Assembly (NCBI GenBank): GCA_964398185.1
Contig: CAYNML010000025.1
Location: 4,031-68,030, forward strand
Reading direction: 5' to 3'
Length of the DNA: 64,000 bases
Origin: an uncultured Anaerolineae bacterium
GTDB lineage: Bacteria > Chloroflexota > Anaerolineae > Fen-1058
Shown in pieces: positions 1 through 64,000 of this stretch. Each line of letters opens with the position of its first letter. Within the stretch, counting starts at the first letter, position 1. The position numbers were made by a program, and so were the translations under genes. The notes below the pieces were generated by a model. That model worked only from the letters and a program-made list of their open reading frames with translations. It ran no database searches and was not told where the DNA came from.

Positions 1-478
1 TGCAGCCCAGATACGGTGCCACGCGCACCCCCTTCAGCGGACGCACCACTTTGCTCTTCAGCACATCCAGGCCGATGTCATTCACCAGCACATCGAGAAA
101 GTGGCGGATGAAGAGGGAACCCGCATCGTAGTGCAGGCCACCTGCCGCCAGGGCGTCATTGACGTTCACGCCCAACTCTGGCCGCTCCTGCATGTAGTAA
201 TCGCACTTGGCCAGGTTCAAGTAGCACGCACTGCACGGCGCCACGACAGTCTTGATGCCGTTCGACTGGTTGTAGGCCAGCGCCAGATTGCGCGCGATCA
301 GCGCGTAGGCCGGAGTCAGGCTTACACCCAGGTACTCGGTGGCCCCGCAGCAGTTCCAATCGCTGATCTCTTCCAGTTTCAGGCCCAGCGGTTCGCACAC
401 CGCCAGCAGCGATTCTGAATAGGCTTTGGCGCTGCTCTCCATGGAGCAGCCGGGGTAATAGAGATACTTGTCTTGCAT
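1..478 (-). CDS. Heterodisulfide reductase subunit B-like CCG-domain protein (HdrB/GlpC/SdhE family), 5'-partial at window edge
   Basis: Reverse-strand frame starting ATG 476-478 reads MQDKYLYYPGCSMESSAKAYSESLLAVCEPLGL...; YYPGCS is the Cys-rich CCG-domain signature. The frame continues to the window edge with no stop. It is not in the ORF track (which lists 156..509 - in another frame). Confidence 0.55.
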   Translation of the reverse strand, partial: MQDKYLYYPGCSMESSAKAYSESLLAVCEPLGLKLEEISDWNCCGATEYLGVSLTPAYALIARNLALAYNQSNGIKTVVAPCSACYLNLAKCDYYMQERPELGVNVNDALAAGGLHYDAGSLFIRHFLDVLVNDIGLDVLKSKVVRPLKGVRVAPYLGC

Positions 479-480
479 GG

Positions 481-1077
481 TTACTTCTCCAGTTCTTTCG
501 CGCGCTCAAGAATCTTGTGCAGCTGCTTGATGCCCTCGATCTTGCGCGGCCGCATGCTCATCCGCTCTTTGGTGAGCATGCCCAGGCCCATGGGCGCCAT
601 GCCCGGCAGGCGCTTCTTCTGATGTTTCAGGTAGTAGCGCGTGGCCAGGCCGAACTCGAAACTGCGCCCGTACTGCTCGACCATATCGACAAAGGTCTGT
701 GCAAAATCGGGCGCGTTCGACTCGACATCGGCGTTTGCCTGAATCGCCATGCTCTTGAGGGTGTACATCACATCGGCGATGTGCACGCCCTGCGGGCAGC
801 GCACCACGCAGTGGTAGCATGACACACAAATCCACGGCGTGTTGCTCTTCAACGCCTGCTCCCGGTAGCCGGCGCGAATCATGGCGAACAACATGCGCGG
901 CGTGTGATCCATGTCTTCAGCTGACGGGCACGACCCACCGCAGGTGCCGCACTGGATGCACATCTCCAACCGCGATACGCCCGCCGTGCGCAGGCTCACC
1001 TCCTCTAAGAAACGCAGATTGGGGTTGGTGGGATCAGGCGTTGAAATATAGGGGACGGTATACATTGAAGCAGTCAA
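481..1077 (-). CDS. HdrC-like 4Fe-4S iron-sulfur subunit (heterodisulfide reductase C / succinate dehydrogenase Fe-S family)
   Basis: Two CxxCxxCxxxCP motifs (CIQCGTCGGSCP, CVSCYHCVVRCP). Sits immediately upstream of the HdrB-like gene on the same strand with a 2-nt gap. Confidence 0.65.
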   Translation of the reverse strand: MTASMYTVPYISTPDPTNPNLRFLEEVSLRTAGVSRLEMCIQCGTCGGSCPSAEDMDHTPRMLFAMIRAGYREQALKSNTPWICVSCYHCVVRCPQGVHIADVMYTLKSMAIQANADVESNAPDFAQTFVDMVEQYGRSFEFGLATRYYLKHQKKRLPGMAPMGLGMLTKERMSMRPRKIEGIKQLHKILERAKELEK

Positions 1078-1335
1078 AGGGCACCTCCTTCGTCAGTCTC
1101 AATTACAACGATTGGGGTCAGAAAAACAGCAGCGTCAAAAAACACAAACGGCCCCATACCCTGTTCGGGCAAAGGCCGTTCTGTCCTCTTGAACGATGGA
1201 AACACACCTTCCATCAGGCTGTCTCGTCTTTCGTAGGTCAGCTAGAACGATCGACAGTCGATGCGGACGATACCGCTGGGACAAAATGTAGCGTCAATGA
1301 TCTGTGTATACTGTTCCATTTGTGGACTGGGCAAA

Positions 1336-1365
1336 CGAGTGACAGATGTCACTCGATCACGTGAT
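1336..1365. promoter_or_regulatory. Candidate operator: 20-bp perfect palindrome CGAGTGACAgaTGTCACTCG followed by palindrome ATCACGTGAT, about 260 bp upstream of hdrC
   Basis: Inverted repeats read directly from the sequence in the 560-bp intergenic region upstream of the hdrCB start. Confidence 0.35.
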
Positions 1366-1637
1366 TTTCATCACGCAGTGTCATCTCCAAACCGATCGCT
1401 TCACACAGCAACCACGGCCCCGCTTCTTCACGCCGACAGCTGCGAAAAGCCGCCCGAAAAGTGATAGAAATCACGATCGCGCATCACAGCAAGCCAAACA
1501 AGCCAGCATGTGATCGCCGCCGATGGATTCCCTTGCTTTTTTATATCCGACCGTGTATCATTCACAGCCGAGAGGTAGTCCAAACGAAAACGCCGACCTG
1601 CTGGTCGGCGTTCGTGACGATAATGTCTGACAGAATC

Positions 1638-1817
1638 TCAGGCTTTGTTCAGGGTCTTCAAGCACTGGGCGCACATGTTGACCTTGCGCGCCTGGCCGTT
1701 CACCACCACCGTGCGCTTGGCAACGTTGGGGCGGAACTGGCGGTTGGTGCGCCGCTTGGAAAAGCTCACATTGTGCCCAAACTGCGGACCCTTGCCACAA
1801 ACTTCACACTTAGCCAT
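1638..1817 (-). CDS. rpmB: 50S ribosomal protein L28
   Basis: MAKCEVCGKGPQFGHNVSFSKRRTNRQFRPNVAKRTVVVNGQARKVNMCAQCLKTLNKA matches L28. The internal ATG at 1815-1817 has an RBS GGAGGTGG 6 nt upstream; the ORF-track start at 1889 is an N-terminal over-extension. Confidence 0.85.
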   Translation of the reverse strand: MAKCEVCGKGPQFGHNVSFSKRRTNRQFRPNVAKRTVVVNGQARKVNMCAQCLKTLNKA

Positions 1818-1951
1818 TGGAACCACCTCTCTGCAAAGTAAGGCGCGTCTCACGACGCGCCGGATAGCGAACGGCGGCAATCTTACCACAGCGATCTGAA
1901 TTGGTCAAACAACCTGTACCCAATCCGACCGAATTGACGCGAAAGGAAGCC

Positions 1952-2308
1952 ATGACCACGGAAACGGGCCTGGGCCGCATTCAAATCTCGCCAAGCGCCG
2001 TAGCGACCATCGCTGCCCACTCAGTGCGTGAAGCCTACGGGGTGGTGGGGCTGGCCGGCAAGAACGCGACCGATCAGCTGATCCGCGAAATCACCGGCGA
2101 TGTCCATCGGGGCGTCGATGTCCGCATCCACGACGGCGCGGTCACAATCGATCTTTACGTGATCGTCGAGTACGGTACGCGCATCGTCAGTGTAGCGCAC
2201 AGTGTGCAGAACCTGGTCAAGTTCAACGTCGAGAAAGCGCTGGGCCTGCCCGTCATGTCGGTGAATGTGCATGTGCAGGGTCTGCGCGTGAGCAACACAG
2301 ATTCATAA
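1952..2308 (+). CDS. Asp23/Gls24 family alkaline-shock-like protein (YloU-like)
   Basis: Asp23-family sequence GRIQISPSAVATIAAHSVREAYGVVGL...; ATG 1952 has RBS AAGGAAG. Lies upstream of the DAK2/FakA gene as in yloU-yloV. Confidence 0.75.
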   Translation: MTTETGLGRIQISPSAVATIAAHSVREAYGVVGLAGKNATDQLIREITGDVHRGVDVRIHDGAVTIDLYVIVEYGTRIVSVAHSVQNLVKFNVEKALGLPVMSVNVHVQGLRVSNTDS

Positions 2309-2326
2309 CCTGCGGAGTTAGCGTCA

Positions 2327-4006
2327 TTGTCTGCTGAACCGAAAGTGCGCACCGAGAAACTGCTCTACGTGGACGGCCAGGGCCTGAAGCGACTGGTGGA
2401 GGCCAGCCTGCTCTGGCTGCGTTATCATCAACCCGGCATTAACGCGCTCAACGTCTTTCCCGTGCCCGACGGCGATACCGGCACGAATATGCTCCTAACC
2501 ATGCAGGGCGCCTGGCACGAGATCGAACATTCCCCGGAAGAAAACGCCGGCAAGGTAGCGCAACTGGTGGCGCACGGTGCGCTCATGGGCGCGCGCGGCA
2601 ACTCCGGTGTCATTCTCTCCCAGCTCTGGCGCGGCTTCGCCCGATCGCTGGACAGCAAGCCCAAGTTCGGCGCAGAGGACCTCGGCCACGCCATGCGCCA
2701 GGCCAGCGAGACCGCCTACAAGGGCGTGCTGAAACCGGTGGAAGGCACCATCCTCACAGTGTCCCGCGCCATGGCCGACGCCGCCGAGCAAGCACGGCGT
2801 GAAGACAACGATCTGCTCTTCATTCTCGATCGTATCGTCGCTGCCGCCAGGGAAGCCGTAGCGAACACCCCCAATCTCCTGCCCGTGTTGAAGCAAGCTG
2901 GCGTCGTCGATTCCGGCGGGCAAGGCTTGACCGTCATCCTGGAAGGCATGCTGCGCTACCTGCGCGGCGAGTCGCTCGAAACCGATCGGACGGCAGAGGC
3001 CGCCGTCGATCTCAAGGAGAAAGTGCCGCCGGATGCCGACCTCGACGCGGGTGATGTGGCCCAGGGATACAGCTACGACGTGCAGTGCATCATCAAAGGC
3101 CACAACCTGGACGTGGAAGCGGCCCGGCAGGCCATCAGCGAGATGGGGCTGTCCACGCTGGTGGTGGGTGACGCTGAAACGATCAAAGTTCACGTGCACG
3201 TGCCGCGTCCCAGCGTAGTCCTGGCCTACGCGGAAACCATCGGACGCTTGCACGACGTCGTCGTCGAAGATATGGCCGCACAGTATCAGCAATATCTGTT
3301 GGGCCGCACCGCGCCGCCGGTTCAATCACCCGTCTACAACGTGGAGCATGGCAGCATTGCCACGCTGGCCGTTGCGCCGGGTGACGGGCTGACACGCGTC
3401 TTTCAAAGTCTGGGGACTACCGCCGTCGTGCCGGGCGGCCAGACCATGAACCCCAGCACGCAGGACTTCGTCAAATTGCTTGAAGCGATCCCCGTCGAAG
3501 AAGCCATCCTGCTGCCCAACAACAGCAACGTGGTCATGGCGGCGCGGCAGGCCGCTGAGATCAGCCAGAAGCGCATCATCGTCGTGCCGTCCAGAACCAT
3601 CCCGCAGGGCATCGCCGCCATGCTGGCCTTCAACGACCAGCGCAGCCTGGAAGCCAACGCCCAGGCGATGGAAGCGGCCACACAGCATGTGCTCACCGGC
3701 GAGATCACCACCGCCACACGCGCCATCGACTATAATGGCGTGAACGTTGAGGAAGGGCACGTTATCGGGCTGTTGAACGACGAACTGACCGCGGCGAATG
3801 ACACCATCGAAGAGACTTTCTTCACACTGCTCGATCAGATGAATGCCGAAGATCTGGAGATCGTCACGCTGTACTACGGCCACGGCGTCATGGCCGCCGA
3901 AGCGGAAGCGCTGGGCGCGGCCGTGCGCGAGAAATACGCCAATCTGGAAGTTGAAATTGTCGAGGGGGGGCAACCCCACTATTACTATATCATCAGCGCC
4001 GAATAA
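2327..4006 (+). CDS. fakA: DAK2-domain fatty acid kinase catalytic subunit FakA (YloV family)
   Basis: Strong YloV/FakA motifs: NVFPVPDGDTGTNM, GARGNSGVILSQL, KPVEGTILTV, NTPNLLPVLKQAGVVDSGGQGL, GGQTMNPST, IPQGIAA, EGGQPHYYY. Confidence 0.8.
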   Translation: MSAEPKVRTEKLLYVDGQGLKRLVEASLLWLRYHQPGINALNVFPVPDGDTGTNMLLTMQGAWHEIEHSPEENAGKVAQLVAHGALMGARGNSGVILSQLWRGFARSLDSKPKFGAEDLGHAMRQASETAYKGVLKPVEGTILTVSRAMADAAEQARREDNDLLFILDRIVAAAREAVANTPNLLPVLKQAGVVDSGGQGLTVILEGMLRYLRGESLETDRTAEAAVDLKEKVPPDADLDAGDVAQGYSYDVQCIIKGHNLDVEAARQAISEMGLSTLVVGDAETIKVHVHVPRPSVVLAYAETIGRLHDVVVEDMAAQYQQYLLGRTAPPVQSPVYNVEHGSIATLAVAPGDGLTRVFQSLGTTAVVPGGQTMNPSTQDFVKLLEAIPVEEAILLPNNSNVVMAARQAAEISQKRIIVVPSRTIPQGIAAMLAFNDQRSLEANAQAMEAATQHVLTGEITTATRAIDYNGVNVEEGHVIGLLNDELTAANDTIEETFFTLLDQMNAEDLEIVTLYYGHGVMAAEAEALGAAVREKYANLEVEIVEGGQPHYYYIISAE

Positions 4007-4032
4007 ATTCACACACCGAGCGATCAGATTTC

Positions 4033-4896
4033 ATGTCACGCGTTCACATCGTTACCGACAGCACCGCGCACTTTCCCGACCCCACCCTGCCCGATCGCCT
4101 GGGCGTCACCGTCGTGCCCCAAAGCATCCAGTTCGGGAAGCAGACGTACCGCGAAGGGGTGGATATTTCGGGCGAAGAATTCTTCCGCCGCCTGCCGCAC
4201 TACGGGACCCTGCCGGCGCTGCATCCGCCCACCGCCGACACCTTCCGGGACCTGTATGCGGAAAAATTCCGCCAGAACAAACAGATTTTATCCATCCATC
4301 TCTCTAGCAAGATGAGCGACACCTTCGCGCACGCCCGCCAGGCCGCCGATGAATTTCTGGGCGGCAACAAGATCGTCGTGATCGATTCGCTGACTACCTC
4401 CATCGGACTGGGCTGGCTGGTCGAAGCCGCGGCTTCGGCCGCGGCCAGCGGCGCGGCGCTGGACGAGATCGTGCGCATCGTGCGCGGCATGATCACGCAC
4501 ATGTACGCCGTGTTCTTCGTCGATCAACTCGACTATCTGGAGCGCAACGGGCGCTTGAGCAAGTCGCAGGCCGTGCTGGGCACCATGCTGGGCATCAAAC
4601 CCTTCCTCACCATCGAGGAAGGCGAGATCATCCCGATGGAGAAAGTCCGCACCCGCGAGAAGGCCATCGACAAGCTGCTGGAGTTTGTCTCGGAGTTTTC
4701 CGCCATCGATCGCGTGGCCATCATGCAAAGCGGCCAGCAGCCCACAGAGGACACGCGCCAACTGCTGGAACGCCTGGAGCAGACCTTTCCGGGGCAATAC
4801 TTCCCGGTGCTGAACTACGGACCGGGCCTGGCCTGCCAGATCGGGCCGAATAGCCTGGGCATCTTCATCTACGAAGGGTCGGGCAAAGAGGGTTAA
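4033..4896 (+). CDS. DegV family fatty-acid-binding protein (FakB-like) 1
   Basis: DegV N-terminus MSRVHIVTDSTAHFP with a family-typical length of 287 aa. Confidence 0.8.
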   Translation: MSRVHIVTDSTAHFPDPTLPDRLGVTVVPQSIQFGKQTYREGVDISGEEFFRRLPHYGTLPALHPPTADTFRDLYAEKFRQNKQILSIHLSSKMSDTFAHARQAADEFLGGNKIVVIDSLTTSIGLGWLVEAAASAAASGAALDEIVRIVRGMITHMYAVFFVDQLDYLERNGRLSKSQAVLGTMLGIKPFLTIEEGEIIPMEKVRTREKAIDKLLEFVSEFSAIDRVAIMQSGQQPTEDTRQLLERLEQTFPGQYFPVLNYGPGLACQIGPNSLGIFIYEGSGKEG

Positions 4897-4898
4897 GT

Positions 4899-4931
4899 AA
4901 CCTCCCGGAGACTTAAAGCCTCCGGGAGGTT
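4899..4931. repeat. REP-like GC-rich palindrome AACCTCCCGGAG-(8 nt)-CTCCGGGAGGTT
   Basis: A 12-bp imperfect stem-loop between the two degV genes. The same CCTCCCGGAG core palindrome recurs at 33111-33141. Confidence 0.5.
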
Positions 4932-4945
4932 TGCACTATTGCGAC

Positions 4946-5776
4946 ATGATCCACATCGTCACCGACAGCACCTCGGACCTTCCGCCGGACATCGTCCGTG
5001 AACTCAACATCACGGTCATCCCGGTGCACGTCATTTTCGGCGAGGAATCGTTCGACGACGGCGTGACCATCACGCGCGCAGAATTCTATCGCCGCCTCAA
5101 GACCACCAAAGTTCTGCCAACGACTTCAACGCCGAGCATCGGCGAGTTTGCCGAAGTGTATCAGCGCGTCGGCGGCGAGATCGTCTCAATTCATGTCGCC
5201 GCCAAATGGAGCAGTTTGCTCGAGGTCGCGCGGCTCGGCGCAGAACTAGCAACCGGCGCGCAAGTGACTTTATTTGACTCCGGCAAACTGGCGATGGGCC
5301 TGGGCTGGCAGGTCATTCTGGCGGCGCGCGCCGCGCAGCACGGCCACTCGGCCACAGAAATCGGGCAGCTCTTGCAGACCGCCAAACACCGTGTGCGCCT
5401 GTTCGCCGCCCTGGACACGCTGGAATTTCTGCGGCGCAGCGGGCGCGTCAATTCTTTTCTGGCGCGCTTCGGCCAGCTGCTCAGCATCAAGCCCATCATC
5501 GATGTCGGCGACGGTGAAGTCTCGATGGTCGATCGGGTACGCACGCGCCGCGCCGCCATCGATCGGCTCCGCGAAATCACTTACCAGCTCGGGCCGCTGG
5601 AATCGCTGGCGGTGCTGCATACTTCGAACTACGCCACGGCACGCACCCTGGCCGACGAGTTTGCCGCGACGATACCCAACCTGCGCGAACCCATCATCGT
5701 CTGCGAAGCCACCACCGCCGTCGGCACGCACGTGGGGCCCAACGGGCTGGGCATCGCCGCGGTCGTAGCCGAATAG
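4946..5776 (+). CDS. DegV family fatty-acid-binding protein (FakB-like) 2
   Basis: MIHIVTDSTSDLPPDIV... is the DegV family. The start is taken at ATG 4946 rather than the ORF-track 4931 because DegV proteins begin at the VTDST motif. Confidence 0.75.
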   Translation: MIHIVTDSTSDLPPDIVRELNITVIPVHVIFGEESFDDGVTITRAEFYRRLKTTKVLPTTSTPSIGEFAEVYQRVGGEIVSIHVAAKWSSLLEVARLGAELATGAQVTLFDSGKLAMGLGWQVILAARAAQHGHSATEIGQLLQTAKHRVRLFAALDTLEFLRRSGRVNSFLARFGQLLSIKPIIDVGDGEVSMVDRVRTRRAAIDRLREITYQLGPLESLAVLHTSNYATARTLADEFAATIPNLREPIIVCEATTAVGTHVGPNGLGIAAVVAE

Positions 5777-5825
5777 CGTATAATTGAGCACACGCTGTGT
5801 GTTCATTCTGATCTGAGACCTCAGC

Positions 5826-8399
5826 ATGACTTTCAAAAACCCGGCGTTTGACAAACTCTATAAAATACTCAAGCTCGAAGCCGGTACCGGTTATCGCGAC
5901 AAGGCCATGATCGGCGGTCTGTCACAATTTGCCGCGCGCTGGCAGCAAGAAGCGGGCGACGGCGAAGACGTGCAGCACATCGCCGACATTCTGCGCACCT
6001 ACAGCCAACTCAACCCGGTCGATCCGCGCCGCATGGCGATCACACAGATCGTACAATTGATGGGGATGCCCGTCAGCGGCGTCAAGCCCAGCACGGCGCC
6101 GATCGAGCCGCCCGCCGAACCGCAGCTCGAGCCGGCCGCTGTCGTGGCCGTCGAACCGCCGCCCGCTCAATCGGGTGCGCCGTCCCCCTCGATCGAATCC
6201 GCGCCGCCCCCGCGGCCCAGCGTCGCCAGCGAACCGCCTCCGCCACCCGCGGCGCCGATCGCCGAACAGAAACCGATCGAGAAGCCGAAGCCCAGGCCGC
6301 TGCCCGAAGCGCGGGACGAACAGGGCAACCGGATCGGACTGGCATCTCCGGTGACGGTCATCAGCGGCATCGGTCCGGCCATCGCCGAAAAACTGGAACG
6401 ACTGGGCGTGAAGACCATTCGCGATCTGCTGTATTTCTTCCCGCGCCGCTACGACGATTACAGCAACCTGCGCCCCATCAACCGCCTGCAGTACGGCGAT
6501 GAAGTGACCATCATGGGCACGGTGTGGGACGCGGGTGACAAGCGCGTGCGCGGCGGCGCGTCGATCTTTCAAGCCATCATCAGCGATGGCTCCGGAACGA
6601 TCCAGTGTACGTGGTTCAATCCATACATCGGCAATCAGATCAAGCGCGGCGTGCAGATCGTGGTCAGCGGCAAAGTCACCGAGTTCAACGGGCGCTTGAC
6701 TTTCTCTTCGCCCGAATTTGAATTGCTGGACAACGAGCTGCTCAACACGGCCCGCATCGTGCCGGTGTATCCGCTGACTGAAGGCTTGTCCAATCGCGCG
6801 CTGCGCAAGTTCACGCGCCGCACCGTCGATTACTGGTCGCCGCGCATCGAGGACAGCCTGCCGGACAGTGTGCGCCACTCGGCCGGCTTGATGAGTCTGC
6901 CCACCGCACTGGCGCAGATCCACTTTCCAGATTCGATCCCGGCGCTGGAAACAGCGCAGCGCCGCCTCGCCTTTGACGAGTTGTTCCTGCTGCAATTGGG
7001 CCTGCTGAAACAGAAGGCGCAGTGGCGCAGCGCGAACGGTCGGGCGCTGTTGGTCGATCGGGCGGCGTTGGACGCGTTCATCAGATCGCTGCCCTACCCG
7101 TTGACCGAGGCGCAGCGCCGCGTCATCGAGGACATTCTCGGCGACATCGGCACACCGCACCCGATGAGCCGCCTGGTGCAGGGCGATGTGGGCTCGGGCA
7201 AGACGGTGGTCGCCGCGGCGGCGATGTTCCTCGCCGCGCAGTCGGGCGCGCAAGCCGCCATCATGGCCCCCACAGAGATTCTGGCCGAGCAGCACTACAA
7301 GAATCTGAGCACGTTATGCGATCAGGTCAATGCGCAGGGCGTGCCGCGCCCGCTGACCGTGCGCTTGCTGACCGGCAGCACTGCGCCAGTCGAGCGGGAA
7401 ATGATCGTGGCCGAAATCGCCGACGGGCGCGCGAACATCATCGTGGGCACGCATGCGCTGATTCAAGAGACGGTGTCGTTCAACGATCTGGCGCTGGCCG
7501 TCGTCGACGAACAGCATCGTTTCGGCGTCGCGCAGCGCGGCGCGCTGCGCCAGAAGGGCCGCAACCCGCATGTGCTGGTGATGACGGCCACACCCATCCC
7601 GCGCACGCTGGCGCTGACGCTCTACGGCGATCTCGATCTCTCGGTGATCGATCAGATGCCGCCGGGCCGCCAACCCATCGAGACGCGCATCGTGCTGCCC
7701 GCCGAGCGCGAGCGCGCCTACTCGTTCGTGCGCGCGCAGATCGAGAAGGGGCGGCAGGCGTTCATTATCTGCCCGCTGGTCGAAGAGTCCGACAAGATCG
7801 AAGCGAAGGCCGCCGTGGAAGAACACGCGCGCCTGCAGAAGCACGTCTTCCCGCAGTTCAAGTTGGGCCTGCTGCACGGCCGCATGAAAGCCGACGACAA
7901 AGACGCCGCCATGCGCGCCTTCGCCAACAACGAGACGCAGATTCTGGTCTCAACGTCCGTCGTGGAAGTGGGCATCGATGTCCCGAACGCGACCATCATC
8001 ATGATCGAGGGCGCGGAACGTTTCGGGTTATCGCAGCTGCATCAGTTCCGCGGGCGCGTGGGACGCGGCGCGCATAAGTCGTTCTGCCTGCTGCTGACCG
8101 AATTGAGCGCCGCCGATCTCACCGAGCGCCTGAAGGCGGTGGAAGCCAGCACCGATGGGTTTGTGCTGGCCGAGAAGGATTTGCAGCTGCGCGGGCCGGG
8201 GCAGTTCTTCGGGACACGGCAGAGCGGCCTGCCCGATCTGCACATGACCAATGTCACCGACGCGCGCCTGATCGATCTGGCGCGGCGCGAGGCGGAGAAG
8301 TTGCTGAACAATGACCCAGAGTTAAGCTCAGAAGAAGATCAACCCCTGGCACAGCGCCTGAAGGAGTTCTGGGCAAGCGGCGCAGGAGACTTGAGCTAG
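5826..8399 (+). CDS. recG: ATP-dependent DNA helicase RecG with a ~170-aa N-terminal extension and Pro-rich linker
   Basis: Helicase motifs GDVGSGKT, DEQHRFGV, TATPIPRTL, HQFRGRVGRG and a wedge-domain region are present. The N-terminal ~80-aa domain plus a ~100-aa P/A/E-rich linker are extra. Confidence 0.9.
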   Translation: MTFKNPAFDKLYKILKLEAGTGYRDKAMIGGLSQFAARWQQEAGDGEDVQHIADILRTYSQLNPVDPRRMAITQIVQLMGMPVSGVKPSTAPIEPPAEPQLEPAAVVAVEPPPAQSGAPSPSIESAPPPRPSVASEPPPPPAAPIAEQKPIEKPKPRPLPEARDEQGNRIGLASPVTVISGIGPAIAEKLERLGVKTIRDLLYFFPRRYDDYSNLRPINRLQYGDEVTIMGTVWDAGDKRVRGGASIFQAIISDGSGTIQCTWFNPYIGNQIKRGVQIVVSGKVTEFNGRLTFSSPEFELLDNELLNTARIVPVYPLTEGLSNRALRKFTRRTVDYWSPRIEDSLPDSVRHSAGLMSLPTALAQIHFPDSIPALETAQRRLAFDELFLLQLGLLKQKAQWRSANGRALLVDRAALDAFIRSLPYPLTEAQRRVIEDILGDIGTPHPMSRLVQGDVGSGKTVVAAAAMFLAAQSGAQAAIMAPTEILAEQHYKNLSTLCDQVNAQGVPRPLTVRLLTGSTAPVEREMIVAEIADGRANIIVGTHALIQETVSFNDLALAVVDEQHRFGVAQRGALRQKGRNPHVLVMTATPIPRTLALTLYGDLDLSVIDQMPPGRQPIETRIVLPAERERAYSFVRAQIEKGRQAFIICPLVEESDKIEAKAAVEEHARLQKHVFPQFKLGLLHGRMKADDKDAAMRAFANNETQILVSTSVVEVGIDVPNATIIMIEGAERFGLSQLHQFRGRVGRGAHKSFCLLLTELSAADLTERLKAVEASTDGFVLAEKDLQLRGPGQFFGTRQSGLPDLHMTNVTDARLIDLARREAEKLLNNDPELSSEEDQPLAQRLKEFWASGAGDLS

Positions 8400-8439
8400 T
8401 GCCGGCGGCGCATTAATCATCTCACGCCAAGCCGCCAAG

Positions 8440-9012
8440 TTGCAAAGTTGTTTTTCGCACCACACCTTCCAAGGAGCCACTTTGACCGTCGCCATCTACC
8501 CTGCCTCATTCGATCCCATCCATTACGGCCATATCGACATCGCCAAACGATCGGCGCTCATCTTCGATCGCGTCATCGTCGCCGTGTACGATCGACCGTT
8601 GAAGAACCTGCTGTTCAACATCGACGAGCGGCTGCAGCTGGCCGAACAAGCGCTGCGCGACGTGCCCAACATCGAAATCACACGCTACAGCGGCTTGACG
8701 GTAGAGTATGCGCGGCAGGCCGGCGCGCAGGTCATCGTGCGCGGGCTGCGCGTGGTCAGCGATTTTGAACTGGAATGGCACATGGCGTTGACCAACAAAC
8801 AGCTGGCGCCTGATATTGAGGTGGTGTGCTTCATGACCAGCCAGGCCTATGCCTTCCTGAGCTCGAGCACCGTGCGCGAAGTGGCGCTGCTCGGCGGCGA
8901 TGTGTCGAGCATGGCGCCGTCGTTTGTGGTGGAGGCGCTGCAGCACAAGGCGATCGAGCGGGCCAAGGACCCCGGCAATCACCCGGTGCCGATTACGTCG
9001 CTGCGCGATTAA
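8440..9012 (+). CDS. coaD: Phosphopantetheine adenylyltransferase
   Basis: VAIYPASFDPIHYGHIDI and SSTVRE match the CoaD nucleotidyltransferase motifs. The true start is possibly TTG at 8482; the ORF-track N-terminus is probably extended. Confidence 0.8.
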   Translation: MQSCFSHHTFQGATLTVAIYPASFDPIHYGHIDIAKRSALIFDRVIVAVYDRPLKNLLFNIDERLQLAEQALRDVPNIEITRYSGLTVEYARQAGAQVIVRGLRVVSDFELEWHMALTNKQLAPDIEVVCFMTSQAYAFLSSSTVREVALLGGDVSSMAPSFVVEALQHKAIERAKDPGNHPVPITSLRD

Positions 9013-9102
9013 GTCAACGCTGCGCGCTGAAATCGATTTGCAAATTTTGCCAACTTGTAAGACACTGTAGGCAGCAATCAACAGCCTGAACGAGGGTCGC
9101 CT

Positions 9103-9609
9103 ATGGACATCCTGCATCTTATCGATCAACTCGAAGCGCTGCTGAACGAAGGCTCGCATCCGCCGCTGGTGGGCAAGCGCGTGCTGATTGACGAACAACG
9201 CGTGTGGGAAGTCATCGACCAGATGCGCGTCTCCATTCCCGAGGAGGTCAAGAAGGCCAAGCGCATCAACCAGGAGCGCGATCGCATCATCGCGCAGGCC
9301 AACGAGGAAGCTACCCGCATCGTCGAACTGGGACGCGATGAGGCGCAGCAACTGGCTTCGGAGACTGAAATCTCGAAACAGGCGCAGGCGCGCGCGCAGA
9401 CCATCGTGGAACGCGCCCAGCGCGAAGCCGACGCCCTGAAAGCAGACGCCGACGACTACACGATCCAGGTCCTGTCAAAACTGGAAGAAGATCTGGCCAA
9501 GGCGCTGAGCATCGTACGCAACGGCCTGCTGAAATTGAATACCGAAAAGGCCTACACCGACCGAGCAGGGCTGGACAACGGCTCGTCGGCGTCCGTACGA
9601 GTGTCTTGA
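9103..9609 (+). CDS. Hypothetical coiled-coil protein (ATP synthase b-subunit-like charged helix)
   Basis: A 168-aa E/K/R/A/Q-rich helical protein upstream of rpmF; it has none of the CxxC motifs of DUF177/YceD. Confidence 0.4.
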   Translation: MDILHLIDQLEALLNEGSHPPLVGKRVLIDEQRVWEVIDQMRVSIPEEVKKAKRINQERDRIIAQANEEATRIVELGRDEAQQLASETEISKQAQARAQTIVERAQREADALKADADDYTIQVLSKLEEDLAKALSIVRNGLLKLNTEKAYTDRAGLDNGSSASVRVS

Positions 9610-9706
9610 CATACATCACCCTTCTGCTATAATTCGCGCCCGGTCACGTGTGATGGGTCATACTTGGCCCCGTTACAGCATCTCGAAAGGAAAGCAGCAA
9701 CGCATC

Positions 9707-9922
9707 ATGACACCGCTACCAAAACGCAAGCATTCCAAGGGCCGGCGTAATCGCCGCCGGGCGCACTATAACCTGAAGCCGACCACGCTGGAACTGTGCG
9801 GACAGTGCAAGGAACTGAAGCTGCCGCATCGGGTGTGTCCAAACTGCGGCACGTACAATGGCCGCCAGGTCATCGACGTGCAGGCGCGTGACGAGCGCAA
9901 GAACCGCAAGAGCGCGCAGTAA
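9707..9922 (+). CDS. rpmF: 50S ribosomal protein L32
   Basis: MTPLPKRKHSKGRRNRRRAHYNLKP...CGQCKELKLPHRVCPNCGTYNGRQV is L32 with its zinc ribbon. ATG is at 9707. Confidence 0.85.
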   Translation: MTPLPKRKHSKGRRNRRRAHYNLKPTTLELCGQCKELKLPHRVCPNCGTYNGRQVIDVQARDERKNRKSAQ

Positions 9923-10107
9923 GCCCAACTCAGCCACGGGGCCGATCATGCAAGTGACGGCCTCGTGTGTTGTTTCTACTCATTCAGGCCAAGCGCTCAT
10001 CACCCGCGTCCGCGCGGGCTGCTTCGACCGCCGGGACGCGGTCGAAGCGCAATTGAGATAGCCCCCGGTGGGCGTTCCTTTAACAAATCTTTCTCAGGGT
10101 GAATGCC

Positions 10108-11046
10108 ATGAATCCTGCTCAGTTCGCCTTTCTGTTTCCCGGCCAAGGCTCGCAAGTGGTGGGTATGGGCCGGGAGTTGGTGGAAGCCTACCCTGAAGCC
10201 CGATCGATTTTTGCCCAGGCCGACGACGTCCTGGGCTTTGCCTTATCCCGATTGTGCTTCGAGGGCCCCGAGGCCGACTTGATGGATACCATCAACGCGC
10301 AGCCGGCCATCCTCACACACAGCATCGCCACGCTGCGCGTCATCGAGCAGATCGCGCCAGAGGTCAAGCCCGCGCTGCTGGCTGGTCACAGCCTGGGCGA
10401 GTTCAGCGCGTTGGTCGCCGCCGGCTCGTTGTCGTTTGAAGATGCCGTGCGGTTGGTGCGCGAGCGCGGTCGCCTGATGAAAGATGCCGGCAAAGCGAAT
10501 CCCGGTGCGATGGCCGCCGTCATGCCGTTAAGCCGCGATGTGCTGGACGAGGTGTGCCGGGAAGCCAGCGCGCTCGTGGGCAAGCCCGTACAGGTGGCTA
10601 ACGACAACAGCCCAGGTCAGATCGTGATTTCCGGTGATAACGCCGCGCTGGAAAAGGCGATGGAGTTAGCCAAAGCGCGCGGCGCGAAGCGCGTGGTCCG
10701 TCTGCAAGTCAGCATCGCTTCGCATTCGCCCTTGATGAAGATGGCCGCCCGATCGTTCCGCGGCGAACTCGACGCGATCTCCTTTGCACCGCCGCGTATC
10801 CCCGTCGTCGGCAATGTGTATGCCCGCCCGATCGAACTGGTGGACATCCGCGACGAACTGGAAGCGCAGCTCACCTCGCCCGTGCGCTGGACCGAATCGG
10901 TGCAGTACCTGGCGCAGCGCGGCGTGACAACGTGCATTGAGATCGGGCCGAAGGATGTGCTGGCTGGATTGGTGCGCCGCATCGATACTACCCTGACTGC
11001 GATGAGCGTGGGTGATCCCAGGGGCATCGAGTTGCTCTTGGCGTAG
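10108..11046 (+). CDS. fabD: Malonyl-CoA:ACP transacylase
   Basis: FAFLFPGQGSQ and GHSLGEFSAL are the FabD motifs. In-frame ATG 10108 has RBS AGGGTGA; the ORF track begins at GTG 10099. Confidence 0.85.
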   Translation: MNPAQFAFLFPGQGSQVVGMGRELVEAYPEARSIFAQADDVLGFALSRLCFEGPEADLMDTINAQPAILTHSIATLRVIEQIAPEVKPALLAGHSLGEFSALVAAGSLSFEDAVRLVRERGRLMKDAGKANPGAMAAVMPLSRDVLDEVCREASALVGKPVQVANDNSPGQIVISGDNAALEKAMELAKARGAKRVVRLQVSIASHSPLMKMAARSFRGELDAISFAPPRIPVVGNVYARPIELVDIRDELEAQLTSPVRWTESVQYLAQRGVTTCIEIGPKDVLAGLVRRIDTTLTAMSVGDPRGIELLLA

Positions 11047-11105
11047 AGGCGACTCTTGCGGTCGCCCGGGGCAGACGCCGGGCCTGATCCTACAAGGAAT
11101 GACTC

Positions 11106-12032
11106 ATGAACGACACACCGGCCAACGTGGGATTGCCAAAGATGCGCGTGGGCTTTATCGGCCTGGGGCTGATGGGCAAGCCGATGGCCGGCCACCTCGT
11201 CAGGGCCGGCTATCCGCTGACGGTGCACAATCGCAGCCGCGCCGCCGTCGATGAGTTGGTAGCCCAGGGAGCACAGGCCGCCACGTCGCCGCGCGAGGTG
11301 GCGGCCAACAGCGATGTGGTGATCACCATGCTGCCCGATTCGCCCGACGTCGAATCGGTGCTTGACGGGCCAGACGGTCTGCTGGCGGGCGCGCGCCCCG
11401 GCCTGATCCACATCGACATGAGCACCATCTCGGCCACGGCCACGCGCCGCATCGCCGCGCTGGAAGCCGAGCACGGTGTGGTGCACATCGACGCGCCGGT
11501 CAGCGGCGGCGACATCGGCGCAAAAAACGCGACGTTAACCATCATGGCCGGGGGCGATGAGTACGCCGCGCTGGCCGTGGAACCAATTTTCAAGGTGCTG
11601 GGCAAACGCATCACACACATCGGGCCGATCGGGTGCGGGCAGGTCGCCAAGGCCTGCAATCAGATCATGGTCGCCGCACAGATGGTGGCCATGGGCGAAC
11701 TGCTGATCATGGCTCAGAAGGCCGGGGCCGATCCCGAGAAAGTCGTGGAAGCCATCAAGAGTGGCGCCGCGCAGTGCTGGACACTGGACAACAAACCACA
11801 GCGTCTGTTTGCGGGAAATCGCGCACCGGGCTTCAAGGCGTCGATGCAGTACAAGGATCTCAACATCGTCATGGAGATGGCGCGCACTTACGGCGTCCCC
11901 CTGCCCGGCACGGCGGCGAACACGCAAGTGTTTAATGCCATGATCGCCAACGGGCTGGGCGATCAAGACAACTCAGCCGTAATTGGCGTCATTGAGCAGC
12001 TGGCCCACACGCTGTTGCAGACGCACGAATAA
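11106..12032 (+). CDS. NAD(P)-binding 3-hydroxyisobutyrate/tartronate-semialdehyde reductase family dehydrogenase
   Basis: N-terminal Rossmann motif GFIGLGLMGKPMAGHL, the HIBADH-family stretch DAPVSGG and a 6PGDH-like C-terminal helical domain. Confidence 0.75.
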   Translation: MNDTPANVGLPKMRVGFIGLGLMGKPMAGHLVRAGYPLTVHNRSRAAVDELVAQGAQAATSPREVAANSDVVITMLPDSPDVESVLDGPDGLLAGARPGLIHIDMSTISATATRRIAALEAEHGVVHIDAPVSGGDIGAKNATLTIMAGGDEYAALAVEPIFKVLGKRITHIGPIGCGQVAKACNQIMVAAQMVAMGELLIMAQKAGADPEKVVEAIKSGAAQCWTLDNKPQRLFAGNRAPGFKASMQYKDLNIVMEMARTYGVPLPGTAANTQVFNAMIANGLGDQDNSAVIGVIEQLAHTLLQTHE

Positions 12033-12126
12033 CCGTTCTCGCCGACAGATGCTTGCCGTGAAAGCACGGGGTGCTGGCAGAGGTCTGTCCGCTGAGGATG
12101 CGACTCACACCACCAGGGGAGGCAAC

Positions 12127-12870
12127 ATGTCGCTCTCGGGACAGCTTGCCGTCGTAACGGGCGGATCGCGCGGGCTGGGGCGCGGCATCGCGCTGGAGCT
12201 GGGCAAACGCGGCGCGAAGGTCGTGGTCAACTACAATACCAGCGCCGCCGCCGCCCACGAAGTGGTGCAGCGGATTAAGGACGCGGGCAGTGACGCGCTG
12301 GCTGTGCAGTCCGATGTCAGCCAGTATGATTCCGCGCAAAGCCTGATCAAAGCCGCGCTCGACTTCGGCGGGCGCGTGGACATCCTGGTCAACAACGCGG
12401 GCGCGACGCGCGACATGCTGCTGGCGCGGATGTCGGAAAACGACTGGGATACGGTCATCGCCACGAATTTGAAGAGCGCGTATAATTGCAGCAAAGCGGC
12501 GCTCAAGCCGATGATGCGGCAGACGTACGGTCGGATGGTGAATGTCTCATCGGTGGCCGGGCTGGCCGGTAATCCCGGCCAAACAAATTACTCCGCTTCG
12601 AAGGCGGGCCTGATCGGCTTCACCAAAGCGCTGGCGCGCGAAGTGGGCGCGCGGAACATCACCGTCAACGCCGTCGCACCGGGCTTCGTGCCCACCGACT
12701 TGACGTCCGTCGTCCCGCAACATCTGCTCAACGAAGCGCAGCAGCTCACGCCGTTGGGCCGCCTGGGCACGATCGAGGATGTGGCATGCGCCATTGCTTT
12801 TCTCGTGTCCGATGAAGCCTCGTTCATCACCGGGCAAGTGGTGCGCGTGGACGGCGGCATTGCGATGTAA
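12127..12870 (+). CDS. fabG: 3-oxoacyl-ACP reductase
   Basis: SDR motifs TGGSRGLG, NNAG and YSASKAG, with C-terminal ITGQVVRVDGG. Internal ATG 12127 is chosen; the ORF-track N-terminus (from 11983) is unrelated sequence. Confidence 0.85.
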   Translation: MSLSGQLAVVTGGSRGLGRGIALELGKRGAKVVVNYNTSAAAAHEVVQRIKDAGSDALAVQSDVSQYDSAQSLIKAALDFGGRVDILVNNAGATRDMLLARMSENDWDTVIATNLKSAYNCSKAALKPMMRQTYGRMVNVSSVAGLAGNPGQTNYSASKAGLIGFTKALAREVGARNITVNAVAPGFVPTDLTSVVPQHLLNEAQQLTPLGRLGTIEDVACAIAFLVSDEASFITGQVVRVDGGIAM

Positions 12871-12980
12871 CTTGCACAATTCGTTGGCGCGCAAGGCGGA
12901 CGACAGTCTGCCGCTGAACTGTCGTTCAGCGCGCGCACTCAGAGAAACAACCTAATTCGCCAAGCGAAAGGAGCGAGAGC

Positions 12981-13730
12981 ATGTCTCAACTGGAAGATCG
13001 AATCGCCGTGGTTACCGGGGGCGCGCAGGGCATTGGCCGCGCTATTGCGGAGTTGTTCGCCAGGCGCGGGGCGCACCTTGTCATTGCCGACATCAATCAG
13101 GAAAAGGCCGAAGCCACAGCCCAGGCCATTGCGGCCAACACCGGCCGCCGCGTCATCGCCGTCAAGACCAATGTCATCGACAGCGACAGCGCCCAGGCCA
13201 TGGCCGATCGCGCGATTGCGGAGTTTGGCCGGATCGATATTCTGGTCAACAATGCGGGCACGACGCGCGACAATTTGATCGTCCGCATCAGCGACGCAGA
13301 TTGGGATCTGGTGCTGGGCATCAACCTCAAGGGCGCGTTCAATTGCTCCAAGGCGGTGGTGCGCGGCATGATGAAGCAGCGGGCGGGCCGCATCGTCAAC
13401 ATCTCGTCGGTGTCGGGCCTGGCGGGGCAGGCGGGCCAGACCAACTACTCGGCGTCGAAGGCAGGCTTGATCGGTTTCACGAAGGCCCTCGCCCGCGAGG
13501 TGGGTTCGCGCGGGATCACGGTGAATGCCGTCGCGCCGGGCTTTGTGCCGACGGATCTGACCAGCGACATTCTGGCCAAGATGAAGGATGAAGCGATCAA
13601 GATGACGCCCTTGGGCCGCCTCGCCTCGGTCGAGGATATTGCCTACGCCGTCGGTTTTCTGGTGTCCGATGAAGCCTCGTTCATCACCGGGCAGGTGCTG
13701 AGCGTGGACGGCGGCATGGTGATGCAATAG
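12981..13730 (+). CDS. 3-oxoacyl-ACP reductase paralog (second FabG-like SDR)
   Basis: Highly similar to the preceding FabG (TGGAQGIGRAIA, NNAGTTRD, YSASKAGLIGFTKALAREVG identical block). A tandem paralog. Confidence 0.8.
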   Translation: MSQLEDRIAVVTGGAQGIGRAIAELFARRGAHLVIADINQEKAEATAQAIAANTGRRVIAVKTNVIDSDSAQAMADRAIAEFGRIDILVNNAGTTRDNLIVRISDADWDLVLGINLKGAFNCSKAVVRGMMKQRAGRIVNISSVSGLAGQAGQTNYSASKAGLIGFTKALAREVGSRGITVNAVAPGFVPTDLTSDILAKMKDEAIKMTPLGRLASVEDIAYAVGFLVSDEASFITGQVLSVDGGMVMQ

Positions 13731-13784
13731 GCGCTGCGGCGCGCCCGACAGACTGGCGAGGGCAAGCGGGATAAGGAGCACAGC

Positions 13785-14135
13785 ATGTACGAAGAGTCGC
13801 AGGGCACGATCACGATTGCCACGACGGTGCTGAACACCATCGCGCGGCTGACGGCGCTCAGCGTGCCGGGCGTGGCGCGGATGGGCAACAATGGTCAGCT
13901 GCTGCAGACCAACATCGGGACCAACATCAAAGTCGTCAACGACAAAGTGAAGGCCGACATCTTCGTGGTGGTCCGCGCGGATGCCAACTTCTACGAGACC
14001 GGCCAGAAGATCCAACAGGAAGTGACGCGCTCGATCAAGGAGATCGTCGGGATGGATGTGCAGGCCATTAACGTGTACATCCAGGATGTTGAGTATCCGC
14101 AGCCCGCGCCAGTCGCCGCCGACGCCGAGAAGTAA
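13785..14135 (+). CDS. Asp23/Gls24 family protein (second copy)
   Basis: TIATTVLNTIARLTALSVPGVARM... is the Asp23 family. Lies upstream of nusB as in Firmicutes. Confidence 0.7.
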   Translation: MYEESQGTITIATTVLNTIARLTALSVPGVARMGNNGQLLQTNIGTNIKVVNDKVKADIFVVVRADANFYETGQKIQQEVTRSIKEIVGMDVQAINVYIQDVEYPQPAPVAADAEK

Positions 14136-14166
14136 CCGGTTACGACCGCGAGCAAGTTGATTCATT

Positions 14167-14574
14167 GTGAAAGCCAGACAACACGGGCGCGTGGCCGCGC
14201 TGAAGGCCCTTTACGAACTCGATACGACGAACCATCCTGTGGGCGTGGTGCTGATCCAGCGGTTCGCCGAAGAACACCTGTCACCGGCAGGCGAGGAGTT
14301 CGCGCGCACACTGGTGACAGGCGTCCACGCACAGCGCGCCGCGCTGGACGCCCTGATCCAGCAGCACGCGCCGGAGTGGCCGGTCGATCAGATGGCCGTG
14401 GTCGATCGGAACGTGCTGCGCATCGCCATCTACGAGTTTCACATCGCCCATCTCACGCCCCTGAAGGTCGCCATCAACGAAGCGATCGAACTCGCCAAAA
14501 CCTTCGGCTCAGACAGCGCGCCGCGCTTTGTCAACGGCGTTCTCGGCGCGCTGGCCGAACCGGAGGTCTCGTAG
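14167..14574 (+). CDS. nusB: Transcription antitermination factor NusB
   Basis: NusB-like ALYELD..., [35 protein letters not shown]. Starts with GTG. Confidence 0.85.
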
Positions 14575-14580
14575 ATTACC

Positions 14581-15069
14581 ATGGAAGTTTTTGGAATCGG
14601 GCCGCTGGAAATTGTGCTCATCGCCCTGGTCGCCTTCATCGTGCTGGGGCCAGATCGCATTCCGGGCGTCATGCGCCAACTGGGCCAGTGGGCGCGCCAG
14701 CTGCGCGAACTGTCCCACAACATCACGCGCGATTACAACACCGAGATCCGCGAGATCACCGGCGAGATTACGGCCCTGCAGGACGAGATCCGCAGCATCC
14801 AGCGCGATCTGGGCAGCCTCGCCACGGGCGTCATGCTGCCGCCGGTAGACGGCGTTCCGCCCGCCCGATCGAACACGGCGGCCCCGGCAGAACCGATCGG
14901 GCCGGAGCAGTCCGCCACGAAGCGCCAGGCGCTGACGGCTGACATCAAACGCGCCAGCCCGGCGGCGCCCGCGCCGCAAGCGTCGCCGCTGCCGGCAATG
15001 GAAACATCAACACCGTCCGCCGCGGCGCCGGCAGCCGGCCGGCAGCCTGAAGATTCCTTCGAGATATGA
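14581..15069 (+). CDS. tatA: Twin-arginine translocase TatA/TatB family protein
   Basis: MEVFGIGPLEIVLIALVAFIVLGPDRIP is the TatA/B TM-amphipathic signature, followed by a long Pro/Ala-rich tail. Confidence 0.75.
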   Translation: MEVFGIGPLEIVLIALVAFIVLGPDRIPGVMRQLGQWARQLRELSHNITRDYNTEIREITGEITALQDEIRSIQRDLGSLATGVMLPPVDGVPPARSNTAAPAEPIGPEQSATKRQALTADIKRASPAAPAPQASPLPAMETSTPSAAAPAAGRQPEDSFEI

Positions 15070-15773
15070 GCGATCTCCGCGATTCCAAGACGATGCCCAT
15101 CATCGGGCACCTGCGCGAACTGCGCAACACGCTGATCAAATGCGTGATCGTGCTGCTCGTCACTTCGGCCATCTCGCTGGCGTTCACCACGCAGATCCTG
15201 CAGTTTCTCATTGCGCCCTACGGCGGCATCCTGGAAACGATCGATCCCACTGAGAACGTGACCACTTACTTTCGTGTCGCGCTGATGTCCGGCGCGGTGC
15301 TGGCGATGCCGTTCCTGGTGTACTTCATCTGGTCATTCATCGCGCCGGGCCTGGAAGACAAAGAGAAACGCTATGTGCGCATCATTGTGCCGGGCGCAAC
15401 CCTCTTGTTCATGCTGGGCGTGGCCTTTGCGTGGGCCATCATGCTCCCCGCCGCCATCGGTTTCCTGTCCACGTTTGAGCCGGAGATCTTCAAGACCAGT
15501 TGGCGCGCGGCGGCTTACATCCCCTTCGTCACGTCGCTGATGTTCTGGATCGGCGTGGCCTTTCAACTGCCGCTGATCGTCTTCTTCCTCGCCAAGCTGA
15601 AGATCGTGACGGCGCAGAAGCTGCTGAGCGGGTGGCGCTTTGCCTTCGTCGGCGCGGCCATCGTGGCCGCCTTGATCACGCCCACCGTCGATCCGTTCAA
15701 CATGGCGCTGGTCATGGCCCCGTTGATCTTCCTGTATTTCCTCAGCATTGCACTGGCGAAAGTCGCACGGTGA
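15066..15773 (+). CDS. tatC: Twin-arginine translocase subunit TatC
   Basis: Six-TM TatC-like protein with HLRELR near the N-terminus; overlaps the tatA stop (ATGA coupling). Confidence 0.85.
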   Translation: MSDLRDSKTMPIIGHLRELRNTLIKCVIVLLVTSAISLAFTTQILQFLIAPYGGILETIDPTENVTTYFRVALMSGAVLAMPFLVYFIWSFIAPGLEDKEKRYVRIIVPGATLLFMLGVAFAWAIMLPAAIGFLSTFEPEIFKTSWRAAAYIPFVTSLMFWIGVAFQLPLIVFFLAKLKIVTAQKLLSGWRFAFVGAAIVAALITPTVDPFNMALVMAPLIFLYFLSIALAKVAR

Positions 15774-15779
15774 CGCAGC

Positions 15780-16253
15780 ATGTCCGCACCCGCCTTTCAA
15801 GACTTCTATCCTGATCACCTGAGTTATTGCTACGGCTGCGGCCGCCTCAACGAACACGGCTTGCAGATCAAGAGTTACTGGGACGGCGATGAGACGATCT
15901 GCACCTTCACGCCGCGCCCCGAACACATGGCGCTTCCGGGCTACGTCTACGGCGGATTGATCGCTTCGTTGATCGATTGCCACTGCACCGGCACGGCGGC
16001 TGCGGCTGCGTATCGCGCCGCGGGACGCGAGATGGGCAGCGAGCCGCCTTTTCGGTTCGTCACGGCCGCGCTGCACGTTGATTACGTGCGCCCCACCCCA
16101 TTGGGCGTACCGTTGGAGATTCGCGCCCGCGTCACCGAACTGAAGGGCCGCAAGGTGGTGATGGAAGCCACATTATCAGCAGAGGGGCAAGTCTGCGCGC
16201 GCGGCGAAGTGGTGGCGGTGCAGATGCCAGAACATCTGGCTGACGCTGGTTAG
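15780..16253 (+). CDS. PaaI/4HBT-type hotdog-fold thioesterase
   Basis: PGYVYGGLIASLIDCHCTG is the PaaI thioesterase motif. 157 aa. Confidence 0.65.
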   Translation: MSAPAFQDFYPDHLSYCYGCGRLNEHGLQIKSYWDGDETICTFTPRPEHMALPGYVYGGLIASLIDCHCTGTAAAAAYRAAGREMGSEPPFRFVTAALHVDYVRPTPLGVPLEIRARVTELKGRKVVMEATLSAEGQVCARGEVVAVQMPEHLADAG

Positions 16254-16466
16254 GATTGATACGTGATGGCCGCTAACCCGCTCCTATGAAGAGGCGGTCG
16301 AAGAGGCATTGTGCTTCGGCGGGATTAACGGGGTGATGCACCGCATCAAAGTCAAAACCAAACGGGACGTCGCCGACATCCCGCCGCTGCTGTGAATTAA
16401 GCGGCGGCCTCGACCCCAGTCCGCAAATTGACAGACGCCCCATCCTCAGATAAACTGATAGGCGAG

Positions 16467-16487
16467 CCTCACGCATTACGCATTACG
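16467..16487. repeat. Heptamer tandem repeat (CCTCACG)(CATTACG)(CATTACG)
   Basis: 7-bp period NNNNACG x3 immediately upstream of ATG 16493 (within 6 nt). Same family as the arrays at 36677 and 62825. Confidence 0.6.
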
Positions 16488-16492
16488 CCATC

Positions 16493-17221
16493 ATGTCCAA
16501 ACATATTCACGACCTCATCAGCAACATCGGCAAAGTCAGCCACCGCGAAGAAATCGAGCGCAGCGGGCTGGACCCCAAACTCGCTTTGCTGCGCGTGTGG
16601 CAGGGCGAGCGGCTGGCACGCACCTACGCCGACCTGCTCGATCAGCCGCGCTATCGTCCCGCCTGCCTGTTCTTCCTCGACGACATCTACGCCGCCCGCG
16701 ATTTCAGCCAGCGCGATCATGATCTGGAAACGATGTATGACTTCATGCGCCGCTTTGTGCCGGACGCCGTCTCGCGCCCGGCCGCGCTGACGATCAAGCT
16801 GCATCGCATGAGCGAAGCGCTGGATCGCAAGTTGTTGGACGTGCTGGCGAATCAACTGGGCATCACGGACTCGATCACGGTGGAGCAGTACGCCGAGGCA
16901 TATCGGCGCTGTAACAACTACCAGGAACGCGTGGAGCAGATCGACGCCATCATTGATATTTGCGAACACATCGACAGTATCGTGCGCAATCCCATTACCG
17001 GCCCGGCGCTGGGCATCGCCAAGCGGCCGCTGCGCGGGGCGGGTTACGGCGAAGTGGTGTCATTCCTGGAGCGCGGGTACGACAGCTTCAAACGGATGCA
17101 CGGCTCGCGCCACTTCCGCAAGACGCTGCAAGAGCGCGAAATGGGCATCCTCGATCGGTTCTATGCCCACGATCCTGATCCCTTCCGGTTTGAGATGTCC
17201 CTGCCGGCCGCCGCGGAGTAA
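16493..17221 (+). CDS. Hypothetical protein
   Basis: 242-aa ORF with coding-like codon usage and no recognisable motif. Confidence 0.4.
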   Translation: MSKHIHDLISNIGKVSHREEIERSGLDPKLALLRVWQGERLARTYADLLDQPRYRPACLFFLDDIYAARDFSQRDHDLETMYDFMRRFVPDAVSRPAALTIKLHRMSEALDRKLLDVLANQLGITDSITVEQYAEAYRRCNNYQERVEQIDAIIDICEHIDSIVRNPITGPALGIAKRPLRGAGYGEVVSFLERGYDSFKRMHGSRHFRKTLQEREMGILDRFYAHDPDPFRFEMSLPAAAE

Positions 17222-17307
17222 TCCGTGAAGCGCAGATCTGCCGATCGGGTTGGAGAAAACCTGATATTGATCCTATTGAACAGATGACAGTCAGATAGCA
17301 CGTCCGA

Positions 17308-17337
17308 TTGACCCCCCTGCCTGATCGGCGGTACAAT
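17308..17337 (+). promoter_or_regulatory. Sigma70-like promoter TTGACC-18-TACAAT upstream of the patatin gene
   Basis: TTGACC at 17308-17313 and TACAAT at 17332-17337 with an 18-bp spacer, 32 bp before ATG 17369. Confidence 0.45.
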
Positions 17338-17368
17338 CTACGTAACCCCTCAGCCCAAGGCAGGAACC

Positions 17369-18724
17369 ATGCGTTCACCGTTGCGCAACCATCGCGGTAA
17401 AACGGCGCTCGTGCTGGCCGGCGGCGGCCTCTCTGGCGCGATGTACGAAATCGGCGCGCTGCGCGCCATCGATGACATTCTGACCGATCGCACCGTCAAC
17501 GACTTTGACATCTACGTGGGCACCAGCGCCGGGGCCATTGTGTGCGCGCTGCTGGCCAACGGCGCCACGCCGGAGATGATGCTGCAAGGGTTGTCCGGCG
17601 ATCTGCCCGGCATCCGGCCCATCGAACGCCGCGATCTATTCCACCTGAACGTGCAGGATGTGTTGAAATTAGGCATCAAACTGCCGCGCACCCTGTTGGG
17701 CGCGTGGACGCATTATCTGCGCTACATTACCGACATCACGCTGTTCGATCTGTTGTGGTCTGTCTCGGAGGCGCTGCCCACCGGCATGTACGACAGTCTG
17801 GCGCTGGAAGCCTACATGCGCGAGATTATCAACAACTTCGGCGGCGTCAACGATTTCACCCGGCTGCGCCCGGAATTGCACATCGTCGCCACCGATCTCG
17901 ACTCGGGCAAGCGCGCCGTGTTCGGGCCGGACAGCAACCAGGCGGTGCCCATCTCGCTGGCGATTGCGGCCTCGACGGCGGTGCCGCTGCTCTATCGGCC
18001 GGTACGCATCGCCGATCACGACTACGTCGACGGCAGTGTGCGCGGCAATGCCAGCGTCGATCTGGCCGTCGAGCGCGGCGCCACACTGGTCATCGTGATC
18101 AATCCGCTGGTGCCGTTTGACAATAGCGATCACCGCTCGGTGCCTTTTATCGGCCCCGATGGCAGTTATCTCAGCGACAAGGGCTTGACGGGCGTCGCGC
18201 AGCAGGTGGGGCGCATCCAATCACACGGCGGCTTGATCTATCACATCAAGCAATTGCGCAAGACGCACCCCGAAGTGGACATCGTGCTCATCGAGCCAAC
18301 CCAGCGCGACTACCAGATGACGTTCTCCAACATCATGCGTTATTCCACGCGCCTGACGCTGGCGCGGCACGGTTTCGAAACTGTCACGCTGAATCTGGCG
18401 GAGAATTACGCTCATTTCGACACGCTGCTCAGCCGCCACGGCATCCCCATCTCCGAGGCGCTGGTGGACGAGGAACTGGAAGCAATCCGCGCGGCCGACA
18501 ACCGGCCGGGCGTGTTGCAGCGCATTCTGGAACGCCGCCCGGTGCAACTGAAGCGATCGGCCAGGCCGACAACGGTGACCGAATCGTTGTCGAACCTCAG
18601 TGACACGCTGGATGAGCTCGACGCGATCTTGAGCGATTGGCCGAATCGTGAAAGCCGACGAGCCGCGCATCCCTTGCCAGCCGATATTATTGGCGCGCGC
18701 ACCCCGGCGCGATCGCACGAGTGA
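17369..18724 (+). CDS. Patatin-like phospholipase with ~150-aa C-terminal extension
   Basis: Oxyanion hole LAGGGLSG, nucleophile elbow GTSAG and the Asp of the catalytic dyad in DGSV. Confidence 0.8.
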   Translation: MRSPLRNHRGKTALVLAGGGLSGAMYEIGALRAIDDILTDRTVNDFDIYVGTSAGAIVCALLANGATPEMMLQGLSGDLPGIRPIERRDLFHLNVQDVLKLGIKLPRTLLGAWTHYLRYITDITLFDLLWSVSEALPTGMYDSLALEAYMREIINNFGGVNDFTRLRPELHIVATDLDSGKRAVFGPDSNQAVPISLAIAASTAVPLLYRPVRIADHDYVDGSVRGNASVDLAVERGATLVIVINPLVPFDNSDHRSVPFIGPDGSYLSDKGLTGVAQQVGRIQSHGGLIYHIKQLRKTHPEVDIVLIEPTQRDYQMTFSNIMRYSTRLTLARHGFETVTLNLAENYAHFDTLLSRHGIPISEALVDEELEAIRAADNRPGVLQRILERRPVQLKRSARPTTVTESLSNLSDTLDELDAILSDWPNRESRRAAHPLPADIIGARTPARSHE

Positions 18725-18743
18725 ACCGGCCTGGCTGCCAATG

Positions 18744-18773
18744 AAAACCGGGGCTCATCCAAGCCCCGGTTTC
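18744..18773. terminator. Bidirectional rho-independent terminator
   Basis: AAACCGGGGCT-catcca-AGCCCCGGTTT with flanking A/T runs, between the convergent patatin and acyltransferase genes. Confidence 0.7.
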
Positions 18774-18780
18774 GCGTGGT

Positions 18781-20046
18781 CTAGCCTTTGAACACTGATT
18801 TGCGCTGTGCCAGCCGGTCGTTGATCATCCTCTGCACCACGCCGCGCACCTGATCGGTGAGCTGTGAAACGAGCAGCAAGTTCTGATCGGCCTTGGGGCC
18901 GTAGCCGTCCATGGAAATTGGTTCGCCAATGTCGATGTACCACTTCGTCGGCATTGGAATAACCCCCAACAGGCCCAGCCACGGGAAAGTCGGCGTAATC
19001 GGAAAGAACGGGAAACCGATCAGCTTCGCAATCAGATCGGATTTGGCCAATGACACATAGGTTTCTTCTGCGCCGACGACGGACACCGGCAGGATGGGGG
19101 TATTGGTCTTCAAGGCCATGCGGATGAACCCGCCTCGCCCAAAGCGGGCCAGCTGGTAGCGATCTTTGTACAGCTTGCCGACGCCCTTGATGCCCTCCGG
19201 AAACACGGATACCAGCTCGTCGTTTTCCAGCAAACGGATGCCATTATCCTCCGTCGCGGTCACTTGCCCGCACTTCACAAAGAGGGGCGAAACAAAAGGC
19301 AAAGTGGGAAACCACGAAGCGAACATCGTGCGCACCAGGCGATTACCGGGGTGCTCCAACCGGACCGCCGAGGCCAGCATCGCGCCATCAAACGGCAGCT
19401 GCCCCGAGTGATTTGCGACGAATAAAGCGCGGCCCGTGCCGGGCACTCGTTCCAGCCCCGTCGTCGTGACGCGCCAGTACTTACGATAGAGAAATTCGAA
19501 AAACGGCGACACGGCTTCCAGCACTTCGAGGTCCATGCCCCATTCGTCGGTTTCGTATTCGCCGCGCAGGCGGCGCTGCACCGTGGCCGCCTGGAACTGC
19601 ACCGTCTGGTTGGCGATGAACCACGCGCCCTTCCATGTGTCGATGTCCAACAAATCGCCCGCCACCGAGCGCAGCTTGTCGAAGTTGGACTTGCCCAGGA
19701 TGTTCTGGGCGGCCTCGATCGCATTTTGCGCGCCGGGCAGGTTTGCGGGCGCAAAGGCCGGGCTGAGTTCCCTTAAGCGAGTGATCAGATCGTTGAGCTC
19801 TTGTACCAACTGCTGCTGCAACTGCTCGACCGGCAGTTCTGCCTCACCGGCTGCCGTACCGCCGTTCGACGCAGGTTGCGCGGACGCGAACGCCGGTTCA
19901 GGCGGGGGGCCGCTGATCTCCTCGAGGGCCGCCACGGCTTTCTTGACCTTCACCTCGCCGTTACCGTCGGCTGGCTTCAATTCCGTCGGGACCGCCGGGG
20001 CTGATCGGGTGGTGCGACGCCGGGTGGGTTTCTTCGGCTCGGTCAT
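18781..20046 (-). CDS. Lysophospholipid (1-acyl-glycerol-3-phosphate) acyltransferase family protein with ~170-aa basic/Pro-rich N-terminal extension
   Basis: LPLAT HX4D motif in VANHSGQLPFDG and FPEG motif in VSVFPEGIKG. The start overlaps the upstream gene stop (ATGA). Confidence 0.75.
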   Translation of the reverse strand: MTEPKKPTRRRTTRSAPAVPTELKPADGNGEVKVKKAVAALEEISGPPPEPAFASAQPASNGGTAAGEAELPVEQLQQQLVQELNDLITRLRELSPAFAPANLPGAQNAIEAAQNILGKSNFDKLRSVAGDLLDIDTWKGAWFIANQTVQFQAATVQRRLRGEYETDEWGMDLEVLEAVSPFFEFLYRKYWRVTTTGLERVPGTGRALFVANHSGQLPFDGAMLASAVRLEHPGNRLVRTMFASWFPTLPFVSPLFVKCGQVTATEDNGIRLLENDELVSVFPEGIKGVGKLYKDRYQLARFGRGGFIRMALKTNTPILPVSVVGAEETYVSLAKSDLIAKLIGFPFFPITPTFPWLGLLGVIPMPTKWYIDIGEPISMDGYGPKADQNLLLVSQLTDQVRGVVQRMINDRLAQRKSVFKG

Positions 20047-21158
20047 TGGCTCTTCTCCTCGTACAGACTGCTATCCGCGGCTTCGGCAATCGTATCCGCC
20101 TGGGTGCGACCGCGCGGGCGCGGGCGCGCTGCGCCGCGGGCCATTTGCTGCCGCAGGTTCTTGCGGCGTTCGATGACGGTCCGCAGTCGTTCTTCCTCGG
20201 CCTCCTGCGCGGTCAGGCCGGAAACGGCCGCTTTCTGTTTCTGCAGGGCGGCAAATTCGCGCACCACGTCTTCGGCCAAGTGGGCGGGCTGGAAATCCAG
20301 GTCTTCACGCATGCGTTGCAGATCGCCCACGCACGGATAGCGCAGGTAATCGAAATCGATCGAGGTGAACTGCGGGCCGAGGAACGATTCGCCCAGATAA
20401 GCGAAGGGGTGGAACACCGGCACCGGAAACTTGCCCGCCAGGCCGGTCAGTTTGAACAACGGCATCGCGCCCGGCGCCGCAATGTTGTAAGTGCCGGGCA
20501 CTTCATAGATGACGGCGTGGGCCAACGCACCAGCCACATCATCTTCGTGCACGATCTGCACCACGGGATCGAAGCCCAGCAGCATGGGCGCCGTGTCGTC
20601 GCGCAGAAACCGCGCGAGGGGGGAAGCGACGGTCGGACCCAGGATGTGCGCGAAACGCAGGATCGTGATTTTGAGTTGGGGCGCCTGGCTGCGAAAGCCG
20701 GCGATGAAGGTCTCAATCTCCAACAGGTCGCGCAGCGTCCCGAAGTTGCGTTTGGCATGCAGCGGGTGATCCTCGCGCAAGAAAGCAGAGTTCCCCGGCT
20801 GCGCGCCGTACAACAGCGTGCTGCTCATCAAGACGATGTGCTGGACGCCCGCTTCAGCACACGCGCTGAGCACCTTCATCGTGCCCATGACGTTGAATTC
20901 GAAGGCGCTCTCGCTAGGCCGGGCGCTTTCCTTGAAAGCCAGGTGCACGTAGGTGTGCACTTTCTCCTCGCGCAGCAGTTCCACCAGCAGCGGATTGCGC
21001 ATATCGGCTTGAATGAAGTCGATGCCGCTGCCCTGCCGCGGCGGTTCGGTGTCCAGCCCGATCACGTGCAGCCCGGGTTCGGCTAGCAAGTGATCGGCCA
21101 CGCGCCCGCCCCAATAACCGGCGACGCCATCAATGAGGACGACACGCTGTTCAGTCAT
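20043..21158 (-). CDS. NAD(P)-binding Rossmann epimerase/dehydratase-like protein (atypical extended SDR; no clear YxxxK)
   Basis: GxxGxxG in GVAGYWGG with extended-SDR length and topology; no canonical YxxxK was seen by eye. Confidence 0.65.
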   Translation of the reverse strand: MTEQRVVLIDGVAGYWGGRVADHLLAEPGLHVIGLDTEPPRQGSGIDFIQADMRNPLLVELLREEKVHTYVHLAFKESARPSESAFEFNVMGTMKVLSACAEAGVQHIVLMSSTLLYGAQPGNSAFLREDHPLHAKRNFGTLRDLLEIETFIAGFRSQAPQLKITILRFAHILGPTVASPLARFLRDDTAPMLLGFDPVVQIVHEDDVAGALAHAVIYEVPGTYNIAAPGAMPLFKLTGLAGKFPVPVFHPFAYLGESFLGPQFTSIDFDYLRYPCVGDLQRMREDLDFQPAHLAEDVVREFAALQKQKAAVSGLTAQEAEEERLRTVIERRKNLRQQMARGAARPRPRGRTQADTIAEAADSSLYEEKSQ

Positions 21159-21619
21159 AGTGAAGTCTCCTGCTCCAAGATCAAGTGTTCCAGTCCTTTG
21201 ACTTTCAACAAAGCGGGATACTGCTGATACAGCGGCGCGACGGCGGGGACGAGGCGCAGCACTTTGATCACTGGGCCGGTGGTCTGTATCTGTCGCCGCG
21301 CTAGCGCCGAACCCAGGTTCACACGCCCAAGCCAGAAGTCGTGCGCCAGGTCGCCTGTCATGATCATGACAATCTCAGGTTTCAGATCGCACGAGCCGAG
21401 GAAGACATCGACATAGCCGCCGAATTGGGTGGGCGCGCCGCACGCGCTAATCGTGATCTGGGCTTCAGGGCTGGAATAGCGCAGCTGAATCACCGTGTCG
21501 GATCGCGCGATGATGGGGCCGATGTTGGGGTCGCGTGCGGCGCGCTGCAGCAATTCACCGATGGTCTCATAGAACTGCTGGCTGTCCTGAAACACGCTCA
21601 TGGCCGTCTCTCCCGCCAC
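21155..21619 (-). CDS. SCP2 sterol/lipid-carrier domain protein
   Basis: C-terminal SCP2-like segment ...GSALARRQIQTTGPVIKVLRL...; first gene of a translationally coupled three-gene operon. Confidence 0.5.
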   Translation of the reverse strand: MAGETAMSVFQDSQQFYETIGELLQRAARDPNIGPIIARSDTVIQLRYSSPEAQITISACGAPTQFGGYVDVFLGSCDLKPEIVMIMTGDLAHDFWLGRVNLGSALARRQIQTTGPVIKVLRLVPAVAPLYQQYPALLKVKGLEHLILEQETSL

Positions 21620-21734
21620 TGCAACGAGGCTGTACTTATCTTACCCTAAATCGCAGTCGGTGTACAGTCCTGCCGCAGCGCGTTACCGGTGCTGGCGGCA
21701 GCAAAATCTAACAAACATTTTATACGCCAGGCCC

Positions 21735-21772
21735 TTGACATTCATGACGCACTGTGTTATTATAATGACGCA
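21735..21772 (+). promoter_or_regulatory. Sigma70 promoter TTGACA-17-TGtTATTAT with two direct ATGACGCA repeats 21 bp apart (candidate PhaR operator)
   Basis: TTGACA at 21735-40 and an extended -10 at 21755-63. ATGACGCA at 21744-51 and 21765-72. The same TGACGCA motif also sits in the hairpin loop upstream of phaR (22248-54). Confidence 0.5.
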
Positions 21773-21839
21773 ACGCGCAATGGTCAAGCGCGGAGCAACT
21801 GACAAAATCAAACTTCACTCTCTCTCAGGAGGATCTATC

Positions 21840-22208
21840 ATGGAAAACGTCGTCGAGCAGGTCAAGCCGGAAGTCGAGAAGGCCAAGGAAGTTATGGCGG
21901 AAGAGACGAACAAGCTGCAAGAAGCGCTGCATCGCGTGATGCTGGCGGCCGTGGGTACCGTGGGTCTGGTGCAGGACGAGCTGGAGCACTTTGTGAACAA
22001 AGCCGTCGAACGCGGCCAGATTGCGGAGAAAGAAGCACGCCAGACGGTGCATGACGTGACCGAGAAGCGCAAAGGCGCCGAGAAGGAAGTGGACAAGCGC
22101 TTTGAGGATATGCTGGTCAAGTTGAACATCCCAACCAAGAACGACATCGCCGCGCTGAACGACAAGATCGCCGACCTCACCAAGAAGGTCGAGTCGCTGA
22201 AGAACTAG
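21840..22208 (+). CDS. Phasin family PHA granule-associated protein (TIGR01837-like)
   Basis: The charged helical protein ends ...LNIPTKNDIAALNDKIADLTKKVESLKN, typical of the phasin family. RBS AGGAGG lies 6 nt before ATG 21840; the ORF-track N-terminus from 21600 is an over-extension. Confidence 0.6.
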   Translation: MENVVEQVKPEVEKAKEVMAEETNKLQEALHRVMLAAVGTVGLVQDELEHFVNKAVERGQIAEKEARQTVHDVTEKRKGAEKEVDKRFEDMLVKLNIPTKNDIAALNDKIADLTKKVESLKN

Positions 22209-22237
22209 GCCGCGGCCTAATCTGGCGCACATACAGA

Positions 22238-22272
22238 CAGGGGAGCGTGACGCACAAAGTCACCCTCCCCTG
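22238..22272 (+). terminator. Stem-loop CAGGGGAG...CTCCCCTG with T-rich tail after the phasin gene
   Basis: 8-bp GC stem enclosing GTGACGCACAAAGTCAC, followed by TGTTGGTTGT. Probable terminator or attenuator. A TATAAT box lies at 22280-85, ahead of phaR. Confidence 0.45.
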
Positions 22273-22302
22273 TTGGTTGTATAATAGTCGCGAGGTGAAT
22301 CC

Positions 22303-22899
22303 ATGCCGCTCATTAAACGCTACGCTAATCGCAAACTGTACGACACCGAATCGAAACGCTATATCACCCTCGACGGCATCGCCGAGATGATCCGCCAGCA
22401 GCAGGACGTCAAGGTGGTCGATCACGAAACCGGCGAAGACATCACCGCGCTGACGCAGGCGCAGATCATCTTCGAGCAAGAACGCAAGCTGCGCAGCGGC
22501 ATTCCGCGCACCGTGTTCACCAACATCATCCAGACCAGCAGCGACACCATCAGCCAGGTCTGGCACGCCATCGTTCCCCCAGATGAAATGAAGAAAGCCG
22601 TAGACTCGGAAATTGAGAAGCGCGTGCAAGCGCTGATCAAGGCCGGACAGTTGACAGACGACGACGGCATTCGGCTGTTGGATCAATTGCTCACGCCGCC
22701 CACTCCGGAGCCGGAAGCCCCCAAACCCGATCGAACTGCGCCCCTCGGCGGCCTGGAGAAGCTCATCAAGCAGCGCGCCCCCAGCCAGGAGCAGTTGGAG
22801 CAGCTCACCAAGCAGGTTGAGGCACTTACCGCCGAGGTCGAGCGCCTAACCAAGCTCAAGCTGCCGCGCCCGCCCAGGCCACCGTCCAACAGCAAATAG
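22303..22899 (+). CDS. phaR: Polyhydroxyalkanoate synthesis repressor PhaR
   Basis: MPLIKRYANRKLYDTESKRYITLDGIAEMI...GEDITALTQAQIIFEQE is the PhaR N-terminal DNA-binding domain. The C-terminal tail is coiled-coil and Pro-rich. Confidence 0.8.
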   Translation: MPLIKRYANRKLYDTESKRYITLDGIAEMIRQQQDVKVVDHETGEDITALTQAQIIFEQERKLRSGIPRTVFTNIIQTSSDTISQVWHAIVPPDEMKKAVDSEIEKRVQALIKAGQLTDDDGIRLLDQLLTPPTPEPEAPKPDRTAPLGGLEKLIKQRAPSQEQLEQLTKQVEALTAEVERLTKLKLPRPPRPPSNSK

Positions 22900-23065
22900 C
22901 GCCCGCGTAAATTAGCCGAACGGCGCGCACCATCTACAACTGGACGCAAACAAAAACTCGCAAATCTCCCAACTCAACAAGAGCCGGAAGTGTGATATAC
23001 CTAGGCTGGACACTGGTCGATCCAGCCAATTGCTCAGTGTATCTTCCCAATCAGACACCACACCC

Positions 23066-23668
23066 ATGATCACGATCACCGGAACGACTCGCCAGACCTT
23101 TGGTTTTCCCGCCGACAGCGCCACCGCCAGCAGTTTCTATCGCGACTTCAGCCGCATCCTGCGCTACCTGCCGCACATCCATTTGATCAAAGCCTACGGG
23201 CCGGATCAATTCCGGGTGATGTATCACACCCTGGAACTCAGTGTGTACCGCGTGCGGATCTACTGCGACCTGCAGGTGTGGTATGACGAGGTCGCCCAGA
23301 CCCTGCACGTAGCGCCGCTGCTGAACAAGCCGCCCGTGAAGTCCGAGGCCACAGTGCATTCGCTCACGGCGCAGGGCTATTTCACCAGCCAGTCGATCTT
23401 CCGGCCGCACGGCGATCACAGTTTGGTCGATTATCAGTTGAGCCTGGAAGCGCGCCTGCCCAAACCGTTCGGCCTGATGTTGATGCCCGACCGGGTCATT
23501 GAGCAGATTGCCAGCAACATCACCGAGTGGCGCATTCACGAGATCGCCGGGGGGTTTATCAAGCGATCCGTACAGGAATATCAGGGAGGCGCAGCTCACG
23601 CGGTGCGCCCAGTGCGGCCAGAATGGCATCCTGCTGTTGCCGCGCCGCAGCCTCACCGCGGTCGATGA
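23066..23668 (+). CDS. Hypothetical protein (possible DUF1997-like)
   Basis: ~200-aa ORF. Its 3' end overlaps the C-terminus of the convergent patatin gene by ~110 nt. Confidence 0.35.
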   Translation: MITITGTTRQTFGFPADSATASSFYRDFSRILRYLPHIHLIKAYGPDQFRVMYHTLELSVYRVRIYCDLQVWYDEVAQTLHVAPLLNKPPVKSEATVHSLTAQGYFTSQSIFRPHGDHSLVDYQLSLEARLPKPFGLMLMPDRVIEQIASNITEWRIHEIAGGFIKRSVQEYQGGAAHAVRPVRPEWHPAVAAPQPHRGR

Positions 23669-24374
23669 GGTAAGCCGCCCGATTGAACATGAGCGAGTTG
23701 AAGCCGGCCAACGTCGGCTGGATCAGACAATCCACGGCGTCCAACCCCCCGCCCGATCGCTGGATCAGCGTCTCGAGGGCCAGCGCCCCAAAGCGCAGAG
23801 GCCCCCCGCGCCGCCGCAGGTGCGGCTGCATCAAATCTACCCCAATGACATAGTCCGCACCCAGAGTGCGGATTTGCTTTCCGGGCAGGTTGCACGACAC
23901 TCCGCCATCACCCAGCAGGCGGCCATCACGCTCCACCGGCTCCACAAAACCCGGCACCGCGCAGCTGGCATGCACCGCCGTTGCGACACGCCCTTTATTG
24001 ATCAGCACCGGCTCGCCCGTCATGAGATCGGTGGCGACCACTGCAAACGGAATCCGCAGATCGTCAAACTCCACGTCGCCGATCAGATCGAGCAGATAGC
24101 GTTCGAGTTTCTTGAAGTGAATAAAGCCCCGCCGCGGCCACACCAGCCGCGCGATGCGTCGCCAGCCGATCTGCAATGCCCGCCGATTCATCTCCTCCAA
24201 CGGCACACCCGCGCAATACACCGCGCCGATGATCGAGCCGGCGCTGACACCCGTCACACAATCGATCGGGATGTCGTGCTGCGTCAGCACGTTCAGCACG
24301 CCAATGTGCGCCGGGCCGCGTGAGATGCCCCCGCTCAACGCCAGGCCGATGCGCTTATTGCCAGGAATGGTCAT
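23559..24374 (-). CDS. Patatin-like phospholipase (RssA-like)
   Basis: LSGGISRG oxyanion hole, GVSAG nucleophile elbow and DGGV catalytic Asp. Start taken at ATG 24374 (MTIPGNKRIG). Confidence 0.75.
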   Translation of the reverse strand: MTIPGNKRIGLALSGGISRGPAHIGVLNVLTQHDIPIDCVTGVSAGSIIGAVYCAGVPLEEMNRRALQIGWRRIARLVWPRRGFIHFKKLERYLLDLIGDVEFDDLRIPFAVVATDLMTGEPVLINKGRVATAVHASCAVPGFVEPVERDGRLLGDGGVSCNLPGKQIRTLGADYVIGVDLMQPHLRRRGGPLRFGALALETLIQRSGGGLDAVDCLIQPTLAGFNSLMFNRAAYLIDRGEAAARQQQDAILAALGAPRELRLPDIPVRIA

Positions 24375-24384
24375 GGAAAGAGCT

Positions 24385-26034
24385 TTAAGGCGCCGCGCTC
24401 CCAAGCGGAGGGCGCACGTTCGCGCCAGGCTTGGCCGGCACCAGGCTCATGGCATATTCAGCCAAGGCGGTGATCGTCAGGCTGGGATTGACGCCGGGAT
24501 TGGCGGGCATGATCGAACCGTCGACGACGAACAGCCCGGGGTAGTTGTGAATCTCGCAATTGAGATCGATCACGCCGTCCTGATCGCTCAAGCCAAACGG
24601 CACGCCGCCCAAGATGTGCGCCGTCATCGGAATGTTGAGCAGCCCTTCATTCAGCGAGCCGAGCGGGATGCCGTTGGTCTTCTGGGCGAAACGCCGCGTC
24701 GCCGCATGACCGATATCGATCTTGCTGGGGATTGTGTGTTCAGCATCCGGCCGCGATACCAGATTCTTGCGCCAGGCGGTGAAGATGCTGCGCCCCAGCC
24801 GCAGCCGGATGCGATTGTCCTCCGTCTGCATCACCAGGATAATGGTCGAGCGCTGCGCCCAGCCGGGCAGCAGATGTGTTTTGGCAAAATCGCGCGGGCG
24901 CGTGAAGATTTGCGCGGCAGTCTTGAAGAAGCGCGTGATGATACGCCCGCCGCTATCGACCAGCGGCCCGGCCAGGAAGCGCATCAGTGAGGAACCCGCC
25001 GGGTAGCGCACCGGCTCGATGGTGGTCACATCGTCGGCGTGGAAGATGGACGTGATGGCGATGCCTTCCGAATAGTTGGTTTTCAACTCGCGCGCGGTGG
25101 ACCCCAGCAGCGCCTCGCTGTTGGTGCGCACCAGGTTGCCCAGCTGCTGCGAAAGGCGGGGCAGCGAGTGGGTGACATCGCGGCAGCGGAATAACAAGCG
25201 CAGGGTGCCCAGTGTCCCCGCCGAGAAGATCACATTGCGGGCGCGCACCACACGATCGGGTTTGGAGAATACCGCCGTCGCGCTGCGATAGATCACTTCA
25301 TAGCGCGCGCCGTCGGGTTGATCGGGCGGCAGCGGGTGCACATCATGCACTTCAGTTTCAGGCCAGACCTGCGCGCCCCACTTCTCAGCCAGATACAAGT
25401 AGTTCTTGACCAGTGTATTCTTAGCGCCGTGACGGCAGCCGACCATGCAGCCGCCGCAATGAATGCAGCCGGTCCGATCGGGTCCTTCACCGCCGAAGTA
25501 AGGATCGGGCACCGTCTTGCCCGCTTCGCCGAAAAATGTACCGACGTTGGTAGGCTTGAACGTGCCCTGCATATTCAACTCAGCCGCGATGTCCTGCATG
25601 ACAAAATCAGCCGGCCACAAACACGGATTGGGATTGACGCCCAACATGCGCTTGGCCGTCACGTAGTGCGGCATAAGGACGGTCTTCCAGTCGGCCAGAT
25701 GCGACCACGCCGGCGCCGCAAACAGTTTATCACTGGGAACCATCAGCACGTTGGCGTAGCCCAGGCTGCCGCCGCCCACGCCGCTGCCGTGCAGCACAAA
25801 GACATCACGAAAAGGGCTGATCTGCAAGATGCCAAAGCAGCGCAAGACCGGGAACCACAGATATTTGAAGACATTCCAGTTAGACTTGGGAAAGTCCTGG
25901 TCGCGGAAGCGCTTACCACGTTCCAGCACCAGCACGCGATAACCCTTCTCGGTCAGGCGCAGCGCTGACACGCTGCCCCCGAATCCCGATCCGACGATCA
26001 CGTAGTCGAAACACTCAGGCATGGGCTTGGCCAT
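24385..26034 (-). CDS. GMC-family FAD-dependent oxidoreductase (cholesterol oxidase / long-chain alcohol oxidase-like)
   Basis: N-terminal FAD-binding YVIVGSGFGGSV with GMC length and C-terminal motifs. Overlaps the downstream patatin start (operon). Confidence 0.8.
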   Translation of the reverse strand: MAKPMPECFDYVIVGSGFGGSVSALRLTEKGYRVLVLERGKRFRDQDFPKSNWNVFKYLWFPVLRCFGILQISPFRDVFVLHGSGVGGGSLGYANVLMVPSDKLFAAPAWSHLADWKTVLMPHYVTAKRMLGVNPNPCLWPADFVMQDIAAELNMQGTFKPTNVGTFFGEAGKTVPDPYFGGEGPDRTGCIHCGGCMVGCRHGAKNTLVKNYLYLAEKWGAQVWPETEVHDVHPLPPDQPDGARYEVIYRSATAVFSKPDRVVRARNVIFSAGTLGTLRLLFRCRDVTHSLPRLSQQLGNLVRTNSEALLGSTARELKTNYSEGIAITSIFHADDVTTIEPVRYPAGSSLMRFLAGPLVDSGGRIITRFFKTAAQIFTRPRDFAKTHLLPGWAQRSTIILVMQTEDNRIRLRLGRSIFTAWRKNLVSRPDAEHTIPSKIDIGHAATRRFAQKTNGIPLGSLNEGLLNIPMTAHILGGVPFGLSDQDGVIDLNCEIHNYPGLFVVDGSIMPANPGVNPSLTITALAEYAMSLVPAKPGANVRPPLGSAAP

Positions 26035-26071
26035 ATCCCCTCCCCGGGATGAGCTCGTTGGCGGGTGAATC

Positions 26072-26476
26072 TCACTCGATTTCTTTCACCATATGATAGA
26101 TGAGGTCGGTATCCGACACGACGGCGAGCGGTTTGTGTTTGCCATTCTCGTCGCGCACCACCACCACGCGGTGGATGTGGTGCTCCAGCAGCAGATTCGC
26201 TACAGCCGCCAGTCGATCTTCCGGCGCCACCGTCACCACCTCCCGGGTCATGTAATCACTCACCGGCTGGCGCTGCCAATCATCTCTGGCCAGATAGCCG
26301 CGCAGCACGTCGCTGCGTGTAATGATGCCTGTCAGGTAACCCGCCGCATCGGTAACAACCAGCGAACTGATGTCGTGTTCCACCATCTTGGTCACGGCAT
26401 CAATCAGCGGCGCATCGGATGCGCAACAATGACAGCCGAAGCGTTTGGCCTCGAGGACAGTGCGGCCTTGTTTCAT
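26072..26476 (-). CDS. CBS domain pair protein
   Basis: Two CBS motifs (…SLVVTDAAGYLTGIITRSDV…, …HRVVVVRDENGKHKPLAVVSDTDL…). Internal ATG 26476 has RBS AGGAGA; the ORF-track N-terminal 72 aa is low-complexity extension. Confidence 0.7.
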   Translation of the reverse strand: MKQGRTVLEAKRFGCHCCASDAPLIDAVTKMVEHDISSLVVTDAAGYLTGIITRSDVLRGYLARDDWQRQPVSDYMTREVVTVAPEDRLAAVANLLLEHHIHRVVVVRDENGKHKPLAVVSDTDLIYHMVKEIE

Positions 26477-26555
26477 GCTGATCTCCTGCAAGGATGTGGA
26501 TGAGCCGTGCTCAAAGTGTACTCCATCGTGAAATGAAATACAAGCGTCCGTGAAT

Positions 26556-27719
26556 CTAGAAGTCGACTGGCCGGCCGTCGTAAGCGCATTCAAAGAGGCG
26601 GCGCAAGTCGTCCGCGCTGGGAAGGCGCTGGCTGGTGGCGATCTGCGTGTCGGTCTCAGCGCGCCGCACCAGTTCCGGGAGAGCCTGCTCAAAAGCTGGC
26701 CGATCGATCCCCAGCTCGCGCACGGTCAACGGCTGATTGAGTTGTCGCTCCAGATCGCGCACAGCCGCGGTTAAACTCGCCGCCCCGATCGGTTCCGTGT
26801 CCGCCCGCAGGCCCAGCGTCTTGGCGATGTCTGCATAACGGCTATCGCCGCCGTTGGCCGTAAACTCGATCGTGTAGGGGAGAAATAACGCCACCGCGCG
26901 CCCATGCGATACCCGAAACAACGCGCCCAGCGCATGGCCCATGCAGTGCGCCAGCGTGGCCTGCGAATTACCAAAGCCGATGCCGCCAATAGCAGCCGCA
27001 TTGTGCATGTGCTCGCGCGCTTCCCGATCCGATCCGTCAGCGTAGGCGCGCGGCAAATAGGCGAAGATCAACCGCACGGCGTGCAGGCACAGCGCGTCGG
27101 AGAAATCGCTGCGCCAGGTGCTCTGATAACTCTCGATCGATTGCGTCAGCGCGTCGAGGCCGGTATCGGCTGTGATGGACGGCGGCAGCGACATGACCAA
27201 CGCCGGATCGATGATGGCGTAATCGGGCAGCATGCCGCGCGTGCCTACACCCACCTTACGCTGCTCCACCGTATCGGTCAGCACGGCGTACCACGTTGCT
27301 TCCGACCCCGTGCCCGAGGTGGTGGGGATGGCGATCAACCTGGCCTTGGCGCGCATTGTATACAGATCGAAGGGATTGACGTTGATGGCTTCGATGCCGG
27401 GATTCTCGTACAGCAGCCACGCCGCCTTGGCCGCATCCAGGCACGATCCGCCGCCGAGGCCGATGATCCAATCGGGCTGGTGTTGAGCCAGAGCGTCGGC
27501 GCAGCGCTGGGCCATTTGCAGCGACGGCTCCGGCTCCACCTCGTCGAAGATCGTGCAGGCCAGTCCCGCCGCGCCGAGCTGATCGATCACGAGCTGCGCC
27601 AATCCCAACTGCACGATGTTACGATCAGTGATCACAAAGGCGCGCTGTCCCGTCAGCTGCGCCAGGAAGCTCAGCGCTTCTTCGCCGAAGACGACGTGCG
27701 GGCTGTCAAAGAACCACAT
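26556..27719 (-). CDS. Iron-containing (group III) alcohol dehydrogenase
   Basis: Fe-ADH motifs GGGSCLDAAK and GxxHxxxH (HCMGHALGALFRVSHG). Confidence 0.8.
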   Translation of the reverse strand: MWFFDSPHVVFGEEALSFLAQLTGQRAFVITDRNIVQLGLAQLVIDQLGAAGLACTIFDEVEPEPSLQMAQRCADALAQHQPDWIIGLGGGSCLDAAKAAWLLYENPGIEAINVNPFDLYTMRAKARLIAIPTTSGTGSEATWYAVLTDTVEQRKVGVGTRGMLPDYAIIDPALVMSLPPSITADTGLDALTQSIESYQSTWRSDFSDALCLHAVRLIFAYLPRAYADGSDREAREHMHNAAAIGGIGFGNSQATLAHCMGHALGALFRVSHGRAVALFLPYTIEFTANGGDSRYADIAKTLGLRADTEPIGAASLTAAVRDLERQLNQPLTVRELGIDRPAFEQALPELVRRAETDTQIATSQRLPSADDLRRLFECAYDGRPVDF

Positions 27720-27790
27720 CGTTCACGCTCCTGAAACGACAAAGGGACACGATCGGAGTGATGTGTCCCTTGCGCAAATTGTCGGCGAGT

Positions 27791-28201
27791 TTAGGCCGGC
27801 CAGTCGGTGGCGACGCGCGTCGCGCACAAGACCAGTTCCGTGGCGGCTTTGGGCGCTTTCATGATCTTGAGCATGTTGCCCTTCAGTTTCAGCTGGCGCG
27901 TGACCATGCCCTGAATCGGATCAAGTTTCTTGTCCACCACTTTGCGCCAGACGGGGTACGTCGCTTCGATGACGAACTCGGGCGCCTTGGCCGCAGCGTC
28001 GGCGGCGCGGAAGGCAGCGCGGCATTCGCCGTGCCACAGATCGACGTAGAGATACACTTCAGCTGGTTCACCGGGCATGCCGGTCACCACCCAGTAGAAA
28101 TCGCCTTCCCACGTCTTGGCCGCATCGCGATAACCGTCGCTCTTGTTCAGTTCGTCTTTCAGCGCCGCCATCCACTCTTCCGATGCAAACTTGATACCCA
28201 T
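27791..28201 (-). CDS. SCP2 sterol-carrier domain protein
   Basis: SEEWMAALKDELNKSDGYRDAAKTWEGDF ... MVTRQLKLKGNMLKIMK is the SCP2 fold signature. Confidence 0.65.
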   Translation of the reverse strand: MGIKFASEEWMAALKDELNKSDGYRDAAKTWEGDFYWVVTGMPGEPAEVYLYVDLWHGECRAAFRAADAAAKAPEFVIEATYPVWRKVVDKKLDPIQGMVTRQLKLKGNMLKIMKAPKAATELVLCATRVATDWPA

Positions 28202-28270
28202 GCTGGCCTCCTTAAGCCCTCAATGTTGTATCCATTGTATAACCGCCTGCGCCGCGAGGCAAGTGGCAGT

Positions 28271-28299
28271 TGATCTTTACCGCAGGCGATCATACAATG
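28271..28299 (+). promoter_or_regulatory. Sigma70-like promoter TTGATC-17-TACAAT upstream of the ACBP gene
   Basis: Read directly from the sequence. It is followed by a GC-rich ~110-nt 5'UTR carrying nested inverted repeats (CATTCCCGC...GCGGGAATC; CCGCGCtttGCGCGG). Confidence 0.4.
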
Positions 28300-28413
28300 G
28301 CCTAATCGTGCAACGTCATTCCCGCACGCCTTCGCCATGCGCGCCCCCGCGCTTTGCGCGGACAGGGCGTGGCGGGAATCCAGAGACCGATCTCATCTCA
28401 CAGGGAGGATTCC

Positions 28414-28677
28414 ATGTCTACCGATCTGCAATCCCGCTTCCAACAGGCCGCCGCAGATTCCAAGCAGCTGCCCAAGCGCCCCGATAACAACACCCTGCTC
28501 AAGTTGTACTCGCTCTACAAGCAGGCCACGGTGGGCGATGTCACTGGCAGCCGCCCCGGCGGCTTCGACATGGAAGGCAAGATGAAGTACGATGCGTGGG
28601 CCAGGCAAAAGGGCAAAGCCAAAGACGCGGCCATGCAGGAGTACGTCGATCTGGTGGAGAGTCTGAAAGCGAAGTAA
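28414..28677 (+). CDS. Acyl-CoA-binding protein (ACBP/DBI family)
   Basis: LKLYSLYKQATVGDVTG...KYDAWARQKGKAKDAAMQEYVDLVESLK is the ACBP four-helix signature. RBS GGGAGG before ATG 28414; the ORF-track start is an upstream TTG. Confidence 0.8.
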   Translation: MSTDLQSRFQQAAADSKQLPKRPDNNTLLKLYSLYKQATVGDVTGSRPGGFDMEGKMKYDAWARQKGKAKDAAMQEYVDLVESLKAK

Positions 28678-28679
28678 GT

Positions 28680-29315
28680 ATGCCCATCTACGACATCTCG
28701 CTCACCCTCTCCAACGATCTGCCCGTGTGGCCCGGCGACACGCCGATCGATCTGCGGCGCAACAAAGATATGCAGCAGGACGAGTTGTACACGCTGAGCC
28801 AGATCACCACCACCGTCCACGTCGGCTCGCACCTCGACGCGCCCATGCACTTCCTACGCGAGGGGCACGGCGTTGATCAGATCGATCTCAACAAACTGAT
28901 CGGCCCGTGCTTCGTCGTCGATCTGCCTGACATCGACAGCATCGACGCGCAGGCGTTGGAGCAGGCCAACATCCCGGCGAATGTCACACGCCTGTTGTGC
29001 CGCACGCGCAACTCAGAATACTGGATGCGCGGCGACAAGGTGTTCCACACCGATTTCGTGGCGATCGATCCGTCGGGCGCGGAATGGATCGTGCAGCGCG
29101 GCATCCAACTCGTTGGCGTCGATTACCTCTCGGTGGGCGCATACGAGGGCGGCATCCCCACCCACGAGATTCTGCTCAGCAACGGGGTCGTGCCCGTGGA
29201 AGGCCTCGATCTGTCCCGCATCGAGCCGGGTGAATACCAACTGATCTGCCTGCCGCTGAAATTGAAGGATTGCGATGGCGCGCCGGTGCGAGCGGTGTTG
29301 ATGCGGGATGAATAG
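28680..29315 (+). CDS. Cyclase family protein (kynurenine formamidase/arylformamidase-like)
   Basis: HVGSHLDAPMHF and the DLS... C-terminal pattern are typical of cyclase-family hydrolases. Start taken at internal Met (MPIYDISL). Confidence 0.7.
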   Translation: MPIYDISLTLSNDLPVWPGDTPIDLRRNKDMQQDELYTLSQITTTVHVGSHLDAPMHFLREGHGVDQIDLNKLIGPCFVVDLPDIDSIDAQALEQANIPANVTRLLCRTRNSEYWMRGDKVFHTDFVAIDPSGAEWIVQRGIQLVGVDYLSVGAYEGGIPTHEILLSNGVVPVEGLDLSRIEPGEYQLICLPLKLKDCDGAPVRAVLMRDE

Positions 29316-29476
29316 ATCATTGCTTACTTCGCCTGGCCCGTGATATAATCGCCCTTGAAAAGATTCATGGCGCGCCATGTGCCATGATGAGCATAGAATG
29401 TCATTGAGGTGTGCCTCCGGGCTGCCCAATGACATTTTCGTTTTCCAATCCCAAACCCACACCACAGGAGAGAGTC

Positions 29477-30802
29477 ATGAGCAAGATCAAAGTCATCATC
29501 ATGGGCGCCGCCGGACGCGACTTCCACAATTTCAACACCGTGTTCCGCCACAACGACGCCTACGAAGTCGTGGCCTTCACCGCGACGCAGATTCCCAACA
29601 TCGAAGGCCGCCGCTATCCGCCCGAGCTGGCGGGCAAGCTGTATCCCGCCGGGATTCCGATCTATCCCGAGTCCGATCTGACCCGCTTGATCAAAGAGCA
29701 TGACGTCGATCAAGTGATCTTCGCCTATTCGGACGTGCAGCACGAATACGTGATGCACAAGGCCTCGCAGGTGTTGGCTGCCGGGGCCGACTTCCGCTTG
29801 ATCGGGCCGAAGGAAACGCAGATCAAATCGAGCAAGCCCATCGTCTCGATCGGCGCGGTGCGCACCGGCGCGGGCAAGAGCCAGACCACGCGCCGCGTGA
29901 GCGAAGTGCTGCAGTCGCTGGGCTACAAGGTCGCCGCCGTGCGCCATCCCATGCCCTACGGCGATCTGACCAAGCAGGTCGTGCAGCGCTTCGCGGCCTA
30001 CAAAGACTTGGACGATCATGAGTGCACGATCGAGGAACGCGAGGAATACGAGCCGCACATCGATCGCGGCGTGGTGATCTATGCAGGCGTGGACTACGAG
30101 GCGATTCTGCGCCAGGCCGAGCAGGAAGCCGACATCGTGGTGTGGGACGGCGGCAACAACGACATCTCGTTCTACAAGAGCGATCTGCACATCGTCGTGG
30201 CCGACCCGCATCGCCCCGGCCACGAACTTTCGTATCACCCCGGCGAAACGAATCTGCGCATGGCCGATGTCGTCGTCATCAACAAGATCGACACCGCCGA
30301 TCTGGATCACGTCTCCAAGGTGCGCGACAGCATCATGAAAGTGAATCCCGACGCGACCGTCGTCGAAGCCGCTTCGCCGATCTTCGTCGACAATCCGGCG
30401 GCCATCAAAGGCAAGAGCGTGCTCGTCATCGAAGACGGCCCCACGCTGACCCACGGCGAGATGGCCTATGGTGCGGGCGTGGTAGCGGCGCGGCGCTTTG
30501 GCGCGGCGGAGATCATCGATCCGCGCCCGTATGCCGTCGGCTCGATCGTGGCGACGTACCAGAAGTATCCAACCACCGGCGCGGTGCTGCCCGCGATGGG
30601 TTACGGCGCGGAGCAGATGCGCGAACTGGGCGAGACCATCAACAACACCCCGTGCGATCTGGTGTTGGTGGCCACCCCGATCGATCTACGGCGCGTCGTC
30701 GAGATCAACCGTCCGTCGCAGCGCGTGCGCTATGAGCTGCAGGAGATCGGCCAGCCGACGCTGGTGGACATCCTTGAAGGGAAGTTCGGGCGCAAGCAGT
30801 AA
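29477..30802 (+). CDS. P-loop NTPase, cyclic 2,3-diphosphoglycerate synthetase-like protein
   Basis: N-terminal Rossmann-like KVIIMGAAGRDFHNFN and Walker A GAVRTGAGKSQT. Family assignment from memory only. RBS AGGAGAG before ATG 29477. Confidence 0.4.
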   Translation: MSKIKVIIMGAAGRDFHNFNTVFRHNDAYEVVAFTATQIPNIEGRRYPPELAGKLYPAGIPIYPESDLTRLIKEHDVDQVIFAYSDVQHEYVMHKASQVLAAGADFRLIGPKETQIKSSKPIVSIGAVRTGAGKSQTTRRVSEVLQSLGYKVAAVRHPMPYGDLTKQVVQRFAAYKDLDDHECTIEEREEYEPHIDRGVVIYAGVDYEAILRQAEQEADIVVWDGGNNDISFYKSDLHIVVADPHRPGHELSYHPGETNLRMADVVVINKIDTADLDHVSKVRDSIMKVNPDATVVEAASPIFVDNPAAIKGKSVLVIEDGPTLTHGEMAYGAGVVAARRFGAAEIIDPRPYAVGSIVATYQKYPTTGAVLPAMGYGAEQMRELGETINNTPCDLVLVATPIDLRRVVEINRPSQRVRYELQEIGQPTLVDILEGKFGRKQ

Positions 30803-30885
30803 ACCGTGCTGCGTAGTACGTGATGTGTGACGGGCAAGGTGTGATACGATCCATCTCGCCCGTCACTTTTTGTGCGAGAAGCGAC

Positions 30886-31803
30886 ATGACTTCATTCACT
30901 CCAGCGTTCATCGTTCACGGCGGCGCGTGGGACATTCCCGACGAGGAAGTGCCCGGCCACCTCAATGGCTGCCGCAGCGCCGCACAGATTGGCTGGTCGA
31001 TCTTGCAGAACGGCGGAGCGGCGCTCGCTGCGGTCGAAGCCGCCATCCGATCGCTCGAAGATAATCCGGCCTTCGATGCGGGCAAAGGCGCATGGCTCAA
31101 CTCGGCGGGCGAAGTGGAACTCGATGCGATCATCATGGATGGCGCAACGCTGAACAATGGCGCTGTCGCCGCCGTGCAGCACGTGCGCAATCCGATCAGC
31201 TTGGCGCGGATGGTGATGGAGCGCACCGCGCATTCATTGTTGACGGGTTTGGGCGCGGAGCACTTCGCGCAGGCGCAGGGTGTTGAGTTGTGCGACGAAT
31301 CAGAACTGCTGACCGGGCAAGAACTGGAACGCTGGAAGGTCATCAAGGCGCTGAAAGATTTCTCGGTGCGGGAAGCCTTCGGCGGCAAGCCGCATGGCAC
31401 CGTGGGGGCTGTGGCGCGCGATCGGGACGGGCACATCGCCGCAGGCACCTCGACCGGCGGCACGCCCAACAAACTGCAGGGCCGCGTGGGCGACAGTCCC
31501 CTCATCGGCTGCGGCTGCTACGCCGACGATCTGAGCGCAGGCGCGTCGGCTACCGGCTGGGGTGAATCGGTCATGAAAGTGGTGTTGTGCAAGGCTGTGT
31601 GCGATTTCACCGCGCAAGGACTGGACGCCCAGCGGGCCGCTGATAAAGCGATCGGGGTGTTGGCCGATCGGGCGCTGGGGCTGGGCGGCTTGATCGTGAT
31701 CGATCGCTTCGGACAGATCGGTGTATCATTCAACACACCGCGCATGGCGCGCGCGTGGATATATGAAGATCAGATCATCGCGCGTGTCGAACGGGATACG
31801 TGA
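30886..31803 (+). CDS. Isoaspartyl peptidase / L-asparaginase (Ntn-hydrolase, plant-type)
   Basis: FIVHGGAW, GTVGAVARD (autoproteolytic Thr) and GCGCYADD motifs. Confidence 0.8.
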   Translation: MTSFTPAFIVHGGAWDIPDEEVPGHLNGCRSAAQIGWSILQNGGAALAAVEAAIRSLEDNPAFDAGKGAWLNSAGEVELDAIIMDGATLNNGAVAAVQHVRNPISLARMVMERTAHSLLTGLGAEHFAQAQGVELCDESELLTGQELERWKVIKALKDFSVREAFGGKPHGTVGAVARDRDGHIAAGTSTGGTPNKLQGRVGDSPLIGCGCYADDLSAGASATGWGESVMKVVLCKAVCDFTAQGLDAQRAADKAIGVLADRALGLGGLIVIDRFGQIGVSFNTPRMARAWIYEDQIIARVERDT

Positions 31804-31824
31804 GTAACACAGAAAGGCAAGACC

Positions 31825-32568
31825 ATGACCTTCCGCCAACGACTCAAGGATCACGAGATGCTTGTGGGCACGATCGTCTCGCTCGCCTCGCCGGAAGTGG
31901 CCGAAGTATTGAGCGCCGCCGGCTTCGATTGGCTCTTCCTCGACGCCGAGCACAATCCGCTTGAGGCACTGACGGTCCAGCGCTTAATCATGGGGGCGCG
32001 CCCGACGCCGTGTCTCGTGCGGCTGGCACGCGGCGACGAGGTGTCGATCAAGAAAGCGCTGGATGCAGGCGCGACGGGCATCATCGCGCCGTTGATCAAT
32101 TCGGCTGAGCAGGCAGCCGAGGTCGTGCGCCATGCGAAGTATGCGCCGCTGGGCGCGCGCGGCGTGGGCGCAGGCCGTGCGCACGGTTACGGCCTCGCCT
32201 TTCAAGACTATCTGTCACGCGCGAATGATGAAACAGTCGTCGTGGTGCAGGCGGAGCACATCGAAGCCGTGAACAACATCGAAGCGATTGTGCAGGTCCC
32301 CGGCGTCGATGCGGTGCTCGTCGGCCCGTATGATCTTTCGGCCAGCCTGGGACACATCGGTGAAGTGACGCATCCCGACGTGATCGCCGCCATCGATCGG
32401 GTCACGCAGGCCTGTCGGGTTGTCAACCTGCCGTTGGGGATTTTCGGCATGACAGCGGAGGCGGTGCGTCCGTACATCGATCGTGGTTACACGCTGCTCG
32501 CAGTGAGCATTGATACGGTATTGCTTGGCGCGGCAGCGAGACAACTGCTGGTGCAGGTCAAACGCTAA
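31825..32568 (+). CDS. HpcH/HpaI family 2-keto-3-deoxy-acid aldolase
   Basis: TIM-barrel aldolase motifs (LFLDAEH, GIIAPLINSAEQA, VQAEHIEAVNNIEAI, VLVGPYDLSASLG). Confidence 0.8.
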   Translation: MTFRQRLKDHEMLVGTIVSLASPEVAEVLSAAGFDWLFLDAEHNPLEALTVQRLIMGARPTPCLVRLARGDEVSIKKALDAGATGIIAPLINSAEQAAEVVRHAKYAPLGARGVGAGRAHGYGLAFQDYLSRANDETVVVVQAEHIEAVNNIEAIVQVPGVDAVLVGPYDLSASLGHIGEVTHPDVIAAIDRVTQACRVVNLPLGIFGMTAEAVRPYIDRGYTLLAVSIDTVLLGAAARQLLVQVKR

Positions 32569-32579
32569 AGGACCGTGAC

Positions 32580-32930
32580 ATGCCGCGTAAGTTGCGCATC
32601 TTTTTCGCCGGGCTGAAGTTCGCCATCCAGCACGATCGCAGCGTGGCGCTGCAGATGATCGTCTCGCTGATCGTGCTGGCGATCAGCTTCGGGCTGCGCG
32701 AGTGGTTCGATTTTGTGTTCATCCTGGTGATCACGGGCTACATGCTGATCACCGAGATTTTCAACAGCGCCATCGAGGCGATCTGCGACTACGTGCAGCC
32801 GGAGCACGATCCGCGCATTGGCGCGATCAAGGATGTGGCCGCGGCGGCGGTAGGCCTCAGCGTGCTCATCTGGGTTGGCGCGCTGCTGTTTGAGGTTGTT
32901 CGGATCGTCACGCTTCTGCAGGGTAATTGA
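32580..32930 (+). CDS. dgkA: Diacylglycerol kinase (prokaryotic DgkA family)
   Basis: 116-aa three-TM protein with ...NSAIEAICD...IKD..AAAV typical of DgkA. Confidence 0.7.
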   Translation: MPRKLRIFFAGLKFAIQHDRSVALQMIVSLIVLAISFGLREWFDFVFILVITGYMLITEIFNSAIEAICDYVQPEHDPRIGAIKDVAAAAVGLSVLIWVGALLFEVVRIVTLLQGN

Positions 32931-32955
32931 CACGCCCTTGCCCGCCTGTTATAAT
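32927..32955 (+). promoter_or_regulatory. Perfect consensus sigma70 promoter TTGACA-17-TATAAT
   Basis: TTGACA at 32927-32932 (overlapping the dgkA stop) and TATAAT at 32950-32955 with an exact 17-bp spacer. Confidence 0.6.
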
Positions 32956-32964
32956 GCTGCCATC

Positions 32965-33048
32965 ATGAACGCGAATCTGGTTGCAATCCATCATCATCAC
33001 GCGCACACCCACCACCAGATGGGCTTTCGACGTTTGGGTCGCGGCTGA
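32965..33048 (+). CDS. His-rich leader peptide MNANLVAIHHHHAHTHHQMGFRRLGRG (candidate his-attenuator leader)
   Basis: 27-codon ORF with 7 His codons among codons 9-17. It starts ~10 nt downstream of the -10 box (leaderless or near-leaderless), ends 26 nt before an intrinsic terminator and precedes hisS. Confidence 0.55.
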   Translation: MNANLVAIHHHHAHTHHQMGFRRLGRG

Positions 33049-33073
33049 GTTAACAAGCAGCACACTGAAGTGA

Positions 33074-33102
33074 AGCGTGATCCGGACGGGTCACGCTTTT
33101 TT
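33074..33102 (+). terminator. Rho-independent terminator (attenuator) AGCGUGAUCCGGACGGGUCACGCU + UUUUUUGUUU
   Basis: GC stem-loop followed by a U-run, located between the leader peptide and hisS. Confidence 0.7.
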
Positions 33103-33110
33103 GTTTGATC

Positions 33111-33141
33111 ACCCTCCCGGAGGCTGGGAGCCTCCGGGAGG
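33111..33141. repeat. REP-like palindrome CCCTCCCGGAGGCT-GGG-AGCCTCCGGGAGGG
   Basis: Perfect 14-bp stem in the hisS 5'UTR, 10 nt upstream of RBS AAGGAG. Second copy of the family seen at 4899-4931. Confidence 0.55.
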
Positions 33142-33160
33142 GTATAGAACAAGGAGCAGC

Positions 33161-34432
33161 ATGAAACCGACGATTCGGCCCATCAAGGGCACACGCGATT
33201 TTTATCCGGAAGAGATGGCGTTCCGCACCTGGCTGTACGGGCAGATGAAGGCCGTGTCACAGAAGTTCGGCTATCAGGAATACGAAGCACCCATCCTTGA
33301 ATCGCTGGAGTTGTATGCGGCCAAGAGCGGCGAGGAATTAGTGAAGGAGCAGTCGTTCGTCTTCGCCGATCGCGGCGGCGACACGGTGACGCTGCGCCCC
33401 GAGCTCACGCCCAGCCTCGCGCGTATGGTGGCGCAGAAACAACGCGAACTGCCCAAGCCCATCCGCTGGTGGTCGTTCGGGCCGTTCTGGCGTTACGAGC
33501 GTCCGCAAAAAGGCCGCACGCGCGAGTTCTTCCAGTGGAACATCGATCTGATTGGCGTCAATTCGGCTTACGCCGATGCGGAGCTGGCGGCCGTGGGCGT
33601 GGAGTTCTTCAAGTCCGTCGGCTTGTCCGCGCAGCAGATCGTGATCAAGGTGAACAACCGCAAGTTGATGGAGGAGCAAATCGCGCGGCTGGGTGTGCCG
33701 CCCGATCGGATCGAGGGCATTTACCGGCTGATCGACAAACTCGACAAGCTGCCCGCCGAAAAGTGGCGCGCCTACGGTATCGACGACATCGGTCTGAGCG
33801 CCGAGCAGATCGATCGCTTGAGCGCACTGTTGAACAACAAGGAGTTGTGGAAGGAGTCGGCCGATCTGACGGCGTTCTTCGCCGCAATCGACGATCTGGG
33901 CGTGAGCGAGTACGTGGAATACGATCCGGCGATCATTCGCGGGCTGGCGTACTACACCGGGCTGGTCTTTGAAGCGCGCGATCGCACCGGCGAGTTCCGC
34001 GCCATCCTGGGCGGTGGACGCTACGACAACCTCGTCGGCGATGTGGGCGGCGATCCGCTGGGCGGCATCGGCTTTGCGATGGGCGACGTGGTCATCGGGT
34101 TGGTGCTGGAAAAGTTTGGCTTGAAGCCCAAGCTGCGCCCCACCCCAGCCGACGTGCTCGTGACGATTTTCGATGCCGCGCTGGCGCGATCGGCGGCCAG
34201 GGTTGCCGCGCTGCTCCGATCGGGCGGCGTGAAAACCGAGTTGTATCCCGATGCGGCCAAGCTCGACAAGCAGATGAAGTACGCCAACGCGCAAGCGATC
34301 CCGATCGCCGTCATCATCGGACCGGACGAGGCCGCGCAGGGTCAAGCCACCGTGCGCGATTTGCGCTCGGGCCAGCAGCAGGTCGTCGCGCAAGATCGGA
34401 TCGTGGCAGCGGTGCAAAAAGCGCTGGAATAA
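33161..34432 (+). CDS. hisS: Histidine--tRNA ligase
   Basis: Class II aaRS motifs (IKGTRDFYPEEM, TLRPELTPSLARMV, GGGRYDNL) and a C-terminal anticodon-binding domain. RBS AAGGAG before ATG 33161. Confidence 0.9.
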   Translation: MKPTIRPIKGTRDFYPEEMAFRTWLYGQMKAVSQKFGYQEYEAPILESLELYAAKSGEELVKEQSFVFADRGGDTVTLRPELTPSLARMVAQKQRELPKPIRWWSFGPFWRYERPQKGRTREFFQWNIDLIGVNSAYADAELAAVGVEFFKSVGLSAQQIVIKVNNRKLMEEQIARLGVPPDRIEGIYRLIDKLDKLPAEKWRAYGIDDIGLSAEQIDRLSALLNNKELWKESADLTAFFAAIDDLGVSEYVEYDPAIIRGLAYYTGLVFEARDRTGEFRAILGGGRYDNLVGDVGGDPLGGIGFAMGDVVIGLVLEKFGLKPKLRPTPADVLVTIFDAALARSAARVAALLRSGGVKTELYPDAAKLDKQMKYANAQAIPIAVIIGPDEAAQGQATVRDLRSGQQQVVAQDRIVAAVQKALE

Positions 34433-34479
34433 CCTTGTTATCCCTTCGCGCCCGTGGTAAAATTGCGGGCGCTTCACAT

Positions 34480-34552
34480 GGTGCCTGTAGCTCAATGGCA
34501 GAGTACTGGACTGTGGATCCAGGCGTTGCGGGTTCGACCCCCGTCAGGCACC
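34480..34552 (+). tRNA. tRNA-His (anticodon GTG) with encoded G-1
   Basis: Acceptor GTGCCTG/CAGGCAC with an extra 5' G, anticodon stem CTGGA/TCCAG with loop CTGTGGA, T-arm GGGTTCGACCCCC. Immediately downstream of hisS. Confidence 0.8.
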
Positions 34553-34566
34553 CTTAACAATGAACA

Positions 34567-34613
34567 ATGCTCAATGACCAATGAACAACTCGGTCGTTGA
34601 GCATTTTCGTTTA
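34567..34613 (+). terminator. Rho-independent terminator after tRNA-His
   Basis: 12-bp stem ATGCTCAATGAC ... GTCGTTGAGCAT followed by TTTTCGTTT. Its 5' arm and loop are built from 7-bp NNCAATG repeats (34556-34590). Confidence 0.6.
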
Positions 34614-34679
34614 CGTGGCAGTTTCGCGCCGGATGAGATACACTTTAAGCGCAATCTCAGCGCATAAAGGAAACAGATC

Positions 34680-35150
34680 ATGACTGAACCCAAATTGAAA
34701 CTTGGCGATCCTGCGCCCGATTTCACTCTGGCCGACGATCAGGGCAAAACTGTGAAGCTGTCCGATTATCGCGGCCAGCGCGTCGTGGTGTATTTCTACC
34801 CCAAGGATGACACGCCCGGCTGCACCACGCAATCGTGCGGCTTCCGCGACAATTATCCGGCCATTCAAGAGAAGAACGCGGTGGTGCTGGGCATCAGCCC
34901 CGACGATCAGAAATCGCACGTGAAATTCAAGAGCAAGTTCAACCTGCCCTTCACGCTGCTGTGCGATGTCGATCACACCGTGGCTGAGACTTACGGCGTG
35001 TGGGGCGAGAAGTCGCTGATGGGCAAGACGTACATGGGCATCATCCGCAGCCACTTCGTTGTTGATGAAAACGGCCAGTTGATCGACGTGCAATACAACA
35101 TCAAGCCGGAAGCGAGTGTGGCGGGGGCGCTGGAAGTCATTCGTCGTTAG
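34680..35150 (+). CDS. bcp: Peroxiredoxin Bcp (thiol peroxidase, AhpC/TSA family)
   Basis: [13 protein letters not shown]... is the Bcp signature with the peroxidatic Cys. 156 aa. Confidence 0.85.
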
Positions 35151-35178
35151 TCGTTGGTTGTTGGTTGTTGGTTGTTAG
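35151..35178. repeat. Heptamer tandem repeat (TNGTTGG)x3 + TTGTTAG
   Basis: tcgttgg ttgttgg ttgttgg ttgttag directly after the bcp stop codon. Confidence 0.6.
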
Positions 35179-35182
35179 CAAG

Positions 35183-35218
35183 ACCTCGCGGCTCGAATGT
35201 ATCTGCGAGGTTTTTGTT
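35183..35218 (+). terminator. Rho-independent terminator ACCTCGC...GCGAGGT + TTTTTGTTTG
   Basis: Stem-loop with a U-run after bcp. Confidence 0.7.
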
Positions 35219-35225
35219 TGCAGTC

Positions 35226-36233
35226 ATGCCGGGCTGTGTTAAACTTCTTGTCGCCATGAACTACGACATCGTCGCAACCTTGGGGCCAAGCAGCCATATG
35301 CCCGATATCTGGCAAAGCATGTTGGATGCCGGCGCAACCGCCTTTCGCCTGAACACGTCGCATCTCACCTTGACCCAACTGGAGCAGTGGCTCGATCAGT
35401 TGACGCCGTTCCTTTCGGCGCTAAATCCCATACCGTTGTTAGCGCTCGATCTGCAAGGCAGCAAGTGGCGGCTGGGCGATTTTGCGCCGCGCCTTCTCGA
35501 ACCCGGCCAACCGATCGAATTGGTGCACGCCCCCACGTCCGATCGAATCAACACCCTGCCCGTGCCCCACGCCGACTTCTTTCGCGCTGCGCCACTGTCC
35601 AACGACGAGATCGTCCTGAATGACGCCAGGATCAAACTCGTGCGCGAAGCGATCGAGCCGGAGAAGGTGCGCGCCCGCGTCATCGTCGGCGGCGAGATTA
35701 CGGCGCGCAAAGGCATCACGTTTGCGGCGTCAGAGTATCGGCAGGAAGAATTGAGCGAGAAAGATCGCGCCATTTTTGAGGCGACGCGCCATGTGCCCTT
35801 TGTGCGTTACGCCATCTCGTACATCCGCGACGCAATTGAGATGAGCAAATATCACGCGCACTTTGGCGCAGCGTATCTCATCGCCAAGCTGGAACGGCAA
35901 CCGGCGATGGAGGATGCCCGGCAAATTGCCGAGATCGCCGACGAGGTGTGGATCTGCCGCGGTGATCTGGGCGCGGAAATCGGCTTGCGATCGATGGCGG
36001 AAGCCGTGCGGCGCTTCTCTCACTCGATCGGCGATCTATCGATCCCGGTGTTGCTGGCCGGGCAAGTGCTGGAGCACATGGTTGAGCACGCCGCCCCGAC
36101 TCGCTCAGAAGTGTGCTATCTGCACGATGCGTTGCAGGCCGGCTATCGCGGTTTTGTGCTGTCGGACGAGGCCGCTATCGGCCGCTATCCGATTGAGAGT
36201 TGCCGCATGGCAGCCATGTTTCGAGACATCTAA
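35226..36233 (+). CDS. Pyruvate kinase-like protein lacking the C-terminal allosteric domain
   Basis: PK A/B-domain motifs: IVATLGPSS, LNTSH, LDLQGSKWRLG, IAKLERQ, WICRGDLGAEIG, VLEHMVEHAAPTRSEV. It ends where the PK A-domain ends. The start could be ATG 35226 or 35256. Confidence 0.5.
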   Translation: MPGCVKLLVAMNYDIVATLGPSSHMPDIWQSMLDAGATAFRLNTSHLTLTQLEQWLDQLTPFLSALNPIPLLALDLQGSKWRLGDFAPRLLEPGQPIELVHAPTSDRINTLPVPHADFFRAAPLSNDEIVLNDARIKLVREAIEPEKVRARVIVGGEITARKGITFAASEYRQEELSEKDRAIFEATRHVPFVRYAISYIRDAIEMSKYHAHFGAAYLIAKLERQPAMEDARQIAEIADEVWICRGDLGAEIGLRSMAEAVRRFSHSIGDLSIPVLLAGQVLEHMVEHAAPTRSEVCYLHDALQAGYRGFVLSDEAAIGRYPIESCRMAAMFRDI

Positions 36234-36314
36234 ACCTGTCAGGTGACGCACAGATAGAAACGTTAGCCCGGTATCCTCTGCGCCACGTAACAGGTTTGAA
36301 ATTCAGGAGCCAAC

Positions 36315-36644
36315 ATGACGACCCCCCAAGACATTTTCGAGAAAGAAATCCCCGCTGCCATGCAAGCCAATCCCAAAGTGGTGAAGAACCTCAACGCCAT
36401 CATCCACTTCGATCTCACCGGCCCCGACGGCGGCGTGTGGACGCTGGACGCAACCGTCGTCCCCGCCAGAGTCACGCAGGGCGCTGTCGGCAAACCTGAC
36501 CTCACCATGACGGTGAGCGCTGCCGACTTCGTCAAAATCCGGCAGAAGAAAGCCAACCCGCAGATGTTGATGATGCAGGGGAAATTGAAGATGACGCCGC
36601 TGAACATCGGCTTAGCCGTGAAACTGGCACAAGTTCTCGGTTAA
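36315..36644 (+). CDS. SCP2 sterol-carrier domain protein
   Basis: ...ADFVKIRQKKANPQMLMMQGKLKMTPLNIGLAVKL is the SCP2 C-terminal signature. 109 aa. Confidence 0.7.
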   Translation: MTTPQDIFEKEIPAAMQANPKVVKNLNAIIHFDLTGPDGGVWTLDATVVPARVTQGAVGKPDLTMTVSAADFVKIRQKKANPQMLMMQGKLKMTPLNIGLAVKLAQVLG

Positions 36645-36676
36645 AACAAAACGCGCCCTGAATCTTCATTAACCCA

Positions 36677-36718
36677 GAGCACGCATTACGCATCACGTTT
36701 TACGCATCACGCATCACG
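36677..36718. repeat. Heptamer tandem repeat (NNNNACG)x6: GAGCACG CATTACG CATCACG TTTTACG CATCACG CATCACG
   Basis: 7-bp periodic array in the convergent 3' intergenic region between the SCP2 gene and ftsK. Confidence 0.6.
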
Positions 36719-36720
36719 TT

Positions 36721-39021
36721 CTACAGCCACCCATCGACCTCATCATTCGGCCCGATGAGCACATCGCGCGCGCGGCCTGCTTCCTGCACCGGCCCCACGA
36801 TGCCCATCTGCTCCATGCGATCGATCAAGTACGCGGCCTTGGGATAGCCCAGGCGCATCTTGCGCTGCAACCACGAGGCGCTGGCCTGGCGATGCTTCTT
36901 CACCAACTCGATTGCTTTGGCCAGCAGCACTTCATCGTCGTCTTCCAACGCGGCCGTCGCTGCGCCCGCCTGTGCAATCTCTTCAAGCTGCTGCACCCTG
37001 GTGGTTTCCCACGGCGCGGGCACCCGCTCTTCGTCGGCGTATTGCTTGCGCCAGAAATCGGCCACCCGATCGATCTCGCGCTCGCCCACGTAACAGCCCT
37101 GCACACGCTGCGGGCCGTTAGCTGTCGGTGACAGGAACAGCATGTCGCCCTTGCCCAATAAAGTTTCCGCGCCTACCCCGTCGAGAATGACGCGGCTGTC
37201 CACGCCCGAGGCCACCGCGAACGCAATGCGCGCCGGGAAGTTCGCCTTGATCAAACCGGTCACCACGTCAGTCGAGGGACGCTGCGTGGCGATGACCAGA
37301 TGGATGCCCGTGGCGCGCGCCATCTGCGCGATGCGGCAGATAGTCTTCTCCACCTCCACCGGCGCGCTCATCATCAAGTCCGAGAGTTCGTCGATGAACA
37401 CCGCCATGAAGGGCAGCTTGTCCTGCCCCTGCTCCGCCATCTGCGCGTTGTATTCGTTGACGTGGCGCACGCCCAGGTCCGAGAACTTCTTGTAGCGGCT
37501 GTCCATTTCGCGCGTGACCCAGCGCAGCACGCCCACAATGCGCTCGACCTCGGTTTCCACTTTGCCGTACAGATGCGGCAAGCCGTTGTAGCGGATCAGT
37601 TCCACCATCTTGGGATCGATCATCACGAGGCGCAGATCGTCGGGCGTATTGTCCATGATCAGCGACATGATGACGGCGTTGATGCACACGCTTTTGCCGG
37701 AACCCGTCGTCCCCGCGATCAAGATGTGCGGCATCGAAGCCAGATCGGCGGCGATGGGCATCCCGCTGACATCGCGCCCCAGCGCAAAAGCCAGCGGCGC
37801 TTTGGCCTTCAGCTTGCCGAAAGATTCGCTCTCCAGCACGCCGCGCAGACCCACCATTTCGATCGACTCGTTGGGGACTTCGATGCCGACGAACGATTGA
37901 CCGGGCACCGGCGCTTCAATGCGCAGCGACGGCGCGGCCAGCGCCAGCGCCAGATCGTTTTGCAGCGAGCTGATCTGCGCCACGCGCACTTTCTGGCGGC
38001 GCACCTCGCCTTCGGGGCCGGGCCGTTCGAGGTAACCCGGCTCAACGCCGTACTGTGTCACCGCCGGGCCTTGCGACACGCGCACGACTTTCGCCTCCAG
38101 ACCAAACTGCCGCAGCGTGCTTTCGATCACATCTTTCTTGTGCGCGATTTCCTCCTGCGCGATCGACTCGCTGGTATGGCCTTCCAGCAGATCGAGCGTG
38201 GGCAGCGCGCGCACTTTCTTGATCTTCGGCAGGGGAACCTCTTCGGTTTTGACGATCTTCAACGGCAGTTGGGTGGCTTGCACCGGCTGCTGATCGAGCG
38301 ACTTGGCCTTGATGACCACTTGCTGCGGCGGCACAATCTCTTCCTCGATCGGTGGGGCGGCGGCCGACGGCCCCGCCTCGCTGATCGTGGGGACTGCCAC
38401 CGTTTCGATCGGGCGGCGGCGCACCCGCCAGATCTTCAGGCGCGCGTACCACGTCAGCCACGGCAGACGCAGGCCGATCGTCAACGCGACGATCGTGACG
38501 ATCAAGTACAACACCCCGGCCACATACCGTGGGAAGATTGGCGTGACGATCATGAGCAAGCCCCAGCCCACCACGCCGCCGCCATTTCCGGCGGTGATCC
38601 TGCTCCACATATCCTGATCAGAATAAGCGCCGAAGGCCGTCAGGACAGGCAGAAACGCGAAGAACGCCACCTCAACCGCGATGACGGATTTCCACGGCGT
38701 GACCAGCACGATGTTCTGTGTGCGCGCAATGATCAACACACCAATCGCGCCGAGTATGAAGGCGAAGAGAAATGCCCCCCAGCCGAAGAGCCAATAGAGG
38801 CCGTTGCTCCACCACTCGCTGAGGCTGCCCGGGGTATCGAAGCGCGACAGCGCGACGAGCGACCACACGGCCAGCGCCATGAGCAGCACGCCCAGGATCT
38901 CGCGGCTGCGCACGCCCACGCGGTAGCGCAGTTGGCGGCGGCGCAGCGGCGGTGCTTTCTCGGTTTTTGCTTTGGCTTTCGCGTCCGCTGTGGCGCGGCT
39001 CGCATTCGCGGATTTGGTCAT
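36721..39021 (-). CDS. ftsK: DNA translocase FtsK/SpoIIIE
   Basis: N-terminal multi-TM region, motor domain with Walker A GTTGSGKS, and a C-terminal gamma winged-helix domain. Confidence 0.9.
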   Translation of the reverse strand: MTKSANASRATADAKAKAKTEKAPPLRRRQLRYRVGVRSREILGVLLMALAVWSLVALSRFDTPGSLSEWWSNGLYWLFGWGAFLFAFILGAIGVLIIARTQNIVLVTPWKSVIAVEVAFFAFLPVLTAFGAYSDQDMWSRITAGNGGGVVGWGLLMIVTPIFPRYVAGVLYLIVTIVALTIGLRLPWLTWYARLKIWRVRRRPIETVAVPTISEAGPSAAAPPIEEEIVPPQQVVIKAKSLDQQPVQATQLPLKIVKTEEVPLPKIKKVRALPTLDLLEGHTSESIAQEEIAHKKDVIESTLRQFGLEAKVVRVSQGPAVTQYGVEPGYLERPGPEGEVRRQKVRVAQISSLQNDLALALAAPSLRIEAPVPGQSFVGIEVPNESIEMVGLRGVLESESFGKLKAKAPLAFALGRDVSGMPIAADLASMPHILIAGTTGSGKSVCINAVIMSLIMDNTPDDLRLVMIDPKMVELIRYNGLPHLYGKVETEVERIVGVLRWVTREMDSRYKKFSDLGVRHVNEYNAQMAEQGQDKLPFMAVFIDELSDLMMSAPVEVEKTICRIAQMARATGIHLVIATQRPSTDVVTGLIKANFPARIAFAVASGVDSRVILDGVGAETLLGKGDMLFLSPTANGPQRVQGCYVGEREIDRVADFWRKQYADEERVPAPWETTRVQQLEEIAQAGAATAALEDDDEVLLAKAIELVKKHRQASASWLQRKMRLGYPKAAYLIDRMEQMGIVGPVQEAGRARDVLIGPNDEVDGWL

Positions 39022-39122
39022 AGCGAATTCTGGTTGTGGCAGATTCAGAAAGCGAGGCTTTAGCCGGAAGTGTCAGCGGTCAAACCGGCTAAAGCCTCGG
39101 CCCCAGATCGTCACTCAACTGG

Positions 39123-40115
39123 TTAGCGGTGTTCGTTTTCGACGATCACCAGTTCATCGGCAGCGGCCAGGGCGCCGTTGCCATTATGCGCCTGCCGCAG
39201 CGAGAGGCCCAGCCGCCGATGGGACACATCGACGCTCAGGACGCGCACCCGCACGGTATCGTGCTCGTGAACGACGTTGCGCGGATGCAGGAAGTTGCCT
39301 TCGGCCAATTCGGAAATATGGATCAAGCCTTCCACGCCTTCTTCCAGTTTCACGAACGCGCCGAAATCGACCACGGTGGTCACCGTGCCTTCCACCAACT
39401 GGTGCAACTGATAACGCTGCGGCACCGTCACCCACGGATCGGGGTACAGGCGCTTCAGGCTCAACGCCACGCGGCGCTGCTCGCGATCGACCGTCATCAC
39501 GCTCACCTCCACGTTCTGCCCGCTGCGCAGCACGTCCGACGGATGATTGATGCGGCCCCACGAAATTTCGCTGATGTGCGCCAGCCCTTCAATGCCGCCC
39601 AGATCGATGAATGCGCCAAAGTCGCACACGGTGGTCACTACGCCGCAGCGGCGCTGCCCCGGCTGCAGATCGGCCAGCAAGATCTCGACGCGCGTGCGAT
39701 CGTTGTAAGCCAGTCGTTCCGATAACACGAAGCGGCCATGCGCGCGATCGAGTTCGATGATCTTGCCTTTGACAACCTGCCCCACGCGCTTCTCGAACTC
39801 GGCGCGGCGCTGGGCGTCATCCGTGACGTTGGGCATGTTGAGAATGTGCGAGGCGGGGACAAAGCCGTGCAGCCCGGTCCAGTCGACCAAAATGCCGCCG
39901 CGATTGAAACCGGTGACCTGCACTTCCAGGACATCGTCGCCATCGCACGCCTGGCGTGCCGCCTCCCACAATTGATCGATGGGCCGCAGCGTACTGCCGC
40001 TGTTCGCGCGCTCGGGCGCGCCAGTGTGTGCGGCTGGTTCAGCGGGCACGTTGGCTTCGGCATCCTGTAAGAGCGCTTGCCAATACCCCTCATCGACATC
40101 AAACATCTCGCCCAT
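39123..40115 (-). CDS. S1 RNA-binding domain protein (three S1 repeats; short ribosomal protein S1-like)
   Basis: Three repeats of the S1 motif pattern (…GFVPASHI…, …GLAHISEISW…, …GLIHISELAE…). Confidence 0.7.
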   Translation of the reverse strand: MGEMFDVDEGYWQALLQDAEANVPAEPAAHTGAPERANSGSTLRPIDQLWEAARQACDGDDVLEVQVTGFNRGGILVDWTGLHGFVPASHILNMPNVTDDAQRRAEFEKRVGQVVKGKIIELDRAHGRFVLSERLAYNDRTRVEILLADLQPGQRRCGVVTTVCDFGAFIDLGGIEGLAHISEISWGRINHPSDVLRSGQNVEVSVMTVDREQRRVALSLKRLYPDPWVTVPQRYQLHQLVEGTVTTVVDFGAFVKLEEGVEGLIHISELAEGNFLHPRNVVHEHDTVRVRVLSVDVSHRRLGLSLRQAHNGNGALAAADELVIVENEHR

Positions 40116-40222
40116 TCCTAACCCCCTGTCACAATAACACTACAGCTGTGTGCTGTATTCTACAAAGAAATCGCAAAATAAGCCAAATGAACACGGCGCC
40201 AGCGGCGGCGCCGGCGGCGGCG

Positions 40223-42151
40223 CTAGACGTGACCGTTCTTTCGCGCGCCGTTGCCCACCTCGGCCACCGCGCGCTCTTCCATCTTGGACAACGAGGCGGC
40301 TACAGCTTCCACCGCGATCTTCTGCTTGCGGTACAGATCGCTCTCGCTCATCGCCAGGCGCGCCGCGATGTCGCGCACCTTGCGGCCCTGCACGAAGCGC
40401 AGTTCCAGAATGTTGTACAACACCCATTCAGCCGCGGTGAAGCTGCGCTCGCCGTCGGGGCGCAGCTGCTCAATCGCGTCGCCGAGCACCGCGCGCAGCG
40501 CCTTGGGCGCGTCATCGTGATTGTCCGGCAGGGCCTGTTCGACCACTTGCAGCTTCAACAGCGGACTGGCCGTCAACTTGGGCCCACCCCAGTAATGACT
40601 CAAGGCGTCTTTCACCCAGTTCGGAAATTCCGGATCGGCCGTGACGGTGGCTTCCGGCGAAGGCTGTGTAGGCGAATCGATGTAGCGCACTTCACCGCGC
40701 TGGCGCTGCAAGACATCGATCTCCGGCATGATGCGATCTACCGCCGCAAAGACTTCCTTCTGCAAGCGGCGATCCTCCAGCGCGATGGCGGCCTGGGTGA
40801 TCAACGTCTGCAAGCGCTTGGTCTCGGCATCCGATAAATCCGGCTCGCGCGATCGGGCGGCCACGGCCAGCGCGCCGAGCAGGTCCGCGTTGCCGCGCGC
40901 GCGCAGCGGCCACACCCAGAAACCGTCGACCCCGATCGGGCCGTCTTCATCCGCCGGGATCGCCGTCAGGCGCATCTCGGCCAGGGCGGTGCTGTACGCT
41001 TCGATGGCGCCCACGTGCGTGCGCACGCGCCAGCGCCCGTCGGAATCAAACGACGCCAGAAACACGCGCTGCACGCGCAGCAGATCGGCCACGGCGGTCA
41101 GCACGTTCTCCAGGAATTGCTGCAAGTCTGTCGAGGTCAACAACCGATCGCTCAGATTGCGGATGTAATCCAGTTCCGATCGATCCTGTTGAAAGAGCAC
41201 CACGTCGAGCAGCGGCTGCAACGAGCCGCGCACGATTTGGAACAGCACGATGAAGAACACAATCGCCAGGATCGTAATCGTTTCACTGGGCAGGCCCAGA
41301 AATTCTTCGATACGGATCAACACGGCCACCGCGGCTGCGATGGTGATGGCCAGCAGCGGCCCGCGGAACAGGAAACGGATCAGGCGGTACTTCACCACCC
41401 GATCAGGCGCCAGCACCCCAAAGTACGCCACGCTGTAACCCATCAAGAGCAACATCGCAAAAATGAAGAGGTTGCCGGCCAGTAACACGAGCCACAACAG
41501 AAGCGGCACGGTTGTTGCGGGATTGCTCGAGAGCAGCAAGTAAGGGAAGACGGCAAAGGCCGGCCCGGTCGATGACAGCAGCAGGTACGTCATGCGGCGG
41601 CGCGAGGTGGGCGTCAGGCAGCGGCGGCGCGCATGGAGAATGTTGACCACGCCCAACACCACCGCCGTCAGCGTATACAGCGTGTAGAGACCGAACAACG
41701 GCCCGGCCTGCAAATGCGGCGCGGTACTCGGCAGCGCTGCGCCGCTCACCACCGTGTCGCTGAAGAGCGCCAGGCCCATGAAGACGACACTGGCCGCGTA
41801 CGCGCCAATGACCAGCGCCTGCCGTGACCGCGAGACGGAATTCGTCGTGCGCAGCACCTCGTCGGAGAAATGCAGATAGGCGGCGGGCACCAGCGCAATC
41901 CCCAGCCACTGCAAACGCAGCCAGCGCTCCATCCAGACCGGATCGATTACACGATAGATCACCGCGTCGCCCATCGAGACGAACATGACGCACGTCAACA
42001 GCACGCTGAACGCGCGCGCCACCGGCGATCGCCAGTTGTAACGAATGATGTAGATTAACAGGGCAAACGCCGTCACGGCGATGCCGATCGAGAGGAGCGA
42101 ATTCAGGAAGATAATAAGCGTGGTTAAACTAAGCGAACCGATCATACCCAC
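40223..42151 (-). CDS. Membrane-anchored sensor/regulator: multi-TM N-terminus, GAF-like domain, C-terminal sigma70 region4/LuxR-like HTH
   Basis: ~8 predicted TM helices in the first ~300 aa, a central GAF-like region, and the C-terminal segment RKVRDIAARLAMSESDLYRKQKIAVEAVAASL resembling an HTH. Confidence 0.45.
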   Translation of the reverse strand: MGMIGSLSLTTLIIFLNSLLSIGIAVTAFALLIYIIRYNWRSPVARAFSVLLTCVMFVSMGDAVIYRVIDPVWMERWLRLQWLGIALVPAAYLHFSDEVLRTTNSVSRSRQALVIGAYAASVVFMGLALFSDTVVSGAALPSTAPHLQAGPLFGLYTLYTLTAVVLGVVNILHARRRCLTPTSRRRMTYLLLSSTGPAFAVFPYLLLSSNPATTVPLLLWLVLLAGNLFIFAMLLLMGYSVAYFGVLAPDRVVKYRLIRFLFRGPLLAITIAAAVAVLIRIEEFLGLPSETITILAIVFFIVLFQIVRGSLQPLLDVVLFQQDRSELDYIRNLSDRLLTSTDLQQFLENVLTAVADLLRVQRVFLASFDSDGRWRVRTHVGAIEAYSTALAEMRLTAIPADEDGPIGVDGFWVWPLRARGNADLLGALAVAARSREPDLSDAETKRLQTLITQAAIALEDRRLQKEVFAAVDRIMPEIDVLQRQRGEVRYIDSPTQPSPEATVTADPEFPNWVKDALSHYWGGPKLTASPLLKLQVVEQALPDNHDDAPKALRAVLGDAIEQLRPDGERSFTAAEWVLYNILELRFVQGRKVRDIAARLAMSESDLYRKQKIAVEAVAASLSKMEERAVAEVGNGARKNGHV

Positions 42152-42213
42152 TACATACCCACCAGCCAGTTAACCCTTATTCTACACCCAAGCGCTGCCC
42201 GCGCGCCTCCGAA

Positions 42214-42753
42214 TCAATGGACTGCTTTCACAAAAAACACCGCGATGTCCTGGTTGGCAAAGAAGTGATCGTTGTAGCCGCAAAACGTGAAGCCGTGTTT
42301 CTGACAGAATTGAATGCCCGGGAAGTTCTTGGTCTGCACTTCAATCATGATCCAGGCCAGTTTCTCTTCACGCGCCCAGCGGACCACGCCCGTCAATAAC
42401 GCACTGCCGATACCCTGCCGCCGCGCCGGCTTGGCAACGATCAGATCCTGCACCCAGGCCGTGGACTGCGCGCCGCGCCTGGCCAGCGCCGCATAGCCCA
42501 CCACCGCGCGATTGTCGTCGGCCACCAGCATCGCGTCGCAGGCGTCCCAGCCGGCATTGAGCTGCTTCACATCGCGCGGATAAGCCACCTTCATCAGACG
42601 CGGCAGGCGCACCGTGCGGAAGGCCAGGGTGATTTGCCCTTCCTGCGGGCGCGTATCCATCTGCCAGACGTACTCCGTTTCAAACGATGGATCGAACGAC
42701 AGGCAGCGCGGCAGATCGGCGGCGGTGGCGGCGCGAATAATCGGTTTGATCAT
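42214..42753 (-). CDS. GNAT family N-acetyltransferase
   Basis: Acetyl-CoA binding motif RRQGIGSALL in a GNAT-type fold of 179 aa. Confidence 0.7.
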   Translation of the reverse strand: MIKPIIRAATAADLPRCLSFDPSFETEYVWQMDTRPQEGQITLAFRTVRLPRLMKVAYPRDVKQLNAGWDACDAMLVADDNRAVVGYAALARRGAQSTAWVQDLIVAKPARRQGIGSALLTGVVRWAREEKLAWIMIEVQTKNFPGIQFCQKHGFTFCGYNDHFFANQDIAVFFVKAVH

Positions 42754-42772
42754 GGCGGCAAGTCACGCTTTT

Positions 42773-43555
42773 CTACTGAGGTTGAACGACGATCGAGACG
42801 TTGCAGTGCGGCAGTTCGTTGCCCGTGTTATCGACGACGACCAAGCCCAGCACGTAGACGCCCGGCTGCGTCAGCAGATTCGTCGGATCGATCGCGCCGA
42901 GCACGCCCCCATCGACAGGCGTGCGCACGACATCACCGGCAGTCTGCGTCACGCCGTTGGTGGCGGGGCCGGTCAGCGTCAGTTTGTAGAATGCAAAGTT
43001 CTCTGCTTTCGCCGTGCCGCGCACCTGAATCTCGCTGGAAAAGACCTGGCCGGCCACCGGCGCAACAATCTGGACGTTAGGGTCAGGACAGCTGCCCGCC
43101 GGCAGGACCGGCGGCGTTGACGTGGGGCCTGCCGTGGGAGCACCCTCAACGGTGGGCGTAGGAGTGCCGGGCGTGGCCGTGGGCGGGCGCGGCGTGCGCG
43201 TGGGCGTTGGCTGAAACGTCGGAGTGGGAGTATTCGTCGGAAGGACGAAGGCCGCCGTGGGCGTGGCCGGTCCGGCCTCGGTGGTCACCTGCGGAGCTAC
43301 AACCGTCGCCAAAACGAACGTGGCAAACGCCGCAAGCGCCAGTACGCCCAACATGATCACGCTGCGCCACAGGCGGCTGCTGGCCGCTTCGCGCTCCAGC
43401 GAATACAACGATTGCTGCAGGTCCTGCCGCGCGACCAGAATTTCTCGGACGTAGAACACTGCGCCAACGATGAGGACGATGTAGATCAGCCCCGCATAGT
43501 TGGCCAGCAGCTGTACAAAGAAAGCCATAACGTATTCAGGCCGCCGCCACGACAC
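42773..43555 (-). CDS. Membrane-anchored hypothetical protein with Pro/Thr-rich linker and C-terminal beta-rich domain
   Basis: One or two N-terminal TM helices, a PT-rich low-complexity linker (TPTPTFQPTPTRTPRPPTATPGTPTPT), and a ~110-aa C-terminal domain. Confidence 0.4.
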   Translation of the reverse strand: MSWRRPEYVMAFFVQLLANYAGLIYIVLIVGAVFYVREILVARQDLQQSLYSLEREAASSRLWRSVIMLGVLALAAFATFVLATVVAPQVTTEAGPATPTAAFVLPTNTPTPTFQPTPTRTPRPPTATPGTPTPTVEGAPTAGPTSTPPVLPAGSCPDPNVQIVAPVAGQVFSSEIQVRGTAKAENFAFYKLTLTGPATNGVTQTAGDVVRTPVDGGVLGAIDPTNLLTQPGVYVLGLVVVDNTGNELPHCNVSIVVQPQ

Positions 43556-44384
43556 CGCGAATGACGGTCATCATCCGGGGAACCAACACCCGACCGGCCT
43601 CCAGCACTTCTTCGTGTGTGGTCTGTGGACCGTCTTCTTCGCCGGACAGCGCATTGCTGATGCCCGACAGGCCCAGCACCTTCATCCCGGCGTGCCGTGC
43701 CGTGATCGTCTCCGGCACGGTAGACATGCCCACCGCATCCGCGCCGATCAACCGCAGAAAGCGCACATCGGCCGGCGATTCAAAGCTCGGGCCGGCCAGG
43801 CACATGTAGATGCCCTGCTGCAACGTGACCTGCTGATCCGCCGCAACTCGCAACGCCAGATCGCGCAGGCCGCGATCGTAGGGCTGCGACATATCGGGAA
43901 AACGCGGGCCGAAAGATTCGTCATTGGGGCCTCGCAGCGGATTCTGCCCGGCCATCCCGATGAGGTTGATGTGATCTTTAATCAACATCACGTCGCCGGC
44001 TGTGAACGATCGGTTGATGCCGCCCGCCGCATTGGTCAGGATCACCGTATTGATGCCGAGCACCTTCATCATGCGGATGGGCAGCGTGACCTGCGACATC
44101 GAATACCCTTCGTAGTAGTGCACGCGGCCCTGCATCACCAACACCGATCGGCCTTCCAGCTGCCCGATGACCAGCCGGCCCGAATGACCCTGTACCGAGG
44201 AGACGGGGAAGTTGGGAATGTCGTCAAACGGAATGAAGTCCGGCTTTTGCACCGCCTCAGCCAGCGCTGACAGACCGGAACCTAAGATGATGCCAAACTC
44301 GGGCTGATGGCGGGTGCGGGCGCGCACGACCTGCGCCGCAGCTTCGATTTCTGAACGCGTAACCAGATGCTCCACGCTATTCAT
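43536..44384 (-). CDS. Purine nucleoside phosphorylase (PNP family I)
   Basis: IILGSGL, TNAAGG and MSTVPE are motifs of the PNP/MTAP family. Confidence 0.85.
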   Translation of the reverse strand: MNSVEHLVTRSEIEAAAQVVRARTRHQPEFGIILGSGLSALAEAVQKPDFIPFDDIPNFPVSSVQGHSGRLVIGQLEGRSVLVMQGRVHYYEGYSMSQVTLPIRMMKVLGINTVILTNAAGGINRSFTAGDVMLIKDHINLIGMAGQNPLRGPNDESFGPRFPDMSQPYDRGLRDLALRVAADQQVTLQQGIYMCLAGPSFESPADVRFLRLIGADAVGMSTVPETITARHAGMKVLGLSGISNALSGEEDGPQTTHEEVLEAGRVLVPRMMTVIRGVVAAA

Positions 44385-44394
44385 CCTCTTTCAA

Positions 44395-45072
44395 CTAGAG
44401 CTTGGCCAGCAGCTTGGCCTTGGCCTGCTGATATTCCACTTCGCTGATCGCACCGCTCTTGCGCAGTTCGTCCAGCTGCGCAATCGTCTTCAACGGGTCT
44501 TCCTCGTCACCTGCGGCGGCGGCCGCTGCCGTCGCCTGCCGCGAACCGAGGTCGTCGCCGTCGGACAGCTTGGTCTTCTGCTCCAGGAGCGTCTTTTTGA
44601 ACTCCACCGGTTTTGCCAGGCGCTTCAGCACATTGGTTCCCATGTCGCTGCCGGTGATGATGGCCAGATCGCCGTAATTCAGCAGACGCCCCACCACCGA
44701 CTGATTCAGGGTAATATCGTTGATCTTCTCCAGGGCCGAGTCCTTGGTGTGCTTGTTGATCAAGCCCTCGGTCTGCACCACGCGCGTGGTGGTGATTAGA
44801 TACTCTTCGGCCCACCACTGCAGGAACTCCCAGCCGAACCAGACGATGGGGATGAGCAGCAAAAGCAGCGCGAAGCCGCGGTTGTTGCGCAGGAAGTCGC
44901 CCAGCCAGCCCTGGCCCAATGACCCGGCCGCGAAGAAAATCGACCAGATGACCAGGAAGATAAACAAATTGATGGCAAAATTGGCCGACAACACGATCCA
45001 GTGTTGGCGGGCGCGCCAGAGGATTTGCTCGTTCTTGCCCAGCAGGCTTTCCACGTACTTCATCATACCCAT
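44395..45072 (-). CDS. Bacterial PH (YdbT/DUF304-like) domain protein with C-terminal SHOCT domain
   Basis: Two TM helices plus a bPH-like region. The C-terminal LDELRKSGAISEVEYQQAKAKLL is a SHOCT motif. Confidence 0.55.
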   Translation of the reverse strand: MGMMKYVESLLGKNEQILWRARQHWIVLSANFAINLFIFLVIWSIFFAAGSLGQGWLGDFLRNNRGFALLLLLIPIVWFGWEFLQWWAEEYLITTTRVVQTEGLINKHTKDSALEKINDITLNQSVVGRLLNYGDLAIITGSDMGTNVLKRLAKPVEFKKTLLEQKTKLSDGDDLGSRQATAAAAAAGDEEDPLKTIAQLDELRKSGAISEVEYQQAKAKLLAKL

Positions 45073-45095
45073 GACGAAACGCTCCTTGAAGGATT

Positions 45096-46031
45096 TTAGA
45101 CTTCAGGCTCGGGCAGCACCGGCGGCGGCTGCACGTAGATTTGCGTGGTGGAGATATTGGCGTGGCCCAGGTAGCGCTGCACTTCTGACAACGTGGCTTT
45201 GTTGTTTTGCAGCATGTGCGCGGCAAAGGAGTGGCGCAGCATGTGCGGCGTCACCTCGTAGTCGAGGCCGGCCCGCGCAGCATATTCTTTGATGATCAAC
45301 CACATGCCCTGCCGCGTCAACTGCTGGCCGCGCTGGTTCAGGAACAGCGCCGCCTGGTTGCCGGAACTCTTCACAAAATGCGGCCGCCCGCGTTCGAGGT
45401 AGATCTGCAGCGCTTCGGCGGCCTTATCACTCAGCGGCACCGTGCGTTCGCGCCCGCCGTCTTCGCTAGTGACGCGCATCGCCTTCTCGGCCAGATTCAC
45501 ATCGTCCGTGCGGAACGAGACCAATTCGGAAACGCGCACGCCCGTGGCATAGAGCAGCTCCAGCAGCGCGCGGTCGCGCAGGGTCTTGGGTGAGTTGCCG
45601 GTTCCCGGCGCGGCCAACAAACGCTCAACCTCTTCGTTCGTCATGGTCTTGGGCGTACGCTTGGCCACGCGCGGCGCTTCCAGCCCGCCGGACGGATCGC
45701 GCGGGATGATGCGCTTGACCGTAAGATAATTGAAAAATGATTTTAGCGCGGCCACCTTGCGGGCGATCGTCGACGGCGCCACAGGTTTTTCATCGCCGCT
45801 GCGCTTGGTAATTTTCAGCGAGCGCAGCGCGTCGACAAAGGCTGCCAGATCAGTCGAGGTGACATCGGCCCAGCTGGTCACCGGCGACTCGCGATGTCCC
45901 AGATAATCAATCAGTTGGCTCAGATCGTTGCGATAGGCCGCCACAGTATTGCGCGCGTAACCATCTTCGTGCGCCAGCGACGTGAGGAATTGTTCGAGAT
46001 AGGGTTGCAGAGCGAGTTGAGTTTCGTTCAT
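45096..46031 (-). CDS. xerD: Tyrosine recombinase XerC/XerD
   Basis: Catalytic-residue pattern ...R...HMLRHSFA...LGHANISTTQIYV (Tyr) and an N-terminal SAM-like domain. Confidence 0.85.
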   Translation of the reverse strand: MNETQLALQPYLEQFLTSLAHEDGYARNTVAAYRNDLSQLIDYLGHRESPVTSWADVTSTDLAAFVDALRSLKITKRSGDEKPVAPSTIARKVAALKSFFNYLTVKRIIPRDPSGGLEAPRVAKRTPKTMTNEEVERLLAAPGTGNSPKTLRDRALLELLYATGVRVSELVSFRTDDVNLAEKAMRVTSEDGGRERTVPLSDKAAEALQIYLERGRPHFVKSSGNQAALFLNQRGQQLTRQGMWLIIKEYAARAGLDYEVTPHMLRHSFAAHMLQNNKATLSEVQRYLGHANISTTQIYVQPPPVLPEPEV

Positions 46032-46201
46032 AGCCGGCTACCTTTGCAGATGACTGAGCATCATGGTCGAAGTCACTCACCAGTCAACATTATATCATTA
46101 TTGCCATAAAGCAATGAAATCCAATTAACAGAAACCAGGTCTCGCCACTCAAACTGTTGACGTCAGGCAAAGCGAAGAAACTCGGCTTCCTGGTCTTTAC
46201 C

Positions 46202-47209
46202 TTACAGAATCAGCATTGCATCGCCGAAACTGTAGAAGCGATACCGCTGGGCAATGGCTGCGGCATACGCCCGATCGAGATTTGCCTTCCCCGCGAAGGC
46301 ACTGACCAGCATCAGCAGTGACGATTTGGGCAAATGGAAATTTGTGATCAGGCCGTCGACCACGTGATAGTGGTAACCGGGATAAATGTAAAGCCGCGTG
46401 TCGCCCACAAAGGCAGAGAGGTCGCGCTGCCCGATGGTTTCCAAAACCCGTACGCTAGTCGTGCCCACAGCAATCACCCGGCGGCCTTCGGCTTTGGCGG
46501 CGCGAATCTGCGCGGCGACCTCGGCGGTCACTTCCATGTACTCGGCATGAATGTGATGCGCCTCGACATCTTCCGTTTCGACCGGCTTGAAGGTGTCCAG
46601 GCCGACGTGCAGCGTGACGTGAATCATTTGGATGTCGCGCTCACGCAGTTGGGCCAGCAGACGCGGTGTGAAGTGCAATCCAGCCGTGGGGGCCGCCGCC
46701 GAGCCAGGGGTATGCGCGTAGACCGTTTGATAGCGTTCCGGATCGTGCAGCGGCGCATGAATGTACGGCGGCAGGGGCATCACACCCAGTTCGCTCAGGC
46801 GCTCGTCGATGGGCTGATTGAAGCGCAGGATTCGCTCGCCAGTGTCCGACGTCTCGATGACTTCCGCGATCAGATCGGGCCGCACCTCGATGCGCGAACC
46901 CACATGCAGGCGATGCGCGCGCAGCAGCGCCTGCCACGTCACGGCATCGATGCGGCGCAGCAGCAGAATCTCCACCGCGCCGCCCGTGCCCGCCTTGTGC
47001 GCAAAGATGCGCGCTGGAATGACGCGGCTCTCATTCGCCACCAGCAAATCGCCGGGGCGCAACAAGTCGGGGAGATCGTAGAAGCGCCGGTGCGCGATCG
47101 AGCCGGTTGACCGATCGAGTTGCAAAAGCCGCGCAGCATCGCGCGGCTCGAGCGGGGTCTGGGCAATCAATTCAGGCGGCAGGTGGTAATCGAATTCGCT
47201 GGTCTTCAC
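46202..47209 (-). CDS. queA: S-adenosylmethionine:tRNA ribosyltransferase-isomerase
   Basis: MKTSEFDYHLPPELIAQ...PLPPYI...AGLHFT are QueA signatures. Confidence 0.9.
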   Translation of the reverse strand: MKTSEFDYHLPPELIAQTPLEPRDAARLLQLDRSTGSIAHRRFYDLPDLLRPGDLLVANESRVIPARIFAHKAGTGGAVEILLLRRIDAVTWQALLRAHRLHVGSRIEVRPDLIAEVIETSDTGERILRFNQPIDERLSELGVMPLPPYIHAPLHDPERYQTVYAHTPGSAAAPTAGLHFTPRLLAQLRERDIQMIHVTLHVGLDTFKPVETEDVEAHHIHAEYMEVTAEVAAQIRAAKAEGRRVIAVGTTSVRVLETIGQRDLSAFVGDTRLYIYPGYHYHVVDGLITNFHLPKSSLLMLVSAFAGKANLDRAYAAAIAQRYRFYSFGDAMLIL

Positions 47210-47436
47210 TTATTCGCAATCCGGATGATGATGTTCAACGCAATCGTCGCCAGGACGCTCAGGATGATCATGCTGGCGAGCGGAAAGAAGCAGGTGAAGT
47301 TCTGCGTTTGAATGCGGATGTCGCCGGGCAGGTTGCCGAAGAACGGGATGCGCCCCAACAGCCACATCACCACGCCCAGCAGCGCCAGCCCCAAACCCGC
47401 CATCACCAGCCATTTACCCAGTTCGCCAAAACTCAT
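47206..47436 (-). CDS. DUF2905 family small membrane protein
   Basis: MSFGELGKWLVMAGLGLALLGVVMWLLGRIPFFGNLPGDIRIQTQN is DUF2905-like. Lies between ruvB and queA. Confidence 0.5.
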   Translation of the reverse strand: MSFGELGKWLVMAGLGLALLGVVMWLLGRIPFFGNLPGDIRIQTQNFTCFFPLASMIILSVLATIALNIIIRIANK

Positions 47437-47443
47437 GCCACAC

Positions 47444-48466
47444 CTACAACAGCGCCGGTTGTTCCGGTTTTTCGGGATAGACGATGCCCAGATGTTCGTA
47501 AGCCCGGCGCGTCGCCACACGGCCGCGCGGCGTACGATCAAGAAAGCCCAGTTGCAATAGATACGGCTCGACGACGTCCATGATCGTGTCGGATTCTTCG
47601 CTAATCGAAGCGGCGATGGTTTCCAAGCCCACCGGCCCGCCGCCGAATTTTTCGATGATGGCCTTCAACACGCGCCGATCGAGATCGTCCAGCCCCAACG
47701 GATCGACATCGAGCAGCGAGAGGGCTTGCGCGGCCAACTCGCCGGTGATTGCCCCGTCGCCGCGCACCTGCGCGTAATCGCGCACGCGCCGCAGCAGGCG
47801 CAGCGCTACGCGCGGTGTGCCGCGTCCGCGCCGCGCAATCTCAGCCAACCCGCTCGGATCGATGTCCACTGCCAGCAGCTTGGATCCGCGCGCGATGATC
47901 TGCTCCAACACGCGCTGCTCGTAGTAGTCGAGACGATACACTGCGCCGAAGCGCGCGCGCAGCGGCGAACTGACTAACGCCAGCCGGGTGGTTGCGCCGA
48001 TCACCGTGAAATGCGGCAACTTCAGGCGGATGCTGCGCGCCGACGGCCCTTTGCCGATGACGATGTCAAGCGCGAAGTCTTCCATCGCCGGATAGAGCAC
48101 TTCTTCGATGGCGCGACCCAGCCGGTGAATCTCGTCGATGAAGAGCACGTCGCCTGCTTTGAGATTGGTGAGAAGCGCGGCCAGATCGCCGGCGCGTTCG
48201 ATGGCCGGGCCAGCGGTGACGCGCACGTTGACCTGCATCTCGTTCCCCACAATGTGCGCGAGGCTGGTTTTGCCCAAGCCCGGCGGACCGTAGAACAAGA
48301 CGTGATCCAGCGCCTCGCCGCGCTGCCGGGCCGCCTGGATCAAGATCGCCAGATTTTCTTTCAAGCGCTCCTGGCCGGGAAATTCTGCCAGCAGCGTCGG
48401 GCGCAGGGCGCGATCAAGCGCGGTGTCTTCGTCACGCGATTGGGGGGCAATGGGCCGATCGGGCAT
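47444..48466 (-). CDS. ruvB: Holliday junction branch migration ATPase RuvB
   Basis: AAA+ Walker [12 protein letters not shown], the DEIHRL stretch, and a C-terminal winged helix. Confidence 0.9.
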
Positions 48467-48613
48467 GAGATCCTTTCACCAAGGTGCTGCGTCTGAGTAT
48501 AGCACAGGCCGGTGAAGCGCCAAAGGCCGATCGGGTGTTGAATGTCCCCCGCCGGTTGACTTTCATCCTCTCTCAGGTACAATCGCGCCAACTCTTTCTC
48601 CAGGAGATTGGCG

Positions 48614-49240
48614 ATGCCTCACGTCCACGTCAGCCAGCATCCGCTCGTCAAGCACAAACTCTCCCTCTTGCGCGACGTTGCCACCAAGCCCAAGAAATTC
48701 CGCGAACTCGTCCGTGAAATCTCGATATTGATGGCCTATGAAGCGACCGCCGATCTGGCTTTGAAGGACTGCTCCGTTACCACGCCGATGGGCACCGCGA
48801 ACGGTTACGAGCTGGGCGAGAAGATTGGTTTGATCCCAGTGCTGCGCGCCGGGTTGGGCATGGTGGAAGGCGTGTGGGAGATGATGCCCGCGGCCGAGGT
48901 GTGGCACATCGGCCTGTTCCGCGATGAGCGCACGCTGAAGCCGATTGCGTATTACAACCGCCTGCCGATTGCGCCCACGGTCGATGTCTGCCTCGTGCTC
49001 GATCCGATGCTGGCGACGGGCGGCTCGGCGTCGGCCACCGTGGACATTTTGAAGAAGTGGGGCGCGAAGAAGATCAAGTACATGGGGCTGCTGGCTGCGC
49101 CCGAAGGCATTGCCAAACTCACCGGCGATCATCCCGATGTGCCGTTGTTCCTGGCCGCGGTCGATGAACGACTGAACGACATCGGCTATATCGTGCCCGG
49201 GTTGGGCGATGCGGGCGATCGGCAGTTTGGGACGGCGTAA
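48614..49240 (+). CDS. upp: Uracil phosphoribosyltransferase
   Basis: PRPP-binding [14 protein letters not shown] and C-terminal [12 protein letters not shown]. Putative promoter TTGACT-16-TACAAT at ~48557-48585. Confidence 0.85.
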
Positions 49241-49392
49241 GAGATGTATGATTTTTGATTGCTGACACCTGCACTTGAACCGCTGGCGGTTTCGTGCGGT
49301 GCAAGTGTTGCTGATTTGAAATCACGCCGCCGAGTCACCTAGCAGTATTCGGGCAGACATCGCCGCACCATTGGCTAAGCAGCGACTTAACG

Positions 49393-50925
49393 ATGCCTAA
49401 GCTCGCACTTCACGAAATCTATCTGGCGCAGCAGCGCATCGCGCCGTACCTCGATCGGACGCCACTGGTCCGATCGGGTCTGCTGAGCGCGCAGGCGGGA
49501 TGCGACGTCTGGCTGAAGCTCGAGAATCGCCAGCGCACGGGATCGTTCAAGCCGCGCGGCGCGTTGAATAAGATTCTGTCGTTGAGTGAGGAAGAACGCG
49601 CGCGCGGCATCGTGGCGGCTTCGGCGGGCAATCACGCGCTGGGCGTGGCGCACGCGGCGCAATATCTAGGCGTGAGCAATGCCGATCTGTTCGTGCAGGC
49701 CAATGCGGCCCCGGCGAAGATCGCGAAGGTCCGGCAGTACAACGTGAAGCTGCACCTCGTCGGTCAACGCTTCGATGAAGCACAGGCGGCGGCCCTGGAG
49801 TTCGCCGCGAAGAACAGCGCGACGTTTGTGTCGGCGTATGATGATCTCGCTGTGATCGCCGGACAGGGCACGGTGGGGCTGGAGATTATGCAGGATGCGC
49901 CCGACGTCGATACGATCGTCGTGCCGGTGGGCGGCGGCGGTTTGATCGCGGGGCTGGCGACGGTGGCGAAGTCGCTGAATCCCACGATTCGTGTTATCGG
50001 CGTGAATCCGGCGGCGTCACCCTCGGCGTACCTCTCCAAACGCGATGGGTATCCCTACGAAACGTACGAGAACGAGCCGACGCTGGCGCACGGCCTGGCA
50101 GGCGGCTTCGGACGCGTGCCGTTCATGGTCGGTATGATGCTGATTGATGAGATCGTGCTGGTCAGTGAAGACGAGATGAAGCGCGGCATCGCCGCGTTGA
50201 TCGATTCGGATCAGGTGCTGGCCGAGGCGTCGGGCATCGCTGGTCTAGCGGCGGTGTTAGCAGGCAAAGTCGCCGATGCGCAGAAATGCGTGTGCGTGCT
50301 GACGGGCGGGAATATCGACAGCGAGACGCTGCGGGGTGTGCTCGGTGTCAGCGGATATGCAGCGGATCAGCGGATGAAGAATGTCAACGGATTGGCAGCG
50401 GATCAGCAGATGAAGGGTGTCAACGGATTGGCAGCGGATCAGCAGATGACACCCGCCGCTGCACAACAAGCATCAAGCCATAAAAAGAAAGACGCCCCCG
50501 GATTCATCCGAACGACCTATGACGAGATCACCTATCGCTTGATTGGGCTGGCAATGGAAGTGCATAATGAGCTAGGCCCTGGACATCGTGAAGCCGCGTA
50601 TCATAATGCGCTTGTTGCCAAGCTCAAGGAAACCGACCTCGCCTTTCTGGACGAGCCTGAGATGTGGGTCGAACTGGAAGATGGCAGGGAGATTCAGAAA
50701 TATGTACCCGACCTGATTGTTGAGGGAAAAGTTCTGGTTGAATTGAAAGCACAGTCGTGGCCCATGACCCGTGACGATATGGCGCAAGTTTTCGACTATT
50801 TTGCGGGGACGGAATGTGAGGTCGCGTTATTCTTGAATTTTGGACGTCCGCGCCTCGAATACCGCCGCCTATTGCCACCGCAGATCATCACCTATAGCCG
50901 CTTGCGAAAATCACGCCGGACATAG
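49393..50925 (+). CDS. Threonine/serine dehydratase (PLP fold-type II) fused in frame to a C-terminal GxxExxY PD-(D/E)xK nuclease-superfamily domain
   Basis: Residues 1-~320 carry SFKPRGA and GNHA PLP-enzyme motifs. Then comes a tandem 12-aa repeat linker (GLAADQQMKGVN x2.5), then a ~130-aa domain with LGPGHREAAYHNAL (GxxExxY) matching the PF13366/TIGR04256 pattern. Confidence 0.7.
   Translation: MPKLALHEIYLAQQRIAPYLDRTPLVRSGLLSAQAGCDVWLKLENRQRTGSFKPRGALNKILSLSEEERARGIVAASAGNHALGVAHAAQYLGVSNADLFVQANAAPAKIAKVRQYNVKLHLVGQRFDEAQAAALEFAAKNSATFVSAYDDLAVIAGQGTVGLEIMQDAPDVDTIVVPVGGGGLIAGLATVAKSLNPTIRVIGVNPAASPSAYLSKRDGYPYETYENEPTLAHGLAGGFGRVPFMVGMMLIDEIVLVSEDEMKRGIAALIDSDQVLAEASGIAGLAAVLAGKVADAQKCVCVLTGGNIDSETLRGVLGVSGYAADQRMKNVNGLAADQQMKGVNGLAADQQMTPAAAQQASSHKKKDAPGFIRTTYDEITYRLIGLAMEVHNELGPGHREAAYHNALVAKLKETDLAFLDEPEMWVELEDGREIQKYVPDLIVEGKVLVELKAQSWPMTRDDMAQVFDYFAGTECEVALFLNFGRPRLEYRRLLPPQIITYSRLRKSRRT
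50359..50450 (+). repeat. 36-bp tandem repeat x2.5 (GCAGCGGATCAGCRGATGAAGRRTGTCAACGGATTG), in-frame coding
   Basis: Units at 50359-94, 50395-430 and 50431-50, inside the dehydratase-GxxExxY ORF. Confidence 0.8.
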
Positions 50926-50935
50926 GCACGGGGCT

Positions 50936-51017
50936 ATCCGCTGATTCGCTGGCAATCCGTTGACCCGGTATCCGCTGCTAAGACATCCGCTGATTCGCTG
51001 CTTATCCGATGACACCC
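50936..51017 (+). repeat. Inverted copies of the 50359-50450 repeat units (ATCCGCTGATTCGCTG x2, CAATCCGTTGAC, ATCCGATGACACCC)
   Basis: The reverse complement matches the upstream units (e.g. CAATCCGTTGAC 12/12; CAGCGAATCAGCGGAT 15/16). Begins 11 nt after the stop codon and overlaps the GT4 start codon. Confidence 0.75.
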
Positions 51018-52064
51018 TTTCTATTCGTATTCCTCATTTCGTGCAGCGCATCTCTGCTGCTTACGCCGCTGGCAGCCAAACTCGGGCTACGCCTCAACCT
51101 GGCCGACGAACCCGGCGGGCGGCGCAAACACGCGGGCCGCATCGCGCGGACGGGTGGCATTGCGATCTTCGTCAGTTTTGTCGGCGGCGTGTTGATCACC
51201 ACCCGGCTCGATCTGCCCCGATCCGACCCCAACGAATTCACGCGCATCGGCGGCTTGCTGAGCGGGCTGATCATCGTCTTTGTCTTTGGCTTGCTCGACG
51301 ATCATTTTGAATTCAGGCCGGGCCTGCAATTCGTGGCGCAGGCTGCCGCCTCGCTCGTCGCGATTGCCTCGCTGATCTTCATCGAGCGCTTCAACAATCC
51401 GTTCACGAATCAAGAAGTGAACCTTGGCGAGATCGCGCCGTGGCTGATTGTGCCGTTGGCGCTGTTCTGGCTGATGGGGATGATGAACACCGTCAACTGG
51501 CTCGACGGACTCGACGGGCTGGCCGCCGGCATCGCCGCGATTTTCAGCGCGGTGCTGTTCATCGCGATGATTCAGGACACAGCCACGCAGGATCCGCAGT
51601 TGAGCATCGCACCTTTGCCGCTGGCCTTGCTGGGCGCGACGCTGGGCTTCCTGCCCTACAACTTCTATCCCGCGCGCGTCTTCATGGGATCGAGCGGCGC
51701 GCTGACGCTGGGCTTGGCGCTGGGCTGTCTGGGCATCATTGGCGGCGCGAAGATGGCGACAGTCTTGCTGGTGCTGGCGGTGCCCATCATTGATGTGGCG
51801 TGGCTCATCGTCGCGCGCCTCCGGCACGGCAAATCGCCGTTGCAGGGCGGGCGCGATCACCTGCATTTCCGCCTGCTTGATCTGGGCCTGTCGCAGCGGC
51901 AGATTGTGGTGGGCTATTACGTGATCAGCGCGTTGTTCGGCGGGCTGGCGTTGATCATCGAAGCCCGGATCTACAAAGTTCTGGCGCTGGGCGTGCTGGG
52001 CATCGTGACACTGCTGGTGCTGGTGCTGGTGGCAAAGAAAAGCGAACAACTGGACAAACAGTAA
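51009..52064 (+). CDS. Glycosyltransferase family 4 polyprenyl-phosphate N-acetylhexosamine-1-phosphate transferase (MraY/WecA-like)
   Basis: ~10 TM helices with conserved LDDHF.. and NxxNWLDGLDGLA motifs. Confidence 0.75.
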   Translation: MTPFLFVFLISCSASLLLTPLAAKLGLRLNLADEPGGRRKHAGRIARTGGIAIFVSFVGGVLITTRLDLPRSDPNEFTRIGGLLSGLIIVFVFGLLDDHFEFRPGLQFVAQAAASLVAIASLIFIERFNNPFTNQEVNLGEIAPWLIVPLALFWLMGMMNTVNWLDGLDGLAAGIAAIFSAVLFIAMIQDTATQDPQLSIAPLPLALLGATLGFLPYNFYPARVFMGSSGALTLGLALGCLGIIGGAKMATVLLVLAVPIIDVAWLIVARLRHGKSPLQGGRDHLHFRLLDLGLSQRQIVVGYYVISALFGGLALIIEARIYKVLALGVLGIVTLLVLVLVAKKSEQLDKQ

Positions 52065-52067
52065 CGA

Positions 52068-52859
52068 TCAGCGTTTCTTTTTCCTGGAAGAGTGATCGAC
52101 CGAAGAAGTGTATTCCACCCGGCGGCCCAACGCGCGGCCGGAGGTAACCTCGATCAGAAAGATCACCAGGACGAACGGTGCATCCACGACGAGGGTAATG
52201 GTGAACGCCGCGGCCAGCCAGCGCATGATCTGATCCACGACGACCCCCGCCCCCTCGATAGCCGAACTCCACCCAAAGGCCGCCGCCAGCGACAACAATA
52301 ACAAACTGAAGAGAATCACGGGGGGCCACGTTTCTCGATCGGAGGGGCTGGGTATCATCGCATTGGCGATCGAGAACAGCAGGTACAACCACAACCACGC
52401 ATCGGGTGCGCGCAGCAAGCCGCCCAGCGAGGCCAGCAGCGCCGCCAGATCGCCGCGCTGCACAGCCTCGCCAATCGTATTCACGTCAAATGCGAAGCGG
52501 ATGATCACCAGGATCGCCACGCTGCCCGCCAACAACGGCGCAAGACCGATCAAGCTGGAGCGCACCACGTCCACGCGCTCGACCTGCACGGAACCCAGGC
52601 GCACGTGTCCGTCGGGTTGACGCTGCGGAATGATCGTCAGGTTCGCCGTCTTGACGCCGAGGACGGCCGCCATCAGCGCATGCGAGAGTTCATGCAGCGC
52701 CACGCCCGGCAGCAGCGGCAGTGAATACAGCAACAACGCCATGTCGGCGTGGCCGGTGAGCAGATAGGCGGCGCCGTGCAGATGCCGGTGCACCCAACGC
52801 TGCACCAGCACCAGCAAGAGCAAGGTGCCAAGGAACCACAAGAACGACGAGAGCAACAT
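52068..52859 (-). CDS. Membrane zinc metalloprotease, M50/site-2-protease-like
   Basis: HELSHALMA HExxH motif inside a TM helix, in a multi-TM protein. Confidence 0.5.
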   Translation of the reverse strand: MLLSSFLWFLGTLLLLVLVQRWVHRHLHGAAYLLTGHADMALLLYSLPLLPGVALHELSHALMAAVLGVKTANLTIIPQRQPDGHVRLGSVQVERVDVVRSSLIGLAPLLAGSVAILVIIRFAFDVNTIGEAVQRGDLAALLASLGGLLRAPDAWLWLYLLFSIANAMIPSPSDRETWPPVILFSLLLLSLAAAFGWSSAIEGAGVVVDQIMRWLAAAFTITLVVDAPFVLVIFLIEVTSGRALGRRVEYTSSVDHSSRKKKR

Positions 52860-53006
52860 GCACGCAGCCTACCAGAAAACACTAGAAAACAAGGACTTTG
52901 CGGCTTGCGCCGATTTGCCTTTTTGCTTCATCAGTGTATACTAAGAGCAGTTCTTCCAGCCAACCGGTCACGAAGACAAAAACCATCCCAAGGAGAAATC
53001 AATCCC

Positions 53007-53318
53007 ATGGCTAAGAAACGCATGACCAAGTCGGAATTTGTGGGCGCCATCGCCAAGAAGAGCAACCTTGAGAAGAAGCAAGTCAACGCCGTGTTGGTTG
53101 CGCTGACCGAAGTCGTCTACAAGGAATTGGGCAAGGGCGGCGCCGGTGAAGTGGTGCTGCCGGGCCTGATCAAGCTGGTCACCGTCAAGAAGCCGGCTGT
53201 GCCCGCGCGCGAAGGCATCAACCCCTTCACCGGTCAGCCCACTGTCTTCAAGGCCAAGCCCGCCAGCAAGGTCGTGAAGGCGCGCCCCGTCAAGCAGCTC
53301 AAGGACGCCATCAAGTAG
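53007..53318 (+). CDS. HU/IHF family DNA-binding protein
   Basis: MAKKRMTKSEFVGAIAKKSNLEKKQVNAVLVALTEVVYKEL...INPFTGQPTVFKAKP is the HU fold signature. RBS AAGGAG before ATG 53007. Confidence 0.85.
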   Translation: MAKKRMTKSEFVGAIAKKSNLEKKQVNAVLVALTEVVYKELGKGGAGEVVLPGLIKLVTVKKPAVPAREGINPFTGQPTVFKAKPASKVVKARPVKQLKDAIK

Positions 53319-53335
53319 TTCACGCGCCGTGAAAG

Positions 53336-53369
53336 AAAAAGCCCCGCAGCAACTCCGCGGGGCTTTTTT
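53336..53369. terminator. Bidirectional rho-independent terminator AAAAAGCCCCGCagcaactccGCGGGGCTTTTTT
   Basis: 7-bp GC stem flanked by A- and T-runs between convergent HU and tpiA. Confidence 0.8.
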
Positions 53370-53374
53370 GCTGC

Positions 53375-54139
53375 CTACTTGATCTGCGCCGTGCCGGTGA
53401 TGATGGTTGTAAAATCGGCCACCTTCAACGACGCGCCGCCGACCAGCGCGCCGTCGATCTCCGGCGCACCCATGAATTCTTCAATGTTCGCCGGAGTCAC
53501 GCTGCCGCCGTACTGCACGCGAACGCCCTGCGCCACACTTTCACCGAACAACTTGCTCAACGGCCCGCGAATATTCTGCGCGATCACGGCATTGGCATCT
53601 TCGCCGGACGAGGCGCGCCCGGTGCCGATGGCCCACACCGGTTCGTACGCCACCACGATTGCTTTTGCCTCATCCGACGTCAGCCCCGCCAGCCCGTTCA
53701 TCACTTGCGTGGTCACCACCGCCGACGTTTCGCCCGCCTCGCGCTGCGCCAGCGTCTCGCCCACGCACATGATGGGCGTCAGGCCGTGCGCCAGCGCCGC
53801 CTTCACGCGCTTGTTGACAGTCGCGTCGGTTTCGCCGAAATACTGACGGCGCTCACTGTGCCCGATGATGACGTAGGTCACCAGGTCCTGCAACATCAGC
53901 GGTGAAATCTCGCCCGTAAATGCGCCCTTCTCTTCCCAGTACATATTCTGCGCACCCACGGCCATCTTCGATCCGGCCAGCGCCTCTTTCACCGCCGTCA
54001 ACGACACGAACGGCGGGCACACCACCATCTCCACCTTCTCGACCGAGGCAGTGGCCTCGCGCAGGGCGCGCACCAGTTCCACGGCTTCCGCCACGTTCTT
54101 GTTCATCTTCCAGTTGCCCGCAACGATGGGGGTTCGCAT
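53375..54139 (-). CDS. tpiA: Triosephosphate isomerase
   Basis: AGNWKMN, IIGHSERR, AYEPVWAIGTG and YGGSV are the TIM catalytic motifs. Start at ATG 54139 with RBS GGAGA. Confidence 0.9.
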   Translation of the reverse strand: MRTPIVAGNWKMNKNVAEAVELVRALREATASVEKVEMVVCPPFVSLTAVKEALAGSKMAVGAQNMYWEEKGAFTGEISPLMLQDLVTYVIIGHSERRQYFGETDATVNKRVKAALAHGLTPIMCVGETLAQREAGETSAVVTTQVMNGLAGLTSDEAKAIVVAYEPVWAIGTGRASSGEDANAVIAQNIRGPLSKLFGESVAQGVRVQYGGSVTPANIEEFMGAPEIDGALVGGASLKVADFTTIITGTAQIK

Positions 54140-54209
54140 GCTTTCTCCTTGTATCCCCGCAAAGTAAGATGGCCGAATTATACTCGCGCCGCGCCAAAAT
54201 GACGAACCG

Positions 54210-55898
54210 CTATTTAAAGCGCTCCGGCGTGCATTCAATGCGCTGCAACACCGGCTGTATCCACGGCTGCATTTTCAGCAAAGCCTCCGGCCCGCCCGCT
54301 TGACGCAGTTCGCGCAGTGCAGGCATGCGCTCGTTTTGCTTGATCAGCGCGCAGGCTTTCAGCACATGCGCCGAGCCGAGATCGGGGTTCAGGCGCAGCG
54401 CGGTATCGAGGGCGTCGTTAGCCTGATCCAACTGATCCTTCAGCAGGTGAGACGCGGCCACGCCCACCAGCGGCTCGGCATTTTGGGGAGCCATGTCCAC
54501 CAAGGCTTGAAAATGCGGCAGCGCCTGATCAGCTTGATCGATCGCCAGCCAGCTCTGCCCGGCCAGCGAATGCAGCTGGGCGCGCTTGTCCGGCGGCAGA
54601 TTGGGATTGGTCTCCAGCACTCTTTCAGCGCTCTGCGCGATTTGGCGGAATTCCGGCCCGGCCTGATCCAGCTTGTCCTGGCGCACTAATTCGTTCGCGT
54701 GCAGGAATTGCGCTTCCAGCGGCGCGACCTCAGGCAGGACTTGCTCGGGCGGGCGCTGCGGTGCGACGGAAGTTTGCTGCGCCAATTGTTGACCAGGCTG
54801 CGGCGGCGCAGGACGAGTGCGCTCGGTAACAACGAGCGCCGTCACAGCCGCGATGGTCGCGATGACAATCACGGCGAGCACGCCCACCGCAATCCACCAG
54901 GCTTTCTTCGACTTCACAGCAGGCGGCGCTGCAGCGGATACCGGTGAAGACGCGGCAGCAACCGTGGCAGAGGCCGCCGGCATGATCGGAGGTGGAACCA
55001 CCGCCGGTTGTCCGGCAGCACCATTCCGCTTCGGGTCAGGCGCCATGGCCTGCGTCGGCGCTTCGGAGATGATCGCCTTGGCGGCCATCTCAAACGCCGT
55101 CATTAGTTCGGCCACGCTGGCATAGCGATCGCCGCGCTCTTTCGCCAGCGCCTTCAACAGCACACGCTCCAACGCTTCCGGGAAGCCAGGCTTGATCGAT
55201 CGAGGCAAAGGCAGCGGCGCATAGATGTGATCGTGAATCACCGCGTACGGCGTATCAGCCTGATAAGGCACACGCCCGATCAGCAATTCATACATCACCA
55301 CGCCGAGCGAGTAAACATCGGTGCGCGCGTCAAGATCAGAATCGCCGCGCGCCTGTTCGGGCGAGATGTATTGCGGCGTGCCGACCAGCGCATCCTGCGA
55401 GAGCGTCGATTCGCCTGCCTGCGCAATGCGCGCCAGCCCGAAATCGGCGAGGAAGACCTGACCGTCGGGTGTCAGCAGGATGTTGCTGGGTTTCACATCG
55501 CGGTGCAGCACGCCCTGCCCGTGCGCGTACTGCAAAGCCTCGCCCACCGGATGAAGCACACGCACGACTTCGGGCAGCGGCAGATCGCCTTTACCCAGAC
55601 GCGCCTTCAGCGTTTCGCCTTCGATGAAGCGCATGACCAGATAGGGCTGACCTTCGTGCTCATTGAAATCGTATACTGGCACGATGGCGGGGTGCTGCAA
55701 TTTAGCAACGATGCGCGCTTCGCGTTGAAAGCGCGAGAGGAAGTTGGGGTCCTGCTTGAACGCCGGATGCAGCACCTTGATCGCCACGTAGCGGTCGAGA
55801 TTGGCGTGGTAAGCCTTGAAGACCGTCGCCATGCCGCCGCTGCCCAGCTGCTCGACGATGCGATACGGCCCGACGGTTTCGCCATTGCTGAAACTCAT
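54210..55898 (-). CDS. Ser/Thr protein kinase with TM segment and C-terminal TPR-like repeats
   Basis: Hanks kinase motifs GSGGMATVFKA, VAIK, HRDVKPSNILL, DFGLA and GTPQYISPE, then one TM and TPR-like helices. Start at ATG 55898 (MSFSNGETVGPYRIV); the ORF-track N-terminal 317 aa is non-coding read-through. Confidence 0.85.
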   Translation of the reverse strand: MSFSNGETVGPYRIVEQLGSGGMATVFKAYHANLDRYVAIKVLHPAFKQDPNFLSRFQREARIVAKLQHPAIVPVYDFNEHEGQPYLVMRFIEGETLKARLGKGDLPLPEVVRVLHPVGEALQYAHGQGVLHRDVKPSNILLTPDGQVFLADFGLARIAQAGESTLSQDALVGTPQYISPEQARGDSDLDARTDVYSLGVVMYELLIGRVPYQADTPYAVIHDHIYAPLPLPRSIKPGFPEALERVLLKALAKERGDRYASVAELMTAFEMAAKAIISEAPTQAMAPDPKRNGAAGQPAVVPPPIMPAASATVAAASSPVSAAAPPAVKSKKAWWIAVGVLAVIVIATIAAVTALVVTERTRPAPPQPGQQLAQQTSVAPQRPPEQVLPEVAPLEAQFLHANELVRQDKLDQAGPEFRQIAQSAERVLETNPNLPPDKRAQLHSLAGQSWLAIDQADQALPHFQALVDMAPQNAEPLVGVAASHLLKDQLDQANDALDTALRLNPDLGSAHVLKACALIKQNERMPALRELRQAGGPEALLKMQPWIQPVLQRIECTPERFK

Positions 55899-56045
55899 GG
55901 TGCGCCCCCAGAGAGGTTTGCCGTGATTATAGTCGCGATACGTTAGGCGGGCAATGCGGCAGTGTAAACTGCGTGTAAACACCTCCCCCTGATTCCGCGC
56001 AGCTGGTACACTTTGGGTATCGCCGTGCACGACAGACCAATCACC

Positions 56046-56867
56046 ATGACGACTTGGCAACGCTCCAAACCTAAACGCGCTGCAGCGCTGCTTGAGCAGC
56101 GCTGCCCGCGCTGTCTGGAAGGACCCATCTTTACCGGCTGGGTTACGACGCGCGAGGCATGTCCGGCGTGCGGGCTGCGCTATGGCCGGGAAGAAGGCTA
56201 TTTCAGCGGCGGCATGGACCTGAGTTTCTTTCTCGCCGCGCCGGTGCTGGCTTTTATCTTCCTGGTGCTGTATCAACTTTTCTCGTCGACCCTGACGCTG
56301 GTGGCGACGCTGTTCCTGTCGTATGCTGTGTTCCTGCCCTGTGCCGTGCCGCTCTTTCGTTACTCGCGCGTGCTGTGGCTGTACATCGATTGGCAACTTG
56401 ATCCGGTGGAAGAGGCGCCGCCTGCACCCCTGCCGCCCATCATGGCACGGGCGTGGCTGATACCAACACCCCAACGGCCGTGGACACACGATTCGCTGTT
56501 CGCGTTGACACAGCGTCTCGCCACGTTGATCGATCCCATCTTCGATCGTTCTTTGCCGCGGCGCGAGGTTGAAGCGCTTGCGGGACGTGAACGGGCCGCG
56601 TGGGGCACGGATCGTTTCGGCCTGCTGGGCGAACGTGATCGGCCGCAGCCAGGCGAGACCTTCCGGCGGCATGCGGCCTTCAGCGCCTATGGCCTGGCAC
56701 GCGATCAGCAGCTCGTCGTCGCGCAGGAGATCGATCGGGCGGAGACTGCGCCGCGTGTGATCATTCAGGCCAGCGCCACCGTCGCTGTGTTGGATCAGAT
56801 CGATCGGTTGCTGGTGACGACCTACGGGGCCGTGCCAGTATCCGCCCACGAATCGACGACATCATGA
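56046..56867 (+). CDS. DUF983 family protein with ~150-aa C-terminal extension
   Basis: CPRCLEGPIF...CPACGLRYGREEGYFSGGM zinc-ribbon plus two TM helices is typical of DUF983. Start taken at ATG 56046. Confidence 0.5.
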   Translation: MTTWQRSKPKRAAALLEQRCPRCLEGPIFTGWVTTREACPACGLRYGREEGYFSGGMDLSFFLAAPVLAFIFLVLYQLFSSTLTLVATLFLSYAVFLPCAVPLFRYSRVLWLYIDWQLDPVEEAPPAPLPPIMARAWLIPTPQRPWTHDSLFALTQRLATLIDPIFDRSLPRREVEALAGRERAAWGTDRFGLLGERDRPQPGETFRRHAAFSAYGLARDQQLVVAQEIDRAETAPRVIIQASATVAVLDQIDRLLVTTYGAVPVSAHESTTS

Positions 56868-57244
56868 CTTCCACTGAAAGCAAGGACAACCTGCTGCGCC
56901 GCCTGAGCGCCGTGCTGCGCCAGCGCTGTCCGCGCTGCCTGCGCGGCCACGTCTTCCACGGCCTGGTTGCCATGCACGACACGTGCCCGCAGTGCGGCTA
57001 TCAGTTCGGGCGCGAGTCGGGCTACTTTACCGGCGCGATGTTCGCCAGCTACACGCTGGCCGTGCCGATCTTGTTTGTGATCTTCATGGTGTTGTGGAAT
57101 TTCTTCGCCGCCACGTGGCCGCTGACGTTCAACCTGCTGGTTACGTTCATCGTGTTCCTGCCGTTCGTGCCCGTGATCTTCCGCTATTCGCGCGTTATCT
57201 GGATGCATGTGGACGTCATGCTCGATCCGGAGAAACGGTTATAA
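56864..57244 (+). CDS. DUF983 family protein (paralog)
   Basis: CPRCLRGHVF...CPQCGYQFGRESGYFTGAM plus two TM helices. Overlaps the preceding stop. Confidence 0.55.
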   Translation: MTSTESKDNLLRRLSAVLRQRCPRCLRGHVFHGLVAMHDTCPQCGYQFGRESGYFTGAMFASYTLAVPILFVIFMVLWNFFAATWPLTFNLLVTFIVFLPFVPVIFRYSRVIWMHVDVMLDPEKRL

Positions 57245-57263
57245 TGGCGTTTGGAGACGACAC

Positions 57264-57533
57264 ATGCCTGACCCCATTGAATCTGGCTGGAATTTTCCCT
57301 GTGCTTTTCCGCTCAAAGTCTTTGGCCGCAACAGCGCCGAGTTCGAAGCGCTGGTGGTTGAAATTGTGCGACGGCACGCGCCTGATCTGGACGACGGCGC
57401 GGTGAGCAGCCGCACGAGCGGGGGTGACGCCTACCGAGCGGTGACGGCCACCTTCACGGCCCACAGCCGCGAACAACTGGATGCGCTGTATCTCGAACTC
57501 AGCCAGCACGAGCAAGTCTTAATGCTGTTGTAA
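57264..57533 (+). CDS. DUF493 (YbeD/UPF0250) family protein
   Basis: FPCAFPLKVFGRNSAEFEALVVEIVRRHAP is YbeD-like. RBS GGAGA before ATG 57264. Confidence 0.5.
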   Translation: MPDPIESGWNFPCAFPLKVFGRNSAEFEALVVEIVRRHAPDLDDGAVSSRTSGGDAYRAVTATFTAHSREQLDALYLELSQHEQVLMLL

Positions 57534-57621
57534 CGCAACTGGTGCGGCAGTGACCTGTGCTTCAATGCTATAATTTTCAAAGATGCACCACCGCACAGCG
57601 AGGCGCATCTTTCCTTGCGCC

Positions 57622-58722
57622 ATGACCACCCACCCGACTCACGCCACCGCTGAAGGAACTGCTCGCTATCGCGATCGTTATGCCGATCGGCCGGGACATT
57701 TCCGCCAGGCGCAGGGGTTGTGGCTCAGTTCGATCGGGCTGGGCACCTACCTGGGAGAGGCCACTGACGCGATCGATAAAGCGTATGCGCAGGCCATTGG
57801 CCGCGCTGTCAACCTCGGCTGCAACGTCATCGATACCGCTATCAACTACCGCCACCAACGCAGCGAACGCACAATTGGGAAGGCGCTCAAGCGCCTGTGC
57901 AATGCGGGCGTGATACAGCGCGACGAAATCATCATCGCCACCAAAGGCGGTTATCTGCCCTTTGATCGGGATCGGCCGCCCGATCAGGAGCGTTATCTCC
58001 ACGAAACTTTCATCACGCCGGGACTGGCCGCGTCGGAGGACATCGTCAACGACCAATGTTTTGCGCCGCGTTTTCTGCGCGCCATGCTCAAACAGTCACT
58101 GCGCAACCTTGGTCTGGACTGCATCGATATCTACTACCTGCACAACCCGGAAAGCCAGCTGCGCGCGATCGGTCACGCTGAATTTCGCGATCGGCTGCTG
58201 GCCGCCTTTGACGCGCTGGAAGAGGCCGCCGACGAGGGACTCATGCGCTACTACGGCGTTGCCACGTGGAACGGGTTGCGCGTGGAGCCGACCGCGCCCG
58301 ATTATCTTTCCCTGGCCGAGATCAATGCGCTGGCCCGCAAGGCGCGGGGCATGAAGCATCGCTGCCGCTTCATCCAACTGCCGCTCAATCTAGCCATGCC
58401 CGAGGCAATCACGCTGCATCAGCAGGTGGTCAGCCACGAGAAGATGACGGTGCTGGAAGCCGCCGCACGCTATGGCATTTCCGTCATCAGCAGCGCGTCG
58501 CTGCGGCAGGCCCGCCTGCTCGATCACATCCCCGCGCCGCTGCGCGCCAAGTTCAACGGCCTGTCCACCGACGCGCAGCGCGCCCTGCAATTCGCCCGTT
58601 CGACGCCGGGCGTCGCTACCGCCCTCGCGGGCATGAGCCACGCCGCGCACGTCGAGGACAACCTTGCGACGGCCCTCGTTCCGCCGCTGACTTCAGAAGA
58701 ATATCAAGCGTTGTTTGCGTAG
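57622..58722 (+). CDS. Aldo/keto reductase family oxidoreductase
   Basis: AKR TIM-barrel motifs (IDTAINY, IDIYYLHNP, and the catalytic tetrad context). Confidence 0.75.
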   Translation: MTTHPTHATAEGTARYRDRYADRPGHFRQAQGLWLSSIGLGTYLGEATDAIDKAYAQAIGRAVNLGCNVIDTAINYRHQRSERTIGKALKRLCNAGVIQRDEIIIATKGGYLPFDRDRPPDQERYLHETFITPGLAASEDIVNDQCFAPRFLRAMLKQSLRNLGLDCIDIYYLHNPESQLRAIGHAEFRDRLLAAFDALEEAADEGLMRYYGVATWNGLRVEPTAPDYLSLAEINALARKARGMKHRCRFIQLPLNLAMPEAITLHQQVVSHEKMTVLEAAARYGISVISSASLRQARLLDHIPAPLRAKFNGLSTDAQRALQFARSTPGVATALAGMSHAAHVEDNLATALVPPLTSEEYQALFA

Positions 58723-58741
58723 AATGCACTTGCCTATTGTA

Positions 58742-58808
58742 GGGCAAGATGGTATCTTGCCCACGTCAGCCGTAACGCAAGATGGTATGGTGCGCGAGCG
58801 AGATGGTA
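58742..58808. repeat. REP hairpin GGGCAAGAT-GGT-ATCTTGCCC plus two further direct copies of the (C)AAGATGGTAT motif
   Basis: Perfect 9-bp stem at 58742-58762, with motif copies at 58778-88 and 58798-808, upstream of the RAYT gene. Confidence 0.6.
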
Positions 58809-58833
58809 TTTCGCCCTACTGGAGCCCGCCAGC

Positions 58834-59484
58834 TTGAGCAACCTCGCCTATCAATTCTTCTACCGCCGGCGCCTGCCGCACTACCAACCACCGGGTGCGA
58901 CGTTCTTCATCACCTTTCGCCTGGCAGGATCACTGCCCCAAGAAGTGATTCAACAGCTCGTCGCAGAAGCCAGGCGCATCGACGAACAACTGGCACGCAT
59001 TCTAGATGTGCAGGAACGTGAACGGCAAGCCTACCGGGAGCAGCGGCGCATGTTTGGCAAATGGGACAAATTGCTGGATACTTCTACTACCGGGCCGCAC
59101 TGGCTTAAGCAAGCTGACATTGCGGCGCAACTGGCCGATAGTCTGCACCAGCGCGACCAGCGGGTGTATGATTTGCACGCGTTTTGCATCATGCCTAATC
59201 ACGCGCACGTGATCTGTCATCCCTTGCTCAAATCCGACGGCGCTTATCATGCTCTGTCGTCTATGCTGCATTCGCTCAAGCGTTACACTGCCGAAGAAGG
59301 CAATCGGCTACTGGGGCGCACGGGGATTTTCTGGCAGCATGAGAATTACGACCACGCGGTGCGCAACGAGGCCGAATGGCGGCGCATCATCCGGTACGTG
59401 GTCGGCAATCCAGTCGCAGCGGGTCTCGTCGAACGCGCGGCGGACTGGAAGTGGTCATACTGCAAATACGGATTGGAGCTGTAG
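58834..59484 (+). CDS. REP-associated tyrosine transposase (RAYT; IS200/Y1-transposase-like)
   Basis: HUH motif MPNHAHVI and catalytic Tyr region FWQHENYDHAVRN match the RAYT/Y1_Tnp signature. Flanked by REP hairpins. Confidence 0.75.
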   Translation: MSNLAYQFFYRRRLPHYQPPGATFFITFRLAGSLPQEVIQQLVAEARRIDEQLARILDVQERERQAYREQRRMFGKWDKLLDTSTTGPHWLKQADIAAQLADSLHQRDQRVYDLHAFCIMPNHAHVICHPLLKSDGAYHALSSMLHSLKRYTAEEGNRLLGRTGIFWQHENYDHAVRNEAEWRRIIRYVVGNPVAAGLVERAADWKWSYCKYGLEL

Positions 59485-59525
59485 CGCAAGTTGTTAACTT
59501 GCGCGCGCAAGATGACATCTTGCGC
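59484..59525. repeat. Two REP hairpins GCGCAAGTT-GTT-AACTTGCGC and GCGCAAGAT-GAC-ATCTTGCGC
   Basis: Perfect 9-bp palindromes immediately after the RAYT stop and 10 nt upstream of the moeA start. Confidence 0.65.
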
Positions 59526-59534
59526 TACATACTT

Positions 59535-60767
59535 ATGCCTGAACTCTTCACCGTCCTTCCGCCACACCAGGCGCTGCACAAGCTGTTCGCCCGTCTTTCG
59601 CCGCACGTGCCGACAGAAACGATCGACACCGCCCGCGCCCTGAATCGTGTGCTGGCCGAAGCGCCGATCGCGCACAGCCCCCTGCCCGCCTTTCCGCGCA
59701 GCACGATGGACGGCTACGCGGTGCGGGCCGCCGATACATTTGGCGCGAGTGAAGCGATTCCCGCGTACCTCACGGTGATCGGCGAAAGCCCGATGGGTTC
59801 CGCGCCCGCCCGATCGGTTGCGCGCGGCGAAGCCATGCTCATTCACACGGGCGGCATGCTGCCGGACGGCGCAGACGCCGTGGTGATGATCGAACGCACG
59901 CAGAAGACCACCGACACCGAGATCGAAGTGATGCGCGCCGTGGCGCCGGGCGAGAACGTACTGCAAGTGGGCGAGGATGTAAAACCCGGTGATCCACTCT
60001 TCGCGATTGGACATTTATTGCGCCCGCAGGATCTGGGCGGCTTGATGGCGCTGGGTATCACGCAGGTCAGTGTGGCAAGGCAGCCGCGCGTCGGCATTCT
60101 GGCCACCGGCGACGAAGTGATCGATCCGCACGACGAGCCACAGCCCGGTCAGGTGCGCGATGTCAACACGTATTCAATCGCCGGTATTGTGGAACGTGCG
60201 GGCGGCATCGCTCACTCGGGCGGCATCATTCGCGACAACTTCGAGGCGCTGTACGGGGTCGCGCGGAGTCTGTTCGATCGATCAGACGCGCTGGTGCTCT
60301 CGGCCGGCAGTTCGGTCAGCGTGCGCGACATGACCTCGGACGTGATCGAGAAATTGGGTCAGCCCGGCGTGCTGGTGCACGGCGTCTCGATCAAACCTGG
60401 CAAACCCACGATCATCGCCGTGTGTGACGGCAAGCCGGTGTTTGGCCTGCCCGGCAATCCCGTCAGCGCCATGGTGGTGGGCGATCTGTTCATCACACCG
60501 ACGTTGTGGAAGATGCAAGGCTGCGATCATCCACCGCTGCGGCAGACCATCCGCGCGAAGCTCACGCACAACCTCGCGTCGGTGCCGGGGCGCGTCGATT
60601 ACATTCAGGTGAAGTTAATTGACCGCGACGGCGAGTTATGGGCCGAGCCAATTTTCGGCAAGAGCAATCTCATCTACACGTTGGTCAAGGCCGACGGGAT
60701 GCTGATCATTCCGATCGATGCAAACGGCATCGCCGCGGGTGAACCGGTGGATGTCAGATTGTTTTAG
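59535..60767 (+). CDS. moeA: Molybdopterin molybdenumtransferase MoeA
   Basis: MoeA motifs (…SPLPAFPRSTMDGYAVR…, GGVSMG-like ...LSAGSSVSVRD, ...GLPGNPVSA...). Confidence 0.85.
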   Translation: MPELFTVLPPHQALHKLFARLSPHVPTETIDTARALNRVLAEAPIAHSPLPAFPRSTMDGYAVRAADTFGASEAIPAYLTVIGESPMGSAPARSVARGEAMLIHTGGMLPDGADAVVMIERTQKTTDTEIEVMRAVAPGENVLQVGEDVKPGDPLFAIGHLLRPQDLGGLMALGITQVSVARQPRVGILATGDEVIDPHDEPQPGQVRDVNTYSIAGIVERAGGIAHSGGIIRDNFEALYGVARSLFDRSDALVLSAGSSVSVRDMTSDVIEKLGQPGVLVHGVSIKPGKPTIIAVCDGKPVFGLPGNPVSAMVVGDLFITPTLWKMQGCDHPPLRQTIRAKLTHNLASVPGRVDYIQVKLIDRDGELWAEPIFGKSNLIYTLVKADGMLIIPIDANGIAAGEPVDVRLF

Positions 60768-60859
60768 TTTGCGCGCTTCCGCAAGCGTGCTATGATCGCA
60801 ACACCCCTAACAACTACGAGACTAACCGACTATCGAACCATCGGACTAAGGAACTACCC

Positions 60860-62278
60860 ATGCCCACCGTCATCAAGAACGGAACCCTCGTGACCGCCAG
60901 CGACATCATTAAAGCCGACGTGCTGATCGACGGCGAGAAGATCGCCGTGATCGGCGCAGGACTGGAAACGGAAGGCGCGCAGGTGATCGACGCCGCCGAT
61001 CGTTACGTGCTGCCCGGCGGCATCGACGTGCACACGCATCTGCAACTGCCCGTCGGCGTGACGGAATCCTCCGACGATTTCTACACCGGACACAAAGCGG
61101 CGGCCTTCGGCGGCACGACGATGCACATCGATTTTGCGATCCCCAACAAGGGCGAGCCGCTGCGCAAAGGTATCGAGGCGTGGCATCGCAAAGCCAGCGA
61201 CAAAGCCGTCATCGACTACGCCTACCACGCCAATCTCGTGGAATGGAACGACGCCATCATCGACGAGATTCCATCACTGCTTGATGAAGGCGTAAGCAGC
61301 ATCAAAGCGTTGATGGCCTACAAAGGCCGCTTGATGATCGACGACACGGGCCTGTTTCGCACGCTGCAAAAGGCGCGCGAGTGCGGCATCCTGACGATGG
61401 TGCACTGCGAAAATGGCGACGCGATTGAGGTGTTGATTCAGCAGGCGCGCGACAACGGCCACTTGCAGCCGAAGTATCACGCCCAGACGCGTCCGGCCTG
61501 GTTGGAGACCGAAGCGACGCTGCGTTCGATCGCGCTGGCGGCCACCGCCGCTGCGCCATTGTACGTGGTGCACATGACGTGCGAAGGCTCGGTCGATCAA
61601 CTGCGCTACGGGCGCAATCATAACCTCAAAGTGATGGGCGAAACGTGCGTGCAGTATCTGTTCTTCACCGAAGACGATCTGGCGCGACCCGACGGCGCGA
61701 AGTGGGTGTGCTCGCCGCCGATCCGAACCAAGCAGGACAACGAAGCGCTGTGGCGCGCGCTGCAAGTCGGCGACCTGCAAGCGATTTCGACCGATCACTG
61801 TCCGTTCCTGTTGGATGGAACGCAACCGATCGAGTACGAGGGTGTGCCGTACCAAAAGCCCGGCAAAGAACTGGGCCGTGACGATTTTTCAAAGATGCCC
61901 AACGGTCTGCCCGGCCTCGGCGATCGGATGATCATTTTGTGGAGTGAAGGCGTGGCACAGGGGCGGCTGACGCTCAATCGGTTTGTGGAGATCACCGCCA
62001 CGAATCCCGCCAAGATCTTCGGCCTGTATCCGCGCAAGGGAAGCATCGCCAGCGGGGCCGACGCCGATCTCGTAATCTGGAATCCCGCGACGACGAAGAC
62101 CTACGGTCAGGCGCTCTCGAAACAGCGCGTCGATTACAATCTGTATGAAGGCTGGGAAGTAACCGGCTGGCCGGAGAAAGTGCTGCGCCGCGGTGAACTG
62201 CTGGTCGATGGGGAGCGGTGGTTCGGTCGGGCGGGCAGCGGCGCGTTCATTCGACGCGGACCCGGCGTAATCATTTGA
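60860..62278 (+). CDS. Dihydropyrimidinase / D-hydantoinase (cyclic amidohydrolase)
   Basis: Metal-binding GGIDVHTH, carboxylated-Lys context IKALMAYK, VHCENGD, and STDHCPF. Confidence 0.85.
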   Translation: MPTVIKNGTLVTASDIIKADVLIDGEKIAVIGAGLETEGAQVIDAADRYVLPGGIDVHTHLQLPVGVTESSDDFYTGHKAAAFGGTTMHIDFAIPNKGEPLRKGIEAWHRKASDKAVIDYAYHANLVEWNDAIIDEIPSLLDEGVSSIKALMAYKGRLMIDDTGLFRTLQKARECGILTMVHCENGDAIEVLIQQARDNGHLQPKYHAQTRPAWLETEATLRSIALAATAAAPLYVVHMTCEGSVDQLRYGRNHNLKVMGETCVQYLFFTEDDLARPDGAKWVCSPPIRTKQDNEALWRALQVGDLQAISTDHCPFLLDGTQPIEYEGVPYQKPGKELGRDDFSKMPNGLPGLGDRMIILWSEGVAQGRLTLNRFVEITATNPAKIFGLYPRKGSIASGADADLVIWNPATTKTYGQALSKQRVDYNLYEGWEVTGWPEKVLRRGELLVDGERWFGRAGSGAFIRRGPGVII

Positions 62279-62288
62279 TGGAGTCCTC

Positions 62289-62816
62289 ATGCGCATCAGA
62301 GTCCGCCTGATCTTTGCCGCACTAGCACTTGTCGCGTGCCAGTCGCAAGGCATTGATACATCCAACGCGGCCAAATTCAAGTTGAGCAGCCCGGCCTTTC
62401 AAGACAGCGGATCGATTCCACAAAAGTTCACGTGCCAGGGCGACAACGTTTCGCCGGAATTAAACTGGAGCGCAGCCCCAACCAGCACCAAGAGTTTCGC
62501 GCTCATCATGGACGATCCCGATGCGCCCGGCGGCGCCTTCACGCACTGGGTGTTGTTTGATGTGCCCGCCGATCAACAGCAGCTGGCGGAAAACACCAGC
62601 CCGATCGGGATCGGCGGCAATAACGGTCTCAGCCAGACAGGCTACATGGGACCCTGCCCGCCGAGCGGCATCCATCGCTATTACTTCCGGCTCTACGCGC
62701 TGGACGTTTCTTCACTGAATTTGAAAGCGGGCGCGGCTCGCGGCGAAGTCGAAGCTGCGCTGAAAAATCACATCATCGGCGTGGCCGATACGATGGGGCG
62801 CTACGAACAACAGTAA
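62289..62816 (+). CDS. YbhB/YbcL family PEBP (Raf-kinase-inhibitor-like) lipoprotein
   Basis: Signal peptide with lipobox LVAC and PEBP motifs (DPDAP, HWVLFD, GPCPPSGIHRYYFRLYALD). Confidence 0.75.
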   Translation: MRIRVRLIFAALALVACQSQGIDTSNAAKFKLSSPAFQDSGSIPQKFTCQGDNVSPELNWSAAPTSTKSFALIMDDPDAPGGAFTHWVLFDVPADQQQLAENTSPIGIGGNNGLSQTGYMGPCPPSGIHRYYFRLYALDVSSLNLKAGAARGEVEAALKNHIIGVADTMGRYEQQ

Positions 62817-62824
62817 GGGTTGTT

Positions 62825-62901
62825 GATTACGCCTTACGCCTTACGCCTTACGCCTTACGTTTTACGTTTTACGTTTTACGGTTTACGGTTTACGCTTTAC
62901 G
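62825..62901. repeat. Heptamer tandem repeat array (NNTTACG)x11: GATTACG (CCTTACG)x4 (TTTTACG)x3 (GTTTACG)x2 CTTTACG
   Basis: 77-bp perfect 7-bp periodicity, from 9 nt after the PEBP stop to ~30 nt before the aminotransferase start. Confidence 0.8.
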
Positions 62902-62931
62902 TTTCACTCATCACTCTTCAAAGGATCAATC

Positions 62932-64000
62932 ATGCCCGTCTCCTCAATGTCTTCCGAAGAAATGGTCGCCCTGAGCAAACAGTACACGTTCTGGTCGTGG
63001 TCGGCGCAGGACAGCGTCAACCCCATCCCGCTGGAGCGCGCCGAGGGCATTTACTTCTGGACGCCCGACGGCAAACGCTACATCGATATGAACTCGCAGT
63101 TGATGTGCGTCAACATCGGCCACGGGAACAAGAAAGTGATTTGCGCCATTCAAGACCAGGCGGAGAAGTTGGCCTACGCCGGCCCCAGCATGGCGAGCGA
63201 GGTGCGCGCAAAGATTGGGCCGCTGCTGGCGAAGCACACGCCGGGCGATCTGAACAAGTTCTTCTTCACGCTCGGCGGCGCGGAAGCGAACGAGAACGCG
63301 ATCAAGTTGGCGCGGCAGTTTACAGGGAAGCAGAAGATCATCACGCGCTACCGATCGTATCACGGCGCGACGGCGGGCGCTATAACGCTGACGGGCGATT
63401 ATCGCCGCTGGGCCAATGAGCCGGGCATCCCCGGCGTGGTGCGCGTCTTCGATCCGTACAAGTATCGCTGCACGTTCTGCAAGAATAATCCCGGCGGCTG
63501 CACCATGGACTGCCTCAATCACATCGAGGAGGTGATCCAGTACGAAGGGCCGCACACCATCGCCGCGCTGTTCATCGAGACGGTGACGGGCACCAATGGG
63601 TTGATCGTGCCGCCCGACGGTTATCTACAGGGTCTGCGGCAGTTGTGCGACAAGTACGGCATTCTGCTGGTGTGCGATGAAGTGATGGCGGGCTTTGGCC
63701 GCACGGGCGAATGGTTCGCCGTCGATCACTGGAACATCGTGCCGGATATCATGACCATGGCAAAGGGTCTGACCTCGTCGTATCTGCCGCTGGGCTGCGT
63801 GGCGATGAACGGCAAGATCGCCGATTACTTCGGCAAGAATGTGTACTACGGCGGCCTGACGTACAACGCCCACCCGATGAGCCTGGCCGCCGCCATCGCG
63901 ACGATCGAAGTGATGGAAGAAGAGGACATCGTGGGCAATGCCAGGCGCATGGGCCAGGTGATGGCGGCGCTGCACGACGATCTAAAAGCGGAACATGCTT
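62932..64000 (+). CDS. Class III (omega) aminotransferase, 3'-partial
   Basis: PLP class-III motifs (...FTLGGAEANENAIKLAR..., ...DEVMAGFGRTGEWFA..., ...MAKGLTSSY... with the Schiff-base Lys). RBS AAGGAT before ATG 62932. Runs off the window end, so it is absent from the ORF track. Confidence 0.8.
   Translation, partial: MPVSSMSSEEMVALSKQYTFWSWSAQDSVNPIPLERAEGIYFWTPDGKRYIDMNSQLMCVNIGHGNKKVICAIQDQAEKLAYAGPSMASEVRAKIGPLLAKHTPGDLNKFFFTLGGAEANENAIKLARQFTGKQKIITRYRSYHGATAGAITLTGDYRRWANEPGIPGVVRVFDPYKYRCTFCKNNPGGCTMDCLNHIEEVIQYEGPHTIAALFIETVTGTNGLIVPPDGYLQGLRQLCDKYGILLVCDEVMAGFGRTGEWFAVDHWNIVPDIMTMAKGLTSSYLPLGCVAMNGKIADYFGKNVYYGGLTYNAHPMSLAAAIATIEVMEEEDIVGNARRMGQVMAALHDDLKAEHA

Follow-up and report, generated by a model that had tools for sequence, protein, structure and literature searches.

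Heptamer array between a PEBP gene and an aminotransferase gene

The window (i.e. the whole stretch of DNA that was analysed, 64,000 nt in length) belongs to a Thermoflexales (Chloroflexota) MAG of 5.58 Mb in 147 contigs with a G+C content of 60.7%. Near its end, a tandem array of 7-nt units is located between two genes:

62289..62816 (+), PEBP/PBP-family gene (PF01161), with a TAA stop 8 nt 5' of the array
62825..62915 (+), lone YDTYACK array of 11 NNTTACG units and two NNTCACT units
62916..62931 (+), short leader from the array to the aminotransferase ATG, with an AAGGA Shine-Dalgarno-like site
62932..64000 (+), class-III aminotransferase gene (PF00202), extending beyond the window end and named taurine--2-oxoglutarate transaminase in public sources

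An earlier note on this DNA, made from the sequence alone, had described arrays at 62825-62901, 36677-36718 and 16467-16487. The unit sequences of all three were exactly as described, as were the flanking genes (i.e. PEBP, aminotransferase, SCP2, FtsK and a gene without a Pfam match). The stretch from 62825 to 62901 consists of 11 perfect NNTTACG units (i.e. GATTACG, four CCTTACG, three TTTTACG, two GTTTACG and CTTTACG), and period 7 runs on past 62901 with TTTCACT and CATCACT as far as 62915, giving 13 units in total. TRF reported a period of 7, 10.7 copies, 94% matches and a score of 87. The YDTYACK sequence is on the sense strand of both neighbouring genes, an inverted partner is absent, and this is the longest lone array of the YDTYACK family in the genome. 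Arrangement in blocks of identical units, including rare ones, is unusual within the family and suggests a recent local expansion. The array ends 16 nt before the aminotransferase ATG, and a sequence shared by four genomes, TCACTCATCACYC..CAA.GGA, covers the last array units (from about 62904) and the leader.

As RNA, the array folded no better than shuffled sequences (z = +1.34). The spacer between the PEBP and aminotransferase genes was scanned for promoter-like and terminator-like sites and compared to Rfam, with no site or match being found. The array follows the PEBP stop codon and precedes the ribosome-binding site of the aminotransferase, i.e. it lies in neither a promoter spacer nor a reading frame. 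A promoter reading was ruled out by the lack of a promoter-like site, and there is consequently no such site in this spacer for unit number to retune. A CRISPR was also ruled out, in agreement with that note, as the units are contiguous and of 7 nt as compared to repeats of 24-48 nt with unique spacers.

Other arrays and features of the window

Further heptamer arrays are present in the window:

36677..36718 (-), six-unit array between SCP2 and ftsK, with CGTGATG/CGTAAAA on the ftsK sense strand
16467..16487 (+), YDTYACK array of three units that stops 5 nt short of the ATG in the gene without a Pfam match
34556..34588 (+), CAATGAN array directly 3' of tRNA-His (34481-34553), forming the 5' arm of a hairpin (fold z = -4.87)
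35135..35178 (+), TNGTTGG array of six units, the first of which is the TAG stop of bcp (AhpC/TSA)

The array at 36677-36718 starts 2 nt after the ftsK TAG stop (36721-36723), and its last unit is part of a 14-bp hairpin to which the SCP2 3' end also contributes. This hairpin (36650-36683, minus strand) is located between the SCP2 stop and the ftsK array, has a fold z of -4.5 and is kept in a relative of the same genus (G001); it is likely to be the shared terminator of the convergent SCP2 and ftsK genes, with the last array unit in its stem. None of the three arrays described in the earlier note has a partner arm.

A different type of repeat was also observed in the window. An ORF at 58834-59484 (+) matched the NCBIfam REP-associated tyrosine transposase (RAYT) with 85.4 bits (cut-off 80) and had no Pfam match. 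It is flanked by GCAAGAT...CTTGC-type hairpins (near 58723-58790 and 59484-59525) that are not heptamer-periodic, and the orthologous junction in G001 is 28 nt long with one similar hairpin. This region thus looks like a RAYT/REP insertion.

Abundance and composition of heptamer arrays in the genome

A scan of the whole genome with TRF and a periodicity filter detected 518 heptamer-based arrays covering 18.3 kb, as compared to 4 to 89 arrays for base periods of 5, 6 and 8-11 in the same scan. A simple periodicity scan, for which 106 N-run artefacts were removed before counting, produced 166 arrays of period 7, 37 of period 14 and at most 17 for other, non-multiple periods. The majority of the 518 arrays (453, 87%) are outside genes, with coding sequence making up ~81% of the genome; the coding fraction and gene positions were derived from a rough in-house gene caller with starts re-picked by codon score, and positions are approximate. 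Arrays are ~5-fold enriched at contig ends, with 14 being within 100 nt of an end, and one Logan contig terminates within the junction array, so that 518 is a lower bound.

At least seven heptamer families occur in the genome, of which seven account for 395 arrays (TYACG, 132; TYACT, 95; CAATG, 66; GATT[TG], 45; GTTGG, 27; GGGAT, 18; GGATG, 12). TYACG and TYACT belong together in a single family of about 227 arrays, the largest of all, comprising 833 units of 65 kinds with the consensus YDTYACK. Positions 3, 5 and 6 are T, A and C in 98% of units each; variation is between C and T at position 1, A, G and T at position 2, T and C at position 4, and G and T at position 7. Adjacent units are more often unlike (487) than alike (119), which causes many TRF calls at period 14. 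Four consecutive TYACGNN units were matched 261 times in the genome and the same pattern read backwards only five times.

These data refine the picture given in the earlier note. A dispersed family with a conserved core was recovered, but the core is YDTYACK with G or T in the last position rather than ACG alone; equally, the repeats are dispersed but do not constitute a private three-locus family, being instead part of ~227 arrays in one of several heptamer families. The note had named chance local duplication as the outcome that would overturn it, and the genome-wide counts contradict that outcome.

Approximately 65 arrays lie in frame within long ORFs, and those hosts that were checked encode MutL, PurL, NuoG and a PMT-family glycosyltransferase. 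Presence in housekeeping genes fits a genome-wide process followed by selective filtering. Three adjacent arrays are located in the interdomain linker of MutL (contig C7, 86749-88629), three in the PurL part of PurS-PurL (C54, 21482-24334), and one within the molybdopterin domain of NuoG (C4, 73751-76081); the glycosyltransferase host is on C87 (5788-8691). These in-frame arrays encode 7-residue repeats (e.g. GIRDQGS and KSKIQNP).

Hairpins of fixed polarity

The earlier note missed two properties of these arrays, namely that most of them form hairpin arms of fixed polarity and that their orientation depends on the nearest gene end. At least two complementary motifs were present within 70 nt on the 5' side of 150 of the 227 family arrays and on the 3' side of five, indicating that most arrays of the family are one arm of a hairpin. 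On either strand, the build is 5'-(MGTRANN)n-loop-(NNTYACK)n-3'. A regular-expression count found 163 loci of this polarity in the genome and four of the opposite polarity; across 41 genomes (this genome and 40 relatives), there were 840 and 23 pattern matches, respectively. Arms contain 3-4 units and the median stem has 20 paired bases, with arm length, loop and unit mix being variable. The first (MGTRA) arm carries TAA or TGA in each unit and hence stops in all three frames.

Examination of the 163 hairpins revealed no conserved flanks or ends and no target duplications. A mobile unit of the REP or MITE type was ruled out, as conserved ends and a fixed length are both lacking. In one relative (G013, contig C17, 29179-29325), an MGTRA-type array precedes a TYACT-type array, as is usual, and the two are not complementary, indicating that the orientation rule holds even where no hairpin can form.

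Orientation of arrays relative to gene ends

Sense and antisense counts of arrays are equal when position is ignored (55:52 and 45:40), and this equality hid the orientation rule until position was considered. In spacers between genes of the same direction, the stop codon of the upstream gene is included in or adjacent to 73 of 92 arrays that have MGTRA as the sense sequence (TAA, 53; TGA, 18; TAG, 2) as compared to 3 of 100 that have YDTYACK. Conversely, the distance from the array end to the next start is 0-30 nt for 51 of these 100 YDTYACK arrays as compared to 9 of the 92 MGTRA arrays. The median distance from a YDTYACK array to the downstream start is 17-23 nt; lone MGTRA arrays lie at a median of -4.5 nt from the stop, and lone YDTYACK arrays are separated from the start by a median of 19 nt. 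The rule was followed by arrays between convergent genes at a ratio of 8:0 and between divergent genes at 10:2. Expressed for RNA, MGURA repeats come after coding regions and UYACK repeats before them. All three arrays of the earlier note obey this rule, two being YDTYACK arrays before a start and the third reading CGTGATG 2 nt past the ftsK stop.

Shine-Dalgarno sites occur downstream of arrays at a frequency of 40%, close to the genome average of 38%, indicating that arrays do not replace ribosome-binding sites. A terminator reading was ruled out for the junction array, and the hairpins in general are not canonical terminators: the junction spacer has no terminator-like site, T-rich tails follow only 3% of YDTYACK-on-sense arrays and hairpins are scarce between convergent genes.

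One further placement concerns the single rnc (RNase III) gene of the genome (contig C5, 102203-102892). A lone TYACG array of six to seven units (102154-102197) fills the 55-nt spacer upstream of rnc and ends 13 nt before the ATG; related hairpins resemble RNase III substrates.

Variation of arrays among relatives

Unit number at the PEBP/aminotransferase junction differs between genomes of the genus, in line with the unit-number variation considered in the earlier note, with 13 units here, six in G004 (three ACG units and three CACT units) and none in G001 and G003. The PEBP stop and aminotransferase start are separated by 10 nt in G001 and overlap in both G003 and another relative, L107; L107 also lacks an array, and two others (L106 and L108) have short spacers without arrays. 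With the array and short flanks removed, the junction aligns to that of G001, showing that the array is an insert of ~104 nt that separates the stop codon of PEBP from the ribosome-binding site of the aminotransferase. The closest relative of the aminotransferase (94% identity) has a 105-nt spacer. In two more distant genomes (G013 and L002), the aminotransferase leader contains three or four NTCACTC units, and the two units beside the ribosome-binding site are conserved in at least three genera. The start-proximal part of the array is therefore old, being common to distant genomes, and the distal ACG part is young. In L108 (ENA contig_148705, 701-2317), the PEBP and aminotransferase genes were called as one fused ORF of 538 aa, in which the PEBP part looks frameshifted, possibly by an assembly error.

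Other arrays of the window vary similarly. The SCP2/ftsK site of G001 has about six units in which the core is kept and the variable bases are changed, and the six-unit TNGTTGG array at bcp corresponds to about three degenerate units in G001.

The 13-unit array is unchanged in three JGI metagenome contigs; as these match the window with 100% identity over 2-3.2 kb, they derive from the same strain, making this a weak test of length stability. No sign of switch-like length variation was seen in this comparison of three assemblies of one strain. A metagenome scan for the exact pattern of the shared leader retrieved no matches.

Four consecutive TYACGNN units were present in 19 of 21 genomes of the same family (up to 261 matches). 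Of 19 other families of the class, 8 had this pattern, and a phylum-wide sample of 300 genomes included 25 with it. The equivalent CAATGAN pattern hardly occurs outside the genus. The reversed control pattern matched many times in some other Chloroflexota, indicating that other heptamer units are used there.

S23p genes enclosed by heptamer arms

Some genes for S23p (rRNA intervening-sequence protein), a pentameric four-helix-bundle protein homologous to the Avd protein of DGRs, are enclosed by inverted heptamer arrays in this genome. The following S23p genes have such arms:

contig C44, flanking inverted unit TAGTGGN
contig C39, flanking inverted unit GGGATCA
contig C80, flanking inverted unit CAATGAT
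contig C74, flanking inverted unit of GATTT type
contig C33, flanking inverted unit AGTAAYG
contig C45, flanking inverted unit GTGCGTG, with CACYACG arms close to the YDTYACK family

Twelve PF05635 matches were obtained, ten strong and the two weakest beside reverse transcriptases. A uniform test (i.e. flanking arms that are inverted, 7-nt periodic and 18 nt or longer) was passed by five of the 12 matches (five of the ten strong ones) as compared to two of 400 control small genes (Fisher P = 1.7e-7). The arms of a sixth gene (C74) were seen by TRF but failed this test. Among relatives, 9 of 20 S23p genes passed in one set (G001, G020 and G039) and 15 of 20 in another (G018, G021 and G014), with a different unit each. 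The CAATGAT, AGTAAYG, GGGATCA and GATTT-type units are those of families abundant throughout the genome. A search for exact TYACG arms at S23p genes yielded none, and no PF05635 ORF lies in a loop at the three sites of the earlier note.

Copy number of S23p and TYACG array count correlated across 41 related, non-independent genomes (rho 0.59) and not significantly within the family (rho 0.28), which is weak evidence either way. For example, G013 has 177 TYACG matches and one weak S23p match, G001 has five TYACG and 16 S23p matches, and G039 has 223 array matches and no hairpins.

Other PF05635 loci differ in their surroundings. S23p genes on C9, C22 and C66 have inverted arms that are not 7-periodic, those on C9 and C66 appearing by eye to have a period of ~15-16 nt. 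The two weak, Avd-like matches (C75, 3002-4504; C63, 29662-30836) adjoin reverse-transcriptase genes and have no heptamer arms; their gene content suggests two diversity-generating retroelements with avd genes.

Probable origin and effect of the junction array

We consider that the junction array, a lone member of the YDTYACK family, has recently expanded, arose by slippage under a filter on placement and is probably near-neutral (probability of about 0.65). The best-supported explanation thus assigns it to the known heptanucleotide repeat class, shaped by slippage and placement selection. Slippage during replication, in steps of 7 or 14 nt, would lengthen and shorten arrays, and those whose position harms a neighbouring gene would be lost. 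The MGTRAHR strand, having TAA or TGA in every unit, is turned towards upstream gene ends and in most cases provides the stop codon, and this stop-rich strand may overlap a gene end without lengthening the protein. The YDTYACK strand, whose commonest units contain no stop or start codon on inspection, is turned towards downstream starts and may precede a ribosome-binding site without creating false starts. Where both kinds of array occur together, they form hairpins of ~20 bp with one fixed polarity, and S23p genes are enclosed by the same build. At the PEBP/aminotransferase junction, the array would act as an unstructured, U/C-rich insert of ~100 nt whose likeliest effect would be to separate translation of the two genes, and it is probably near-neutral at this site.

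A tolerance filter of this kind explains the orientation rule and predicts the observed polarity in every gene arrangement. Between species, arrays change length in whole units. The filter leaves the narrow, conserved unit set unexplained, and a specific binding protein or an S23p-linked origin may therefore be involved. Slippage from chance seeds does not account for the dominance of few units or for the presence of the TYACG core throughout most genomes of the family and in scattered other Chloroflexota. The excess of unlike over alike adjacent units indicates that simple one-unit slippage is not the whole process. At the SCP2/ftsK site, retention of core and unit number in G001 despite changes in the variable bases hints at constraint on the core, and the two conserved units beside the aminotransferase ribosome-binding site could, from their sequence conservation, reflect function.

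In another proposal, the arrays and hairpins would stem from S23p-containing elements of the rRNA intervening sequence (IVS) type, each S23p gene being placed between inverted arrays of a 7-nt unit of its own. Under this proposal, hairpins lacking an ORF and arrays with one arm would be copies that are non-autonomous or decayed, standing to S23p as REPINs do to RAYTs, and the junction array would be a one-armed remnant that expanded later. We regard such descent as unlikely, despite the excess of heptamer arms at S23p genes over control genes, the similar results in relatives, the membership of four flanking units in abundant families, the resemblance of the C45 arms to the YDTYACK family and the homology of S23p to Avd. 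Parallels exist in the Coxiella IVS, in which heptamers precede an S23p ORF and the stem is cut by RNase III (PMC4990558). Exact TYACG arms were not found at any S23p gene, arms and loops are variable without the conserved ends or target duplications of copy-and-paste elements, the numbers of TYACG arrays and S23p genes diverge in G013 and G001 and are not significantly correlated within the family, G039 has abundant arrays and zero hairpins, and no activity is known for S23p. The extension of this proposal to the heptamer arrays and hairpins in general, whereby they would be ORF-less progeny of S23p (Avd-like) elements of the IVS type and each paralog would recognise or propagate a 7-nt unit of its own, in the manner of RAYT and REPINs, is improbable.

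Among the other alternatives, the array could be a functional 5' leader, i.e. an unstructured, pyrimidine-rich platform for S1 or cold-shock-domain proteins that raises or tunes translation of the aminotransferase. Ribosomal protein S1 and cold-shock-domain proteins cover about 6-7 nt per domain. The short distance of YDTYACK arrays to starts, a strand choice that also holds in divergent spacers, and, at the aminotransferase, the conservation of start-proximal units across genera and the lack of RNA structure are consistent with this role; a similar proposal exists for Beggiatoaceae TAACTGA repeats (PMC4679880) and a Nostoc preprint describes regulatory effects of heptamer repeats. We nevertheless judge it improbable, as close relatives do without the array and have abutting or overlapping genes, the unchanged Shine-Dalgarno frequency shows that ribosome-binding sites are not replaced, and the similar behaviour of many different units argues against one specific binder. 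A contingency locus, in which frequent gain and loss of units would switch or tune the adjacent gene within a population, is far harder to sustain. Unit number does differ between species, the blocks of identical units point to recent slippage and assemblies are interrupted within arrays (e.g. the Logan contig and the 14 arrays near contig ends), but the 13-unit array was identical in three metagenome assemblies, albeit of the same strain, the array is outside any promoter spacer or reading frame, and the ~520 arrays lie beside housekeeping genes and not the typical surface or virulence genes. That the three arrays of the earlier note are unrelated chance duplications can practically be dismissed; beyond the small size of the arrays at two sites, nothing favours it, and it conflicts with the 518 arrays of the genome, the 261 matches as compared to five for the control and the presence of the core in relatives. 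A near-neutral array, generated by slippage and retained by a placement filter, remains the preferred reading.

Implications

These repeats provide a clean and countable case, having a family-wide core, a polarity of 840:23 and an orientation that is predictable from the nearest gene end. The enclosure of S23p genes by the same build ties heptamer repeats to rRNA intervening sequences. From the array rules, predictions that can be tested follow for RNA processing, translational coupling and the function of S23p. Annotation is affected because gene callers extend ORFs through the stop-free strand and because arrays provide the stop codon of at least 73 genes, and assembly is affected by breaks inside arrays. 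If true, the reading of arrays as S23p progeny would supply both a function for the orphan S23p family and a mechanistic reason for the 7-nt peak of bacterial long simple repeats.

Comparison with known repeat systems

Short tandemly repeated heptamers (STRR) have reportedly been known since 1990, when Mazel et al. are said to have described them in heterocystous cyanobacteria as dispersed intergenic arrays of few unit types (e.g. CCCCAGT); we know of no function for them. The arrays studied here are likewise dispersed, intergenic, built of few unit types and found in a filamentous lineage. The resemblance to STRR with a different unit drawn in the earlier note therefore stands at the level of the heptanucleotide class; units of YDTYACK, CAATGAN and other types and occurrence in another phylum make them an analogue and not a member of STRR. 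REPs are abundant intergenic palindromes consisting of fixed-length units with a conserved head, and a RAYT gene is flanked by its own repeat type. The hairpins of this genome are similarly abundant and intergenic, often lie between genes of the same direction and include partner genes flanked by their own repeats. They differ in having variable arm lengths, loops and unit mixes without conserved ends, and the RAYT gene of the window is associated with different repeats.

TAACTGA repeats of marine Beggiatoaceae, cyanobacteria and Bacteroidetes contain stops in all frames on one strand (MacGregor 2015, PMC4679880). Many of these repeats are just upstream of starts or overlap upstream stops, and binding of S1, Csp or CsrA has been proposed (PMC4679880). 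In the genome of that study the stop-bearing strand faces the downstream start, whereas here the stop-free strand does so and the stop-bearing strand faces upstream gene ends; furthermore, only one inverted set was reported for that genome as compared to 163 hairpins here. The GGGAATC/GGGGAYT heptamers of Xanthomonas and Nostoc are G-rich and able to form quadruplexes (Rehm et al. 2015, PMC4692102). Shared features are an intergenic location, presence between the same gene pairs in related species, strong variation in length and sequence, and some inverted copies (PMC4692102). Unlike these repeats, YDTYACK cannot form quadruplexes, and GGGATCA is a minor family in this genome.

In the Coxiella IVS, strain-variable tandem heptamers precede an S23p ORF (Warrier et al. 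2016, PMC4990558), and terminal inverted repeats pair into a 28-bp stem that is cut by RNase III (PMC4990558). The enclosed S23p genes described here share this build, in which terminal inverted repeats pair as a long stem with the S23p gene inside its loop, together with tandem heptamers. In contrast to the Coxiella IVS, these elements are located between protein genes instead of within rRNA, an ORF is absent from most hairpins and the junction array is one-armed, neither two inverted arms nor an S23p ORF in a loop being present at the three sites of the earlier note.

The closest correspondence is with heptanucleotide LSSRs. As far as can be taken from later accounts, heptanucleotides have been recognised since 2007 as the commonest class of bacterial long simple repeats (Mrazek et al. 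2007, via PMC4679880, PMC4692102). The same accounts describe tandem 7-nt units with an over-representation of period 7, a mainly intergenic location and a scattered distribution across phyla, and give polymerase slippage as the proposed source (Mrazek et al. 2007, via PMC4679880, PMC4692102). Our literature search on heptanucleotide tandem repeats in Chloroflexi returned no paper. Tandem heptamers beyond chance, an excess of period 7, a mainly intergenic location and copy number variation between relatives were all observed here, as for LSSRs, but the arrays of this genome are distinguished from them by a narrow unit repertoire, a family-wide core, a fixed hairpin polarity and a rule of orientation set by gene ends.
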